In this document: piece after piece, positions 1 through 64,000 of the stretch
How positions within the stretch are numbered: the stretch's first letter is position 1
Layout: the number at the start of each line of letters is the position of its first letter
NCBI GenBank assembly: GCA_038245295.1
Contig: JBBRSP010000003.1
Coordinates: 256,001-320,000 of the forward strand
Length of the DNA stretch: 64,000 bases
Source of the DNA: Candidatus Binatia bacterium
GTDB taxonomy: Bacteria > Desulfobacterota > Binatia > HRBIN30
Direction: 5' to 3'
Program-made: the position numbers and the translations under genes
Notes under the pieces: model-generated
Told to the model about the DNA's origin: nothing
What the model saw: only the letters and a program-made list of their open reading frames with translations
The model's database searches: none

Positions 1-1478
1 TTCGCAAGGAACAGGCCCTCAACGAGTTCGTCCCGCCAAAGGGTAAGCTGGCCAAGGCAGCCAATACCTGCCAGGGCAAGCTCGCCAAGGTTTTCGATCG
101 CAACGGACTTTCCGGCACGACGTCGATCCAGAAGTTCAATGCGGCGATTGACAAGGCCTTCACGGCGCCTGCTGCTCCGAACCAGACGTGTAACGACACG
201 TTCTTGGCTCGCCTTGGACACATGGTTAGCGGCGCGATCAACCAGGCCCCCGGTACGAACGACTGGGATTTTGCCAAGACATACCTTGCGGTTCAGACCG
301 TCCGCAGCGCAGAGAATGAAATGACGGCGCAGGTGCGCGACTTCGTTAACGTGATCAACGCGGCTAAGAGCGCCCCGGCGGCTATCGGAACAGGCGTTGC
401 AAATGCGGCCACCGATTGTACCCTCCCGACCAACTGCGACTACAAGCACACCAGCGGATGTCGGTCTGACCTCTGTGGCCTCGGCATCATGTGTCGCACG
501 CACAGCTGCACGCTGAGCAACTCGGGCCCGGCCCCGGGTGCCAGCTTCTCGCAGGTGAACCTCGCGGCGTCGCCGTTGGCGCCCTTCGCCCTCATTGGTC
601 GCAGCTCGTTTGAGATCTGCAGCCTCGAAGGGGAAAACTACCCGATCGGCGATACCGGCGATGGCTACTTGATCGTTGGCGGCCCGTCGAAACAGCTCGG
701 CTCGGTCAACCTCCTCGGCAATACCATCTGTGTCGACACGATCGCCGCCGAAGGGTACTGCTCGGCGGGTGGTACGTTCAATGGTCACTCGAAGAACCTG
801 ACGTTGTGCCAGGATCGCGTGACCAGCGATGCCGGGGGCATCGATGAGTGCGCTGGCGCCGACACGGGAGTGGGCGCGATCAGTGAAGCATCGTGTTTCT
901 GTGACCTCGGCGGCGGCCTGATTGGTGCCGCTTGTGGCGCCGGCGTTGACTGCGGCACGGGCACATGCGGCGTTACCGCGACTGGCTCGAAATGTTTCGC
1001 CGGGACCAAGACCGGTACTGTCAAGCTCGCTGGCACCGGGTCGACTGTCTCGGGCGACTGTGTCGTCCTCAACTCCACCGCCTTCACAACCCTCGGGTCG
1101 ATGGCCGCCTTCGGTGCCGACATGACGGCCTGCACCAACGACGACGTCGCGGCTCCTGCGGCGGTGGCGACAACCCCGTTCACCTCCGGGACGGCGCAAG
1201 CGCACTTGCTGGATGCGGTCTCGGCGACGGGTAGCTGCACTACAAATGTCAACACCAACTGTATCGAGGATGCCAACTGTGGCGGTTCGGACACGTGTGA
1301 CGGTACGCAGTCGCTAGTCAACGACTTGGCGACGGCGGTCTTGGTGGGTGCGCCTCTCGCCTCGGTTGTCAACTTCGAAACCAGCAACCTGAGCGGCCTG
1401 ACCCTAGTCGGTGGCTTCCCTGCGGCCAACAGCGGCACGGGCGACTTGGTTACGGCGTTCAAGACGACCTGCCAGTAA
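1..1478 (+). CDS. Cys-rich secreted/surface protein, 5' end outside window
   Basis: Frame is open from position 3 and continuous with ORF 204..1478. Gly/Ala/Thr-rich, about 24 Cys in small C-x-C modules, followed by a strong terminator. Confidence 0.75.
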   Translation, partial: RKEQALNEFVPPKGKLAKAANTCQGKLAKVFDRNGLSGTTSIQKFNAAIDKAFTAPAAPNQTCNDTFLARLGHMVSGAINQAPGTNDWDFAKTYLAVQTVRSAENEMTAQVRDFVNVINAAKSAPAAIGTGVANAATDCTLPTNCDYKHTSGCRSDLCGLGIMCRTHSCTLSNSGPAPGASFSQVNLAASPLAPFALIGRSSFEICSLEGENYPIGDTGDGYLIVGGPSKQLGSVNLLGNTICVDTIAAEGYCSAGGTFNGHSKNLTLCQDRVTSDAGGIDECAGADTGVGAISEASCFCDLGGGLIGAACGAGVDCGTGTCGVTATGSKCFAGTKTGTVKLAGTGSTVSGDCVVLNSTAFTTLGSMAAFGADMTACTNDDVAAPAAVATTPFTSGTAQAHLLDAVSATGSCTTNVNTNCIEDANCGGSDTCDGTQSLVNDLATAVLVGAPLASVVNFETSNLSGLTLVGGFPAANSGTGDLVTAFKTTCQ

Positions 1479-1502
1479 GTCGAATCGTTTGTTCGCAATA
1501 CG

Positions 1503-1536
1503 AAGGGTGGTGGGGAGAGATCCCCACCACCCTTTT
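1503..1536 (+). terminator. Rho-independent terminator
   Basis: aagggtggtgggga-gaga-tccccaccaccctt stem-loop running into a T tract. Confidence 0.9.
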
Positions 1537-1655
1537 GCGTGGTTCCCGTGAAATATATCAACGGTGTTGGTGCAATGATGGTGAAGTTCTTGCGCTGCGT
1601 TGCGTCCGAGCGCGGGGGCACATACTTGGTCGCTGGAAGGAGAAGCCTGAGCACA

Positions 1656-2213
1656 ATGTCGCATCGAGCACCGAGGAAATGGTCGCATCTGGCCGTATTG
1701 GGAGTCGTACTCTTGTGGAGCACGCAGCCGGTGCATGCCTTCGACGAGCCGACCGGGTATGGGAAGCTGCCGTTCCTGGCGAAAGAAGCGGAGATCAAGA
1801 AGACGTTTCCGAAGGCGACGTTGGTGGTTCCGTCCAAGGAGGTGCCCGATGGCACGCTCAAGCTGCCGGATCCTCCGTTCACCATGAATCACTACGAGAT
1901 GACCGGTGACTTCGGTCCCTTGAAGAACTGCAAGATCAACCTGCAGTGCTTCAAAGAGGTGTTCTATCAAGCCGGGGTCGTCTGCCCGCAGGATGCGGCG
2001 ACCGTCGAGAAGCACCTGCGCAGTCGCTTCGGCCCGCCGACGAAGACCCCCAAACCCAATATTCTCGAATGGTACGGCGATCGGACCCACGTCAGCTTCA
2101 ACAGCAAGGGCAACGCGTTTCTTATCGAGGATCTCAACACCAGCCTGAGCGCATCGCGGACGATTCAGGCCTATATCGCCAGCCAGGTGGGTGGCGGGGC
2201 GCCGCAACAATAG
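1656..2213 (+). CDS. Hypothetical secreted protein
   Basis: GAAGGAG RBS upstream; signal peptide ending VHA-F. Confidence 0.65.
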   Translation: MSHRAPRKWSHLAVLGVVLLWSTQPVHAFDEPTGYGKLPFLAKEAEIKKTFPKATLVVPSKEVPDGTLKLPDPPFTMNHYEMTGDFGPLKNCKINLQCFKEVFYQAGVVCPQDAATVEKHLRSRFGPPTKTPKPNILEWYGDRTHVSFNSKGNAFLIEDLNTSLSASRTIQAYIASQVGGGAPQQ

Positions 2214-2226
2214 CGTGCTGCAGGTG

Positions 2227-3465
2227 ATGCGCAGCCACGCGGCGCGTTGGGTCGCTTCGTTCGTGCTCGGCACTGCCCTGGCGAGGCTGACAGGGTGCAG
2301 CGCCGTGCGGATGTCGCGCGCTGTTCTTTCCGCGACGGCGTTTGATTGCACCATCCTGGGGGACAACGAGATGGGACGTTCGGTTTACGGCGTGGCCGTC
2401 GGAGATTGGAACGAGGACGGCCGGCAAGACCTGGTGTTCAGCGCCGCGGAGACGCGTATCCTGACGCCCTACATCAACGACGGGGCAGGGAAGTTTACGC
2501 GACTAACCCCGGTGGTAACTAGCGCCGTGCCTCGCGGGATTGGGGTTGGCGATATCGATCACGACGGCCATCTCGACCTGAGTGTGGCGCACGCTCGAAA
2601 TAATGAAGTGTATGTGTATGTTGGCGACGGTCACGGCGGGTTCTTCAAGAAGGGTCGGTACCTCACCGGGGATAGCCCGTTCGATGCTCCACTCGCCGAT
2701 CTGGATGGCGACGGCAACCTCGACCTGGTGATCGTCAATGAGAGCAATGCCGATCAGTCGGGATTGGGCCGCGTCAGCGTGCTTTACGGAAAGGGCGATG
2801 GCACGTTCGGGCCGGCGCTGGATTTGCGGGCCGGTCACTATCCGGCGCACGCGGTAATAGCCGATTTCGACGGCGGCAATGGCCCCGACATCGCCGTCGC
2901 CAACTGGGATTCGGCGACCGTTGCGGTGTGGCTCAACGATGGAGCGCGGCAGTTCAAACTTGCCGCCGAGTTCAAGACCGGTGGCGATCTAGCCTACTCG
3001 ATCGCTGCCGGTGATTTCGATCGTGATGGACGGGTCGACCTAGCGGTGACCGACACACGGTTCGCGCGGGTTTATGTGTTCGGCGGCAACGGTGATGGGA
3101 CGTTCTCGCGTAAGCAGGTATTGTCGGCGGGCACAGGCGTGCGGAATGTCGTCGCGGCGGATCTGGACCGCGACGGATGGCTCGATCTGATTACGGCCAA
3201 CGTGTTCGATAACACCCTTTCGGTCTTCCGTGGCGGGCAGGGTGGCCAATTTGCCGCCGCTGACGTGATTCCCGTCGGACGCGGGCCGCGCATCACGCGG
3301 GTTGCCGAGTTCAACGGCGATGGTGTGCCGGACATCGTCGTCACCAACCAGAACGGCCCGAGCGCGACACTGTTGCTGAGCACGCCCGGCCATGGAAGAA
3401 GCTGCCCGGCGCTAGAGCACCGGGATGATCAATCTGGGGGCGATCCTCAGGCAAAGGAGAGGTGA
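2227..3465 (+). CDS. FG-GAP/VCBS repeat beta-propeller, possible lipoprotein
   Basis: Seven D-x-D/N-x-D-G-x-x-D-L/I repeats; LTGC lipobox-like motif. Confidence 0.85.
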   Translation: MRSHAARWVASFVLGTALARLTGCSAVRMSRAVLSATAFDCTILGDNEMGRSVYGVAVGDWNEDGRQDLVFSAAETRILTPYINDGAGKFTRLTPVVTSAVPRGIGVGDIDHDGHLDLSVAHARNNEVYVYVGDGHGGFFKKGRYLTGDSPFDAPLADLDGDGNLDLVIVNESNADQSGLGRVSVLYGKGDGTFGPALDLRAGHYPAHAVIADFDGGNGPDIAVANWDSATVAVWLNDGARQFKLAAEFKTGGDLAYSIAAGDFDRDGRVDLAVTDTRFARVYVFGGNGDGTFSRKQVLSAGTGVRNVVAADLDRDGWLDLITANVFDNTLSVFRGGQGGQFAAADVIPVGRGPRITRVAEFNGDGVPDIVVTNQNGPSATLLLSTPGHGRSCPALEHRDDQSGGDPQAKER

Positions 3466-3471
3466 ACGAGT

Positions 3472-3870
3472 ATGCGTATGCGGATGATGATCGGTGCGGC
3501 CGTTCTTGTCGGGCTGAGCCACGCTGCGCTGGCGGCGGAGCCGAAGGTGTCCAAGAAGGGACCTGCCAAATCGGCGGTGGAAACTACGCTGCCGGACATT
3601 TTGAAGAAGCTGCTTCTCAGCATCGACGCCGATCCGGATTCGGGCGCGCCGCCGCTCAAGGTGAAGTTCACCGTGGATTTGTACGACGATGACCTGGACA
3701 AGCCGGCGTTCATCTGGAACTTCGGCGATGGCGGGACATCGAAGGAAAAGGAGCCGGTACACGTCTTCAAGAAGCCGGGCGACTACACGGTGACGCTTCG
3801 CATGGAAGATACACACGACCGGGTCGGCAATGCCGACATTTCCATCTCAGTCGCCGTACCCGAGGAATGA
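3472..3870 (+). CDS. Secreted PKD-domain protein
   Basis: Signal peptide; WNFGDGGTS...P.HVF..PGDYTVTL PKD signature. Confidence 0.85.
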   Translation: MRMRMMIGAAVLVGLSHAALAAEPKVSKKGPAKSAVETTLPDILKKLLLSIDADPDSGAPPLKVKFTVDLYDDDLDKPAFIWNFGDGGTSKEKEPVHVFKKPGDYTVTLRMEDTHDRVGNADISISVAVPEE

Positions 3871-3877
3871 CATCACG

Positions 3878-6800
3878 ATGGCGCCGCGCAAGCGCCAACG
3901 CGGTACCAAGGCGCAATCGGGCGGTGTACGTCTAGGAAAGGCGGGGAAGCGTGGTTGGCGCTCCCCGCCTTTCCTTTTATGTGCGTGCCTATTCGCCTCC
4001 GGTGTCGCGAGTTTGATGTTCGAGGTGGTCTGGACGCGCCAACTCCGCCTGGTTTTCGGGTCGACCAGTCTCGCGATTAGCACGACGCTGGCGGCCTACA
4101 TGATAGGGCTCGGGATTGGCGGGGTTGTTGCCGGCGGTTTGGCGGCGCGGTTGTCGAATCCGGGTCGCGCCTACGCGCTGATGGAGGCCGCGACAGGCGT
4201 CTACGCGCTGTGCGTCCCTTGGCTCATTCTTGGCGTAACGTCGATCGATACTGCGGGAGATGTCGAGAGCCGCTTTTGGCTGGCGGCGCTGTTGCGGTTT
4301 GTCGCTGCCTTGTTCGTGCTCCTTGTGCCCACGATGCTGATGGGCGCAAGTTTGCCTCTGCTTGTGGAGGCGGTGGTGCGCGACGAGGACGATGTCGGTG
4401 CTCCGACGGGCGTCCTCTACGGCATCAATACCCTTGGCGCCGTCTCGGGCGTGTTGGTGGCCACGTTTGTCCTGTTCCGCACCGTCGGCTTGGTTCGCAC
4501 CAGTTGGGTTGCCTCCGCCATCGACATCACGGTCGGACTAATCGCCCTGCTTTGCTTTGCGGATGCGCCAGCGCGCCACAACCCAGCAACAGCCGAACAG
4601 GGCTCTGGCGCCACACACAGATGGGACCGCACCCTGGCGCTTGCGGCGTATTCCCTGGTTGGGTTCACAGCGCTTTTGTTCGAGGTCACCTGGACCCGCC
4701 TGTTCAGCATGATCACCGGTTCGTCGGTCTACTCCTTCGCGACCATGCTTGCCGTGTTTCTGGCCGGGATCGCCGGTGGCAGTCTGCTGATCTCCCGCGT
4801 TCTGGCGCACCGCGATGATGCGTTGCGGACATGCGCGCAGGCGGCGGTGCTGCTGGCCTGCTCGGCGGCGTTCTCGTTCGCGGTGATTTCCTGGATTCCC
4901 GACCTGTACGCGCGCCTCGCTGTGGCATCACGACTGTCCACGATGGGAGTGCTCGGGAGTGGATTGCTTTGCGTCCTGTTGGTCATGCTGTTGCCGACGT
5001 TGATCCTTGGCGCGCTGTTTCCTCTCTTCGCGCGTGCCGTGGCAACGCTGCGCGGCGGCGCCGGTGAAGCCGTCGGAACCCTGGCATTTGCCAATAGCGT
5101 CGGTTCGGCTGTCGGGGCGTTTGCTACCGGCTTCGGCTTGATCCCGTTTTTCGGCATCGAGCGGACCATCGGAATCGGTCTTGCCACCGCCTTCCTGGTG
5201 GGTGCGGGCACTCATTGGCTGGCCGCACGCCGCCGCGGCGAGTCGGCGAGTTGGCAGCCGGTGGCGTGTGTGGTGGCGGCCGGGCTATGGATCATCGCCC
5301 CACCGCGATTGGATCAGGGCGCCCTGAGCCGCGGGGTCTTTCGGGATCCGGTCGAGTTTCTGAATGTCAGCGTCGCGCCGTTGCCTTTGCGTGGTGTTCC
5401 GCCGCCGCAGATCTTGTTCTATCAAGATGGCCTCAACACAACGGTTTCCGTGCATGCCAGCCGCGGCCAGCGCAGTCTCAAGGTGAACGGTAAGACTGAC
5501 GCGGGCACCGGTGCGGATATGTCGACGCAAGTCTTGCTCGGAGAGCTGCCGATGTTGTTTGGCCATCACGCCGACACGGCGCTGGTGATCGGTCTAGCTT
5601 CGGGCGTCACGGTTGGCTCCGTCGCTCTGCACGGGCCGCGGCAGGTTGATGTCGTCGAGCTCGAACCGGCGATGGCAGAGGCTTCGCATTACTTCGACGA
5701 GTACAATCATAGACCGCTTGAGAACCCATCGGTCAACCTCGTGACGGACGATGGTCGCACGTTCCTGGGGCGTCAGAGAGCGCGCTACGACGTCGTGATC
5801 TCGGAGCCCTCCAATCCATGGATGACCGGGGCGGCGAGCCTGTTTACGGAAGAATTCTTTGCGGCGGCCCGCAGCGCACTGAAGCCAGACGGACGACTTC
5901 TGCAATGGGTGCACCTCTACGCCATGCCCCGCGAAAGCCTCGCCTCCATCTTGGCGGCGCTGCGTAGCCAGTTCCCTTTTGTCTACGGCTTTACAGCCGA
6001 CCACGGATCGCTCGACCTCCTGCTGCTGGCGTCGCAGCAACCGATGGAACGAGCGGACCTGCCCGTCTGGGAAAATATCTCGCCCGCCGCGCGCGCCGAT
6101 CTCGCAAGGGTTGGGATCGGCTCGCGGGCCGAGTTGTTGAGTCTCCTGCGCTTGATGCCGGCGGATATCGCTACCCTCGCCGCGGCGGCGAGGACCGTAA
6201 ACACGGACGACAGCATGAGTGTGGAGTTGGATTCGCCGCTGGCACTGCACGATCGCCGCAGCGGCCAATCGAATTGGTCGGAGATCGAGCGCTTCAGCGA
6301 TGCCGCGACGACGCTGACGAATGATGAGAGTGGCCAGGCGCAGGTTGAGTTGGCTTTGGCATACCTCGAGCGCGGCGAACCGGCCTTGGCCACCCGCGCC
6401 GCGGCGGGCTTGACGGCAACTCCGGCCGGGGATGCTGTCGCCGCTCTGTCGCGGCTGCGGGAGGGTGAGGACGATACGGGCTTGCGTGACAGCGCCATCG
6501 ACGCTCTGGGGCGAGCTGCCGAGACGCACCCGCAAGCAACCGTACTTTACGCCAAGCGTGCCGCCTTGCTGTATGAGGCCGAGCGCTTCGATGAGGCAGC
6601 CTTGGCGATCAACCGCGCCATGGCGATTCGATCCGATGATCCCCGCAGCAGGTATCTGCGGCTTCAGATCAGACTTGCTCAGGGACAACTCGGCGGAGCC
6701 TGGGAAGATGCCGCGTCGTTGCTCGACTCGGCCTTTGGTGCGTACGAGCCTGGCCTCTGGCTCAATTTGTCCCGTGTGGCGCAGGCCCGGGGAGAGTTCA

Positions 6801-7099
6801 ACGAGGCGACCGAGGCATTACGCACTTATTTGCGTTTTGCACCCGAATACCCGGCCCATTGGGAGAACTTGTCGGTTCTCTTACGAAAGGTGGGACGCGA
6901 CGCCGAAGCAACGGATGCGGCGTACAACGCCGGGCAGGCGTCGCGCAATATCGTGCTGCGCCTACGACAGTTGGGCCGACGGGCCGAGTCGGCAGGGCGG
7001 CGTGACGAGGCTGTGGCCGAGCTCCAACGCGCCACGCAATTCGATCCGCAAGACGCAGCGGCTGGCGCCGATCTGCGTCGCTTGCTGATGACGCCGTGA
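3878..7099 (+). CDS. Fused membrane (MFS-like) / spermidine synthase-like methyltransferase with C-terminal TPRs
   Basis: Duplicated FEVxWTR TM blocks; LVIGLASGVT, VELEP, DDGR and DVVISEPSNPW motifs; TPR-like helical tail. Confidence 0.85.
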   Translation: MAPRKRQRGTKAQSGGVRLGKAGKRGWRSPPFLLCACLFASGVASLMFEVVWTRQLRLVFGSTSLAISTTLAAYMIGLGIGGVVAGGLAARLSNPGRAYALMEAATGVYALCVPWLILGVTSIDTAGDVESRFWLAALLRFVAALFVLLVPTMLMGASLPLLVEAVVRDEDDVGAPTGVLYGINTLGAVSGVLVATFVLFRTVGLVRTSWVASAIDITVGLIALLCFADAPARHNPATAEQGSGATHRWDRTLALAAYSLVGFTALLFEVTWTRLFSMITGSSVYSFATMLAVFLAGIAGGSLLISRVLAHRDDALRTCAQAAVLLACSAAFSFAVISWIPDLYARLAVASRLSTMGVLGSGLLCVLLVMLLPTLILGALFPLFARAVATLRGGAGEAVGTLAFANSVGSAVGAFATGFGLIPFFGIERTIGIGLATAFLVGAGTHWLAARRRGESASWQPVACVVAAGLWIIAPPRLDQGALSRGVFRDPVEFLNVSVAPLPLRGVPPPQILFYQDGLNTTVSVHASRGQRSLKVNGKTDAGTGADMSTQVLLGELPMLFGHHADTALVIGLASGVTVGSVALHGPRQVDVVELEPAMAEASHYFDEYNHRPLENPSVNLVTDDGRTFLGRQRARYDVVISEPSNPWMTGAASLFTEEFFAAARSALKPDGRLLQWVHLYAMPRESLASILAALRSQFPFVYGFTADHGSLDLLLLASQQPMERADLPVWENISPAARADLARVGIGSRAELLSLLRLMPADIATLAAAARTVNTDDSMSVELDSPLALHDRRSGQSNWSEIERFSDAATTLTNDESGQAQVELALAYLERGEPALATRAAAGLTATPAGDAVAALSRLREGEDDTGLRDSAIDALGRAAETHPQATVLYAKRAALLYEAERFDEAALAINRAMAIRSDDPRSRYLRLQIRLAQGQLGGAWEDAASLLDSAFGAYEPGLWLNLSRVAQARGEFNEATEALRTYLRFAPEYPAHWENLSVLLRKVGRDAEATDAAYNAGQASRNIVLRLRQLGRRAESAGRRDEAVAELQRATQFDPQDAAAGADLRRLLMTP

Positions 7100-7110
7100 T
7101 ACTCCGAAGC

Positions 7111-8244
7111 CTAGCGGAGAATGCCTATGCCATCGGGGAAGTCGAGGCCCTGGTCCATCACCTGCGGTGTTTGCGGTGCGCCGTTGACGAAGTGGATGCG
7201 CCGCACTCGCCCCAGTCCATCCACCGGGCCGATGCCGCCTTCGGTTTGGGCGATGGCAATGTCGGCAAAGTAGACGTCGCCGGCGGGGTCTACGCCGAGG
7301 CCGAGGGGCGTGCCGGTGCTGGGGTAGGGTAGTCTCTCGCCGGTCACCGGCGTCAGGATGCGGCGTACGAATGTACCGCTGGCATCGTATTCGGCGATGA
7401 CTCCGTTGAAGACACTGGAGACATAGAACGTGTCGTGGCCGCTGGCGACGACGGCATTCGGCGTCCGGACGTGGGTGTCGGTGTTGATGAACACCTCTTT
7501 GTGTAGCGCCGCAGCGGCGATCATCGGCGCGCCGGTAGAATCGGTGGATGCACAGCCGCCGGCCGCCGTGTCGCTAGTCGGGAACGGGCCGGTGTAGCGA
7601 TACACCGCCGGCGTCTCGCGAGCGCTCGCAACATAGATGCGATCGGTCGAATCGATGTAGATGCCGCCTGCCGTCCCGATGGTAATGTCGAGCTTGCAGT
7701 ACTTCGGCGACGCGGTATCGAACGGCGGGAACCAGACGATCAGCTGTCCATTCCCTGGACCATCGGCTTGATCGCCCACGTCGGTGGTGACGACGCGTCC
7801 AGCCGACAGAAAGCCGCAGCCATAGTTTTCCGCGTTGTCCGGCGAGCTTTGATACGTCGGTGTCAGCTTACCGATCTGGCGGACGGCAAACTTGCCGATC
7901 GCGTTGCCGTCGAGCTGAAAGATGCCCCAACCCTGTGGCGGGCTGGGCTGATTGGTGTCTTCGCCGGCGATGAAGCGATGCGAACCATCGGGAAAGAAAC
8001 AGATCTGCCCGTTGATATCGCGCCCGCTCGGATCTTCGGCGTGGTTGTGGTCGACAATCTGTTTGACGACGGCGCCGTCGGCGGTGAACTGATACGCGTC
8101 CAGACGGTTGTTCTCGGCGCTGAAGATGATTGGTGCCTGAGCCGTCGCCGAAGTTGAATTGTCCCCGTCGTCACCACACGCCGCGAGCAGCATGCCGGCA
8201 CCGACGAGGAGCACCCCAAGGCCAATGCTCCGAGAAGTACGCAT
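7111..8244 (-). CDS. Hypothetical lipoprotein, NHL/SMP-30-like beta-propeller
   Basis: LAAC lipobox; GTPLGLGVDPAGDVYFAD and FPDGIGI propeller-like motifs. Confidence 0.65.
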   Translation of the reverse strand: MRTSRSIGLGVLLVGAGMLLAACGDDGDNSTSATAQAPIIFSAENNRLDAYQFTADGAVVKQIVDHNHAEDPSGRDINGQICFFPDGSHRFIAGEDTNQPSPPQGWGIFQLDGNAIGKFAVRQIGKLTPTYQSSPDNAENYGCGFLSAGRVVTTDVGDQADGPGNGQLIVWFPPFDTASPKYCKLDITIGTAGGIYIDSTDRIYVASARETPAVYRYTGPFPTSDTAAGGCASTDSTGAPMIAAAALHKEVFINTDTHVRTPNAVVASGHDTFYVSSVFNGVIAEYDASGTFVRRILTPVTGERLPYPSTGTPLGLGVDPAGDVYFADIAIAQTEGGIGPVDGLGRVRRIHFVNGAPQTPQVMDQGLDFPDGIGILR

Positions 8245-8298
8245 GCGGCGCCCTAGACCACGAGATTTGCGGGCAAGTCAACTCGTTTGGCCAAATGG

Positions 8299-9570
8299 TT
8301 AGAGGCTGGCGCGCGATCCTGATTCGGGCGTCGGCTCATCGTAGGGTGGAACGGGGATGGTCGGCGCATCGACGCGCACCATCTTGCCGTTGCGCGTGAT
8401 GCGAAACTCATGGCCGCTCCAGCGCACCGTGTTGCCGAGAAAAGCGAAGAACCAGATCGCGCCGGCGAAGAGATCCTTGGGGATGACACACAAGGCCTCG
8501 AGCCAGGACATCGGTGCGTGGAAGTAGCGGTTGGCGATCTGATGTGCCGTGGCCACGCGGATGGCAAACAGAGCGATCGCTGCCGCGACCGACCACGGTG
8601 CGCCGAGGTTGACGACGACGTTGAGGATCGCCCACATCGATCCGTGGGTGACGCCGAGACCGAAGTAGCTAACGGGCCGAACGCTGCGATAGGTGCGCGC
8701 CCAGCGGAGTTGGTGATCAAACAGCCGCCGCCAGGTGCCTACAGCCAGGACGGTCTCGACGATGAGGTCGGCGATGACAATCCGGTAGCCGCGTTCGACT
8801 GCGTGGTAGCCGAGGTAGAAGTCGTCGGCGAGGTAGTCGACCAGGCGCAAGAAGCCGCCGATCTCATGCAGCACCGACCGCCGCACCGCGATGGTCGCCC
8901 CGAAGGCGTAGGCGGTGGTCTCGACGTATCGCGCCACACAGATGCTCGGCGCGAAGTCGGCGTTGATAAACAGCGATTCCACCAGGGTAGGGATGCCGCC
9001 CGTGTTGACAGCGCGGTAAACGCAGGTGACGACACCGACTGCCGGGTCTTTCAATTGCGCCACAAGGCGGCGGATGTAGTCCGGGGTGACGCGAATGTCG
9101 CTATCGGCCAGCACAAACACGTCATGCTCGGCAATCTGCACCATATTATGTAGGTTGCTGATCTTGTAATTGGCGCCGTAGATGCGCGGGTCGACGACAA
9201 GACGAATCGTGAGAGCCGGGAAGTCGCGCTCGAGCTTGTGAACTACCTCGATTGCCGGATCGTGCGGGTCGGCGACGCCGAAGACGACCTCGAAGCGCGG
9301 GTAGTCCTGTCGGCAAAAGGTTGCGAGATTGTCGTAAAGGTCGACCTCCAACCCCTTGAGCGGTTTCAGGACGGATACCGGCGGTAGACTTTGAGCATCG
9401 CCGGCATGTCCGTTGGTCAGCTTTCGGCGCGAGAAGGCACGGGCCGCAAAGACGCTGGCGACGTAATAAAACGCCGACGCCAGGATGCCAATCGCCAACA
9501 CGGCCTGCAGAGCGTATCCAAGGATCACAGTCGAACCCATTCCGTTCCGAACCCCAAAACGTCCAGTCAC
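8299..9570 (-). CDS. hpnI: Hopanoid-associated GT2 glycosyltransferase (HpnI/ceramide glucosyltransferase family)
   Basis: PPVSVLKPLKG, NYKISNL, DSD, LADDF and HQLRWART motifs; start may be 9543 or 9570. Confidence 0.8.
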   Translation of the reverse strand: MTGRFGVRNGMGSTVILGYALQAVLAIGILASAFYYVASVFAARAFSRRKLTNGHAGDAQSLPPVSVLKPLKGLEVDLYDNLATFCRQDYPRFEVVFGVADPHDPAIEVVHKLERDFPALTIRLVVDPRIYGANYKISNLHNMVQIAEHDVFVLADSDIRVTPDYIRRLVAQLKDPAVGVVTCVYRAVNTGGIPTLVESLFINADFAPSICVARYVETTAYAFGATIAVRRSVLHEIGGFLRLVDYLADDFYLGYHAVERGYRIVIADLIVETVLAVGTWRRLFDHQLRWARTYRSVRPVSYFGLGVTHGSMWAILNVVVNLGAPWSVAAAIALFAIRVATAHQIANRYFHAPMSWLEALCVIPKDLFAGAIWFFAFLGNTVRWSGHEFRITRNGKMVRVDAPTIPVPPYDEPTPESGSRASL

Positions 9571-9717
9571 CTTAACCGCCCGGTTAGGGTAAGGGCCAAA
9601 AAAACCCCGCGACTCGCGGGGGCACCCAAACCGGGCAGGCGGCCAGTGGGTTACCGTAGCCCTTCGACGCAGTCAACCCGTGGTCTTCACGGAGAATTCT
9701 CAGTAAGGACACACGCC

Positions 9718-10728
9718 ATGGCCGGCCGTCGACGTATCCGTGTCGTGCTCTATGCGGCTTCCGCGGGCCTGCTGGTTGGCGCGGTGGCCGCGGCTGTTTG
9801 GTTGCGTCAGCAACTCCTGGCGCCGGTAACCCCGCCGGCTGGCGGCGTGCTGGTCCGGGTCGCCATGGGAGAGCCGTTCCCAGAGGTTTTGCAGGCTCTG
9901 ACCGACGCAGGCCTGTTGCCGTTCCCGCTGGTGGCGCGGCTGTGGGCACGATCGTCGGGCGTCGACCGGACGATTCGGCCGGGAGACTATTTGTTCACCG
10001 AGCCACGTAGCCTCATCGAGATCCTCGATACCCTACGCAACGGGACTGTCACCACGGATCGAGTGACGATTCCCGAAGGTTACACCTTGCGTCAGATCGC
10101 CGACGCCGTGAGTTTGGTTGGTTTGGCGTCGGCCGATCAGTTTCTGTGCACGGCGCGCGATCCAGAGTTCCTAGAGAGCCACGGATTACCGGCCACCGGT
10201 GTGGAAGGCTACCTCTTCCCGGATACCTATGAGTTCCCGGTCCGCGCCACGACAGAGATGATGCTCAACGCCATGTTGAGCCGCTTTCAGCAGCAGAGCG
10301 CGAGCCTCGATGGCGAGCGCGCCGGCAGCCGCTTCAACAGGCACCAGTGGGTGACACTCGCGTCGATCGTTGAGAAGGAGGCTCACGTAGCCGTCGACCG
10401 CGCTCTGATCGCCGCTGTCTTCCGCAATCGATTGCAACTGGGAATGCGACTACAGGCCGATCCCACTGCCGTCTACGAACGCGACGAACCGGGGAAGGTA
10501 CGTCCCGAAGACCTCGAGATAGAGTCGCCGTACAACACGTACTTGAACGCCGGTCTGCCGCCGGGGCCGATCTGTAATCCCGGACTGGCGAGCCTGCACG
10601 CCGCAGCCCATCCGGCGGAAGTCGACTATCTCTATTTCGTCGCCAGGGGCGATGGCTCACATGTGTTCTCGAAGACGCTCGACGAGCACAATACGCATGT
10701 CGCCGAGTTGCGGCGCTCCCGACGCTGA
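9718..10728 (+). CDS. mltG: Endolytic transglycosylase MltG
   Basis: N-terminal TM; TIPEG, EGYLFPDTY, LASIVEKE, LQADPT, SPYNTY..GLPPGPICNPG. Confidence 0.92.
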   Translation: MAGRRRIRVVLYAASAGLLVGAVAAAVWLRQQLLAPVTPPAGGVLVRVAMGEPFPEVLQALTDAGLLPFPLVARLWARSSGVDRTIRPGDYLFTEPRSLIEILDTLRNGTVTTDRVTIPEGYTLRQIADAVSLVGLASADQFLCTARDPEFLESHGLPATGVEGYLFPDTYEFPVRATTEMMLNAMLSRFQQQSASLDGERAGSRFNRHQWVTLASIVEKEAHVAVDRALIAAVFRNRLQLGMRLQADPTAVYERDEPGKVRPEDLEIESPYNTYLNAGLPPGPICNPGLASLHAAAHPAEVDYLYFVARGDGSHVFSKTLDEHNTHVAELRRSRR

Positions 10729-10789
10729 GGCCGACCCTTGACCGTGATTTGGAAACTCGTCATTCAATGACGTCGAACAGGGAGGAACG

Positions 10790-10963
10790 ATGGCCCAGAA
10801 GCTGAACGCTTGCTGTGAGGCGGCGCGTGCCGAATACGTGGCTCGGGTAGTCAAATCGACCCGCAGTTACCCGATCATCAAGTCGATTCCTTGTCCGACC
10901 TGTCGATCCATTGTGCCCATTCGTCTCTACGGTCCCCCTCCTTCTGAATCGGACGCCGCCTAG
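10790..10963 (+). CDS. 57-aa microprotein with CC...CPTC, putative zinc-binding
   Basis: GGAGG RBS; MAQKLNACCEAARAEYVARVVKSTRSYPIIKSIPCPTCRSIVPIRLYGPPPSESDAA*. Below the ORF-track cutoff. Confidence 0.75.
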   Translation: MAQKLNACCEAARAEYVARVVKSTRSYPIIKSIPCPTCRSIVPIRLYGPPPSESDAA

Positions 10964-10981
10964 GCGGCGTTGTCAGCCCCA

Positions 10982-11860
10982 ATGTCTCGTGCCTACGCTC
11001 GCGCTGCGGCCGCGGTTCTTAGCGCTGCAGCGGTAGCGCTGGTGTGGTTGCCTTACTGGCCCTCGGCGGGAGCGGACCGCTGGCTGATTGCCGTGGCCAT
11101 TCTGCTCTTCGCTCTGCATGGTTTGGTGTATGTCGTAGCGGAACAGGTTTACGGATCAGTTCCTGCCATCATCGCCGTGGTGACTCTCGGCTGTGCGGTG
11201 TCGGCATTTCGCGATGCCGGTATCGTGTTTGCGGATGTCGCTTCGACGCTGGTATACGTCGCCGCCGTCTACTCTCTGAGCCGCAACAGCCTCGATCCGA
11301 CACCGCAAGGGATCGTCCTTGCTGCGTTGGCCTGTGCGCTCACGGCCCTGGGCCCAATCGGAATCGAAGGGCTGGGCTTTCTGGCGGCCGCGATTACGCT
11401 GGCGCGCGCCCTGTCTCCGACGCCGCGCGAGCCGTGGCTGCGGAGCGTGCACGGCGCCGCGGTAGCGACGCTCTTAGCCGTAGCGACGGGTGGGCTGCTC
11501 GCTTCCGGCCTGGAACACCTGGGGCCCGGGATTGACGGCGCGTTTCGCTGTGCCACCGAGATGCCCAATCCATTACACTATGCGCCGCTGCTGATCCTCC
11601 TCGTCGTCGTGCTGACCCGTCCTTGGCGGAAGCATCGGCGGCACACCGATCTGTGCTCGGTTGGCGGTGTGAGTGTGCTTGTCTGGCTGTTCCTCGGCAG
11701 CGACGAGGCGGCGCGGCGCCTGGCGAGTTACGCGGTCTGGCCCCTACTGGCGCAGTTGGCGGCGGGGCAGTTCGATTCGGCCACCGGCGAGGCCCGGCGC
11801 TCACTGGTGGTCGGCGTGCTTGTAGTCGCGTTGATTGCGTCGTCTGGGCTTTTGGGCTGA
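10982..11860 (+). CDS. Hypothetical multi-pass membrane protein
   Basis: Long hydrophobic ORF with many predicted TM segments. Confidence 0.55.
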   Translation: MSRAYARAAAAVLSAAAVALVWLPYWPSAGADRWLIAVAILLFALHGLVYVVAEQVYGSVPAIIAVVTLGCAVSAFRDAGIVFADVASTLVYVAAVYSLSRNSLDPTPQGIVLAALACALTALGPIGIEGLGFLAAAITLARALSPTPREPWLRSVHGAAVATLLAVATGGLLASGLEHLGPGIDGAFRCATEMPNPLHYAPLLILLVVVLTRPWRKHRRHTDLCSVGGVSVLVWLFLGSDEAARRLASYAVWPLLAQLAAGQFDSATGEARRSLVVGVLVVALIASSGLLG

Positions 11861-11942
11861 GGACGCCGAGGAGTCCGGAGAGCGGGGCACTCGCGGACTG
11901 AGAATCGAGAGTAGAAAACCGATAGATCGGGGTTGGACGGGA

Positions 11943-11982
11943 CCGTTCGGGGTGGCGTCAGGGGAAACGTCACCCCGAACGG
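11943..11982. terminator. 16-bp hairpin between convergent genes
   Basis: ccgttcggggtggcgt / acgtcaccccgaacgg, one G-U pair; no U tract. Confidence 0.55.
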
Positions 11983-12004
11983 GTGTTGGGGAAGGAACGG
12001 GGGG

Positions 12005-12154
12005 TTATTTCGCGGGTCGATCTTTGGGGCGTTGCTTCAATGCTGTCTTTGCCACGGAGGGAGACGAGGTGGAGGCAACGGGGCGGCGCAGTGCCACAAC
12101 CATCTTCCAGTCACGTACGGCCTTCGACCACTTGCCCACTGCGATTACCTGCAT
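12005..12154 (-). CDS. 49-aa basic microprotein, sigma54-preceded
   Basis: MQVIAVGKWSKAVRDWKMVVALRRPVASTSSPSVAKTALKQRPKDRPAK*; GGAGG RBS and consensus sigma54 site upstream. Confidence 0.55.
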   Translation of the reverse strand: MQVIAVGKWSKAVRDWKMVVALRRPVASTSSPSVAKTALKQRPKDRPAK

Positions 12155-12187
12155 CGCTCTCCACCTCCATGCACGCCCTTAGGTAAG

Positions 12188-12202
12188 GCAAGCGCCGTGC
12201 CA
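12188..12202 (-). promoter_or_regulatory. sigma54 (-24/-12) promoter
   Basis: Minus strand TGGCACGGCGCTTGC matches TGGCAC-N5-TTGC; palindrome CGTACA-N4-TGTACG at 12243-12258 upstream. Confidence 0.75.
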
Positions 12203-12390
12203 GGCTGTCATTGGGAGACAAAGGGCGAAACGATGGGTTGATCGTACAGTCATGTACGGCGGTGCGCAGCAGCTAGGAACAAATGTGCGCGAAGTGCGCC
12301 GCGCCGGGATTACACCCTGACGAGCGGATGCGGCCCGTGTGACCGACAATTGCGGTGTGCCACTCGGCGTTGTATCGCCAAGCCCCACAT

Positions 12391-13623
12391 ATGAGCTCGT
12401 TGTCCCCAACCGAACGCCGCCAGTTGATTCTCTACCTCTCCAGTCGATTCTGTTCCGCCGCGGCTTTGACCATGTTGCGCTCGACAGTCTCTTGGCATGT
12501 ATTCGACCTTACCCATTCTCCGGCCTACCTTGGTTTCGTTGGCCTCGTGCAATTTGCTCCGCCGCTACTCCTCTCGCTCTTCGCCGGAGTCGTGGCGGAT
12601 CGGTTCGACCGCCGCCGCATCGTCATGGTGGGGCAGACGGTGAGTGCCAGTGTCGCGGCGATGCTGGCGTTGGGGACAGCCCATGATCAGATAACCCTGC
12701 TGCTGATCTTTGCCGGTGTGGTGACCATCTCCGCGGCGGCTACGTTTCAGAACCCGGCTGGTGCGGCGATTCTCCCGTCGATCATGCGCCTCGAGGTGTT
12801 GCCTCGCGTCGTAACGATCGCCTCGACCGGGCAGGCGTTGGCTTTTGCGTCGGGGCCGGCGATCGGCGGCGTGATCATCGGCAGTGCAGGGATTGTTCGT
12901 GCCTACGCGACCGTAACCGGGCTGTTGTGCTTGTCGTTGCTGCTCCTGTCACGCATGCGCTACACGCCGCGCTCGCAGGAGCGCACGGCCCTGTCGTGGG
13001 CCTCGATGGTCGAGGGCGTACGCTTTCTGGCGAGCAATCGCGTCATCCTGGGTTGCATGACCCTCGATATGTTTGCGGTGATCTTCGGCGGCGCTGTCGC
13101 CCTTCTGCCGATTTATGCGAATGAGATTCTGAAGGTCGGGGCCCACGGGTACGGCGTCTTGTCTGCCTCGATGGAGGTTGGTGCGCTCAGCACTTCGCTG
13201 GTGCTGATGTTCCGTCGACCGATCCAACGCTCGGGGCGAGCCATGCTGATCGCGATTGGCGTGTTCGGCGTCGCGACGATGATCTTCGGGGCGTCACGCT
13301 CGTTCCCGTTGTCGATTGCGGCGTACATGCTGGCGGGCATGGCGGACCAGGTCAGCGTCGTCATGCGCCACACGATGATTCAGCTCAACACGCCGGATGT
13401 CTTGCGCGGCCGCGTCAGCGCCGTCAATTTCATTTTCATCGGTGCCTCGAATCAGTTGGGCGCAGCCGAATCCGGGTTCGTCGCGGCCCTCACCAGCGCG
13501 CCGTTTTCGGTCGTCAGCGGCGGATTCGGTTGTCTCGTGGTGCTGGCGGTGGTGTCGTATCTGATTCCGGAACTGCGCCGTTATCACGTGGCGACGCGCA
13601 ACGTCGCTACTTCGCCAGCCTAG
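12391..13623 (+). CDS. MFS transporter (MFS_3-like)
   Basis: GVVADRFDRRRI motif A; TPDVLRGRV; about 12 TM. Confidence 0.88.
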   Translation: MSSLSPTERRQLILYLSSRFCSAAALTMLRSTVSWHVFDLTHSPAYLGFVGLVQFAPPLLLSLFAGVVADRFDRRRIVMVGQTVSASVAAMLALGTAHDQITLLLIFAGVVTISAAATFQNPAGAAILPSIMRLEVLPRVVTIASTGQALAFASGPAIGGVIIGSAGIVRAYATVTGLLCLSLLLLSRMRYTPRSQERTALSWASMVEGVRFLASNRVILGCMTLDMFAVIFGGAVALLPIYANEILKVGAHGYGVLSASMEVGALSTSLVLMFRRPIQRSGRAMLIAIGVFGVATMIFGASRSFPLSIAAYMLAGMADQVSVVMRHTMIQLNTPDVLRGRVSAVNFIFIGASNQLGAAESGFVAALTSAPFSVVSGGFGCLVVLAVVSYLIPELRRYHVATRNVATSPA

Positions 13624-13699
13624 TGTCGTTGGGAAGGTCGCGCCCGACCGCTTGCCGGTGTCTTAGCGCCACGCTTCGTGGCAACATTGGAACGACGCC

Positions 13700-14374
13700 A
13701 TGCCGATTCTACGCTTTCCTGATCCTCGTTCCGCCACGCCTGAGGGCATCGTTGCCGTCGGCGGTGACCTGCATCCCGATTCTCTCCTGTTGGCCTACCG
13801 CCAGGGCATCTTTCCGTGGCCGTCGCCGGGGTATCCGCTGCTGTGGTTTTGCCCGCCGGAACGGGCCGTGCTCGAGTTTGAGGCTTTGCACGTGCCGCGC
13901 AGCCTGCGTGCCGCGCGCCGGCAGAGCGGCCTGCGCTTTACGTTCGACAAAGCCTTCACGGATGTCATCCAATCGTGCGCCGCGATGGCCCGACCTGGGC
14001 AAGATGGCACGTGGATCACGCCGCAGATCATTGCTGCCTACACTCGACTGCACCAACTGGGCATCGCGCACTCGGCCGAAGCGTGGGAGGGGGGGCGGCT
14101 GGTTGGCGGTTTGTACGGTGTCGACGTCGATGGCGCATTCGCGGCGGAAAGCATGTTCTACCGCGCCCCGAACGCCTCGAAGCTGGCGCTGCTCTATCTC
14201 ATCGAGCATTTGGGCAAGGCGGGTCTCGATTGGATCGACGTTCAAGTCATTACTCCGCACGTCGAACGGCTCGGGGCACGCCCGATCCCGCGCGATGAGT
14301 TCCTCGACCGCTTGCGGGCGACGCGGACGCGCGGTCTCCGGCACTTCGCGCCGCAGTCATCCTCGCCGGCGTGA
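13700..14374 (+). CDS. aat: Leucyl/phenylalanyl-tRNA--protein transferase
   Basis: GGDL..LLLAYRQGIFPW, GTWIT, HSAEAW..LVGGLYG, ESMF..NASK. Confidence 0.95.
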   Translation: MPILRFPDPRSATPEGIVAVGGDLHPDSLLLAYRQGIFPWPSPGYPLLWFCPPERAVLEFEALHVPRSLRAARRQSGLRFTFDKAFTDVIQSCAAMARPGQDGTWITPQIIAAYTRLHQLGIAHSAEAWEGGRLVGGLYGVDVDGAFAAESMFYRAPNASKLALLYLIEHLGKAGLDWIDVQVITPHVERLGARPIPRDEFLDRLRATRTRGLRHFAPQSSSPA

Positions 14375-15340
14375 GGTTCGCGCCGATCCACGGTGCAGCG
14401 ATGCAGCGCTGGAATCGGCCGGCGTGTCCGTATGCGTCGCCCTATGGCGCGAGATCGCCGCTGGCCCGGTTGCGAAGGCGAAGACACCGCTGGCGGTGGT
14501 CAACAGACCAAGCCACTGCATCGGCGTGGGTGACTCACCGAGCAACAGGAACGTCGAGCCAATCGACAATAGGGGAATCGAGGGGACAACGATGGCGGTT
14601 GTGCGCGCCAGGTCGAGGCGCACGACGGCGGCGTACCACACCGTCGTTCCCATGTAGCTGAGCACTACGCCCTGCAAGGCCAGCAAGGGGATTGTCGGCT
14701 GCACGCTCTGCCAGTCCGGCAGACGCCCCCAGCCACCCAAGAGGAGCCAGATAGCCGTCAGCGCCAGTCCGCCGTAGATGTACCGCGCCCCGGAAAGGAC
14801 TTGCGGTGACACACCACGTAGGCCGCGCAGGACGACGAGGTGTGACAGTTGCCACGACAGTGGCGTTACCAACAACAGCCACACACCCAGCGACGGTGAC
14901 ATGCTGGCGCTGCCGATGGCCAGGGCGACGCCGGCAACGATCGCCAACACGGCAAACAGCCGGCGCCGCGTCGGCGTTTCTCCCAAGCCGAGCCAGGCGA
15001 TCAGCAAGGCGAAGACCGGCTCAGACTGCAGGCATAAGGTCGCCTCGATGGCGCTGGCGCGCTGCGCCCCGGCGAAGAAGAGCAGGAACGCCACCACACT
15101 GCCGAGCGACCCGACGAGGAAGAGCAGCGGCCCGTGCCGACGGTTGAACAACGCGCCGACTTCTCCACGCACCAGCAGCACGCCGAGCGCCGCGAGACCG
15201 CCGAACACGGTAGTGGCCATGGCGACAAAAAAGGCATCACCAGCGTTCGTCGTCAGCTTGGCGATGGCTGGGACAAAGGCGCCGTTGAGAGCGCACAGCG
15301 CCGCGAAGAAGACTCCGGCGCGTTCCTCGGATGTGCGCAT
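14357..15340 (-). CDS. DMT/EamA family transporter
   Basis: Two EamA repeats ending LGE; about 10 TM. Confidence 0.85.
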   Translation of the reverse strand: MRTSEERAGVFFAALCALNGAFVPAIAKLTTNAGDAFFVAMATTVFGGLAALGVLLVRGEVGALFNRRHGPLLFLVGSLGSVVAFLLFFAGAQRASAIEATLCLQSEPVFALLIAWLGLGETPTRRRLFAVLAIVAGVALAIGSASMSPSLGVWLLLVTPLSWQLSHLVVLRGLRGVSPQVLSGARYIYGGLALTAIWLLLGGWGRLPDWQSVQPTIPLLALQGVVLSYMGTTVWYAAVVRLDLARTTAIVVPSIPLLSIGSTFLLLGESPTPMQWLGLLTTASGVFAFATGPAAISRHRATHTDTPADSSAASLHRGSARTSRRRG

Positions 15341-15453
15341 GCGGCGCTCTTAGGGACTCGACTGTCGGGGCGCAACCAGAGATCGCTCAAACAGACTTGC
15401 GCCGCCACCATCCTCGTGGAAGATGCCGGACTTCAGAAGAAAGGAAGGGCGTT

Positions 15454-16389
15454 ATGGCACATCCAATTCGCTTCGGAATTCAGACGGGACAACAGAACAT
15501 CGAGTGGAAGGACATGCTGAGCCTCTGGCAGAAGATCGATGCCTGGGGATACGACTCGGTTTGGAACTACGATCACTTCTATCCGCTGTTCGTCGATCCG
15601 GAAGGCTCGTGCCTCGAAGGATGGACAACGTTGAGCGCCCTGGCCCAGGCCACGAAGCGTGTGCGCATCGGCCATCTGGTCAACGGCAATACCTATCGCC
15701 ATCCGTGTGTGCTCGCCAAGATGGCCTGCACTCTCGATCACATCAGCGGCGGCCGCCTCAATCTCGGCATCGGCGCCGCCTGGTTCCAGCTCGAACACGA
15801 CAACTTCGGCATCGACTTCAAGACCGTTCGCGGCCGCCTCGATGCTCTCGACGAGTCGTGCCGCATCCTGCGCAGCATGTTCACCCAGCAGAAAACCACG
15901 CTGCATGGCAAACACTATCACGTCACCGACGCGCTCTGCGTACCGAAGCCGGTGCAGAAGCCGGGGCCGCCAATCATGATCGGCGGCACCGGACAGAAGA
16001 TCCTGCTGCGCATCGTGGCTGAACATGCGGACATGTGGAACGCCATGGGCAGTGCTGAGGATCTCAAGGCGTTGATCGATATCATCCGCAAACATGGCGA
16101 GACGGTGAAGCGCGACACCGACCAGATCGAGAAGACGGTTGCCATGGCGCTCTGTTACAATAACCCGGGGCGCGAAGAGATGGTGACGCAGATGGTGTCG
16201 ATGATGCGCCAGAAGCCGGCAAACGAGGCGCGCCAGCTCATTATGATCGGCAATAAACAGGAGTGTATCGATACAATTGGGCGTTACTCGAAGGCCGGTC
16301 TGACACACTTCATCTTCATGCTGATGCCGCCGTATGAGCTCGAGGAGATTCAGGCCTTCGCTGAAGAAGTCATCCCGGCCTTTCGGTAA
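15454..16389 (+). CDS. LLM-class (probably F420-dependent) oxidoreductase
   Basis: DSVWNYDHFYP, EGWTTLSALA, YRHP.VLAKM..TLDHISGGR, PKPVQKP.PPIMIGG. Confidence 0.88.
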   Translation: MAHPIRFGIQTGQQNIEWKDMLSLWQKIDAWGYDSVWNYDHFYPLFVDPEGSCLEGWTTLSALAQATKRVRIGHLVNGNTYRHPCVLAKMACTLDHISGGRLNLGIGAAWFQLEHDNFGIDFKTVRGRLDALDESCRILRSMFTQQKTTLHGKHYHVTDALCVPKPVQKPGPPIMIGGTGQKILLRIVAEHADMWNAMGSAEDLKALIDIIRKHGETVKRDTDQIEKTVAMALCYNNPGREEMVTQMVSMMRQKPANEARQLIMIGNKQECIDTIGRYSKAGLTHFIFMLMPPYELEEIQAFAEEVIPAFR

Positions 16390-16438
16390 CCAGGCGAGCA
16401 CGGCAAGCTAAGAGGGACGGACAACCAACCAACCGGAG

Positions 16439-16626
16439 GGTAGTGTCTCAGTTTGACCTGTTGGCGGCTGCCGGGTGGTGGATCCCATCGCGGAGCGCGC
16501 CACTCCGTGGCGCCCATCGCTGGAATCCAAGCCCGCAGCGGGTAAGGTTCCGTCTCCGGGCGCCACGGAGTGGTGCGCTCCGATTAGAGAGCATCGGCGG
16601 GCATGGATCCCAAATTGAGCACTACC
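16439..16626. mobile_element. MITE-like non-autonomous element (188 bp)
   Basis: Imperfect TIRs ggtagtgtctcagtttg / caaattgagcactacc; 7-bp direct repeat accggag at 16432-16438 and 16627-16633; internal 25-bp inverted repeat. Confidence 0.75.
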
Positions 16627-16662
16627 ACCGGAGGCGACACTCCTCGTTGGCCGGTTGTCCTC

Positions 16663-19023
16663 CTATTTCTTCCAGGTCCAACCTTCGATGCCGAGGCCCT
16701 TCTCCGGGTTGTATCCCGTCGTGTAGGCGCGCACGACGCCGGCGTTGTCGATCAAGACGAAGGTCGGTGTGCCGCTGACGCCGTAGGTCTGCGACGTTTT
16801 GCGGTAGTCGTCCATGACCACCGTGTTGGGGAACTCGGGGGTGAAGATTTTGAAGAACTCATCGAGGCGGTCCTTTGCTTCGTCGGTGATCGCCACCACC
16901 TGCACCTTGCGTTGCTTGGCGAATGCCACCACTTCCGGCAACGACGCCTTACAGGGCCCGCACCACGTGGCCCAAAAGAAGAGAAGGTGGTCACCAGTGC
17001 CGACCAGCGTCTTTGGCGGATCGCCGCGATACGGGTCCATGCTCAGCGGCGGTGCCGCGCTGCCGACCTTGGGCGGTCCGGGCAACTCGGGCCACTTCAG
17101 CGGGAACTCCTTCGGGGTAATGGTCAACGTCATTCCGTGAGTGTCGCGCAGCACCGCAAGTTTCTTGGCGTCGCCGATCTTCGACATCATCGTCCAGGAT
17201 CGTACTTCGCCGCGTTCGGTAAACGGCTTGTCGGGCGTGCCGAGGACGACGTCACCCACTTGCAAGCCAGCCGTGGCAGCAGGCGACTCGGGATAAACGG
17301 CGACGATGGCAGCCGCGCCAGGCGGCAGCTTGTTCTCCGTCACCACTTCTGGCTTCGGATCGCGGAACTGGATGCCCAGCCAGGCCGGCAATGACTCCTG
17401 CGCTCGGACAACGTCTTCTTTGAACTCGGGAAAGGGTTTGGTCGCGACGAGCTCGGGTCCCGGTAAAGTCGTGCCGGGCAACGTCAGATCCTCGCAGTGT
17501 ACGAGACTCGCATAGGCGGCGCGCTGTTCGGGCGTTGCTTTGGTCGCGATGTAGACGCGTCCGGCGATGCTGGTCAGTACCTTGCGCATGCGCAACACCA
17601 CACCCAGCCGAACCTCCATGCGGTAGCTGATGGCCGCCGCCGAGCGTCCCTTGCGCCGCAGGATGTGGAGTTTGTTCTTGGTTACCGGGTCTGTGTCGGT
17701 GAACTGCTGCATCCTGGCGATCAGGTCGGTGGTGGTTGTGGCGAGGCTGGTGGCGTCGAGGTCTTTGAGCACGGCGGGTGTTGAACGCACGGCCCAGTCG
17801 GGAAATGTCGCGACGAAGCGTTCGAAGTTTGCCGAGTTGCTATCGTGGAGGGCACCGCGCCAGGCACGGCTGGTGTTCTTCATCTGGTCGGCAATGAGCG
17901 GCAATTGCTTCGTCTGTTCGGCGATCTCACTGAGGGTGCGTGGACTGAAGATGCCGTAGGCTTTGCCGATCCGGTCGAGGAGTCGAACATCGGGCTCCCA
18001 ACTGGCTTTGGTCGCCCAGGCCACCTGGAGCAACTGATCGACCAACGCGTCGACGGCGCCGGGCTTGTCACCCGCCGCCTGCCGCAGGAGGCGCTCCAGG
18101 TACTCGTCCGAGGTGCGTAGCGGCACGTCGGGCGATGCATCGCTAACCAGCGTGCGCGTATGCGCCTCCGAGAAATTATGGGTCTGCGCCAAACCTTGGA
18201 AGAAGTGGAACGAGTGACCGACGTTGCGGCGGCCGCGGTTCTCGGGATAGCAGCCATAGGCGGGGCGATCGGCCGTCGAGGAAAAATAGCCGCAGACATT
18301 GCCAGTTGGTTGGCTGTCCTTGGCGTGCACGTCGAGCAGGTTCGCGAAGGCACCCGAGTAACATTGCGACATGAGAGTCACGACCCGAACTTGCGGTGGC
18401 AGCAACTCCATCATGTCGCGCAGCTCCTTGACGGAAAGCTTGGCGTCCTTGCCCCATAGGATGATGTGATTGTCGTTGAGATCGGTCGGATTACGGGTGC
18501 CGTGATCGGTTACGTACAACAGCACCGTATCACCGGCCGTAAGCACCTTCGCGGCGGCTTCGAACCAACCGCGGATGGCGTCCTTACTGGCCGACTGGAC
18601 CGGCATGCCGGGGACTACCGAGTTACTGTAGGTGACCTGGCCGCGCAGCCACGGTTCAATGCGAGAACCTTCGAGGAGCCAGAAGCCCTTTTCCGGACTC
18701 CCCTCGCGGACGGCGACATCGCCATCCGGATTGTCGCCGTCGGCGTTGAAAATCGAGATGCGCTCGTCGGCAATGCCGGCGGCGCGCATCATTTCGAGCA
18801 GTTGTTGGATGTGCAGCAGGTGTGATTGGTAATTCTGTTCCCGGCCACCGCCGCCGTTGATCATCAGGACATGCAGGTGGCTCGCCGCCACGGCGTCGGT
18901 GCGCACGATCGCGGCGGCAGGCTCGATCGGTTGATGCTGGGCCGGGGCGCACCCAGTACATCCGGCGAGATTCAAGAGGAGGGCGAGGCCCGCGAACCAT
19001 CCGCGTTGTCGTGACAAGATCAT
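16663..19023 (-). CDS. Lipoprotein: caspase/legumain-fold (C13/C14-like) protease + PDZ + TlpA-like thioredoxin
   Basis: LAGC lipobox; VLLYVTDHG and VTLMSQCYSGAF dyad; WLGI..VYPESPAATAGLQVGDVV PDZ; FWATWCGPC..YGVSGTPT. Confidence 0.8.
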   Translation of the reverse strand: MILSRQRGWFAGLALLLNLAGCTGCAPAQHQPIEPAAAIVRTDAVAASHLHVLMINGGGGREQNYQSHLLHIQQLLEMMRAAGIADERISIFNADGDNPDGDVAVREGSPEKGFWLLEGSRIEPWLRGQVTYSNSVVPGMPVQSASKDAIRGWFEAAAKVLTAGDTVLLYVTDHGTRNPTDLNDNHIILWGKDAKLSVKELRDMMELLPPQVRVVTLMSQCYSGAFANLLDVHAKDSQPTGNVCGYFSSTADRPAYGCYPENRGRRNVGHSFHFFQGLAQTHNFSEAHTRTLVSDASPDVPLRTSDEYLERLLRQAAGDKPGAVDALVDQLLQVAWATKASWEPDVRLLDRIGKAYGIFSPRTLSEIAEQTKQLPLIADQMKNTSRAWRGALHDSNSANFERFVATFPDWAVRSTPAVLKDLDATSLATTTTDLIARMQQFTDTDPVTKNKLHILRRKGRSAAAISYRMEVRLGVVLRMRKVLTSIAGRVYIATKATPEQRAAYASLVHCEDLTLPGTTLPGPELVATKPFPEFKEDVVRAQESLPAWLGIQFRDPKPEVVTENKLPPGAAAIVAVYPESPAATAGLQVGDVVLGTPDKPFTERGEVRSWTMMSKIGDAKKLAVLRDTHGMTLTITPKEFPLKWPELPGPPKVGSAAPPLSMDPYRGDPPKTLVGTGDHLLFFWATWCGPCKASLPEVVAFAKQRKVQVVAITDEAKDRLDEFFKIFTPEFPNTVVMDDYRKTSQTYGVSGTPTFVLIDNAGVVRAYTTGYNPEKGLGIEGWTWKK

Positions 19024-19162
19024 CAGGGCGCTTCCCGTAGCAGAGGCGCGGCGGCCGACACAATTCGCCGTGGCCAGCCGACACAAGCTCAGGGTGTGGG
19101 CTGTTTGACGCTCGCCTTCCAGTGATTGGCGTCGGCGCGCGTCACTCGGATGTCACTCGAGA

Positions 19163-20332
19163 TCAGCGCACCTTCGGGCGGAACAGGCCGAAAGCACTCG
19201 TGTAGCCGTGCAGATGTGTCGCGCCGCGCACCGGGCCGATCTCGCCATTGCAGAAGAAACCGCCCAAAGGCACATCGCCGAAGCGTTCGCGTAAGAGATC
19301 ACTGTCGTGATTCGGCGTTCCGTACAGCCCTTGGCCCCGGCCGAGGCACGAGAAGAGCAGGGCGCCGGCCGGCGGTTCCGCGGCCTCGTAGCGGGAGAGA
19401 ACCTGGCGCAAGTCACGCGTCGATGTCGAACGGTCGCGCAGGTGAAACTGGACGACGATGTTCGGCTCGATCAGGGCACCGACTGCCAGGGCTCCGCGCT
19501 CCGGGTCCATCCCCATCAAATTGCGGATGAGGAAGTCGCCCTGGTGATACTCCTGCTGCTGCGTCGCCATGACCAGTCCGAGGAATAGCGAGTGGCGCGC
19601 CAACTCCTGATCGGGGCGCGGTAGTTCTTCGTAAAGATCCTTGAGCGTATCGAGCGCCGAGCGCCCATCGAGCTCGTAGACCATGTTGTTGTGCGACTTC
19701 GTGACGAACATCGGTTGGCCGATCGGTCGACAACCTTGCGCCACGACGGTGTCCATGACGACGTTGCCGGACAGGGCCACGCCGGTAAGGCCACGGCGGG
19801 CAACCAGGTCGTTCAGGAAGATGGCGTTGGCTCCCGCCTCGCGACCGCCGCTGCTCAAGCCCCCGACGGTTCGCCCCGACGGATATGTCGCGTCAAGGGA
19901 GACAAGGAACGGTGCCGGATCGAAGCTCGTCGGTTCGGGGAGCACGATGAAGTGTGGGTCGATGTTCTGCGGTATTCCCAGGAAATCGGCCAAGCCCGTC
20001 CCCGCGTCCGGCAGCGGACCATCATCAATATGGAAGGGCCTCAGCTCTACACCGGGTAGGGCGGCCGCCGTGATCGAAACGGCGGGCATGTCCTCAATCT
20101 CCCGACCGGCGCCGATGATGGCCCCGCCCGAGGAACCGAGCACGAGCGCATCGGGGAAGTGTTGTTGCAGTAGCGCCGGCACGCGATTGTAGGCGGCCTG
20201 GTGGTGCGGCGAGGCGAAGACGAGAATCAGATCGGCGGTCTGGCCGTCCATTTGATCAACGACTTGCTCGGCCGCTTCGCGGACGGCATCGCTGGTATAG
20301 AGAGCCAATCCAAGGCCCGAAGCCCAACGCAT
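19163..20332 (-). CDS. FIST N/C domain sensor (NosP-like)
   Basis: VAQGCRPIG, VYELDGR, FLIRNLMG.D, GALLFSCLGRG, GFFCNGEIGP..LHGYT. Confidence 0.9.
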   Translation of the reverse strand: MRWASGLGLALYTSDAVREAAEQVVDQMDGQTADLILVFASPHHQAAYNRVPALLQQHFPDALVLGSSGGAIIGAGREIEDMPAVSITAAALPGVELRPFHIDDGPLPDAGTGLADFLGIPQNIDPHFIVLPEPTSFDPAPFLVSLDATYPSGRTVGGLSSGGREAGANAIFLNDLVARRGLTGVALSGNVVMDTVVAQGCRPIGQPMFVTKSHNNMVYELDGRSALDTLKDLYEELPRPDQELARHSLFLGLVMATQQQEYHQGDFLIRNLMGMDPERGALAVGALIEPNIVVQFHLRDRSTSTRDLRQVLSRYEAAEPPAGALLFSCLGRGQGLYGTPNHDSDLLRERFGDVPLGGFFCNGEIGPVRGATHLHGYTSAFGLFRPKVR

Positions 20333-20342
20333 TGTTGCTCCA

Positions 20343-20636
20343 CTACCAGCAGGCGACCGTCAGGTTGCCGCCTTCCTGGGTGCAATGATTGGCAGGTTGT
20401 ACGCCGTGGGGTGCCTTGCGATATGTCGTTTCCGGATCCTCGGCCGTTGTCTGGCCATTGTCCTGGGCGCCGTAGACGAGTTTTGTGGCGATCAAGACGA
20501 TGCCCACATACACAACGATGCAGACTGCGGCGATACCGATCGCCTCTCCCGTGCTGGTGGCATGCGCTGGTTTGGGACGCACGATGCCCAGGCTCAATGT
20601 CGTGACAATCGTGATCACAGCGATCAGGCGTTTCAT
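20343..20636 (-). CDS. Small secreted/membrane hypothetical protein
   Basis: Signal peptide (AHA) plus one TM; C-terminal Cys pair. Confidence 0.65.
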   Translation of the reverse strand: MKRLIAVITIVTTLSLGIVRPKPAHATSTGEAIGIAAVCIVVYVGIVLIATKLVYGAQDNGQTTAEDPETTYRKAPHGVQPANHCTQEGGNLTVACW

Positions 20637-20846
20637 GCAGTTGTAACCTTTCCTGTCAAAGTCGGGCCGTCAGTCCGGGGGGACACTACCGTAAACGCGG
20701 GTCGTTGGCCAAGACCCGTTCTGCGCAAGTTTGAGGTCGTCGCCCCAGGACTCAGGTTGGTGAGACGGCTGCGTCAGCGGCAGGGGACGAGACATATGGG
20801 AAATTATGGAGTAGGAACGCGTAACGGCAAAGGGGGCCGTTTGGTG

Positions 20847-23800
20847 ATGCGCGGACTGGTATGGGTCGGCAGCCTTTTCCTGGCAAGTCTCACCTCTTCG
20901 ATCGTCGCCTCCGAAGCGAGTGCCGTCGCATTGAGGACCGGCTTTGGCGGGCCGGCCGGGTATGGCACGGGGACGGTCGGACCTACCGACGACGGCTCGA
21001 GCTCGGCGATTGACCTGACGGTGGCGTTCGGACCGCAGGGACTCAACTATTTTGGCACGAACAAGACGCAGGTCTTCGTCAACAACAACGGCAACATCAC
21101 CTTCGACGGCTCCACCGGCCAGTACACACCAACCGGCATCAGTGCTGCCAGCAATCCGATCATCGCGGCGTTCTTCGCCGACGTCGACACCAACATGGGC
21201 GGCACGGTCTATTTCCAAGCCGACGCGGCGACGAAGACGTTTGTCGCGACGTGGGACAATGTCGGCTATTTCCGCGCCCACAACGATAAGACCAACTCCT
21301 TCCAGATCGTCTTGCTCGGCCAGCCGACGCCGGGCGACTTCGACATCGAGATTCGCTACGCGTCGCTGCAGTTCACCACCGGCGACGCCAGCGGCGGCAC
21401 GAATGGCCTTGGCGGAACGCCGGCGCGCGCCGGTTACTCGGCCGGCAACAGCATGACGTTCTTCGAGTTCCCGGAGTCGGGCGATCAAAACGCCATGCTC
21501 GATCTGGTCAATCGCAGCAATGTCGGCACAGCCGGCTTGTTCATTTTTCGTGTTCGCAACGGCGGTATCACGCCCCCTCCCACCTTCACGTCTACCGTCA
21601 CGCCGACCATTACTCCGTCGCCCAGCTCGACGCCGACGCCGACCCCGGCGAGCAACTGCTGCGCCGCGCACAACGGCGCCGGTTGTGACGACAATGCCTG
21701 TCAGGCCTGTGTTTGCGCCCTCGATCCATTCTGTTGCGATGCCCTGGCGGGCGACTGGGACGATACGTGCGCCGGCAAGACCACCGATCCGGAAATGTGT
21801 GGGCTGCAGTGTCTTTGCACCGGCGTTACCTGCACCGTATCACCGCCGAGCGCGACGAATCCGGTAGGTACGCGACACGATCTGACCGTCGAACTGACTC
21901 AGTCGGGCAAGGCTGTGGCCGGAGCCGACGTCCATACGGAGGTTACCTCCGGTCCGAATGCCGGCCTGTTTGTCGATCTGATCACCGGTGCCGACGGGCG
22001 CGTCTTCCCGTCTTACATCGCTGGCACTATGCCGGGCGTCGACGTGATCGGGGCATCGGGGATGATCGAACGTCAAGCGTTCGCGTGCACGGCAACCAAG
22101 GAATGGCTCCTTCCCGAGTGCACAATTGATCCGCCGTAGGCGACCAATCCAGTTGGTACCCGTCACTCGGTGGTGGTGAACGCCCACGTCGGCAACCAGC
22201 CGCTCGCTGGCGTTGGTATCACGGTGTCTGTCGAGAGTGGTCCCAATGCGGGCAAGAGCGGCAGCTTTTCGACGGATGCGGGCGGTTCGATTTCCGTCAA
22301 CTACATTGGCGATGGTAGTGGCGGTACTGACGTCATCCGCGCCAGCGGTACGACGCAGGCCGGGGTGCCGTTTACGTGCACGGCGCAGAAGGTGTGGGAT
22401 CCCACCTTACCCGGGTGCGTCATCGATCCACCCTTCGCCACCAATCCGCTGGGGCAACAACACACCTTCACGGTGCGCGTCATCCGCAACAACATCCCCC
22501 TGCCCAACGTGCCGGTTACCTTGAACGTTACTTCCGGTCCGAACGCGCCTGGCAGCACTCCCGGAAACACCGACGGCAACGGAGTGATCACGATCTTCCT
22601 GACGAACAACACGACCCCTGGCCTGGACACGTTCACGGCCTCGGGGGTTTTTGACGGCAAGGCGTTTTCCTGCACCGGCTCCAAGTTGTGGCTGGCGGCC
22701 ACCCCGACGCCAACGCGAACCGACACCGCGACGCGTACCCAGACGTTGACGCGTACACCTACGTTTACGTTCACTGCGACGCGGACAGATACCCCGACGC
22801 GCACGTCGACGTTGCCGCCGACGCTGACGCCAACACGTACGTTTAGTCCGACGCTGAGCTTCACACCGACGCTGACGACGACACGCACGCCGACTGTCTC
22901 GGCGTCACCCTCGTCAACCCGCACGCCGACCGGTTCGCCGTCGGCCACCCGGTCGAGAACGGGATCTCCCAGCGAGACCCCAACGGTGACCGCGACAACA
23001 ACAGCATCACCGTCAGCGACTCGCAGCACGACCGCGACACAGACCCCATCCCGCACGCCGACCCCATCGTTGACGACTACGGAGACGCCGTCACCGACTC
23101 GGTCGGCAACGCGCACACCCTCGATCAGCCCGTCCGTGACAAGAACGGCCACCGGCCTGAGCTCAGTAAGCCCGACGCGCACAGCGATGGTGACCACGAG
23201 CCCGTCCGCCACCCGCAGTCCTACCCCTTCGTCGACGCGTAGCAGCACGCCGACCGTGACCGTCACCGGCAGCGGAACGCCCATGGCAACGCCCACACGC
23301 ACGCCCACGTCGACGTCGAGCCCGACGCGGACAAATACGGCTGCGGTTCCAAGCTCTACCCCGACACCGTCACCGACGAGCAGCGGTGCCATGGCAACGG
23401 CGACGCCGACGCCTTCCGGCACGCTGACGGGCACGCCGACGCGCAGCATAACCAGTTCTCAACCACCCACGGCGACCCGCACGCGAAGGGTTACCGCGAC
23501 CTCCACGGCGTCATCCTCGGCGACGGCGAAAGACACGCCGAGCACAACGTCGACGCCGACCTTTACGGATACCCCGACGTCGACGCACACCCGCACGAAC
23601 ACGTCGACACGTCTGCCCACGGTGCCGCCGCTGGATACGCCGACGAGAACAGTGACGCCCACGGCCTCCCTGAGCCCGATTCCCCCAAGCCGGACGATCA
23701 CACGCACCGCATCACCCACGATTACGCCGACCTTGGTGCCGTCGTTCTCGCCGACACCGTCGCGCACCCGTGTACTGCGCACCGCCACACCAACGATCAC

Positions 23801-25355
23801 CGGCACGTTACCGAGCGCGACGCCGACGATCACGGGAACGAGGCCAAGTCAGACACCGACCGAGACGATAAGCCCTACAGCGCCGCCAACCAGCACAGGG
23901 ACGCGACCCTCGGTGACCCCGACGCCGTCGGCGACGGCACTCGTATCGTTCACACCGACGGCATCACGCACCCGCCTGCCGTCGCGCACGCCGACGGTCA
24001 CGGGGACGTTGCCAAGCGCCACACCAACAATCACCGGAACTCGCCCGAGCGAGACGCCGGAACCTGCGACCCCGACGCCGACGCCCACGCCGAGGGTCAT
24101 GCGCTGCCCCGGCGACTGCAACGGAGACGGCGAAGTGACAATCGACGAGATCCTTCGTCTGGTAAACATCGCGCTCGGCACGGCGAGCATCGACATCTGT
24201 CCGGCCGGTGATGTCGATGGCAATGGAGAAATCACCATCGATGAGATCATCGCCGCCGTGAACGCGGCGCTGACTGGTTGTCCGAGCGCGCTGCCAACGG
24301 CGACGGCGACCAGCGCTATTCTCGTGCCGACCTCCACCGCGACAGCAACAGACACACCGGGCGTCTCGGTTCCGTCCCCGACGAATACGGTAGGAAGCAG
24401 CGGCAGCCTCGGCCGCAATGCTGCGCACACGGTGCCCCTGCTGGCACGCTCGCTGACCACCATCCCGGCGTTGCTGTCGTCCATCACCCAGATCGCGTCC
24501 GGTGGCGCTGGCTTGTCGGCTCGACGCACCGACGCCCAGAAGCCGTGTAGCGGCGGCGGAACACTGGACTTTACCTGCACACAGACGACTCCACGCGTGT
24601 CACCGCGCGACTACGCGGTGAGCTTCAGTGCCTGCCGATTGGCGGCGGGGGCGGGAGATGTGTTGCTGAACGGGTCCGTTACCGCACGTTCGACGGAGGT
24701 TGGATTGTTGGCCACGTGTGCCCTGCCACCGCTCGAGCTGTCGTCGCTTACGGCGACCGGTGTGGACGTGACGTTACACGACGGCGGCGCTGTTGAGATC
24801 GAGCACGCATCGTTCAATGTCAGCGGTTCTCTCAAGGCAACCGCCGACCTGGCTTCATCCTGCCGCATTGGTGCGCTCGATCTGACATTGACCGGGTCGG
24901 TCGTCACGACGGCATCTTCCGAGGTGACCACGATGACCTTCGAGTCGACCCGCCTGCGATTGCAGATCGATCAATTCAGCACTGACTGTGTGCCCGTCGC
25001 CTACCGCCTGACGGTCGACGGCCCCTTGTCCCTGGTCGGCGACGCGATACGCGGGACCTTCCAGTCGACGGTGAGCGGAGTAGTGATGCAGGTTGCTCAG
25101 AGTAACGGGGGGCTGGATGTTGCCTTGTCGGGTAACGCCTCCGCCGATTGTCTCGGTGGGAGTGCGATGTTGAGCACACTGGCCAACGTTCACTTCACGG
25201 CGACGGCTGCCTGTCCTGATGCCGGCGCGGTCCTAGTGACGGCGGGTGGCACGACACGAGTTACGTTTGCGACCGACGAAGTCGACATCGATCGCGGCAA
25301 CGATGGCAGCATCGATGAGATCCTGACGTCGTGCCAAGGGTTGCTCTGCGAGTAG
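20847..25355 (+). CDS. Large surface adhesin-like protein (NIDO, Cys-rich, 3 Ig-like repeats, Ser/Thr/Pro linker, dockerin-like, C-terminal beta domain) interrupted by an in-frame TAG at 22137-22139
   Basis: ORFs 20385..22139 and 22170..25355 share a frame. Repeats read SPPSATNPVGTRH / IDPP*ATNPVGTRH / IDPPFATNPLGQQH. CPGDCNGDGEVTIDE..GDVDGNGEITIDE at about 24105-24281. Confidence 0.8.
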
Positions 25356-25381
25356 AGTCGACCTGACCTGAGGAACTTGCC

Positions 25382-26302
25382 TTGCCCGAGTTGCCTGACG
25401 TCGAGCTCTATCTTCATGCGTTGCGGCCACGCGTGGTCCATCAACCGCTCGGCTCGGTACGGTTGTTCACACCATTCGTGTTGCGCTCGGTGACGCCGTC
25501 CCTTGGCGCCTTTCAGGGCGAGGTAGTGCGCGGTGTAAGTCGGCTCGGCAAACGTATCGTCATGGAGTTTCCCGAGGAACGCTACCTGGTGATTCATCTC
25601 ATGGTTGCCGGTCGCCTGCGCTGGGACGAAAAGCGCGGCGCGAAGAAGCCGGGCAAGATCGGGCTCGCGGCGTTCGACTTTCCCAGCGGTACGTTGCTGT
25701 TTACCGAGGCGAGCGGCAAGAAGCGCGCATCGCTGATCGCCGTGCAGGGTAGGAACGCGCTCGCGGCGCTGGATCCCGGTGGAATCGACGTGCTGACGAT
25801 TGATTTGCGCGAGTTCGCCGCGGTGCTTTCGGCTCACAATCACACGTTGAAGCGCGCTCTCACCGACCCGCATCTCTTCAGCGGTATCGGCAACGCCTAC
25901 TCGGACGAGATCCTGCACGCGGCGCGGTTGTCACCGGTTCAGCTCACCAGCAAGCTGGACGACGAGCGCGTCGAGCGGCTCTATACGGCCGTGCAGCGGG
26001 TGCTGCGCGAGTGGACGGCACGCCTGCAGGAAGAATTCGGCAGTCGTTTTCCCGGTGTCGGCGACGTAACCGCCTTCCGTCCCGAATTCGCCACTCACGG
26101 CAAGTTCGGAAAACCCTGCCCCGTGTGTGCCTCGCCCGTGCAGCGCATCAAATACGCCGAAAACGAAACCAACTACTGCGCGGTATGCCAAACCGGCGGC
26201 AAACTGCTTGCTGATCGGTCTCTGTCGCGCCTGCTCAAACAGGATTGGCCGCGCTCGCTCGATGAGATGGAACTACACATTGCTAGTCGCCGGCATGGTT
26301 AG
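25382..26302 (+). CDS. Fpg/Nei family DNA glycosylase
   Basis: MPELPDVE N-terminus, RLGK, SGIGNAYSDEIL, CPVC..YCAVCQ zinc finger. Confidence 0.92.
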   Translation: MPELPDVELYLHALRPRVVHQPLGSVRLFTPFVLRSVTPSLGAFQGEVVRGVSRLGKRIVMEFPEERYLVIHLMVAGRLRWDEKRGAKKPGKIGLAAFDFPSGTLLFTEASGKKRASLIAVQGRNALAALDPGGIDVLTIDLREFAAVLSAHNHTLKRALTDPHLFSGIGNAYSDEILHAARLSPVQLTSKLDDERVERLYTAVQRVLREWTARLQEEFGSRFPGVGDVTAFRPEFATHGKFGKPCPVCASPVQRIKYAENETNYCAVCQTGGKLLADRSLSRLLKQDWPRSLDEMELHIASRRHG

Positions 26303-26314
26303 GCACAGGTCGGC

Positions 26315-26923
26315 TCACGCCTTGGCGCTAGTCCGACTCGACACCTCGGCATACCAACGCGCCAGATTCTTCTGTTCGGGGGTGAAGCGAATCTTGCTGA
26401 CGCGTCCAAAGTCGATGCCGCACAAAGCCGTGATGTCGGCGATGGTGTAACGTTCGCCGGCGATGTAGCGACGCTGCGCCAGCAGCTCGTCAAGCCACAG
26501 GAGGCTGCGCTCGGCATGTTTGCGACAGATCTCGCCGTACTCGGGAACCTGCGGAAGACGGCCGGCAAAGAACGGGTGCGTGTTGCGGAATACCTGACTG
26601 ATCGGAATCAGCACCTCAAATTCCATGTGGCGCTGCCACATCTCGACCACGGCGCGGTCCGTCGGGTTGATACCCATCAATGCCGGCTCAGGATGCCACT
26701 CTTCGAAGTAGCGACAAATGGCGACGCTCTGCGAGATATGGGAGCCGTCGTCGAGTTCGAGGACCGGCAAGACGCCGAGCGGATTCTTCTCCAGAAAGTC
26801 AGCGGAGCGGTTCTCGGCTTTGCTGATATCGACTTGCACGATCGGCACGGCGATGCCTTTTTCGGCAAGGAAGATGCGGACGCGCCGCGGGTTGGGGGCG
26901 GTAGTACTGTCGTATAGCTTCAT
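26315..26923 (-). CDS. Glutathione S-transferase
   Basis: APNPRRVRIFLAEKG, NPLG.LPVL, SQS.AICRY, YTIADI. Confidence 0.93.
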   Translation of the reverse strand: MKLYDSTTAPNPRRVRIFLAEKGIAVPIVQVDISKAENRSADFLEKNPLGVLPVLELDDGSHISQSVAICRYFEEWHPEPALMGINPTDRAVVEMWQRHMEFEVLIPISQVFRNTHPFFAGRLPQVPEYGEICRKHAERSLLWLDELLAQRRYIAGERYTIADITALCGIDFGRVSKIRFTPEQKNLARWYAEVSSRTSAKA

Positions 26924-26971
26924 CGGTATCTCCTGTTCCCTGAGAACTGTGCTGAGCGATCTTGTCGTCGT

Positions 26972-27742
26972 TCAGTGTTCGTTGAAGTTGCCGTGGCGGC
27001 CGGCGCCGGCCGCGAAGCGGGCGGCACCGCGCTGCGTTTCGCCACTCAGGATCGTCTTGAGGCCGTGTTGGAACTCGTTGGCGATGGCCGCCTCGAGCGG
27101 TACACCCGCTTGCTCGTAGACCGATAGACGGTCGGATCGCATACAAAGCTGCGGGAAGGCGGCGATCTGGCGCGCCAGCTCTTCGGCGGCCTCACGACTC
27201 GTGCCATCGTCGACGATACGATCCGCGAGGCCGATACGCAGTGCCTCCTCGGCGTCAACGGCTCGTCCCGTGAGAATCATATCCAGAGCACGGCCGAGGC
27301 CGATGATCCGCGGTAAGCGAACGGTTCCGCCGTCGATCAAAGGGACACCCCAGCGCCGACAGAAGACGCCGAACTGCGCGCTACGCTCGACGACGCGCAG
27401 GTCACACCACAAGGCTAGCTCCAGCCCACCGGCCACGGCATAGCCGGCGACGGCCGCGACGACCGGTTTCGAGAGCAACATGCGGCTGGGACCCATGGGG
27501 CCGTCCCCTTCGGCTACCGTGCGGTTGCCTTTCCCCGACGATACTCCTTTCAAATCGGCGCCGGCGCAGAAGCTGCCACCCTCGCCATGGAGCACGGCAA
27601 CCAGTGCGGACTCGTCTGCCTCGAAGTCGCGAAACGCGTTGGCGAGGAGATCGGCCGTAGGTTGATCGACAGCGTTGCGTCGCTCCGGACGATGCAGGAG
27701 GACGGTGAACACCGGGCCGCTTCGTTCGATACGCACAGACAT
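26972..27742 (-). CDS. Enoyl-CoA hydratase/crotonase
   Basis: FCAGADL, AVAGGLELALWCDLR, WGVPLIDGGT. Confidence 0.93.
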   Translation of the reverse strand: MSVRIERSGPVFTVLLHRPERRNAVDQPTADLLANAFRDFEADESALVAVLHGEGGSFCAGADLKGVSSGKGNRTVAEGDGPMGPSRMLLSKPVVAAVAGYAVAGGLELALWCDLRVVERSAQFGVFCRRWGVPLIDGGTVRLPRIIGLGRALDMILTGRAVDAEEALRIGLADRIVDDGTSREAAEELARQIAAFPQLCMRSDRLSVYEQAGVPLEAAIANEFQHGLKTILSGETQRGAARFAAGAGRHGNFNEH

Positions 27743-27908
27743 AGAGGGAGTGGTTACTCCCGGACCGCGGTTCTGTCCATCCGGATTCAGGAGCGGCCTG
27801 GCGCCAAACCGTCGGGCGCCGGCGTCGGAGCACGGCACCCTTCGTTCTCGCTGATGTTGCTTAGAGGCGGGGTAGGATTTCCCGCAAAAAACTGTATAGG
27901 CCTGCGTC

Positions 27909-28155
27909 GTGCGATTAACTCCGGCGGAACGCGACAGTTACCAACGCGACGGCTACGTCGTGCGCCGCGAGGGAGGTTGTCGTGGAGGTTCCTGCCGGCT
28001 CGGTTGTCTTCTTTGGCGCGTTGCTGCTGCATCGCTCGTCGCCGAATGCTTCGGCCCGCCAGCGACGCGCGGTTCTGTTGTCGTTTCAGCCGGCCGGAAG
28101 GCCGCCGCAGAGGGAGTTGGTGTGGCGTCCAGAACTTGTCGAACAGTTACCCTGA
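27909..28155 (+). pseudogene. Phytanoyl-CoA dioxygenase (PhyH) family remnant with large internal deletion
   Basis: N-terminus RLTPAERDSYQRDGYVVRRE is joined at about 27972, in the +1 frame, to C-terminus EVPAGSVVFFGALLLHRSSPNASARQRRAVLL..*. The HxD core is absent. Confidence 0.75.
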
Positions 28156-28496
28156 GCCTCCTGCTCCTTGCGTCTGCCTGCTCCCAGGATCAGCGCACCG
28201 CACCGCAAGTGGTGGCAAGACCGGCGCTATCTTGTCGGCAAACTGCGGCGACCGCGTTACCGCAACCCGACGGCACTACACTTTTCTTCGTGCGGTGCAC
28301 GATTGTCGGTGCAGGGGGCGACGATGACGCGGCGGTGCGCCGCGCTGCCTCGGAGTTGTTCAACCAGGTGCGTCCCGACGCTGAAGCCAAAGGGTACGGG
28401 GATGTCGTGGTGAGTGCCGGTCGTGGTGATCAGGGGGCTCTCAACGTCGCCTTCAAGCGAGCCGCCAATGGTGGCTGGATGATGGTCGCGCAGTAG
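28122..28496 (+). CDS. Hypothetical lipoprotein
   Basis: GGAG RBS, GTG start, LASAC lipobox. Confidence 0.6.
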   Translation: MASRTCRTVTLSLLLLASACSQDQRTAPQVVARPALSCRQTAATALPQPDGTTLFFVRCTIVGAGGDDDAAVRRAASELFNQVRPDAEAKGYGDVVVSAGRGDQGALNVAFKRAANGGWMMVAQ

Positions 28497-28505
28497 GGCG
28501 AACCT

Positions 28506-28952
28506 CTATCGTCCGCCGAGCGGTAGCTTCAGGTGCCGACTGAGGTCGCCGAGCAAGTCGGTGAAGATAAACCGCTCACGCAAACGCCAGCCGCTGCCGG
28601 GATTGTCGAACTTATCCTCGTAACGACCGGCGATAATCACTTGGAGAGGCAGGTCGGGCCTCGCCTGCAGCACTGTGAAGTAAGACTGTGCGCGAGCGGT
28701 GCCGGCTACGGTGTCGATGTCGATCATGAGGTTGGTGGTGACGTGTTTCGTACAAGGGACACCGTCATAGGTGCGCACGGTGGTGCGCCAAATATTGAGG
28801 ACCGCGTCGCGACCCTGATGCACGACGGGGCTGACATTGCTGCGCATGGTGGCGTGCTCGAACAACGCGGCCGCGCCTTCGAAGTCGCCGAGGTCGAGGC
28901 GTTGCGCGTACGTGAAGACGATGCGTTCGATGGCTTGGCGGTCTGGATCCAT
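28506..28952 (-). CDS. SnoaL/NTF2-like protein
   Basis: YAQRLDLGDF, TKHVTTN, ARAQSYFTV, GRYED.F. Confidence 0.85.
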   Translation of the reverse strand: MDPDRQAIERIVFTYAQRLDLGDFEGAAALFEHATMRSNVSPVVHQGRDAVLNIWRTTVRTYDGVPCTKHVTTNLMIDIDTVAGTARAQSYFTVLQARPDLPLQVIIAGRYEDKFDNPGSGWRLRERFIFTDLLGDLSRHLKLPLGGR

Positions 28953-28978
28953 GGGAGCTTGTGATGGGAGACGACCGT

Positions 28979-29398
28979 CTAACGTCCGCGAGTTGCCGTC
29001 CATTTCTTGGCCTCGAGGTCGAGCGACAGCGAGTTGATGCAGTAGCGCGTCCCCGTCGGCTGCGGCCCGTCGGGGAAAGCGTGTCCAAGATGGGCATCAC
29101 AGCGGCCGCACATGACTTCGACGCGGCGCATTCCATGGCTGAGATCGGTTTCCTCGCGGATCGAGTCAGGACTTACGGGCTGATAGAAGCTCGGCCAGCC
29201 GCTGCCGGATTCGTATTTTGTCTCCGAGCTGAACAACGGGTTGCCGCAGGCGACGCAGCAATACATACCGGTCTCGGTGCAGTGGTAATACTTGCCGGTA
29301 AAGGGCCGCTCCGTTGCCTTCTGGCGGCACACGGCGAATTGTTCGTCACTGAGCTCTTGACGCCACTCGTCGTCGGATTTGATCACTTTGTCTGCCAT
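28979..29398 (-). CDS. msrB: Methionine-R-sulfoxide reductase
   Basis: TERPFTG, GSGWPSF, HLGH.FPDGP, RYCINS. Confidence 0.96.
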
Positions 29399-29527
29399 TC
29401 GGGTTCCTCTCGTCGACACCTTCTATTTGAAGGCATCCGCGCCGCGGATCAAGAGTCTCCTCCGCCTTTGCCTGCTCGCCGCGTTCGCCTTGCCTGTAGA
29501 GCGGTAGGCCGTGTGCCAGCCGCGACG

Positions 29528-31336
29528 TTACTCCTGACAGGAAGCCCGGGTCGGCGATACGCTGCACGCCACGTTGCGGCTCAGCCCGCATTGGCCGTTA
29601 GCGCTCGCGCTAGCCGTGTTACCCAAGGCAAGCGTGGCGCGCAGAGGCCCGATCGGACTCGCCATGGTGGTGTCACCGGTGGTGATCGCGACCTTCACTT
29701 CGCGCGACGAAACCGAATGGTAGGCGATCCGACGCAGCCCACGTGCAGAACCGGGTGTGCAGGCCGGCGCATCGAGCGCCCCAGAGCCGTTCTTGTAGGT
29801 CGTTGCCTTGGTCTTCTCGTTCCATCCATCGCGTGTCGGATTGCAGGCGGAGGTTGTCGAAGGCGGAACAGCTACTGTTGCCGTCGTGAGCGCGAACAGG
29901 GCGGCACTGCCGGCGCCGAGGTCTTCCAGCAGGATCTGGGCGCCGTCGGCAAGGCTGGCGACCGGCACACCATCGGGGAAGAACAGCCGTCCGGATAGAT
30001 TGAGACGCTGCTTGCCGTTGGCCTTGTTGAGGCCGTTGACGCGGACGCGCAAGTCGTTGATGTAGCCGCCGTTCGTGCAGGCCGGCGTTCCCGTGGGCAG
30101 GCAGCCGCCGGCAACAGCCTCCGGCGTCCACCAGTTTCCAGACATCACCACCATGGCCAGCAGTTTCAGCGTGTTCTCGTAGTAGCCGGCCTCGGTGATC
30201 GGCGTGTTGTTGATGCGATCCCACAGGGAATCGAGCCAGGGCTGGTTGCCGGCGTCGACCATGGCGCCGACCCCGAGCGGCGCGACGAAAGCCATCGACA
30301 AATAGTCGGAGCCGGGAAGTGGCGTGCCGTCGAGTTGGTAGCCACTCTGAATCAGGTTGGGACTGTTGCTCGTGGCGCTGCGAACCCAGGTGTTGATCTT
30401 CTGTACCGCCGCGTGCGCGCGACTGTCGCCGGACATCAAGAAGTCGGTCGCGAGACGCCATGGATCGCGGCACGCGTTGTAGTTGTAGGCTCCGTCGAAG
30501 GGGCTTTCGAGAAAGTTTGCCGGGGCGGGGGTTGGGCTGATCAGCGGATCGCGGACGAAGTCCGGTAGCAGTCCCGTGGTCGGACTGGCGTTCGATTGCA
30601 GGTTGCTGACCAGGTTGAACGTCGCATTGCGCAGGGCCAGCCAACTGGGATCGGCCGCGGCGTCGGCAAAGGCGCGGTAGTGGTCGGGCATGAAATCGGA
30701 GGAGCGTGTCGAGGGATAGTAGGTGTTGTCGGAACCACTCACCCAGTTTCCGAGGAGGACGTATTGGCCACTCGTGTCGAGCGTCGCGGTCTTGATGTCA
30801 GAGAGCACCGCCAAGGCGGCGCCGCGGTAGTCGATGGCGCCGCAGCTGCCCCATTGTTTGTCGGCGACGAGCAGGGCGAAGGCGATGTCCAGGTCGCCAT
30901 CGGAGGCGCTGTCGTTGGCATTGGCGGCGTTGCGGCACGATGTCGTTTGGTTCCAGGCCATCAGGTTCGGGTTTGCCTCGGTCGGATGGTCGCGGAAGTA
31001 CGCGTACATCCCGTCGAAGATCTGGCGCGCCTCCGGATCGTGGCCCGCCATCAGCGCGGCGAGGATCATACCGTACCCGTGACCTTCCGAAACGGTGAGA
31101 TTGCGCGACGAGGTATGTGTCGCAACGACGTAGCGGCCGCTGCCGCAGCGTTGCAGCAGAAACCTCTGCTTCCAATCGTCGTAGAAGTCGGCGGTGGTCT
31201 GATCGAGATTGGCGCGGTTCGGAAAGATGGCGCCAGCGGTGTAAGGAACGCGATGTGAGCCGAACGGATGATTCTGCGCCGCCGCCGAGGTAACGACGAT
31301 AAGGCTTGTAGCAAACAGGGCTAAGGCGAATCGCAT
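29528..31336 (-). CDS. Secreted GH8 glycoside hydrolase with Cys-containing C-terminal domain
   Basis: TVSEGHGYGM, SASDGDLDIAFAL, YNYNACR.PWR, YYENTL. Confidence 0.88.
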   Translation of the reverse strand: MRFALALFATSLIVVTSAAAQNHPFGSHRVPYTAGAIFPNRANLDQTTADFYDDWKQRFLLQRCGSGRYVVATHTSSRNLTVSEGHGYGMILAALMAGHDPEARQIFDGMYAYFRDHPTEANPNLMAWNQTTSCRNAANANDSASDGDLDIAFALLVADKQWGSCGAIDYRGAALAVLSDIKTATLDTSGQYVLLGNWVSGSDNTYYPSTRSSDFMPDHYRAFADAAADPSWLALRNATFNLVSNLQSNASPTTGLLPDFVRDPLISPTPAPANFLESPFDGAYNYNACRDPWRLATDFLMSGDSRAHAAVQKINTWVRSATSNSPNLIQSGYQLDGTPLPGSDYLSMAFVAPLGVGAMVDAGNQPWLDSLWDRINNTPITEAGYYENTLKLLAMVVMSGNWWTPEAVAGGCLPTGTPACTNGGYINDLRVRVNGLNKANGKQRLNLSGRLFFPDGVPVASLADGAQILLEDLGAGSAALFALTTATVAVPPSTTSACNPTRDGWNEKTKATTYKNGSGALDAPACTPGSARGLRRIAYHSVSSREVKVAITTGDTTMASPIGPLRATLALGNTASASANGQCGLSRNVACSVSPTRASCQE

Positions 31337-31447
31337 CGACGCAGTCCTCTCTTACGTTGCGTTTGCTGAGTATGCCGCCTCGTCGCCTTCAGCAAGCCGC
31401 TTTTTCGGCTGTGCTCCGGCGGATAGGGGCACGGGCTACGGAGTGGG

Positions 31448-32629
31448 TTAGGCTTCGACGTGTTCTTCGGCGGCGCGCGCGGTGATGGCGAAGAGTAGGG
31501 CAACGATCCCGAAGGTGATCAGGGCCCCGCGCATGGATTGATCGAGCAGCCAGCCGGCGATGGGATTGACCACGGCGACTGCGAGAGTGCGTACCATCGA
31601 GATCGTCGAGAGAATGGTTGCGCGTTGCGCGGCTGGAATGTGTTGATTCATCGCTGCCAAGAACAGCGGCGGGCGAGACATACCGAACGCGGCGGACAGG
31701 ACGATGGCGGCGATGAGAAAAGGGGCGCGATCGGTGGCCGCCATGGCGAGGTAACAGACTCCCGGCACTACGGCGCTGAGGAACAAATAGCGGGCGCGGG
31801 AGCCGATGAGATGTTCGACACGCTCAATGTTGGTGAGCAGGAGAATCTGGCCGAGGCACATGGCGGCATGCACGAGGCCGAACCAGCGGATCCCGATGCC
31901 GCCGCGTTCGAGTTGCGGTTGATAGAGCCAGATGATGAGCCAGGCGAGCGCTGAGGCGCCGACCATATCGGCAGTGAGGGCGCGTAGTGTCGGATGATGG
32001 CGAAAGTACGCCATGCCCGAGCGTAAGGTGCGCCAGTAGTCGGCGAGCGATTGACCACCGGCGGCTGCCTTGGGCTCGACGAGCGACAGGGCGATACCGA
32101 CGACAAACAGGCTAGGTATTGTCTGCATCATCATTGTGGCGCGCACGCCAAGGCTCGCGGCGATGAAACCGCCGGCGGTGGCGCCGTAGATGATGCCGGC
32201 CAGCTTCCATGACTCGAGCTGGCCGAAGATACGCTTCGACTCCGCCGTCCGCCCGAGAATCTCCAGCGTGTCGTAGACCAATGCGTCGTCGGCACCCGAC
32301 ATGAGGGTCATCGACGTCGCGACGAAGACCTCGCCGATGAGGAAGATGCGAAAATCGGCGACGCTTGTGTAGACAAGCCAGCCGACGGCGCCGACGAGTC
32401 CGCCGAGCGCCAGTGAGAATTTGCGGCCGACGACATCCGCAACCGTCCCCGTCGGTACCTCCAGCAGGAAATTCCAAAACATGAACCAGGCGTTCAACGT
32501 GAAAATCTGGGTGAAGCTGATGCCGCCCCAATCCCGGAAAAACGGGATCAGCACCGATGCCATGAAGTGCGTCCAGTATAACAACCGGATGGCCTTCATC
32601 TTCGCGATATTGTGCTCGAGCTGCGACAT
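31448..32629 (-). CDS. MFS transporter
   Basis: EVPTGTVADVVGRK, SGADDALVYDTL, QRATILS. Confidence 0.85.
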   Translation of the reverse strand: MSQLEHNIAKMKAIRLLYWTHFMASVLIPFFRDWGGISFTQIFTLNAWFMFWNFLLEVPTGTVADVVGRKFSLALGGLVGAVGWLVYTSVADFRIFLIGEVFVATSMTLMSGADDALVYDTLEILGRTAESKRIFGQLESWKLAGIIYGATAGGFIAASLGVRATMMMQTIPSLFVVGIALSLVEPKAAAGGQSLADYWRTLRSGMAYFRHHPTLRALTADMVGASALAWLIIWLYQPQLERGGIGIRWFGLVHAAMCLGQILLLTNIERVEHLIGSRARYLFLSAVVPGVCYLAMAATDRAPFLIAAIVLSAAFGMSRPPLFLAAMNQHIPAAQRATILSTISMVRTLAVAVVNPIAGWLLDQSMRGALITFGIVALLFAITARAAEEHVEA

Positions 32630-32860
32630 CACGTGTGGCTAGCGCGAACGCGGCAAGGGCAGCAAGGCGAGTCGTTTGCACAGAGGTGGACTTGCGTGTC
32701 TGTGCCCGTGCCCGGTCGTGGTGATCTTGCGCAGCGGGCGCAAGGGCAGGGGCAAGGCAATGAGGCAACTCTCCTCCTTCCCGAGCCATTCCGCCGGCGA
32801 CCCGGTGGTTCCCCTGATGATGCATCAATGGTAACCGGGGGCCTCGCTTTGGAGGTTCGC

Positions 32861-34555
32861 ATGCATGATCTGATCGTTCGTAACGGCACGGTCGTCGACG
32901 GTACCGGGCGTGAGCGCTTTGAAGGCGACGTTGCGGTGGATGGCGGCAAGATCAGCGCGGTCGGGAAAGTGAGCGGCCGTGGTCGGTGCGAGATCGACGC
33001 GCGCGGCCTGCTGGTAGCTCCCGGTTGGGTCGACATTCATACCCACTACGATGGACAGGTGACGTGGGATCCGATTCTCGCTCCCTCGAGCTGGCAAGGT
33101 GTAACGACTTTGGTGATGGGCAACTGTGGGGTCGGTTTCGCCCCCGTACGACGCGGCTCCGAAGCCTTCTTGATCGAGTTGATGGAGGGCGTTGAGGATA
33201 TCCCGGGCACAGCGCTGCACGAAGGGATCGACTGGCGCTGGGAGAGCTTTCCGGAGTACCTCGATGCGCTCGAGCGGATGCCCCGTGTGCTCGACGTCGC
33301 GGCTCAGGTGCCGCATTGTTCGATTCGCGCGTTTGTTCTGGGCGAACGAGCCCATGATGTGAATGTGAGCTCGGACGAGATCGGAGCGATGTCGCGCCTG
33401 ACGCTGGAAGCAATGCGGGCGGGGGCGGTGGGTTTCTCGACGTCGCGGACGATCCTGCATCGCTCACGTCACGGCCTCGTGCCCGGTACGCATTCCACCC
33501 CGGAGGAGTTGGTCGGGATCGGCAGGGCACTTGGCACGGCCGGCCACGGAGTCTTCGAGATGGTCTCGGATCTTCAGGGCCAAGAGCCGGATCTTTCGTG
33601 GATGAAGGAGTTTTGCCGCTCGACCGGACGCGCCATCACGTTCGCTCTAGCACAATCGCCGCTTCAGCCGACCGCATGGCGATCGACGCTGGACCGCGTG
33701 CACGAGTTGTCGCGCGACGGACTGAACATTGTGCCGCAGGTGCCCTGTCGTCCGACCGGCATGCTGTTTGGGCTGCAGAGCTCGTTCCATTCCTTCCTGC
33801 TGCATCCTACCTATCGCGATGAGCTGGCCCCGTTGCCCTTGGCGGAACGCGTCGTTCGGATGCGCGATCCACAGGTGCGGGCGCGTATCCTTTCCGAGGA
33901 GCCCGACACGACCAATCCGATCGCCCGCGTGCTGATGAGTAACTGGACACGCATCTTTCCCTTAGGCGATCCGCCGGGCTACGAGCCGACCGAGGAGGCA
34001 AGCGCCGCCAGCGTCGCCAGCCGCGTCGGCAAGCGTCCCGAAGAGGTTGTCTACGATTGGATGCTCGAGCGTGATGGCAAGCAGTTCCTGTTTGCGCCGC
34101 TCGCCAATTACGTCGACTGCAATTTCGACGCGTTGCGCGAGATGTTGTTGCATCCGAACACGGTGCAGGGCCTGTCGGACGGTGGGGCGCACTGCGGCCT
34201 GATCTGCGATGCCAGTATGCCAACCTACCTCCTATCGTACTGGGTGCGAGATCGTCGGCGCGGCGAGAGGATTCCACTCGAACACGCCGTGCGCCTGCAG
34301 ACCCACAACACGGCCAAGGTCTACGGCTTCGACGATCGCGGCACGCTCGAGGTCGGCAAGAAGGCGGACATCAACGTGATCGACTTCGACAAGCTGCACG
34401 TGCCGGCGCCCGAGATGGTATTCGATCTTCCGGCCGGAGGGCGACGCCTGGTGCAGCGCGCCGAGGGGTACCGAGCGACGATTGTCGCGGGCACCGTCAC
34501 GTTTGAAGATGGCACTCACACCGGCGCGTTACCGGGTGGGTTGGTGCGCGCGTAA
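32861..34555 (+). CDS. N-acyl-D-amino-acid deacylase-like amidohydrolase
   Basis: [43 protein letters not shown]. Confidence 0.9.
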
Positions 34556-34561
34556 GCCGTC

Positions 34562-35017
34562 TCAGGTCGGTGTGCTGGCAGCCTTTGCTTGGACGGTGAA
34601 ACCGACCTCCTGGCCGAAGGAGATCTCGAGGTTGTGGCCGTCCGGATCGACGATGTAGGCCCAGTATCCGACCGGATAGCCATAATCCATCGGGCCGACG
34701 GTCATGGTGCCCTCCGTCTTGGCAAGCTCGCACAAACGATCGACCTCAGACCGACTTTCGACGCCGATACCGAGGTGCCCAAATAACCCGCCTAGACAAG
34801 CCCCGCCGAGGTCCGGCTGTTCGATGAGCACGACGACAAACGGCCGCGTGAGATCGCTGATCCAGGCCACTTGCGTACCGTTGGTAGCGTCGGCCCGCCG
34901 GTGCACGACCTGCATTCGGGCGTACTTGGCATAGAACGCCACGCTGGTGTCGAGGTGACGAACGGGGAGGGCGACGTGTGTCGCGCCGAGATCACGATGC
35001 GGATCCGTCTTCTCCAT
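34562..35017 (-). CDS. VOC/glyoxalase family protein
   Basis: THVALPV, HLG, DPDGHNLE. Confidence 0.88.
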   Translation of the reverse strand: MEKTDPHRDLGATHVALPVRHLDTSVAFYAKYARMQVVHRRADATNGTQVAWISDLTRPFVVVLIEQPDLGGACLGGLFGHLGIGVESRSEVDRLCELAKTEGTMTVGPMDYGYPVGYWAYIVDPDGHNLEISFGQEVGFTVQAKAASTPT

Positions 35018-35088
35018 CGATTTCTCCCCTCTGTAACAGCTTTGCCGGCGGACTCGCCCCGGTGCTTAGCCGGAGGAGTTGCCAGCCT

Positions 35089-35973
35089 TTACGCGTTCGC
35101 CGTCAACTCGCCGATGGCCGCGACGATCTGCGGGCGCAGTTCCTTCGGCATGTCGTGGCCCATTCCTTCAATGACGATCAACTTGGCGCCGGGAATGGCG
35201 GCCGCTGTTGCCTGACCGCCTTCGACGGGTACCAAGGGGTCATCCTTGCCATGGATGACCAAGGTTGGAACCTTGACGTTCTTGAGTGCTTCGGTCCGAT
35301 TTCCCGAGGCGAGGATGGCGACCAGTTGGCGTGCGACGCCGGTTGGATTGAACCCGCGGTCATAGGAGCGCGAGGCGACCGAGCGGACCTCGTCTTCGTC
35401 GAAGGGAAAGCCGGGACTGCCGATGGTGCGGAAAATGTTGACGCCACGTTCGATGCTGGCTTCGCGATCGGCGGGCAGCGGTGCCAGCAAGGCACCCGTC
35501 GCCTCGGCGCGAGGTTGCGGCAACGTCGGATCACCTGTCGTCGACATAATCGAGGTGAGGGTGCGAACGCGATGCGGATGGTCGATGGCAAATTGCTGCG
35601 CGATCATCCCGCCCATGGAAGCGCCGACGATGTGGGCCGACTCGATGCCGATTGCGTCGAGGAGGCCGGCGGCGTCGGCGGCCATGTCCTTTAGTAAATA
35701 CGGCGCCTCATCAACCGGTTGGCCGGTGAGTGCCTTCATCATAACCGACATTACATCGGGCAATCCGAGATGTTCGAAGGAGGTGGACTGACCGACGTCG
35801 CGATTATCGAAGCGCACAACTCGGTGGCCCTGCTGCGCGAACATTTCGCACATTTCTTCGCGCCACATGATCATCTGACCACCGAGGCCCATGATCAGCA
35901 GCAGGGGGCGGCCGTTTGGATCACCGAATTCATCGTAGGTTATTTCGATACCGTTGGCTTTGACTGTAGGCAT
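35089..35973 (-). CDS. Alpha/beta hydrolase
   Basis: FDNRDVG, GASMGG nucleophile, HG..DPLVP, GMGHD. Confidence 0.92.
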   Translation of the reverse strand: MPTVKANGIEITYDEFGDPNGRPLLLIMGLGGQMIMWREEMCEMFAQQGHRVVRFDNRDVGQSTSFEHLGLPDVMSVMMKALTGQPVDEAPYLLKDMAADAAGLLDAIGIESAHIVGASMGGMIAQQFAIDHPHRVRTLTSIMSTTGDPTLPQPRAEATGALLAPLPADREASIERGVNIFRTIGSPGFPFDEDEVRSVASRSYDRGFNPTGVARQLVAILASGNRTEALKNVKVPTLVIHGKDDPLVPVEGGQATAAAIPGAKLIVIEGMGHDMPKELRPQIVAAIGELTANA

Positions 35974-36063
35974 GCCCACCGAATAACAAGCTGGTATCGG
36001 TCGACTCAAGGTGGGGGTCGCAGTTCTTAGCGCGATGGTGCCGGGCGGTTTTGGCGCCGGACA

Positions 36064-36119
36064 AATATAAAAGCACCACACGACATCCCGGGGTGCGAGG
36101 CCAGGATGTCGTGCGGTGC
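36064..36119 (-). terminator. Rho-independent terminator
   Basis: 16-bp stem gcaccgcacgacatcc/ggatgtcgtgtggtgc followed by ttttatattt on the minus strand. Confidence 0.75.
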
Positions 36120-36144
36120 GCGTGCGGTTGCGGCGGAGGAAGGG

Positions 36145-36684
36145 CTAGCTGGCCGCACGCATGTCGCGCGGAACGGAGGCTTCGCTGGTAACCTTGATGT
36201 CTTCGGCGCCTGCCTTCTCGAAGATCTTCTTGGCGTTTGCCGATTCTGTGGAGTCCTCGGTATGGACCGAGATCAGAATGTTACCGTCGCGAACCTTGCC
36301 TTCGTACCGCTTGGCTTCGAACTCTGGGATTCCCATCCCAACTAGAGCGCCGGTGAGGCCGCCGACCGCTGCACCAATAGCGGCGCCGCTGAGGGCGGCC
36401 ATGATCGGCCCAGCGGCAATGAGAGGACCAACGCCGGGGATAGCCAGGCTGCCGATCCCGACGAGCCACCCGAGTGTTCCGCCGAGAAGGCCACCGGCAC
36501 CGACGCCGGCCGCAGCACCTTCCGGCGCTTTGGTGTTCTGCTCGTGAGCGAAGTCACGTGTCCCCTGGTTGTCGGGGAACAGTGCCGAGATATCGTTGCT
36601 CGAGAAACCCGCGGCTTTGAGCTCGCCGACAATACGTTCGGCCTGTGCGTGGGTCTTGGCGATGCAGAAAACTGCTTTTGACAT
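36145..36684 (-). CDS. General stress membrane protein (Gly-zipper, YflT/DUF3341-like)
   Basis: TKAPEGAAAG..LAIPGVGPLIAAGP..GIPEFEAKRYE. Confidence 0.8.
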   Translation of the reverse strand: MSKAVFCIAKTHAQAERIVGELKAAGFSSNDISALFPDNQGTRDFAHEQNTKAPEGAAAGVGAGGLLGGTLGWLVGIGSLAIPGVGPLIAAGPIMAALSGAAIGAAVGGLTGALVGMGIPEFEAKRYEGKVRDGNILISVHTEDSTESANAKKIFEKAGAEDIKVTSEASVPRDMRAAS

Positions 36685-36702
36685 GAGAGTGGTCCTTTCG
36701 GG

Positions 36703-37092
36703 TTATGGGGTTGTTTCGATTTCGAGTTGATTGTCGACGTGTTTCACGCCGCTGGTTTTGGTCGCCACACTGGCGATCTCGGCCTTTTCCGCGGCAGTTT
36801 TCACCGGCCCACGCAACGTGACGACCTGGTCGAGTGTGATGATCTTCACGTTGTGAGCGTTCATCGATAGCTTGTCGTTGGCGACCACGGCGGCACGGAT
36901 GGTCTGTGTGATGGTTCGATCGATCTCGCTGTTGCCCTGGTCGGTCGGCAACATCGAGCCACCTTTCGCATCACGCGCATTCCGAGCGCTGTTGTCGGCG
37001 TCAGGGTGTACCGCCTCCGCTAGCGTGTACTTCGGTGCGACGATCCCGAGCGATAGTGCGAGTAGTGCTGATGTTAGGAATGACGACTTCAT
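36703..37092 (-). CDS. BON-domain periplasmic protein
   Basis: Signal peptide; AHNVKIIT..VTLRGPV..VDNQLEI. Confidence 0.88.
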   Translation of the reverse strand: MKSSFLTSALLALSLGIVAPKYTLAEAVHPDADNSARNARDAKGGSMLPTDQGNSEIDRTITQTIRAAVVANDKLSMNAHNVKIITLDQVVTLRGPVKTAAEKAEIASVATKTSGVKHVDNQLEIETTP

Positions 37093-37135
37093 GGCTGAGA
37101 CCTCCAGGTGGGGCTGTTGGGGCTGCTTGGATCGA

Positions 37136-37243
37136 TCACGTACAACCGCGCAGCAGAAAGAGCGCAAGCAGCAAGGGGACCGGAATCCCGATGAGCCAGA
37201 GAAGGATCCATCCGGCTTCGCCTTTTTGGTTGAGTGACTTCAT
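37136..37243 (-). CDS. 35-aa single-TM microprotein
   Basis: GGAGG RBS; MKSLNQKGEAGWILLWLIGIPVPLLLALFLLRGCT*. Confidence 0.75.
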   Translation of the reverse strand: MKSLNQKGEAGWILLWLIGIPVPLLLALFLLRGCT

Positions 37244-37270
37244 TGCTGTCCTCCATGTGCAAAGGAGAAC

Positions 37271-37286
37271 AGCAACTTCCTTGCCG
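37271..37286 (-). promoter_or_regulatory. sigma54 promoter
   Basis: CGGCAAGGAAGTTGCT (GG-N10-GC), just upstream of the RBS of the 37243 ORF. Confidence 0.6.
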
Positions 37287-37547
37287 CGGCGCGTGTGGAG
37301 CCGTTCGTTGCGCTGTGGGCGCCGTGTGTGGCCGACTCAGCCTGCTTCTACAAGAGATTGTGTAATTCGCGGCAGATCGCGCGGCCGGCCCGCTGCGAAG
37401 CCGTACACCTCACAGTCAGTTTGCAGCACCTTCTGGCTGTGGGTTGTTTTGTTGCACTCTTTGTAGGTCTTGCAGGAGAGAGCACATTACGACTCCGGCG
37501 CACGGCGAAATCCGGCCCGGCGCATCCCATTTGCTCTTGGCTACGCT

Positions 37548-37563
37548 TGGCACAGAATCGGCT
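37548..37563 (+). promoter_or_regulatory. Possible sigma54 promoter
   Basis: TGGCACAGAATCGGCT (GG-N10-GC); would give a nearly leaderless mRNA for the ATG at 37577. Confidence 0.45.
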
Positions 37564-37576
37564 CAACCTGAGAACA

Positions 37577-37972
37577 ATGGAACTCCCGCGCGAAACGATT
37601 CCAACCACCACCAATGGCGAACAATCCTTGGGCTCCGTATTCGAGCGACTCGTGACGGCCAGCCAAGGGACGATCACCAAACGCATCGACTTGGCCATCC
37701 TCGAGGGCCAGGAAGTTCTGACGCGCGGAGCCAAGGCTTCGTTCGTTGGTGCGTTGGCGGTTCTTTTGGCTTCCATGGCATGGGCGGCCCTGATCGCCGC
37801 CGTCGTCTTGGCTCTGACACCGGAGTCGACGCCGGCAGTCCATCTGGCGCTTTTTGGGGCCACCAATGCGGTGGCGGTCGTCCTACTCGCCGGGTTCGTG
37901 TTGACGCTTGTGCGTCCGCCTGTGCCTGCCGTTGGCAGCGGCACTGTCACCGGTAACAGCAGCAACAAATGA
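37577..37972 (+). CDS. YqjE/holin-superfamily-like 2-TM membrane protein
   Basis: SLGSVFERLV..RIDLAILE followed by two TMs. Confidence 0.6.
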   Translation: MELPRETIPTTTNGEQSLGSVFERLVTASQGTITKRIDLAILEGQEVLTRGAKASFVGALAVLLASMAWAALIAAVVLALTPESTPAVHLALFGATNAVAVVLLAGFVLTLVRPPVPAVGSGTVTGNSSNK

Positions 37973-37996
37973 ATGAGGTCATAGGGAGGACGTTTC

Positions 37997-38209
37997 GTGG
38001 ACACGGCAGAATTTGTCGATCAGCGCGAGGCTCTGCTGGAGTCTATCCAGCGCGACGAGGCGGAGATGCGGGTGGCGGTTCACGAGCTGACAGACGTCGC
38101 TCGTCGAGAATTCGACATCAGCGAACGCATTCGCGCCTATCCACTCGCATGGCTCGCTGGTGGGTTTCTCTTGGGACTGTGGCTTGCCCAGCGCGGTCGC
38201 CGCAATTGA
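37997..38209 (+). CDS. Small tail-anchored protein
   Basis: GGAGG RBS; coiled coil then PLAWLAGGFLLGLWL-RR. Confidence 0.7.
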   Translation: MDTAEFVDQREALLESIQRDEAEMRVAVHELTDVARREFDISERIRAYPLAWLAGGFLLGLWLAQRGRRN

Positions 38210-38227
38210 TCCACGAAGGGAGATAGT

Positions 38228-38530
38228 ATGTCGTTCCGGCCATTTTCAGCCTCAGGCAATTCCGTTGACGCACTCCAACGAGGGGTGCTCGACGTCGAGG
38301 AAGGCCTGCGGTCGTTGGTAAAAAAGCAACCCGTGGTAGCCGTCGTTGGCGCTGCGGGCCTTGGTTATGTGCTGGGTGGGGGCTTGCGATCGCGACTGAC
38401 CGCCGTGTTGTTCGGTATGGGAGCGCGGCTGGCAGCCGCTGTTGTCGTTCGCGAGCTCAGCGCCGCGCTGATTCCTCCTACGACCTTAGGCAATCAACCT
38501 ACCGTTAGCTTGAAAGGAGATTCGAAATGA
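38228..38530 (+). CDS. Small membrane protein (ElaB/YqjD-like P-x-Gly TM)
   Basis: VKKQPVVAVVGAAGLGYVLGGG. Confidence 0.6.
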   Translation: MSFRPFSASGNSVDALQRGVLDVEEGLRSLVKKQPVVAVVGAAGLGYVLGGGLRSRLTAVLFGMGARLAAAVVVRELSAALIPPTTLGNQPTVSLKGDSK

Positions 38531-38808
38531 AGCTCGAAGATATTCTGCAGGCCTTGCCGTCGCGCGAAGACGTTGCGGCGGCGGTGGGACTCCAGACGCG
38601 TCCATCGACGAGCACCGAAGTGCTCGGTGCGTTCGGTGTTTTTGGTGCCGGCATCCTGCTTGGTGCCGGACTGGCGCTCATCTTCGCTCCGAAAGCCGGC
38701 AGCGAGATCCGTCATGACATTGCGGAAAGCGTGGGAACCTTGGGAGAACGTCTGCGTGCCTCAACGGCGGACCAGACGCAGGGCAGTAATACGGAACTGC
38801 ATGCGTGA
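38527..38808 (+). CDS. YtxH-domain protein
   Basis: GILLGAGLALIFAPKAGSEIR. Confidence 0.85.
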   Translation: MKLEDILQALPSREDVAAAVGLQTRPSTSTEVLGAFGVFGAGILLGAGLALIFAPKAGSEIRHDIAESVGTLGERLRASTADQTQGSNTELHA

Positions 38809-38867
38809 CCAGATGTCTCGCCTCTCTAGCGGCGCCGCCTCGCGCGGCGTGTTAGAGAGGCGCGTCC

Positions 38868-40034
38868 ATGACTGATCCCGACGTTCATCGGCTTACCATC
38901 GGGGAGCGCGAAATCGTCCTCGTGGGCACAGCCCACATTTCAAAAGAATCGGCTGATCTCGCGCGCCGAGTCATCGAAGAAGAACAACCAGACACGCTTT
39001 GCCTCGAGCTCGACACGGCCCGTTACGAGCAACTTTCACAGGGCGAGAAGTTTGAGCAGCTCGACGTCAAAGAAATCATACGGCGTCAGCAGCTAATGCC
39101 GCTGCTCTTGAATCTCGTCTTGGTGTCATACCAGCGCCAGCTCGGCGGCAAGCTCGGCGTCAGCCCGGGAACAGAGTTCATTGTCGCCGCGGATGCGGCG
39201 CACGAGTTGGGTATTCCGCTGTCCCTTTGCGATCGCGACATTCGAGTGACCCTGCGCCGCGCTTGGGGAGCGATCTCGTTCTGGAAAAAGTTCCTGTTGC
39301 TGAGTAGCGTCATGGGCGCGGCATTCGAAGATCAGGAAATCAGCGAGGCCGACCTGCAACACATGCGCGAACAGGATGTAGTGACGCGCTTGATTGAAGA
39401 GTTGGGAGCGGCGTTTCCAGGCCTGGCCCAAGTCTTGATCTATGAGCGCGATACCTACCTGGCCGAGAAGATCCGTCGCAGCGACGGGCGGCGGATCGTT
39501 GCCGTCATCGGTGCCGGCCATGTCAGTGGGGTGAGGCGCATCCTCGAGTCGCAGGTGGGCGCGGACTTGACGCCGATGGAGACGATTCCGCCGGGTTCAT
39601 GGATCTGGACGTTTCTTGGCTGGAGTATGCCGGCGATGATCCTGGGGGCGATGTTGTGGATCGGGTGGCAGCGTGGAGCGGCGGCGGCGGGAGGCCAGGC
39701 CATTTCGTGGATCTTGATCACCGGAGTCCCAAGCATGGTCGGAACCATCCTGGCGGCCGGTCATCCCTTGACGATCTTGTCGGCGCTTTTGGCGGCGCCA
39801 ATCACGACCCTGACACCACTGCTCGGGGTTGGGTACATCACCGCGTTTGTGGAGGCATACCTGCGTCCGCCGCGAGTTTACGAATTGCGCAGTGCCGCGC
39901 AGGATGTCGGTGTGTTTTCGAAATGGTGGTCCAATCGACTCTTGCGGCTGTTCCTGGTGTTCATCCTCAGCTCGATCGGCGGGAGCGCCGGCATGTTTGC
40001 CGGCAGCACCCGCCTGATCCGCGAATTGTTCTGA
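38868..40034 (+). CDS. TraB/GumN (pheromone shutdown) family protein
   Basis: LVGTAHIS, CLELD, PGTEF, CDRDI, ERD.YLA, VIGAGH, C-terminal TMs. Confidence 0.9.
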   Translation: MTDPDVHRLTIGEREIVLVGTAHISKESADLARRVIEEEQPDTLCLELDTARYEQLSQGEKFEQLDVKEIIRRQQLMPLLLNLVLVSYQRQLGGKLGVSPGTEFIVAADAAHELGIPLSLCDRDIRVTLRRAWGAISFWKKFLLLSSVMGAAFEDQEISEADLQHMREQDVVTRLIEELGAAFPGLAQVLIYERDTYLAEKIRRSDGRRIVAVIGAGHVSGVRRILESQVGADLTPMETIPPGSWIWTFLGWSMPAMILGAMLWIGWQRGAAAAGGQAISWILITGVPSMVGTILAAGHPLTILSALLAAPITTLTPLLGVGYITAFVEAYLRPPRVYELRSAAQDVGVFSKWWSNRLLRLFLVFILSSIGGSAGMFAGSTRLIRELF

Positions 40035-40127
40035 CACATCTACTTGTTTGAGGCGGCGACGAACCGTCGCGCGGTGGGCACGCGGGGGGACCGAGCGCTG
40101 AGTGCCGCGACGACAGCCCGTGCCGCT

Positions 40128-40277
40128 TCAAACTTCGTCCCAAAAGAGCTCAGCAAACAGCTGAGGGTCGAGCCGTTCGTGAAGACAAATCTTTTCCCGC
40201 GTCGCCAGCCGTAAGGACTTTCCGGTTAGCTCACAGCGCGGACAGTGATGCGTGGTTTCTGGTGCTTGGGCCTGCAT
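40128..40277 (-). CDS. 49-aa microprotein with HCPRC and CxH
   Basis: GAGG RBS; MQAQAPETTHHCPRCELTGKSLRLATREKICLHERLDPQLFAELFWDEV*. Confidence 0.55.
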   Translation of the reverse strand: MQAQAPETTHHCPRCELTGKSLRLATREKICLHERLDPQLFAELFWDEV

Positions 40278-40300
40278 GGGTTGAACCTCAGATGAAAGAC

Positions 40301-40510
40301 CTAGGCTGATTTCTGTGCTTGGGATGCATCGGCCCGCAGCTCACCATTGGCGAGGTTGAGCCGAATTCCCTCGGCAAGGTCGATGGTCGTGCTCATGCAA
40401 GGCGCGACGACTCGTCCAAGCCCAAAGGGGCGACAGTCCCAGGCGTGACGAATTGCCGAACCCGGCATCCGGACTCGAATTCGTTCCGCGTATCCCAAAC
40501 AACGATCCAT
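40301..40510 (-). CDS. 69-aa hypothetical microprotein
   Basis: AAAGGAG RBS before the ATG at 40510; sigma54 site upstream. Confidence 0.5.
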   Translation of the reverse strand: MDRCLGYAERIRVRMPGSAIRHAWDCRPFGLGRVVAPCMSTTIDLAEGIRLNLANGELRADASQAQKSA

Positions 40511-40570
40511 GACGCGTCTCCTTTCTGCAGTCTCGGCGGCTCGACGTCCGCCGTTCGTCATTGGTTACGA

Positions 40571-40586
40571 TGCAGACGTCGTGCCA
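40571..40586 (-). promoter_or_regulatory. sigma54 promoter
   Basis: TGGCACGACGTCTGCA; perfect palindrome TGACTCG-N6-CGAGTCA at 40670-40689 upstream. Confidence 0.7.
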
Positions 40587-40716
40587 ATTGCTGCATTCAA
40601 GGAGTGAATGCGCGGGAACAGGGGCGGGCGCCCCGAATTGTAGAGAGTTCTAAAGTCGTGTTGTCAGACTGACTCGTGCGACCGAGTCAAAGTGAATCAC
40701 TGTGTCGCAGCCAAGC

Positions 40717-40773
40717 GAAGAGGGAAGGGTGAAGAGGGAAGAGGGTGAAGGGTTTACCCTTCACCCTTCCCTC
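40717..40773. repeat. Short GAAG(A/G)G(G/T) tandem repeats with inverted copies (hairpin)
   Basis: gagggaagggtgaag ... cttcacccttccctc, next to the DJ-1 gene stop. Confidence 0.65.
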
Positions 40774-40777
40774 GTTG

Positions 40778-41392
40778 TCAGACGAGGCCGTGGATCTTGG
40801 CGAAGGGATCCCAACCTGAATCGCGGTGCCACTCGATCTCCGTGGCGATAGCCAGGCTGTTGGCGATATCGTGGCCGTAGAGGCGCTCGATCACCGCCAG
40901 GGTCATGTCGATACCGGCGGCAACGCCCGACGAAGTTACGTAACGCCCGGTGTCGACCCAGCGCGCTTCCTTTACCCACTCCACCGTCGGACTCTGAGAG
41001 GCGATCTCGTGGAAGAACATCTTGTTGGTCGTGGCGCGTAGGCCATCGAGCAAGCCGGCTCGCGCGAGTAGGGCGGCTCCGGAACAGACGCTCATGGTGA
41101 CGTCGGCCTGCGGACCACGCTGGCGCAGGAAGTCGATCATGGCTGGGTTGTCGACCTCGGTCCGGGTGCTCATTCCACCCGGGACCAAAACGAGATCGAG
41201 GGGCGGGCAGGATTGGAAATCATACTCGGTCGCGACACTCGGACCTTGGCCACTTTTGACGGCACCACCCGTCTCCCCGATCATCAGAACTTCGACGACG
41301 CCTGGCATGTTGCCGAACATCTCGAGCGGCCCGAACGTGTCGAGGAGCTCGAATCCTGGGAAGAGTACCGTTCCTAATCGACGCGGCTTCAT
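40778..41392 (-). CDS. DJ-1/PfpI family protein
   Basis: FELLD..GP.E, LVPGG, SVCSGA, TSSGVAAGID. Confidence 0.9.
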   Translation of the reverse strand: MKPRRLGTVLFPGFELLDTFGPLEMFGNMPGVVEVLMIGETGGAVKSGQGPSVATEYDFQSCPPLDLVLVPGGMSTRTEVDNPAMIDFLRQRGPQADVTMSVCSGAALLARAGLLDGLRATTNKMFFHEIASQSPTVEWVKEARWVDTGRYVTSSGVAAGIDMTLAVIERLYGHDIANSLAIATEIEWHRDSGWDPFAKIHGLV

Positions 41393-41442
41393 CGTGATTC
41401 TCCTGTCTAGTTTGCGAGTGAAGTGGGGGCCTTAATCCGTCT

Positions 41443-42483
41443 CTAGCTGGCGCGCTGCAGACCGGCGGTGTGGCGGAAGCGGCGCCGATAGTCGTGGGGT
41501 GCCACCTTCAAGTGACGCAGCAAGGAACGGCGTAGATGTTCACTCGAGGCGAAACCGCAGCGGGCGGCGATCTCTTCGAGGCCGAGTGCCTGCTCCTCCT
41601 CAAGCAGGCGGCGAGCCGCCTCAACGCGGGCACGTTCGACGAATTTGGCGGGCGTCACGCCCGTCTCCTGACGGAAAACGCGGGCGAAGTGACGCGGGCT
41701 CATCGCCGCATGCTCGGCCAGCAGTTCGACACGCAGGTCGTCGCGCAGGTGCTCGACGATCCACTCAGGCAGATCCTTGAGGGCGCCGCCGCTGTGGCTT
41801 TGCGCCTCCAGGTACGTGCTGAATTGCGACTGCCCACCCGGGCGTTTCAGGAAGACAACCAGGCGTCGCGCCACCTCCAACGCGACTGAATGGCCGAGGT
41901 CCTCTTCGACCAGGGCAAGTGCCAGGTCGATTCCCGCCGTTACACCGGCCGAGGTGTAAGTGTTGCCGTCACGGATATAGATGGCGTCGGCGTCGACGTT
42001 TACCTTGGGATACTGTTCGGCTAACAGGCGCGCCGCGCTCCAATGGGTCGTTGCCCGCTTACCATCGAGGAGTCCCGCCTCGGCCAGCACGAAGGCGCCG
42101 CTGCACACCGACGCCAGGCGTCGCACGTGCGATGCCTGACGCAGGGCCCAGCGTTTCAAGGCAACGTCATATACCGCCGCGGCAATCTCGCCACCGGAGA
42201 AAATAAGCGTGTCCACGGAACCAGAGATCTGTTTGTAGGAGCGATCGGCGACTAAGCGCAGCCCCGAGTTCATCGTCACAGGACCTGCCTGGGTGGCGAC
42301 GACCTGCAGGGAATAGGGAGGCGCCTGATGCGGCTGCCGCAGCCGCATCACCAGCGACGCTGTCGCAAATACTTCCGCGGGTCCGACGACATCCAGCGTT
42401 TGCGCGTTGGGGTACGTGACGATGACGACCTGGCGCGTCGCGGGTGGGCGCCGGTCGGCCAGCTTGGTCACACGAGCTTTCAT
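41443..42483 (-). CDS. GlxA-family AraC regulator (DJ-1 + HTH)
   Basis: SVCSGAF, ATTHW, TSAGVTAGID, RPGGQSQFS, AraC HTH. Confidence 0.92.
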   Translation of the reverse strand: MKARVTKLADRRPPATRQVVIVTYPNAQTLDVVGPAEVFATASLVMRLRQPHQAPPYSLQVVATQAGPVTMNSGLRLVADRSYKQISGSVDTLIFSGGEIAAAVYDVALKRWALRQASHVRRLASVCSGAFVLAEAGLLDGKRATTHWSAARLLAEQYPKVNVDADAIYIRDGNTYTSAGVTAGIDLALALVEEDLGHSVALEVARRLVVFLKRPGGQSQFSTYLEAQSHSGGALKDLPEWIVEHLRDDLRVELLAEHAAMSPRHFARVFRQETGVTPAKFVERARVEAARRLLEEEQALGLEEIAARCGFASSEHLRRSLLRHLKVAPHDYRRRFRHTAGLQRAS

Positions 42484-42509
42484 GCCGCCGATGCTACGAT
42501 GGCTGCGTG

Positions 42510-42554
42510 CTGGCGGCAATGCCAGGACACCGGCAAATCCTGCCATCCTGGCAT
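42510..42554 (-). promoter_or_regulatory. Putative GlxA/AdpA-type operator
   Basis: Minus strand TGGCAGGATT...TGGCATTGCCGCCA; inverted repeat atgccagga/tcctggcat. Confidence 0.5.
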
Positions 42555-42619
42555 CAACTTGACTATCGGGTGATCCCCAGCCATCAGCGTTAAACCGCGA
42601 GGCAACGAAGGAGGAGATC

Positions 42620-43621
42620 ATGTCTGTTCGTATCGGGATTGTCCCGTTCTGGAAGCAATATGACCGCAAGGGTGTCATCCGCTCGGCGCAAGTCGCCGAG
42701 GATATGGGCTACGACTCGATCTGGATTCCCGAGGCGTGGGGCTACGAGCAGTTCCAGTTGCTCACCGAAATCGCCCTGAACACCAAGCGCCTCAAGTTGG
42801 CCACCGGCATCGCCAACGTGTTCAGCCGCTCGGCCGCGTTGCTGGCGATGAGCGCGGCGACGCTCGATGAGATCTCCGAGGGCCGTGTCATCCTCGGCCT
42901 CGGCACGAGCGGCAAGAACGTCATCGAGAACCTGCATGGTGTAAAGTATGAGAAGCCGCTGACACGGTTGCGCGAGACGGTGCAGATCATGAAGACGCTG
43001 TGGCGCGGCGACCGACTGACACCGGAGCTCAGCACCCTGTTCGACCTACGGCACTTCAAGCTCGAGATGAAGCCGCTGCGTCCCGATATTCCCGTCTACA
43101 TCGCTTCGCTCCAAGACAAAGCGATTCGCGAGATCGGCCGCGTCGCCGACGGCTGGGTGCCGACATTCTGGCCCTATCAACATCTCAAGGACGGAGTGAA
43201 GCTTCTGGAGGAAGGTGCGAAAGAGGCGGGACGCGACGCCAGCAAGATCGAGGTCGCGCCGTTTGTCGCCGTAGTGCCGATGCCCGACGTCGACATGGCG
43301 CGCAGCATGATTAAGCCAACCGTGTCGTTCTATATCGGCGGCATGGGCGTCTACTACCACGCCATGTTCTGCCGCTACGGCTTCCAGGAAAACGCCGACC
43401 TCGTACGCGATCTCTACAACAAGGGCCAACGCCAGGAGGCGGCGGCGGCGGTCAGCGACGAGCTCATCGATGCCATCGCCATCTGTGGCACACCCGAGCA
43501 TTGCCGCGAGAAACTGCAGGAATGGCATAAGGGCGGCATGGGCACAGCGTTGATGAATCTGCCCATGGGTGTGCCGCCTGAAGTCGTCGAGCAAGCACTA
43601 CGCGCTGTCGCGCCGCGCTGA
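42620..43621 (+). CDS. LLM-class flavin-dependent oxidoreductase
   Basis: GYDSIWIPEAWG, ATGIANVFSR, TLDEISEGR.ILGLG. Confidence 0.88.
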   Translation: MSVRIGIVPFWKQYDRKGVIRSAQVAEDMGYDSIWIPEAWGYEQFQLLTEIALNTKRLKLATGIANVFSRSAALLAMSAATLDEISEGRVILGLGTSGKNVIENLHGVKYEKPLTRLRETVQIMKTLWRGDRLTPELSTLFDLRHFKLEMKPLRPDIPVYIASLQDKAIREIGRVADGWVPTFWPYQHLKDGVKLLEEGAKEAGRDASKIEVAPFVAVVPMPDVDMARSMIKPTVSFYIGGMGVYYHAMFCRYGFQENADLVRDLYNKGQRQEAAAAVSDELIDAIAICGTPEHCREKLQEWHKGGMGTALMNLPMGVPPEVVEQALRAVAPR

Positions 43622-43665
43622 GAGCTTAGTAACCCGCCACTGCGTGGCACCCGTCAGCCGGGCGT

Positions 43666-44940
43666 TCAGAAGAATGCCCGGCTGACGAACCAGAATGTTC
43701 CAAGACCAGCCGTCAAAGCGGACCCGAGCTCGACCAGGAGTCGACCCGCTGTCGGGTTACGCCTCTGCAGCAGACGCAGCAGCGGCCAAACCAGACTGAT
43801 CACCGCAAGCTGACCGATCTCAACGCCCGCGTTGAATCCAAAAAGCGCAAACCCGAGACGCGTCGGGTCGAGACCGGCATCGGCGAGCACGCTGGCGAAG
43901 CCGAAGCCGTGCAGCAGCCCGAAGAGGAAGGCGATGGCCCAGCGTAAGCGCTGGCGGTTGCGGCTGCGCTGCAGCAGGCCGAAATAACCGGTCGTGAAAA
44001 ACGCCAACCCCAGCAGCGTCAATGCCGGCACGGCGCCATGGCCCGTCATCGCCATGGCTGCCAGCCCGGTTAACGTTACGCCTACCAGCAGCGGCACAAC
44101 ATTGCTGCGGCTGCTGAGCAGCCAGGCATTCTCGATCGCGACCAACGCAATCGACAATCCGATCAAGGCTTCGATCGGGGCGCGTTCGGGCCGCACGTAG
44201 CCAAGCACGGCCAGGGAAAGGGTGAGGCTGTGGGCGACGGTGAAGCCAGTAATCACGCGCGCGACGTCCGCCAAGGAACTGCCAAGCAGCAACAGCGCGA
44301 GCACGAAGGCCAGGTGATCGTAGCCTGTGAGGATGTGCTCGATGCCCAGCTGGATGTAGTCGATCAAGCTCGAACCACTCGTGGCGGCGGCGCTGCCGGA
44401 AGCCGGCGAGTCGAGTTGCCAGAGCGGCTGGCGCTCTGACAAGACCTGCTCGGCCGCCATCTGATGGTCGCGCTCGAGGCGGGCGAAGTGGAGATGCGAA
44501 GGCGCAACGTCGAGTAGGATCGAGTTGCGGATCGACAACGCACCGCTCGCCGGGCATTCGATCGTCCAACCGAGGGCCAGACGCCCGCTGTCTGCATGCA
44601 ACGGACGCGGCGCCCCAGTGACAGGACAGACGGCTCCATCCGCGAGGAGTTGCAGATGCCTGGTGAGATACTCGGCCAACATTTGGTCGCGTTGGGGATT
44701 ACCGGGGACACCCCACTCGTAGTGCGTCACATCAATGTCCCACATGCGCACGACGACCTGCGCGGTGCGTCCGCTGAGTGTCCAGGCGGAATAGGAGTTG
44801 CTGCGGTCGTGGGCGGCGGCCCGTTGCGCGAGCAGTCCTAGGACCAGTGTGAGAACGGCCGCAAACCGCCCTAAGGCAAGGCGGCAGTCATCTGTGCGGC
44901 GGGCCGTGGCTGCCTTACGGGTCGCTCTGTGCCCCGTCAT
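43666..44940 (-). CDS. HupE/UreJ-family (HupE_UreJ_2) membrane protein with periplasmic domain
   Basis: AAA-H cleavage site; GIEHILTGYDHLAF, FTVAHSLTL, FGLLHGFGFA, FNAGVEIGQL; ATGA overlap with the upstream gene. Confidence 0.88.
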   Translation of the reverse strand: MTGHRATRKAATARRTDDCRLALGRFAAVLTLVLGLLAQRAAAHDRSNSYSAWTLSGRTAQVVVRMWDIDVTHYEWGVPGNPQRDQMLAEYLTRHLQLLADGAVCPVTGAPRPLHADSGRLALGWTIECPASGALSIRNSILLDVAPSHLHFARLERDHQMAAEQVLSERQPLWQLDSPASGSAAATSGSSLIDYIQLGIEHILTGYDHLAFVLALLLLGSSLADVARVITGFTVAHSLTLSLAVLGYVRPERAPIEALIGLSIALVAIENAWLLSSRSNVVPLLVGVTLTGLAAMAMTGHGAVPALTLLGLAFFTTGYFGLLQRSRNRQRLRWAIAFLFGLLHGFGFASVLADAGLDPTRLGFALFGFNAGVEIGQLAVISLVWPLLRLLQRRNPTAGRLLVELGSALTAGLGTFWFVSRAFF

Positions 44941-45821
44941 GGGATTTCGGGCGCAATCGTCACATCGGCGCCATGGCGCAGTTCGTCGAGGTATTGGCGT
45001 AGCGCGTGGTCGGAGGCGCGCCGCCGGTATTCGGCGAGGATCTGTGGCTTGATGTCGTCGAACGGCGGCGCGTCGCCGGGCGTGCGATCGACCAGCAGGA
45101 GCACGTGGTAGCCAGTGTTGGAGCGCACCGGCTCGCTGACTTCTCCGGGCTGCATCGAAAAGACGGTTCGCAGCGCGGTTGGTCCGAGATAATCGCCGAG
45201 TTTGGCCGCCGGGAGTAGGGCATCCGGGAGCGGGGCGAACTCCTCGTCGCCGCCAGCGCGAACCGCTGCGAACGCTTCTCCGGCACGCAGGCGACGAACA
45301 GCGTCGGCGGCGCGTTGTTGGGCGGCGGCAGCGTCCTCCGGCGAGTTGGCCCGGAACCACACCTGGCGCACGTGCAGTTGCCCGGGGCTGGCAAAAAAAT
45401 CTTGCTCGCCCTGGTAGAACTTCTGCAATTCATCGTCGCTGGGCTCGGCCGTGTTTTCGCGCGCCGAGGCGGTTTCAATGACGGCACTCGTCAGGGCGCG
45501 GCGCACGCGTAGGTCGTCGCGCACGAGGCCCAGGCTGAGTGCCTTTTGGAGTAGCAACTCCTCTTCGATCATTCGATCGAGAACCTGACGGCGGATCTCG
45601 GCCGTGACCCCGGATCGGCGATCACTCATCAGGCCGTTGACGGCTCGTTGATATTCTTCGAGCCGAATCGGGACACCATTCACCCGCGCCACAGTTCCGG
45701 GAGGCAGCTGGGCCGCCGTCGTGCGACCGCCGAAAAGTCCAGCCGCCGCCATCCCCGCGCCGAGAACGATCGCCGCAAGCAGCAGCCCAAGCGGGCGTGA
45801 CGAAGAAGTCGGCTCCACCAC
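44937..45821 (-). CDS. Parvulin/SurA-like peptidyl-prolyl isomerase
   Basis: VARVNG..I, LDRMIEEELL, GEVSEPVRS..GYHV. Confidence 0.85.
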   Translation of the reverse strand: MVEPTSSSRPLGLLLAAIVLGAGMAAAGLFGGRTTAAQLPPGTVARVNGVPIRLEEYQRAVNGLMSDRRSGVTAEIRRQVLDRMIEEELLLQKALSLGLVRDDLRVRRALTSAVIETASARENTAEPSDDELQKFYQGEQDFFASPGQLHVRQVWFRANSPEDAAAAQQRAADAVRRLRAGEAFAAVRAGGDEEFAPLPDALLPAAKLGDYLGPTALRTVFSMQPGEVSEPVRSNTGYHVLLLVDRTPGDAPPFDDIKPQILAEYRRRASDHALRQYLDELRHGADVTIAPEIP

Positions 45822-45827
45822 TGCTGC

Positions 45828-48050
45828 TTAGGCGGCCGGCTTGACGAAGATCGGACTCGACCAGGCGCGCTCCTGGGTCGGGCTCAAACAGTCGTCGTCT
45901 GCCGGCGTGCGGTAGTCACCGAAACATGGCTTCACCGAGACACAGTCGCCACGTTCGTTGTAGGTGCAGCGCAGGCCGCCGGCGTTAACCGCCATGGTTT
46001 CCTCCTGGGCGGCGCGCACGTAGTACAGGAACTCGCGCTGGCCTGCGACGAACTCCGGATCTTCGAAGGTGATCTCGCAGCCGGCCTGCGTGTCGGGGCA
46101 ATCGAAGGATTTCCACGGGTCTTGGATCAGCGGCCCGATCGGTTCGCCCTTCGCCTGTTGCGGGCGGATTCGCACCACATCGATCTTGGTGATGCGGTAG
46201 CGATCGTCGGTCGGGTTGTAGCACTCGCCGCGGCACAGGTAGTCGAGGCGGTCGGGCGTCAACGCGCTCGTGGAGGTCTCGGGGCAACCTGGCTTTTGCT
46301 TGAAGGAACCGACGGCGCGGGCGCGGAAGCGGGGCGCTTCGCCGAGCGCCGTTTCCGAGCCCATTGGCAACGCGCCGCTTGGGCCGTTGAGCAGATCGAA
46401 CCACAAGAGAATGCGCGGCCCGCTGGTGCCATACACTTCGCGCTTCTTGAGAGCGTTCCAGATGGAGTCGCGATCGCGGCCAGGCGAGTGCACCGCGACG
46501 AGCCCGCCGGTCATGAAGAAAGATGCCTGACGCTCGAGCTCGAGGAACAAGAACGGTTGAATCTCGGACTTGTCTTGATCGAACTCCTGGGCCTCGTCCT
46601 TTACCGGACGGTTGAAGGCGGCACCACCGAGGCGCATGCGCCAGTTCTCGTCGACGGTACCGGCGACCTCGGTCATTTGCTTGCGGCGAAATTCCTTGAA
46701 GCCGGTTCCGGGGCGCGCCGAGTGGTTGTCGCTCGACGCCATGAAGCCAAAGCGGAAATTGCGTGGTTGACTTGGGTCATCGAAGTTCGAAATGGCCATC
46801 GCGTACTGCACGGAGTTCGCCGGGCGGTAGTTGAACGAGGGAAGAATGCAGTCGCGGCACTGTCCGCAATCCTTCCATTCCTCGATCTTTGCCCCGGAGA
46901 CAGTCAGGTGGCCGGCGAGTCCTGCCTTCATGTAGAGCTCACGAGCCTTCGCGACGCGGGTATTGCACTCCTCGGCAGGAATGTTGCCGCAGCGCGAGCG
47001 GATGATCTCGCCGGCCTGCCAGCAGCAAGGGAGGTAGCTCTTGGTCGGGTTCGGGCAAGTCAAGTTGCCTTGCGCGTCGACCCCGACCGGGCGCCAGTCG
47101 CGATATTCTTCCGAGTTACCGTGTCCCGAGTAGATCTCAATCAGTCCCTGGCGCGGGTCGTTTTCTTTGAGTTGCTTGTCAAAGGAATTGTCAGCCGGGG
47201 TGTAGAAGCCCCACGTGGTGCCGTGCGGGATGACCATCGACTCGACACCCAACTGGGCCAGTTTCTCGAAGAGGACCTTCGGCGTTGACGCCGATTCCTG
47301 GCAGGTGTCGGGCAGTTGCTTGGAGTCGACGCCCTCGGGGCACATCGGCGATTCGATGAGCTCCTCCTGGTAACGGCCGAAGTCGTAATAGCGCTGGCGA
47401 TTCTGCCAATCGAGAATCGGAAAGCGCAGACGTTGCCATAGGGGTAACTTTTGTCGCAGGGCGCCGACCAGGCGCTTGCTCATGGCGCTGATCGGACGCT
47501 TGGGTACTCTGTCTTCCTCGAGATCTCTGAGGATGACGTTCTTGTGGCCGTAATGATCGGCGGCGGTCATGCCGACCTGCGTCCACTCCCAGCCGAGGAA
47601 CGCCACCGTGTCAGGATTCTTTGGGTCACCCGCCAGCTTGTTGCACTGACGGATGGATTCCTTGGTCTCGCGCCAATGCTCCGGCGAGATCCCCTCGGCG
47701 TGATCGTTGATGCTCCAGAAGTCCAAGCCGGAACAGAAGCGGGCAAAGTCGCAGGCATCGGCTGGCGGGTGCGCCCCCTCGCCCTGCAGCATCGGTAGAC
47801 TGCGGATGAACGCGTCGGGAGAGAATGTCGTATGGACGTGCAGGTCGCCGAACAGGATCTGCTTTGCCCCGGCGTCGGGTGCCAGCGCCGTCGCTGCTTC
47901 CTTCTGCTTGGCGGCGCGCGATTGCACCACCGCCTCGGGCAGCCGCCCGCCCGCGATGGTGCCGGCCCCTTCGTGCCGTCCCTTGCATCCACCAACCAGC
48001 AGAACCGCCGTCATCGCAGCCGCCGCCACGGCCATGTGCACTCGAACCAT
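45828..48050 (-). CDS. DUF3604 lipoprotein (PHP-like metallohydrolase)
   Basis: VGGC lipobox; GDLHVHT, NDH, GWEWT, HKNV, SSDNH, REVYGTSGPRI, ERAWSSPIF. Confidence 0.88.
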   Translation of the reverse strand: MVRVHMAVAAAAMTAVLLVGGCKGRHEGAGTIAGGRLPEAVVQSRAAKQKEAATALAPDAGAKQILFGDLHVHTTFSPDAFIRSLPMLQGEGAHPPADACDFARFCSGLDFWSINDHAEGISPEHWRETKESIRQCNKLAGDPKNPDTVAFLGWEWTQVGMTAADHYGHKNVILRDLEEDRVPKRPISAMSKRLVGALRQKLPLWQRLRFPILDWQNRQRYYDFGRYQEELIESPMCPEGVDSKQLPDTCQESASTPKVLFEKLAQLGVESMVIPHGTTWGFYTPADNSFDKQLKENDPRQGLIEIYSGHGNSEEYRDWRPVGVDAQGNLTCPNPTKSYLPCCWQAGEIIRSRCGNIPAEECNTRVAKARELYMKAGLAGHLTVSGAKIEEWKDCGQCRDCILPSFNYRPANSVQYAMAISNFDDPSQPRNFRFGFMASSDNHSARPGTGFKEFRRKQMTEVAGTVDENWRMRLGGAAFNRPVKDEAQEFDQDKSEIQPFLFLELERQASFFMTGGLVAVHSPGRDRDSIWNALKKREVYGTSGPRILLWFDLLNGPSGALPMGSETALGEAPRFRARAVGSFKQKPGCPETSTSALTPDRLDYLCRGECYNPTDDRYRITKIDVVRIRPQQAKGEPIGPLIQDPWKSFDCPDTQAGCEITFEDPEFVAGQREFLYYVRAAQEETMAVNAGGLRCTYNERGDCVSVKPCFGDYRTPADDDCLSPTQERAWSSPIFVKPAA

Positions 48051-48185
48051 AATGTCTTCCCCTCCGAGGTTTGCTGTCGGTACCACGGGACGCCAACCTA
48101 AGTCAGCCCGGGCAGCATGCGTTTGCTGCAGCTCCACAACTGCGGCTGCCGATGGCTGACCTCAGCGAGGCAACCAAGATGGCGG

Positions 48186-48201
48186 TGGCACGGTCATTGC
48201 G
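48186..48201 (+). promoter_or_regulatory. sigma54 promoter
   Basis: TGGCACGGTCATTGCG; GCAGC-type inverted repeats at about 48102-48160 upstream. Confidence 0.8.
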
Positions 48202-48238
48202 TTGTACCATCTTCATCAGGTGATCGGAGGACGCGAAC

Positions 48239-48397
48239 ATGGGACTCATCGAAACACTCGCCATTAGCAACGCCGTATGGACCGCAAGCATCCCGGGACC
48301 GTCACCCCTGTGGGTGGTCGCTATTCTCGCATTGGCGGTGACGGCATTGACGATTGGTGCCACGCAACGGTTGCCCGGTACAGCGGTGGGGCACTAG
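48239..48397 (+). CDS. 52-aa single-TM peptide
   Basis: GGAGG RBS; MGLIETLAISNAVWTASIPGPSPLWVVAILALAVTALTIGATQRLPGTAVGH*. Confidence 0.6.
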   Translation: MGLIETLAISNAVWTASIPGPSPLWVVAILALAVTALTIGATQRLPGTAVGH

Positions 48398-48459
48398 GAG
48401 CGGATGCCGCACTCGCCTCTGCCCCACAGACGGCGGATACGGTATAGGACTTACCCTCT

Positions 48460-49731
48460 ATGGCGATCATCGGCTTCATTGTCGCTGTCATGTTGTTTCG
48501 TCACTACATGAAGCGTTTACAGAGCTCACGCGGATTGCAGAGGCCAAGCGAGCCTGACTGCGACTTCAAGGCGGGCGCAGTAAACTGGCAGACCGAGTGG
48601 CACCGCCAATGGGCGGGCAAGTTCCAGCGCCAGGCGGATCGCCGTATCCGCGACCTCGAGCGCCAGGCCGAGCGCCACATTCGTCGGTTCGATCGTGAAG
48701 CGCGACGTTGGGGAGTGCCATTGCGTGTGCGCTTGGAGCGCACCGAAGAGCCGTCGCCTACCACCGAAACAGCCACGGCCGTGCCCGAGGCAGACATCCA
48801 GCGACGTGCGCGTAAGCAGGCCGCTGCGGAAGCCAGCTTCTACATGCACATGATGAGCTACCTCGGCGTCTTGGCCTTCCTGGCCCTCATCAACATCATG
48901 ACGACGTCGTATCCGTGGTTCCTGTGGCCCGCCATCGGCTGGGGCATCGGGCTGTTCTCTCACTATATGGCGGTGTTCGGCTCACGTGCGGTGCGCGAAC
49001 GTTACTTCGAGCCGGCGGTTGAGCGCGAGGTGCGTCGCGAGAAGGTGGCCATGCAAACCGAAAAGATGGCGACCATCGACGAGTTGTCGGCGACCATCGC
49101 CCACGAGATCCGCAACCCGATCGCTGCCGCCAAAAGCCTGGTCCAGCAGATGGGAGAAGACGTGCACTCGGTAGAGAACGTCGAATACGCCAAGGTCGCC
49201 CTCGACGAGCTCGATCGCGTTGAACGCCGCATCTCGCACCTCCTTAAGTACGCCAAGGAAGAGGACTACACGTTCAACGCGGCGAATCTGGCCACGGTGG
49301 TCGACTCGGCGCTGACCCAGATGAAAGCCAAGCTCGACGCCGCCAAGGTCGTTGTGCAGCGCAATTACATCAGCGGTCCGACCTTGTTGGTCGACGAGAA
49401 GCTGCGCCAGGTGTTTGTCAACATTCTCGACAACGCGATCGATGCCTTCGAGAGTGTGCCGGAGGATCGGCGCATCGAAGTGTTCGTTGAAACGTCATCG
49501 CGCGGCGGCGGCAACCGGGCCGTGGTGCGCTTCCGCGACAACGGTGCCGGGATTCCCGCCGAGAAAATCGATCGCATTTTCAATCCGTTCTTCACAACCA
49601 AGGACAAAGGCACTGGCCTCGGTATGGCCATCTCCAAGAAAATCGTCGAAGCCCACGAAGGCACGATCAATGTAGTGAGCGAACAGGGGCGCGGCGCTGA
49701 GTTCATCATCAGCCTGCCGTTGCCGAAATGA
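48460..49731 (+). CDS. Sensor histidine kinase with 2TM domain
   Basis: FYMH..Y..INI..YPWFLWPAIGWGIGL.SH (2TM); AHEIRNP, NILDNA, DNG.GI, FFTTK..GTGLG. Confidence 0.9.
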   Translation: MAIIGFIVAVMLFRHYMKRLQSSRGLQRPSEPDCDFKAGAVNWQTEWHRQWAGKFQRQADRRIRDLERQAERHIRRFDREARRWGVPLRVRLERTEEPSPTTETATAVPEADIQRRARKQAAAEASFYMHMMSYLGVLAFLALINIMTTSYPWFLWPAIGWGIGLFSHYMAVFGSRAVRERYFEPAVEREVRREKVAMQTEKMATIDELSATIAHEIRNPIAAAKSLVQQMGEDVHSVENVEYAKVALDELDRVERRISHLLKYAKEEDYTFNAANLATVVDSALTQMKAKLDAAKVVVQRNYISGPTLLVDEKLRQVFVNILDNAIDAFESVPEDRRIEVFVETSSRGGGNRAVVRFRDNGAGIPAEKIDRIFNPFFTTKDKGTGLGMAISKKIVEAHEGTINVVSEQGRGAEFIISLPLPK

Positions 49732-49759
49732 TGAGGCACAGGATGTTCGGAGAATCCCA

Positions 49760-51181
49760 ATGACCGGGCGTATTTTGGTTGTCGACGACGAGAAGGCGCT
49801 GTTGCTGGCGCTGCGTGGGCTTCTCAGCAAGGAGGGCTACCAGGTCGAAACCGCCGGCAGCGGCGAGGAAGCTCTGCGCAAGATCCAGACCGGCAGCTTT
49901 CATTTGGTCGTGACCGATCTCAGCATGCAGGGAATGAATGGTTTGCAGCTGCTCGAGCAGGGGCGGGCGCTGGACCCGGACCTGGCAGTCATCATGATGA
50001 CCGCGTACGGTTCCGAGAAGATTGCCGTTGACGCAATGAAGCTCGGCGCTGCCGACTACGTCCCGAAGCCGTTCGACAACGACGAGCTGCGTGTCATCGT
50101 CCGGAAGACGATGGATACCGCCCTCTTACGGCGTGACCACAAGCGCCTTCTGCAGCAGGTCCAGGACTCGTTCAGCTTCGAACATATCGTCGGCCGCAGC
50201 CAGGCGATGCGCCGGGTGTTCGACACCATCGAACGGGTCGCCGACACCGACGTCACCGTATTGATCCGCGGGGACAGCGGTACCGGCAAAGAGCTCGTTG
50301 CCAATGCGCTCCATTACCGCAGTCCGCGCCGCGGCAAGCCGATGATCAAGATGAACTGTGCCGCCCTCAATCGCGAACTGGTGGAGAGCGAATTGTTCGG
50401 GCATGAGCGCGGCGCTTTCACCGGCGCCGTCGCAAGGCGCGAGGGCAAGTTTGAAGCCGCCGATGGCGGTAGCCTGTTTCTCGACGAAGTCGGCGATATG
50501 CCACTGGAGACGCAAGCAAAGTTGCTGCGGGCGATCCAGGAGAAAGAAGTCGAGCGAGTTGGTGGGAACGAGCCGATCAAGGTGGATGTCCGATTGATTG
50601 CCGCCACCAATCACGACCTCGAAGCGGCGGTGAAAGCCGGCCGCTTCCGCGAGGACCTGTACTATCGCCTGCGCGTCGTCGAAGTGCTCAACCCGGCGCT
50701 CGCCGACCGGCGCGAGGACATCCCGCTGCTGATCGATCATTTTCTGAAACAAGCGTCAGAGCACTTTCGCCGGCCGATCAAGCCACTGTCGACCGAGGCG
50801 CTGCAGGCCTGCTTGCAACACACGTGGCCCGGCAATGTGCGCGAGCTGCGCTCGGCGATCGAGCAGGCTCTCTTGCTCTCGCCGGGGCCAGAGATCACCA
50901 GTGCCGACCTGTTTGGTCCGCGTGCACCAGTCCCGAGTACCCCGATCAGCAATGGCGGTGTCGGGATCGGGTTTACAGCCGGCAACCTGCCGCCCAACTT
51001 TCGCGAAGCGAAGGATCGGGTCGTCGAATTGTTCGAGCGCGAGTTTCTGGCGCAGGCTCTGCGACGCCACAATGGCAACATCACCAAGGCCGCGGAGGAA
51101 GTCGGCATGTACCGCCAGAACTTTCAGCAGAAGATGCGTGACCTCGGCATCTCGGCCGGGGAAACGAAAGACGAATCCTAG
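49760..51181 (+). CDS. NtrC-family sigma54 response regulator
   Basis: Receiver (DDE, DLSM), GDSGTGKE, GAFTGA, WPGNVREL, Fis-type HTH. Confidence 0.95.
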   Translation: MTGRILVVDDEKALLLALRGLLSKEGYQVETAGSGEEALRKIQTGSFHLVVTDLSMQGMNGLQLLEQGRALDPDLAVIMMTAYGSEKIAVDAMKLGAADYVPKPFDNDELRVIVRKTMDTALLRRDHKRLLQQVQDSFSFEHIVGRSQAMRRVFDTIERVADTDVTVLIRGDSGTGKELVANALHYRSPRRGKPMIKMNCAALNRELVESELFGHERGAFTGAVARREGKFEAADGGSLFLDEVGDMPLETQAKLLRAIQEKEVERVGGNEPIKVDVRLIAATNHDLEAAVKAGRFREDLYYRLRVVEVLNPALADRREDIPLLIDHFLKQASEHFRRPIKPLSTEALQACLQHTWPGNVRELRSAIEQALLLSPGPEITSADLFGPRAPVPSTPISNGGVGIGFTAGNLPPNFREAKDRVVELFEREFLAQALRRHNGNITKAAEEVGMYRQNFQQKMRDLGISAGETKDES

Positions 51182-51260
51182 AACGGCGAGCCGACGGCCC
51201 GTCTCCGATGCCTCCTGTCGCGGAGCCGTACATCTGTGAATCCAGCCAAGTGCGGCGTGA

Positions 51261-51276
51261 GGGCACGCCGACTGCG
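51261..51276 (+). promoter_or_regulatory. sigma54 promoter upstream of pspA
   Basis: GGGCACGCCGACTGCG; shares GGCACG-N5-TGCGTT with the 48186 site. Confidence 0.65.
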
Positions 51277-51298
51277 TTTACGCGGAAGGGAGAACAGC

Positions 51299-52009
51299 AT
51301 GCGTATTTTCAAACGGATGATGGGATTGCTGCGCGGCCGTTTGCGGCAATGGGTCGGGACGCGGGAGAAGCACAACCCCGACGCCGTCTACGAAGAAGCA
51401 ATCGCCGATCGCTTGTCGCAGTATGAGCGGCTGCGCGAAGCGGCGGCTGGAATTCTGTACATGCGTAGCAAGCTCGCCAAGGAACTCGATCTGAAGAGCG
51501 CCGAGGTGCGGCGTGTCTCCTCGCAGCTGGCCGTCGCCGTCGATGGTGATGAGGATGACGTCGCGCTGGCGCTGATCCAACGGCGCGATCATCTCAACAG
51601 CGAGATCGATCGGCTGACCGGAGAGCTGAACGACGTCAGCAGCGAAGCCGAGGTCGCCAAGAAGAATCTTGCCTCGTTCCACGAGGAGATCACACGTCTG
51701 CGTGACGAGAAGACGCGGATGATGGCGCGGCTTGCCAACGCCCAGGCACGCCTGCGTTTTCAGTCGACATTGTCGGGTCTGTCACCCGAGGCAGATATCC
51801 AGGCCCTCGAAGCGGTGCGCGAACACGTGCACAAGGTGATGACGCAGGCCCAGATGGGCCGTGAACTCGGCGATGCTGATCTGGAACACCGCTTGAACGC
51901 TGTCCGTGACGCCGAGGCCGACGCAGCCGCACGCGCTCAACTGCAAGAGCTCAAGCGCTCGCGCCGCCGCTCGCTGGTTCCGCTCGTGATGACAAGCCAG
52001 CCTTCTTAG
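51299..52009 (+). CDS. pspA: PspA/IM30 family protein
   Basis: MRIFKRM amphipathic start, E..NPDA, DDVALALI, long coiled coils, A.AQLQELK tail. Confidence 0.85.
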   Translation: MRIFKRMMGLLRGRLRQWVGTREKHNPDAVYEEAIADRLSQYERLREAAAGILYMRSKLAKELDLKSAEVRRVSSQLAVAVDGDEDDVALALIQRRDHLNSEIDRLTGELNDVSSEAEVAKKNLASFHEEITRLRDEKTRMMARLANAQARLRFQSTLSGLSPEADIQALEAVREHVHKVMTQAQMGRELGDADLEHRLNAVRDAEADAAARAQLQELKRSRRRSLVPLVMTSQPS

Positions 52010-52019
52010 GCTGGAAGGT

Positions 52020-52658
52020 TTACCGGGCTCGTGTTCGACGCGGCTTCGAAGCTTGGACAGTGGCCGCGGCAGGCGCGGCCACCGCTGTCGGTAGGTGTTC
52101 CCAGCCGAGCAGCTGGCGGAAGTGCAGCCCGGCCCAGATCATGAACGGGAAGATCTGCGCGTCCATGGTCATCGTGAAGTTGGTCGCCATGGCGTAAAAG
52201 AAGCGCGCCCACGGCGCGAACTGCTGCGGTGCCCACTGGTTCGAATAGAAGAATTTTATCGCCAAGATGACGTCGAGCACCTGCAAACTGAGGGCGATCA
52301 ACAACCCGAGACCGACGCGCTTGAATTTCAGCCCCCAGGTTAGCGCCGGGGTTGCCAGTATCAGCGGGATCAGGAGGACCAGATTGGCCTGAATCCAGTC
52401 GGCCTCGATGGTTGGTGCTTGCGGACCGCGCGGAATGACGCGCGGCCAGAACTTGATGCCCTTGCCCTCGCCCCAGACCTCGGTGACTTGATGCCAGTTG
52501 CGATCCGACGATAACTCGACGCCGCGAATCGCCACGTTGACCACGCCGCCCAGGAATCGCGTGTAGTACGGCGCCAGATACTGCCAGGCGATGTACGTCA
52601 GGATCAGCGCCGGCAGTAGCCGGGCCAGGAACATCCCCGGCTTAATGCCCAGGTGCAT
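52020..52658 (-). CDS. Exosortase H-associated membrane protein-like
   Basis: LIPLILATP..W..K..GLGL..Q; overlaps the end of the exosortase gene (alternative start 52634). Confidence 0.6.
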   Translation of the reverse strand: MHLGIKPGMFLARLLPALILTYIAWQYLAPYYTRFLGGVVNVAIRGVELSSDRNWHQVTEVWGEGKGIKFWPRVIPRGPQAPTIEADWIQANLVLLIPLILATPALTWGLKFKRVGLGLLIALSLQVLDVILAIKFFYSNQWAPQQFAPWARFFYAMATNFTMTMDAQIFPFMIWAGLHFRQLLGWEHLPTAVAAPAAATVQASKPRRTRAR

Positions 52659-53184
52659 TGGCGAAACGGCCTGCCCAGAAGAGCCACGTGGCGATCGCAA
52701 TGGCGACGACGATCGATTGGGCGACGTAGACGTGGGTGTCGTGAAAATACTGATTGGCGAAGAGGCCGATCAGGAAGAGGCTGATGACACGCACGATGTT
52801 GAAGGAGTGGATGACGACGAAACCGAGGCCCATTCCGATGAAACGCGCGCGCCACGATGCCGGATAGGCACACACGGCGGCAAAGTAGATTGCTGTAGGC
52901 ACGGCCCCGGAACACGCTTCGCTGACCTCGACGATGAAGTCCCCGGACGACATCCGCGTGCCGTCGACCAACAACGGGAAATGCATCGGACCGGACAGCA
53001 GCTGCAAAAATCCCCCGGCGACCCAAGCCGCCAATCGGGCCATGCCCCACGCGAGGTTCATCCGGTTGGCGATCGGCGCGTAATCCGTCGCCATGAAGAA
53101 GGCGAAGATCAAACCCATGAACGTTGCCACCACGCGGATGGTCGGCCACATTTCGAGAAAACGCTTACGCAAAAAGTTCAGCAT
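52642..53184 (-). CDS. xrtH: Exosortase (XrtH-like)
   Basis: Cys-Arg-His triad: EACSG, NIVRV, HVYVAQ; AYPASW..R..G. Confidence 0.8.
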   Translation of the reverse strand: MLNFLRKRFLEMWPTIRVVATFMGLIFAFFMATDYAPIANRMNLAWGMARLAAWVAGGFLQLLSGPMHFPLLVDGTRMSSGDFIVEVSEACSGAVPTAIYFAAVCAYPASWRARFIGMGLGFVVIHSFNIVRVISLFLIGLFANQYFHDTHVYVAQSIVVAIAIATWLFWAGRFANAPGH

Positions 53185-53234
53185 GGTTCAGGAACGCGAC
53201 GCGAGTGTGGCGACGGGCCTCGGTGAAGTCAATG

Positions 53235-53363
53235 TCATTTGGCCATTTGGTCATTTGGCCATCTAGTCATTTAGCCATTTAGCCATTTGGTCGGCTGGTC
53301 AAGGTGGCGTACGCGAGGCATCGGCGGCGCAAGAGGGCCATTTGGCAAAATGGCAAAATGACC
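53235..53363. repeat. 8-nt tandem repeat (Y)CAT(Y)T(R)G x7 plus inverted copies
   Basis: tcatttgg ccatttgg tcatttgg ccatctag tcatttag ccatttag ccatttgg; downstream caaaatgg caaaatga. Confidence 0.8.
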
Positions 53364-53412
53364 AGTCGGCCCGATGACCAGGCGGCAAAATGTCTCTAAT
53401 GTCGTTCCCCGC

Positions 53413-55989
53413 ATGATGGTCCTCTCTGCTGTTCGCCGCTTTGTCGGCTTTGTGGCCGCCGCTCTCGTCGTGGCTCTGTGTGCCGGCGCTGTAGCGGGGT
53501 ATCTGGCGATCCAGGGGCTGAACCTCTCCCTGCTGCGGCGGGCCGCTTCCTTCGTCGGGACGCTGACGGCGGGACAGCGCGTCGAACGTCTCAAGCTCGA
53601 CGTCAACGCCAATCCGGCGACGTCGGAATTGTCGGTCACCGCAACCGTCAACGTGCGTGCCACGGCCGGTGAACGTAGTCGCCTGTATTTCCTGCTCAAC
53701 GACGGACTACGCATTCGTTCAGCCCAACGCACTCTGAACAGCGGTGTGTCCGTGCCCTTGCGTACCTACCAGGCTGCCGTGCTCGCTGTGGTGGTTCTCG
53801 ACCCACCCCTGCAGAAAGATGAGACCACCGAATTGGTTTTCGACTATGCCGGTAAGCTCGACCTGACGCGCCTCGGCGAAGCCGGTGATCGCAGCGGGAA
53901 AGAGTTCATCCTCGGGCCGGAGGCGTTCTGGTACCCCCTCGACGGCGAGAGCTTCTTCGACGCGGACGTCCAGGTCACTACGCCAAAGCCATTTGTTGTT
54001 GCCTACAACGGTGTGCCGATCGATGAATCCGAGCGCGGACTGTTGCGACGTGTGCATTGGCGCAGCGAGCGCCCCGTGTCCGGTCTTTCGCTGATCGCGG
54101 GCGACTATCGTCTCGACGAACGCGAAGCGGACGGCGTCACTCTGCGCCTGTACCAAGCGTCTGACGTCCAACTCGATACCAACGCGACCCTCGATCGGAT
54201 GGAACGAGCCCGGCAACTCCTTGTCGAACGTCTCGGGCCGAGTGGGTTCCGGCGCACGACAATCTTTGCGACTCGGGCGATCCGCCGCGGCTTCAACGAC
54301 GGGACCGGCTTGATCGGTTTATCGCTCCGCTACTTCCGGCAGTCCGACCAAGGCTTCGCCCTGATCGCGCACGAGATGGCGCATGACTGGTGGGGTGGGA
54401 CCGTCGCCGGTCATTGGCTCTCCGGGCAATCCGGCGGCCAATGGATTGTCGAAGGCATGGCGGAGTTCTCGAGCCTGGCGGTCGCCGAAACGGAATACGG
54501 ACCGCGCGCCATGCAGCAGCGCTTGCCACAAGAGTTCTTCGATCCGCAACGTCAACGCGCCGTCAGCTCGATGACCGTGCTGGATAACCTCCTGGATGAA
54601 GAGGTCGCGCGCGACACGATTTATCGAAAGGGCTCGTATGTCGCGACCCTGCTGCGCCGGCAGCTCGGTGACGACGCGATGTTCCAAGGCTTACGAGAGT
54701 TCCTCCAGAAGCACCGCTTTTCGCACGCCACGGATGGTGAACTGCAAGCAGCGCTCGAAGGCGACACCCCAGGGAAATTGGAGCCGTTCTTCGCCGACTG
54801 GCTGCGCTCGGCCAAGCTGCTCGACTTGTCCATCGAACCCAAGAGCCCGAGCGAAGTAACAATCGCCAATCTCGGCAAGGTCACGGCACCGGCAGCTGTC
54901 GATGTTCTGATCACGTTCAAAGACGGCGCCGAGCCGGAGCACCGCACGGTAGCGGTAGGCGACACCTTGGGGATCGACGCGAACACGGCTTCGATCAGCC
55001 TCGATCCGCAACTGATCTGGCCCGATGTGACGCGCGAGAACAATCGTTTCCCCCGTCGCGAGGACCCGTTGGCGCTGGCCGTCTCGGCCAAAGGCACGAT
55101 CGCCGTGGCGCGCGGGAGTCTGTTGCCGTGGGAGCGGGCGGCGATCGATCTTCCGAGCGGCGATCCCAGCCAGCGACATAGTTGGACACTCGAGCGCGGG
55201 CTCGTGCAGGTGCCGACGTGGGATGCCGGCGGACAAGCCCTCGTCGCCAGCGTGTCGGATCCCGATGCGCCATGGCCCAGCATCGTTGTACTGTCGTCAA
55301 CTGGAGCGCGTCGCGAGCTTGGACACGGCACGTCTCCCGCGATCACACCGAACGGCGAAGTGTGGGCCGGGCAGGGCGACAAGCTCGTACACTTTGACGC
55401 GCAGGGAGTTGCGGAGCCGATCGTACAACGGGCACGGCGTGTGCTCGATCAACCGTGGCCGTCGCCCGATGGCGAAGCCGTCGCCTACACCTCGAGCCTC
55501 GGTAATTCGTTGGACCTGCGCTTGCGCAGCCACGGCGACGATCGGGTTCTCCTGTCCTGGGACCGTGATCGGCTATCCTGCCGCTGGGCGACGGACGCGA
55601 AGCGCTTGTACTGCCTGATCGGCGGTCAGGCCGACTGGCAAATCTGGGAGATCGCGATCGACGGCAGCGCCGTTCGTGTATTGGTCCGCGAGGCGACCGC
55701 CATCGGCGATCTGGCAGTTTCGCCCGACGGCAAGCGGCTGGCATTTACCGCGGCCGAACAGAGCAGCTATCCGGAGACACGGCGCGAATTGTATGTCCTG
55801 CAACTCGATACCCGGTCTGTGGCAACCTTCGACGCACCGGCGCAGGATTTGTCGCGCTTGGTATGGAACGGCGACGACCAGATTCTGGTCATCGCCTCGG
55901 AAGCCGAGCCACTCTCGTATCCGGCGCGCCGCAGCGTCCTGGCGCTTTCGCCGAGCGAAGGCCATTTCGTGGAGTGGACAGCCCACTAG
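53413..55989 (+). CDS. Membrane-anchored M1-like aminopeptidase with C-terminal TolB/PD40-like propeller
   Basis: AHEMAHDWWG..WIVEGMAEF, IYRKG; PSPDG/VSPDG repeats. Confidence 0.8.
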   Translation: MMVLSAVRRFVGFVAAALVVALCAGAVAGYLAIQGLNLSLLRRAASFVGTLTAGQRVERLKLDVNANPATSELSVTATVNVRATAGERSRLYFLLNDGLRIRSAQRTLNSGVSVPLRTYQAAVLAVVVLDPPLQKDETTELVFDYAGKLDLTRLGEAGDRSGKEFILGPEAFWYPLDGESFFDADVQVTTPKPFVVAYNGVPIDESERGLLRRVHWRSERPVSGLSLIAGDYRLDEREADGVTLRLYQASDVQLDTNATLDRMERARQLLVERLGPSGFRRTTIFATRAIRRGFNDGTGLIGLSLRYFRQSDQGFALIAHEMAHDWWGGTVAGHWLSGQSGGQWIVEGMAEFSSLAVAETEYGPRAMQQRLPQEFFDPQRQRAVSSMTVLDNLLDEEVARDTIYRKGSYVATLLRRQLGDDAMFQGLREFLQKHRFSHATDGELQAALEGDTPGKLEPFFADWLRSAKLLDLSIEPKSPSEVTIANLGKVTAPAAVDVLITFKDGAEPEHRTVAVGDTLGIDANTASISLDPQLIWPDVTRENNRFPRREDPLALAVSAKGTIAVARGSLLPWERAAIDLPSGDPSQRHSWTLERGLVQVPTWDAGGQALVASVSDPDAPWPSIVVLSSTGARRELGHGTSPAITPNGEVWAGQGDKLVHFDAQGVAEPIVQRARRVLDQPWPSPDGEAVAYTSSLGNSLDLRLRSHGDDRVLLSWDRDRLSCRWATDAKRLYCLIGGQADWQIWEIAIDGSAVRVLVREATAIGDLAVSPDGKRLAFTAAEQSSYPETRRELYVLQLDTRSVATFDAPAQDLSRLVWNGDDQILVIASEAEPLSYPARRSVLALSPSEGHFVEWTAH

Positions 55990-56007
55990 CGTGGACCGTA
56001 CGCCCGC

Positions 56008-57117
56008 CTAGCGGCGCGGTGCCGCCGTCTGCTCGATGATTCGCTCGAGGTCCTGAACCAGCAGTGCGAGGGTGCGAGGATCATCGGCGCACAGGTTGAC
56101 GTGCCCGAGCTTGCGGCCGGCCCGAGGCTCCTTGCCGTAGAGGTGAAGGTGGGCGCCCGGCAGTGACAGAACTTCCGAGGTGCTGGGCACGCTGCCGACG
56201 AGATTCAGCATGGCGGCGCAGCCAACTGCCTCGGTGCCGCCGAGGGGCCAGCCGAGAATGGCCCGCAAATGATTCTCGAACTGACTCGTCTCTGAGCCAT
56301 CCATCGTCCAATGTCCTGAGTTGTGTACGCGGGGCGCCATCTCGTTGGCGAGCAGCGTGCCGTCGAGGTCGAAGAACTCGATCGCCAGGACTCCGACATA
56401 GTGAAGCGCGTCGAGCAAATGCGCCGCGTGGGCATCGACCGCCTGCGTAGTCGCCGTCGACAGATTGGCCGCCGGGGCCAGTGATCGATGCAGGATGCCA
56501 CCGCGATGCTCGTTCTCCACCAAGGGATAGAAGACGCTCGGACCCGATCGTGAGCGCACGGCCAAAACGGAAATCTCGCGTTTGAAAGGGACAAACGCTT
56601 CGAGGATCAACGGCGCAGCGCCCAATTCCTGCCAGGCGGCGTCGATGTCGCTCGCCTCGCGCAAGACTCGTTGGCCCTTGCCGTCGTAGCCGAGGCGGCG
56701 CGTCTTCAGCACCGCCGGCAAGCCGATCGAGCTGAGCGCATCCAGCAACTCGGCATGTGAGTCGACTGCGGCGAAGGCGGGCGTCGGGATGCCGAGGCGC
56801 CTGAACATCGTCTTCTCGGCCAGACGGTCTTGCGCCACATCGAGTGCTTCAGGCGGAGGAAACACAGGGATCCACGTGGCAAGATGGCGCGGCGCTTCCA
56901 CCGGCACGTTTTCAAATTCGTAGGTCACGACATCCACCGCGGCGGCGAGGCGGTCGAGTGCGGCGCGATCATCGAACGGCGCCTTGATGCGATCGGCAAG
57001 ACCGTCGGTGGGCGCGTCCTCAACGGGGTCGAGGAAGAGGAATTCCAGGCCTAGCGGGTAGCCGGCCAGAGCCAACATGCGGCCGAGCTGGCCCGCTCCG
57101 AGGACTCCAACGCGCAT
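56008..57117 (-). CDS. purK: N5-carboxyaminoimidazole ribonucleotide synthase
   Basis: GAGQLGRM, TYEFENV, GYDGKGQ, NEMAPRVHNSGHW. Confidence 0.96.
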   Translation of the reverse strand: MRVGVLGAGQLGRMLALAGYPLGLEFLFLDPVEDAPTDGLADRIKAPFDDRAALDRLAAAVDVVTYEFENVPVEAPRHLATWIPVFPPPEALDVAQDRLAEKTMFRRLGIPTPAFAAVDSHAELLDALSSIGLPAVLKTRRLGYDGKGQRVLREASDIDAAWQELGAAPLILEAFVPFKREISVLAVRSRSGPSVFYPLVENEHRGGILHRSLAPAANLSTATTQAVDAHAAHLLDALHYVGVLAIEFFDLDGTLLANEMAPRVHNSGHWTMDGSETSQFENHLRAILGWPLGGTEAVGCAAMLNLVGSVPSTSEVLSLPGAHLHLYGKEPRAGRKLGHVNLCADDPRTLALLVQDLERIIEQTAAPRR

Positions 57118-57629
57118 CAGGCGATTCGCGGGTCGGGAGATTTCAGTACCGAGCGAGTTTGTTTCGCCCGGAAGGCGCGTAGGGCCTTTGCGTGGCCGGC
57201 GTGTTTGCGGCCGAGGATGGCGGTGGCCAAGAGCGCCGCGTTGATGGCGCCGGCCTTGCCGATGGCAAGGGTGGCGACCGGGATACCTGCGGGCATCTGA
57301 ACGATCGACAGCAGAGAGTCGACGCCGCGCAGGCTCTTCGACTCGACCGGTACGCCGAGCACCGGGAGAATGGTCTTTGCCGCGGCCATCCCCGGCAGAT
57401 GCGCCGCACCGCCGGCGCCGGCAATGATGACATCAATGCCACGCCCCTCGGCGGTCGAAGCATATTCGAAAAGCAGGTCGGGAGTGCGGTGTGCCGACAC
57501 GACGCGCACCTCGTACGGAACGCCGAGCGAGTCCAGCATTTCCGCCGCATGCTGCATCGTCTCCCAATCGGAGCGAGAACCCATGATGATGCCGACGAGT
57601 GGCTTCGGCGCGGCCGGTTTGGCTGGCAT
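57117..57629 (-). CDS. purE: N5-CAIR mutase
   Basis: [29 protein letters not shown]. Confidence 0.96.
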
Positions 57630-57766
57630 CTGCGGGCTGTAGCAAGGCCGAGCGCGGCAACGCAACGGACGCAGGGAAAATCGCATCATCCCTTGCCCGT
57701 TGCCCAGGTTCCAACGGTGCCGGGCAACGGCAAGGGCACGGGCGAGTGGTGGTGTTTCGACGCGCT

Positions 57767-59482
57767 TTACTTGGCCAAATCACGCCGGACAGCGGTCACC
57801 AGCGTCTCGACCGCGTTGGCGATTGGCAGGTCGTCCGCCTTGGCTTCGCGGCGCGGTTTGAACTCGACCGCGTTACGCTCGAGTGCCTTGGCCCCGACGT
57901 TCACGCGGTACGGGATGCCGATCAAATCGGCATCCTTGAACTTGATTCCGGGGCGCTCTTCGCGATCGTCGAGCAACACCTCGATCCCCGCGGCCAGGAG
58001 GTCGTTGTAGAGCGTGTCGGCCGCGTTGCGGACATTCTCGTCGGTGCCAACCTGGACGATATGTACATGCGCCGGGGCGAGAGCGGTCGGCCAGATGATG
58101 CCGTTGTTGTCGTGATTCTGTTCGATGGCGGCGGCGGCGGTGCGCGTGATGCCGATGCCGTAACAGCCCATCTCCATCGGCGTTTCCTGTCCGGCGGCAT
58201 CGAGGAACGTGCACTTCATTGGGGCGCTGTACTTGGTGCCGAGATAGAAGATGTTGCCCACCTCGATGCCGCGGTTGGCGTCGAAGTTGCCGGAGGAGCA
58301 ACGCGGACACGGATCGCCGGCACGCGCCAGGCGTAGATCGGCGTAGGTGACCCCGGCGAGATCTCGTTGGGCGTCGACGTCGGTTAAATGGTGATCGGTC
58401 TCGTTCGCCCCGACCACCGCCGAACGCAGATGCTGAACCGCTTCGTCGGCGACGACGCGGGCCTTCAGACCGATCGGCCCGGCGAAGCCAACCGCCGCTC
58501 CGGTGAGTTTCTCGACCGTCTCCGGGTCGGCCATGGCGACCCACTCGACGCCGAGCATCGTACGCAACTTGATTTCGCTGATTTCGTGGTCGCCGCGGAC
58601 CAGGGCAGCAACCGTTTCGCCACGGTTGGTCAGATAGAGCAGCGTCTTGATGAAGCGCTCGGGTGGCTCGGAAAGGAAGGCCGAGACCTCCTCGATCGTG
58701 CGCTTGCCCGGAGTGCGGACCTTTTTGAGCGGACTCGCCGTGGCGGCCACCGGGCTGCGCGTCGCACCGATCTCCGCCTTTTCCACGTTGGCCGCATACT
58801 CGCAGGCGTTGCAGCTGACGATGGCATCCTCGCCCGAGTCGGCAAGCACCTGGAACTCGTGCGCGCGTCGTCCGCCGATGGCGCCGGTATCGGATTCGAC
58901 CATGCGCGTCGACAGACCGCAGCGCTCGAAGATCCGGCGGTAGGTTTTCGCCATCACCTCATATTCGCGGTTGCAGTCGTCGGAGTCGGCGTGGAACGAA
59001 TACGCGTCCTTCATGATGAATTCGCGACCGCGCATCAGCCCGAAGCGCGGACGCATCTCATCGCGAAACTTGGATTGGACCTGGTACAGATTGATCGGCA
59101 ACTCGCGGTAACTGCGCACGTCGCGACGCACCAGGTCGGTCACGACCTCTTCGTGTGTCGGGCCGAAGCAGAAGTCGCGTTCGTAGCGATCCTTCATGCG
59201 CAATAATTCCTTGCCGTATTTGTCCCAGCGCCCGCTCTCCTGCCAGAGCTCGGCAGGGCAGATCGCCGGCATCAGGATCTCCTGCGCCCCGGAACGGTCC
59301 ATCTCTTCGCGCACGATCTGCTCGACCTTGCGCACGACGCGCAGCCCGAGCGGCAAGAAGTCGTAAATGCCGCGCGCCACCTGGCGAATCATGCCGGCTC
59401 GCACCATCAGCTTGTGGCTGACGACTTCCGCGTCGGAGGGCTCTTGCTTCAATGTGGGGATCAACGAATTCCGGTAACGCAT
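57767..59482 (-). CDS. proS: Proline--tRNA ligase
   Basis: [30 protein letters not shown], anticodon-binding domain. Confidence 0.97.
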
Positions 59483-59614
59483 AGTGGCGCGGAACCTAGT
59501 TGCGCCGCGGCGGTGGGGTCAAGGGACGTTCGACGATTGTGTCCGACGAAAGCGTGCTCCGACCCCAATTGGCGTGCCGGTATCGAACTGATATAGCCCC
59601 AGCGTTGCATCCAT

Positions 59615-60352
59615 ATGGTTTCTGACGTCATCGCCATCATTCCGGCTCGCTACGAGTCTACCCGTCTCCCTGGAAAACCTCTCGCCGACATTGCCGGCAA
59701 GCCGATGATCCAGCACGTGTACGAGCGCGCCGCCGCCGTCCGGTCGATTGCCCGGGTAATTGTCGCGACCGACGACGCGCGTATCCAAAAGACCGTGCAA
59801 GGATTTGGCGGCGAGGCATTCATGACCGGCACCCAGCACGTGTCGGGCACCGACCGCATCGCCGAGGTGGCCCGCACCCTGGATGCGGAGATTCTTGTGA
59901 ATGTTCAAGGAGACTTGCCGTTTCTGGAAGCCGGGATGGTCGACGACGCGATCGGCGAGCTCCGGGCCGACGACAGTCTGCCCATGAGCACCGTGAAGAC
60001 GGTGATTCGCGATGCCGAGGCGATGAATAACCCCAATGTCGTGAAGGTCGTGACCAACCGCGACGGCGACGCCCTGTATTTTTCACGCAGCCCACTCCCG
60101 TACTGGAGAGGGGTGACAGACGATGGTGTCATGGGATACAAGCACCTCGGTCTATACGGGTACCGACGCGACTTCCTGCTGCGCTTTACCGAACTGCAAC
60201 CAACCCCGCTTGAGTTAGCGGAGAAGTTGGAACAGCTTCGGGCACTGGAGTTTGGTTACCGGATTCGCGTCGTGGAAACCGTCGCTGGGCTTGGTGTGGA
60301 AGTGGATACGCCGGAAGATCTCGAACGCGCTCGTCGCGTCGCGGCGAGCTGA
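59615..60352 (+). CDS. kdsB: 3-deoxy-manno-octulosonate cytidylyltransferase
   Basis: IPARYESTRLPGKPL, SGTDR, NVQGD, LEQLR. Confidence 0.96.
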   Translation: MVSDVIAIIPARYESTRLPGKPLADIAGKPMIQHVYERAAAVRSIARVIVATDDARIQKTVQGFGGEAFMTGTQHVSGTDRIAEVARTLDAEILVNVQGDLPFLEAGMVDDAIGELRADDSLPMSTVKTVIRDAEAMNNPNVVKVVTNRDGDALYFSRSPLPYWRGVTDDGVMGYKHLGLYGYRRDFLLRFTELQPTPLELAEKLEQLRALEFGYRIRVVETVAGLGVEVDTPEDLERARRVAAS

Positions 60353-62023
<1,671 letters not shown>

Positions 62024-62029
62024 GACGGT

Positions 62030-62860
62030 ATGGCACCACAGATTGTCTCCGTCGGGTCGCTCCGCATCGGTGGCGGGCAACCCTTCGCCTTCATCGGTGG
62101 GCCGTGCGTCATCGAGAGTCGCGATCACACCCTGCGACATGCCGAGCGATTGCGCGAGATCACCGCAAAGGTAGGGGTGCCCTTCATCTTCAAGTCGTCC
62201 TTCGACAAAGCCAACCGCACTTCGCTCTCGTCCTATCGCGGCCCCGGTATGGAGGCTGGCCTGAAGATCCTGGAAGAGGTGCGCCGCGAACTGAACGTGC
62301 CTGTCCTCACCGACGTCCACGAGAGCAGCCAGGTCGCTGCGGTCGCGGCGGTCGTTGATGTCCTCCAGACGCCCGCATTCCTCGTACGCCAAACCGACTT
62401 TCTCCTCGACGTCGCCGCCGCCGGCAAGGTCGTGAACATCAAAAAGGGTCAGTTCGTAGCACCGTGGGACATGGGGCCGGTTTTGGAAAAGGTGGCCAGC
62501 ACCGGCAACCGCCAGATCATGGTTACCGAGCGCGGCTATGCATTCGGGTACAACAACCTGGTGGCCGATATGCGTTCGTTGGCGGTAATGGCCGACTTCG
62601 GTTTCCCGGTCATCTACGATGCCGGTCACAGTGTGCAGCTGCCGGGCGGCCAGGGCGGTTCGTCTGGTGGCCAGCGGCAGTACATTCGCAGCCTGGCGCG
62701 GGCTGCGGTGGCCACACGCGTTGATGCACTCTTTCTGGAAGTTCATGAAGACCCCGACCATGCCAAGAGCGACGGGCCGAACTCGTATCGTCTCGACGAA
62801 ATCGGCACTCTCCTCGCCGAACTGAAACGGATCGATGCCGTCGTCAAAGAATCCGCGTAA
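62030..62860 (+). CDS. kdsA: KDO 8-phosphate synthase
   Basis: GPCVIES, FDKANRTS, IKKGQF, HSVQLPG. Confidence 0.97.
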   Translation: MAPQIVSVGSLRIGGGQPFAFIGGPCVIESRDHTLRHAERLREITAKVGVPFIFKSSFDKANRTSLSSYRGPGMEAGLKILEEVRRELNVPVLTDVHESSQVAAVAAVVDVLQTPAFLVRQTDFLLDVAAAGKVVNIKKGQFVAPWDMGPVLEKVASTGNRQIMVTERGYAFGYNNLVADMRSLAVMADFGFPVIYDAGHSVQLPGGQGGSSGGQRQYIRSLARAAVATRVDALFLEVHEDPDHAKSDGPNSYRLDEIGTLLAELKRIDAVVKESA

Positions 62861-63833
62861 GGCAGACACTGCGGCAACGGACGTGCGGCGGGCGCGTCGC
62901 GTCTTCGCCATCGAAGTCGCAGCGCTGCAGGCTGTCGCGAAGCGCCTCGACGCCGGGTTCGCCGAGGCCATCGAGATCCTCGCTTCTTGTCGTGGCAAGA
63001 TCGTGGTCACTGGTCTGGGCAAATCCGGAATCATTTGCCGCAAGATCGCCGCGACCCTGACGAGCACCGGTTCGCCGGCGGTGTTCCTACACGCCGCCGA
63101 AGCGGTGCACGGCGACGCCGGAGTCTTTACCAAAGGCGATTGCGTGATCGCGTTGTCGACAAGCGGCGAGACGGAAGTCGTGGCGCTGCTACCGATTGTG
63201 AAACGCCTCAACCTGCCGTTGATTGCTCTCACCGGGCGGCGTACGTCGACACTTGGCGCCGCCGCCGACGTCGTGCTCGACGTGGGAGTGGCGGAAGAGG
63301 CATGCCCGATGGGTTTGGCACCAACGGCGAGCACGACGGTCGCGCTCGCCATGGGGGACGCCCTCGCTGTGGTGCTGCTCGAGCGCAAAGGCTTCGACCG
63401 CAACGACTTCGCCGGGATCCATCCGGGCGGCGCGCTCGGCCGCCGTTTCCTGAAAGTCAGTGAGCTCATGCATGGCGACGAGCAGATGCCGTTGGTTGGC
63501 GGGAGCGCCGGGTTCAGTCAGACGCTGATGGAGATTACCTCAAAACGTTTGGGCATCACGGGCGTGGTGAATGGGCGCGGGCGGTTGATTGGTGCGATCA
63601 CCGACGGCGATGTGCGGCGCGCTCTGGAGCGGCTTGGTGATCTGCGCCAGGCGCGAGCCGGTGAACTGATGAGCAAAGCTCCCAAGACGATCGGTGCGGA
63701 CGCTCTGGGTGAGCAGGCGGTTGCCCTAATGGAGCGCCACAGTATTACGGCGCTTTTTGTCGTTCACCCGCGCTCGGGGCATCCGCTCGGGGTGATTCAC
63801 TTGCATGACCTGTTGAAGGCTGGGGTCGTGTAG
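62835..63833 (+). CDS. kdsD: Arabinose-5-phosphate isomerase (KpsF/GutQ)
   Basis: TGLGKSG, EAVHGD, APTAST, HPGG.LG, CBS pair. Confidence 0.93.
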   Translation: MPSSKNPRKADTAATDVRRARRVFAIEVAALQAVAKRLDAGFAEAIEILASCRGKIVVTGLGKSGIICRKIAATLTSTGSPAVFLHAAEAVHGDAGVFTKGDCVIALSTSGETEVVALLPIVKRLNLPLIALTGRRTSTLGAAADVVLDVGVAEEACPMGLAPTASTTVALAMGDALAVVLLERKGFDRNDFAGIHPGGALGRRFLKVSELMHGDEQMPLVGGSAGFSQTLMEITSKRLGITGVVNGRGRLIGAITDGDVRRALERLGDLRQARAGELMSKAPKTIGADALGEQAVALMERHSITALFVVHPRSGHPLGVIHLHDLLKAGVV

Positions 63834-63851
63834 GCCCTGCCGCGAGGCTCC

Positions 63852-64000
63852 GTGAATCCAATTCGCCGCTATTACAAGTCGTCGCCGCGCCTGCGCCGGT
63901 TGTCGCGACAGATCAAGAACGCCTTCATCGGCAATGCGGCGCGGTTCGCTCTCTGGTCGATCGGGTTGCTGTCTCTGGAACGTGCACTGGCGTTTGGCGA
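63852..64000 (+). CDS. Probable lipid A late acyltransferase (LpxL-like), truncated by window end
   Basis: Open frame, basic then hydrophobic N-terminus ..LLSLERALAFG; kds context. Confidence 0.45.
   Translation, partial: MNPIRRYYKSSPRLRRLSRQIKNAFIGNAARFALWSIGLLSLERALAFG

What the first reader, a model, noticed from the sequence alone, without database searches (positions are those of the whole stretch)
48102..52009. Hybrid Psp/Lia-like envelope stress module: sigma54 promoter, membrane peptide, 2TM histidine kinase, NtrC activator, sigma54 promoter, pspA
Seen: two sigma54 sites sharing GGCACG-N5-TGCGTT (48186 and 51261), a 52-aa TM peptide, a kinase whose only input is a membrane-embedded 2TM domain plus one TM and a coiled coil, a GAFTGA activator, and pspA. 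No pspF, pspB or pspC in the window. Known: enterobacterial PspA inhibits the receiver-less PspF, while Bacillus LiaH (a PspA homologue) is controlled by LiaFSR. Inference: this locus combines both logics, with phosphorylation-activated sigma54 control, probable autoregulation, and a peptide that may act as a LiaI/LiaF-like anchor or inhibitor.
Basis: partly seen in the sequence, partly recalled or inferred. Interest (0 to 1): 0.8.

Follow-up and report, generated by a model that had tools for sequence, protein, structure and literature searches.

The report
Self-activating sigma-54 PspA membrane-stress regulon
This is a conserved four-gene cluster (small membrane peptide, membrane-embedded kinase, sigma-54 activator, PspA-family membrane-repair protein) behind one conserved promoter and an 18-base palindrome; the activator likely binds that palindrome to switch on its own operon and other membrane-protein genes, probably under membrane stress, a wiring not found in the two Psp surveys I searched.

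Summary
The genes are as described. The module is conserved: the kinase is in 85 of 251 genomes of the class, this PspA clade in 75, both in 73. The clade is also in 134 of 201 genomes of a second class. The first sigma-54 site is conserved. The second is not: 1 of 59 related loci has any site before pspA, so this is most likely one operon. New here: a palindrome, YGCAG-N8-CTGCR (48127-48144), precedes the promoter in 51 of 53 held-out loci (shuffles expect 0.05). It predicts a regulon: three peptide-pair operons in this genome; in relatives, Toastrack (LiaG-type) genes, small membrane proteins, and pspA itself wherever it is detached. The activator lacks two of three residues of PspF's PspA-binding patch, so PspF-style inhibition is unlikely. 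The peptide is missing or degenerate in 7 of 20 loci and matches no family. It works like Lia using sigma-54 parts and belongs to neither system. Signal, binding and transcription are untested. The scan noted this operon before on other DNA (e1-5239048). Verdict: new variant of a known kind, interest 0.6.

The parts
48127..48144 (.). 18-bp palindrome YGCAG-N8-CTGCR, centred 50 bp upstream of the sigma-54 site; predicted enhancer (UAS) for the operon's own activator
   Evidence: 10/10 consensus match; found upstream of the promoter in 20 of 20 training loci and 51 of 53 held-out loci, shuffles expect 0.05; binding not tested
48186..48202 (+). sigma-54 -24/-12 promoter (GG 48187-8, GC 48199-200); predicted start near 48212
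   Evidence: full consensus match, site found in 20 of 20 loci; start site inferred
48239..48397 (+). 52-aa single-pass membrane peptide, first gene of the operon; no family
   Evidence: Shine-Dalgarno and ORF at this position in 13 of 20 loci; no Pfam or NCBIfam match
48460..49731 (+). histidine kinase: short N-terminal hydrophobic helix, Arg/Trp-rich helix, 2TM hairpin running directly into HisKA (H215-E216-x-x-N219) and HATPase_c; no periplasmic, HAMP or PAS domain
   Evidence: Pfam; invariant columns; AlphaFold2 model, mean pLDDT 68, one helix over 152-232
49760..51181 (+). receiver-AAA+-Fis HTH sigma-54 activator (D53, GAFTGA); not PspF
   Evidence: Pfam and NCBIfam: TIGR02974 276 bits against cut-off 444; YLW patch not kept
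51261..51277 (+). weak sigma-54-like string in the activator-pspA gap; probably not a promoter
   Evidence: score 8.2, no enhancer; not conserved
51299..52009 (+). PspA/Vipp1 (bacterial ESCRT-III) protein of a clade tied to this kinase
   Evidence: PF04012 over cut-off; five-helix model with best PDB matches Vipp1 and PspA; with the kinase in 73 of 75 genomes that carry it

Best explanation
The four genes likely form one sigma-54 operon in which the 2TM kinase probably senses a disturbed inner membrane and would phosphorylate the adjacent activator, which is predicted to bind the conserved YGCAG-N8-CTGCR palindrome and switch on the operon itself, pspA and a set of other membrane-protein genes. 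Shown by sequence: gene order, domains, the conserved promoter and palindrome, and the recurrence of the palindrome before other membrane-protein genes. Inferred: co-transcription, phosphotransfer, DNA binding and positive feedback. Shut-off is most likely by the kinase's own phosphatase activity (E-x-x-N motif), not by PspA binding the activator. Least certain: the signal. The predicted model runs the second hairpin helix straight into the phospho-accepting helix, so a change of hairpin packing in the bilayer would act directly on the catalytic core. The leader peptide is most likely one of several dispensable small membrane effectors.
For: Kinase and activator are adjacent in 20 of 20 relatives fetched, with pspA next in 14. 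In 61 loci with a 2TM kinase from a wider scan, the activator follows in 59 and pspA in 46; 9 of the other 15 are cut short. The activator lies upstream of pspA in 69 of 71 metagenome loci, median gap about 40 nt, and the two genes overlap in L036. Palindrome plus promoter: 51 of 53 held-out loci, shuffles 0.05, opposite strand 0; 59 of 85 kinase-bearing genomes against 6 of 166 others. Tandem copies are mostly 31-34 bp apart. In the three loci where pspA is detached from the activator and has a sigma-54 site, it also has two palindromes (L227, L228, L236). Of 30 loci returned by the motif in a second class, 9 lead to the kinase, 7 to Toastrack DUF4097 genes, 5 to small hydrophobic proteins and 2 to HlyD-type efflux genes. 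Ravi et al. describe Toastrack as a recurring PSP partner and the LiaG domain (PMC11237479). H215, E216 and N219 are invariant in 18 of 18 kinases; the Thr/Asn at this position is needed for HisKA phosphatase activity (PMC3510030 passages).
Against: No expression, binding or phosphorylation data. The genome has about 25 sigma-54 activators, so the palindrome is assigned to this one by linkage only. Two of the three peptide operons in this genome lie beside other activators, and one genome where the kinase was not found (G009) keeps a strong palindrome before its peptide. Leaving out the 8 peptide loci that were found through the motif, only 6 of 16 loci in kinase-bearing genomes have a good palindrome, against 1 of 6 in the others. 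A repeat of 234 copies mimics the palindrome in this genome. Twelve of 85 kinase-bearing genomes gave no match to this PspA clade, so PspA is not obligatory. Six of the 30 motif loci lead to unrelated enzymes and one was unassigned. The kinase model is of modest confidence (pTM 0.43). Kin are not independent, so all counts overstate.
Confidence: 0.72

Rival explanations
1. One reading: pspA has its own sigma-54 promoter, PspA inhibits the activator as it does PspF, and the peptide acts as a LiaI-type anchor or LiaF-type inhibitor.
For: A GG-N10-GC string lies 24 nt before the pspA start; chance about 0.75% for a gap this long. Y51 of the PspF patch is kept as Y186. Detached pspA genes in relatives do have their own sigma-54 promoters.
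Against: A site precedes pspA in 1 of 59 loci and there is no palindrome near site 2. L52 and W56 are both Arg here, and W56 is never Trp in the orthologues printed. The activator has a receiver domain. The peptide is missing or degenerate in 7 of 20 loci.
Confidence: 0.08
2. Same wiring, but the induced small peptide (or PspA) binds the kinase's membrane part and damps it, as MgrB does to PhoQ (MgrB recalled, not from a call).
For: The peptide is the first gene of a predicted positive loop and has one TM. Most Binatia loci that lack the peptide keep pspA, and most that lack pspA keep the peptide.
Against: The peptide is variable and was not detected in the Binataceae- or Myxococcota-labelled loci. 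The kinase keeps a phosphatase motif that could close the loop alone.
Confidence: 0.2
3. The kinase reads another cue (energy state, lipid composition, or a partner protein on its Arg-rich cytoplasmic helix) and PspA is only one of several outputs.
For: Twelve of 85 kinase genomes gave no match to this PspA. Some motif hits are dehydrogenases, P450s or oxidases. A phospholipid-methyltransferase-family gene sits in the operon in many Binataceae-labelled loci.
Against: The recurring targets are PspA, Toastrack and small membrane proteins, the cast of known envelope responses. The only input part shared by all orthologues is the 2TM hairpin.
Confidence: 0.15
4. The palindrome belongs to another conserved activator, so the operon and the other loci are co-regulated from outside and there is no self-activation.
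For: About 25 activators in the genome; G009 keeps the palindrome although the kinase was not found there.
Against: The motif tracks the kinase across the class (59 of 85 against 6 of 166) and into a second class, where the activator's recognition helix is also conserved. No other HTH in this genome is close (110 bits against 52 for the next).
Confidence: 0.08

Closest known systems
Bacillus subtilis LiaIH-GFSR
   Same: A PspA homologue (LiaH) induced by a membrane kinase and response regulator encoded beside it (PMC9239133, PMC11237479 passages). The LiaG-type Toastrack domain recurs in the predicted regulon of relatives.
   Different: The regulator here is a receiver-AAA+-Fis sigma-54 activator, not REC-wHTH. 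The kinase is 2TM-HisKA with no HAMP match. No LiaF- or LiaI-like family match in the operon, and no Toastrack match in this genome.
Enterobacterial and Desulfovibrio Psp system (PspF, pspABC)
   Same: Sigma-54 promoter and an enhancer-binding activator controlling pspA.
   Different: PspF lacks an N-terminal regulatory domain and is encoded divergently. Here the activator has a receiver and is in line with pspA. No PspB or PspC match. The PspA-binding YLW patch is not kept. This PspA scores 26 bits against the 243 cut-off of TIGR02977.
Actinobacterial PspA-PspAA-HisKin-REC and PspC-fused kinases
   Same: pspA in an operon with a membrane kinase; a small membrane domain fused to a kinase as its input.
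   Different: All 12 kinase mentions in the supplement of PMC11237479 go with REC+wHTH and all 3 NtrC mentions are PspF. The input here is 2TM; no similarity to E. coli PspC (probability 0.5%).
ZraS/ZraR, AtoS/AtoC type sigma-54 two-component pairs
   Same: Closest characterised catalytic cores: AtoS and ZraS models and the ZraS structure rank first for the kinase; AtoC and NtrC for the activator.
   Different: All scores are below the family cut-offs; the input domain and targets differ.

Membership tests
PspA/IM30 (Vipp1) protein family | PF04012 over the gathering score and the hairpin-plus-short-helices fold | tested here: met
   63.2 bits against 33.9; helices 2-22, 27-82, 86-160, 164-190, 193-225 and best Foldseek hits Vipp1/PspA
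PspA/IM30 (Vipp1) protein family | oligomerises on and repairs stressed membranes | not testable with these tools
   amphipathic N-terminal helix (moment 1.44) is consistent; no assay
Enterobacterial Psp system | receiver-less PspF activator | tested here: not met
   receiver domain 107 bits; TIGR02974 below cut-off here and for all matches in the genome
Enterobacterial Psp system | YLW patch (Y51, L52, W56) that docks PspA | tested here: not met
   Y186, R187, R191; patch definition from PMC3791423 abstract and section 14
Enterobacterial Psp system | PspB and PspC sensors | tested here: not met
   no PF06667 or PF04024 match in the 96.6% complete genome; kinase N-terminus against E. coli PspB 27% over 19 columns only
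Enterobacterial Psp system | sigma-54 promoter driving pspA | tested here: met
   by sequence: conserved operon promoter and rpoN; transcription not measured
Lia system (LiaFSR-LiaIH) | PspA homologue linked to a membrane kinase and response regulator | tested here: met
Lia system (LiaFSR-LiaIH) | REC-wHTH regulator and TM-HAMP kinase | tested here: not met
   REC-AAA+-HTH_8 and 2TM-HisKA against the architectures in PMC11237479
Lia system (LiaFSR-LiaIH) | LiaF inhibitor and LiaI anchor | tested here: inconclusive
   peptide has no family match and is dispensable; binding was not tested
NtrC-family sigma-54 two-component systems | HisKA kinase with H, N, G boxes next to a receiver-AAA+(GAFTGA)-HTH activator | tested here: met
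   H215, N box 321, G1 360, G2 384; D53, Walker A 171, GAFTGA 218, Walker B 239
NtrC-family sigma-54 two-component systems | activator binds an upstream enhancer | tested here: inconclusive
   conserved palindrome with helical spacing; binding not testable here

The most novel reading that the evidence does not exclude
This is a third, independent wiring of the PspA/ESCRT-III membrane-repair response. A bare 2TM hairpin fused to a kinase is itself the bilayer-damage sensor, replacing PspB/PspC and LiaS/LiaF. It drives a sigma-54 regulon that recruited the Lia partner Toastrack and several unnamed families of 30-85-residue membrane peptides acting as membrane patches or feedback brakes, across two large uncultured classes. 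It would give the 2TM domain its first role as a stress sensor.
Probability: 0.3. Interest if true: 0.8.

Novelty: new variant of a known kind. Interest (0 to 1): 0.6.

Why it matters
How cells detect inner-membrane damage and induce PspA/Vipp1 is still argued over. The known answers are PspB/PspC releasing PspF, and LiaFS phosphorylating LiaR. This module has a very small candidate sensor (one hairpin wired straight to the kinase core), a defined promoter and a predicted enhancer, so the whole circuit can be rebuilt in E. coli and tested. The palindrome also gives a handle on unnamed small membrane proteins and ties Toastrack genes to PspA by regulation rather than by neighbourhood. All parts are of known kinds, and the scan had already noted the operon, which caps the score.

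Tried and rejected
Second promoter before pspA: not conserved. Kinase N-terminus as a fused PspB: 2 of 19 members gave weak Pfam hits (best E 0.06), but the profile match covers only the TM end (27%) and the segment is absent in distant orthologues; rejected. Kinase against PspC: nothing. Leader peptide as homologue of the 33-aa or 80-aa regulon peptides: 3.6% and 2.6%; not shown. The MHYT hits in 4 of 13 peptides were not followed up. The two other PspA genes of this genome have no promoter or palindrome of this kind. A 75-aa gene at C24 with a palindrome at -104: its homologues lie just upstream of the operon in 4 genomes but lack the palindrome there; left uncertain. Five of the 11 palindrome-plus-promoter placements in this genome are the repeat element and were dropped. 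ESM Atlas gave no usable hit for the 2TM region and only unnamed clusters below 0.8 for the 80-aa peptide. Sigma-70 promoters: none; no terminator on the + strand in 47900-52300. RNA runs: no RNA holder listed. A metagenome scan with the single PspA found nothing, and no PspA closer than 64% was recovered, so site 2 could not be checked in close kin. Literature: searches listed no paper on this wiring. Seen: passages, section 27 and supplement rows of PMC11237479; passages and section 8 of PMC9239133; abstract and section 14 of PMC3791423; passages of PMC4641369 and PMC3510030. The web app of the first and the OpARA data sets of the second were not seen and may hold such contexts.
Full report
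Observation. Pfam gives 2TM, HisKA and HATPase_c for the kinase; receiver, sigma-54 AAA+ and HTH_8 for the activator; PspA_IM30 over its cut-off for the last gene; and nothing for the 52-aa peptide. The PspA model has the five-helix layout and its best solved matches are Vipp1 and PspA. The genome (96.6% complete) has rpoN, no PspB or PspC match, no activator over the PspF cut-off, and two further PspA genes. The closest named relatives, at 60-75% kinase identity, are records titled Candidatus Binatia or Deltaproteobacteria, so the host class is inferred to be Binatia.

Conservation. An orthologous kinase was found in 21 of 40 relatives. I fetched wider DNA for 20 of them, leaving out G005, whose contig ends just after the kinase. 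The activator follows the kinase in 20 of 20 and pspA follows the activator in 14; five have no pspA there and one contig ends inside the activator. A wider scan kept 80 loci; of the 76 tallied, 61 carry a 2TM kinase, 59 of these the activator and 46 pspA, with 9 of the remaining 15 cut short. Across 251 genomes of the class the kinase is in 85, this PspA clade in 75 and both in 73. In the class of G263 (it includes G260 and G262, whose records are titled Myxococcota) the PspA clade is in 134 of 201 genomes. Variants: about 15 loci, mostly Binataceae-labelled, have a 600-nt insert between activator and pspA; seven were translated and one was tested, matching the PEMT phospholipid-methyltransferase family. 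Ten distant loci have two kinases in tandem.

Promoters. Site 1 is a full -24/-12 consensus, and a site is present in 20 of 20 loci with upstream DNA (the L043 pick was corrected). Site 2 deviates at -26 and -15, scores 8.2 against 13.5-26.5, and 853 places in the genome score as well. The activator-pspA gap in relatives is mostly 13-120 nt, the genes overlap in L036, and a site was seen before pspA in 1 of 59 genome loci. Against my reading, a site this good would arise by chance in this gap only about 0.75% of the time, and no close kin could be checked. I give it about one chance in six of being used.

The enhancer. Aligning the promoters showed YGCAG-N8-CTGCR within 170 bp upstream in 20 of 20 loci, often twice and mostly 31-34 bp apart; 4.6% of random stretches of the genome have such a match. 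In the window it is a perfect single copy at 48127-48144. On held-out loci, palindrome plus promoter was found in 51 of 53 (five more dropped for too little upstream DNA); shuffles expected 0.05 and the opposite strand gave 0. A fixed pattern hit 59 of 85 kinase-bearing genomes and 6 of 166 others; the reversed control hit 5. In the second class it hit 115 of 201 genomes, the control about 15. The activator's recognition helix is conserved over the same range, and no other HTH in this genome is close. That the activator binds it is inference.

Predicted regulon. In this genome, 11 placements pair a strong palindrome with a promoter-like site. Five are a repeat element that mimics the motif (234 copies), two are isolated, and four sit at -49/-50. 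Those four are the operon and three paralogous two-gene units encoding a 33-aa and a roughly 80-aa single-pass peptide. The 33-aa peptide has matches in 23 of 41 genomes. Its link to the palindrome is real but looser: 14 of 24 loci in kinase-bearing genomes against 1 of 6 elsewhere, and only 6 of 16 once the 8 loci found through the motif are removed. Two of the three copies here lie beside other activators. The best natural test comes from pspA. Among 71 metagenome loci, only three have a recognisable sigma-54 site before pspA; all three are loci where pspA is detached from the activator, and each has two palindromes. In the second class, 30 motif loci led to the kinase (9), Toastrack DUF4097 genes (7, all over the Pfam cut-off), small hydrophobic proteins (5), HlyD-type efflux (2), unrelated enzymes (6) and one unassigned. 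A Toastrack gene also follows the motif in G263 and in G034, of this genome's own order, though none was found in this genome. Ravi et al. call Toastrack a recurring PSP partner and place it in LiaG (PMC11237479, passages and section 27).

Sensor and shut-off. The model shows helices 2-24, 43-83, 110-148 and one long helix 152-232 that runs from the second hairpin helix through H215 (mean pLDDT 68, pTM 0.43). The N-terminal part is variable (39% column identity) and its hydrophobic helix is missing in the distant orthologues, which keep an Arg-rich stretch and the hairpin. The hairpin is therefore the likely sensing part. A PspB-like origin for the N-terminus was tested and rejected. E. coli PspA docks on the Y51-L52-W56 patch of PspF (PMC3791423, abstract and section 14); this activator has Y186-R187-R191. 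Twelve of 85 kinase genomes gave no match to this PspA, and a direct search found no orthologue in 5 of 5 such genomes, so PspA is not a required brake. H215, E216 and N219 are invariant, and the Thr/Asn at that position is required for HisKA phosphatase activity (PMC3510030 passages), which offers a simple off switch. The leader peptide is intact in 13 of 20 loci, absent or degenerate in 7, and not demonstrably related to the regulon peptides. Its binding partners could not be modelled.

Comparison with what is known. It works like Lia: a membrane kinase and regulator induce a PspA homologue. It uses the promoter class of Psp. It fails defining tests of both. In the supplement of PMC11237479 all 12 kinase mentions go with REC+wHTH and all 3 NtrC mentions are PspF. 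Section 8 of PMC9239133 mentions kinases beside pspA only for Actinobacteria. Desulfovibrio vulgaris uses a receiver-less activator (PMC4641369 passages). Searches listed no paper on this wiring; the surveys' external data sets were not seen. The scan had noted the same operon in another Binatia genome (e1-5239048). My reading was formed before that look-up and agrees with it; the few lines shown do not mention the palindrome or the regulon, and a word search for them returned nothing.

Verdict. A real, widely conserved and apparently undescribed variant of the PspA response: one likely self-activating sigma-54 operon with a predicted enhancer and a membrane-protein regulon. The second promoter and PspF-style inhibition are not supported; the signal and the peptide's role are open. 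New variant of a known kind, interest 0.6.

Noticed in passing
G000 C1:260219, C38:37929, C36:34086 (loci L055, L060, L059): Three paralogous sigma-54 units, each encoding an unnamed 33-aa and an unnamed 79-83-aa single-pass peptide, with the palindrome at -49/-50; matches to the short peptide in 23 of 41 genomes.
   Followed up: yes
L177, L180, L181, L182, L189 upstream of the peptide promoter: A second, related palindrome (YGCAA-N8-TTGCR) near -72, 22-24 bp from the first; a weaker site for the same activator or a site for another one.
   Followed up: no
L078:7764-8246 and about 14 other loci: A PEMT-family phospholipid methyltransferase-like gene inserted between activator and pspA, mostly in Binataceae-labelled genomes.
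   Followed up: partly
L100, L104, L105, L108, L113, L115, L118, L120, L124, L131: Two tandem paralogous kinases, each with a hydrophobic hairpin, precede the activator; possible heterodimer.
   Followed up: no
L097-L132, between palindrome and promoter: IHF-like sites (consensus recalled) in 7 of 18 distant loci; none in the window.
   Followed up: partly
G000 genome-wide: A palindromic repeat GCAGGCT-N-AGCCTGC in 234 copies that mimics the enhancer consensus.
   Followed up: partly
L037 (G038) just after the activator: A short reading frame that begins like pspA and breaks off; likely a pspA remnant.
   Followed up: no
L047:842-3386 (G000 C3, 40 kb from the window module): A second PspA-family gene (182 aa) lies between a vWA-domain gene and a membrane protein, divergent from a response regulator.
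   Followed up: partly
G000 C24:42594-42818: A 75-aa gene with a palindrome at -104 and a weak sigma-54 site; 77% identical homologues lie directly upstream of the kinase operon in 4 other genomes.
   Followed up: partly
L145, L162, L163, L171, L303, L306, L323, L324, L355: Further motif-led genes: a transglycosylase-associated (PF04226, below cut-off) protein, a HlyIII-family membrane protein and several unnamed 44-80-aa hydrophobic proteins.
   Followed up: partly
window 52020-53184 (-): An exosortase-family gene (best XrtH, just under its cut-off) with an overlapping unnamed membrane-protein gene converges on pspA; not conserved beside the module in the 20 relatives.
   Followed up: no
window 43666-48050 (-): DUF3604, a PpiC-type rotamase and a HupE/UreJ-like gene run divergently from the module's promoter; DUF3604 was beside it in 1 of 20 relatives.
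   Followed up: no
window 53205-53390: Short AT-richer intergenic stretch with repeated GGTCATTT/GCCATTT units; a similar stretch follows the peptide unit on C1.
   Followed up: no
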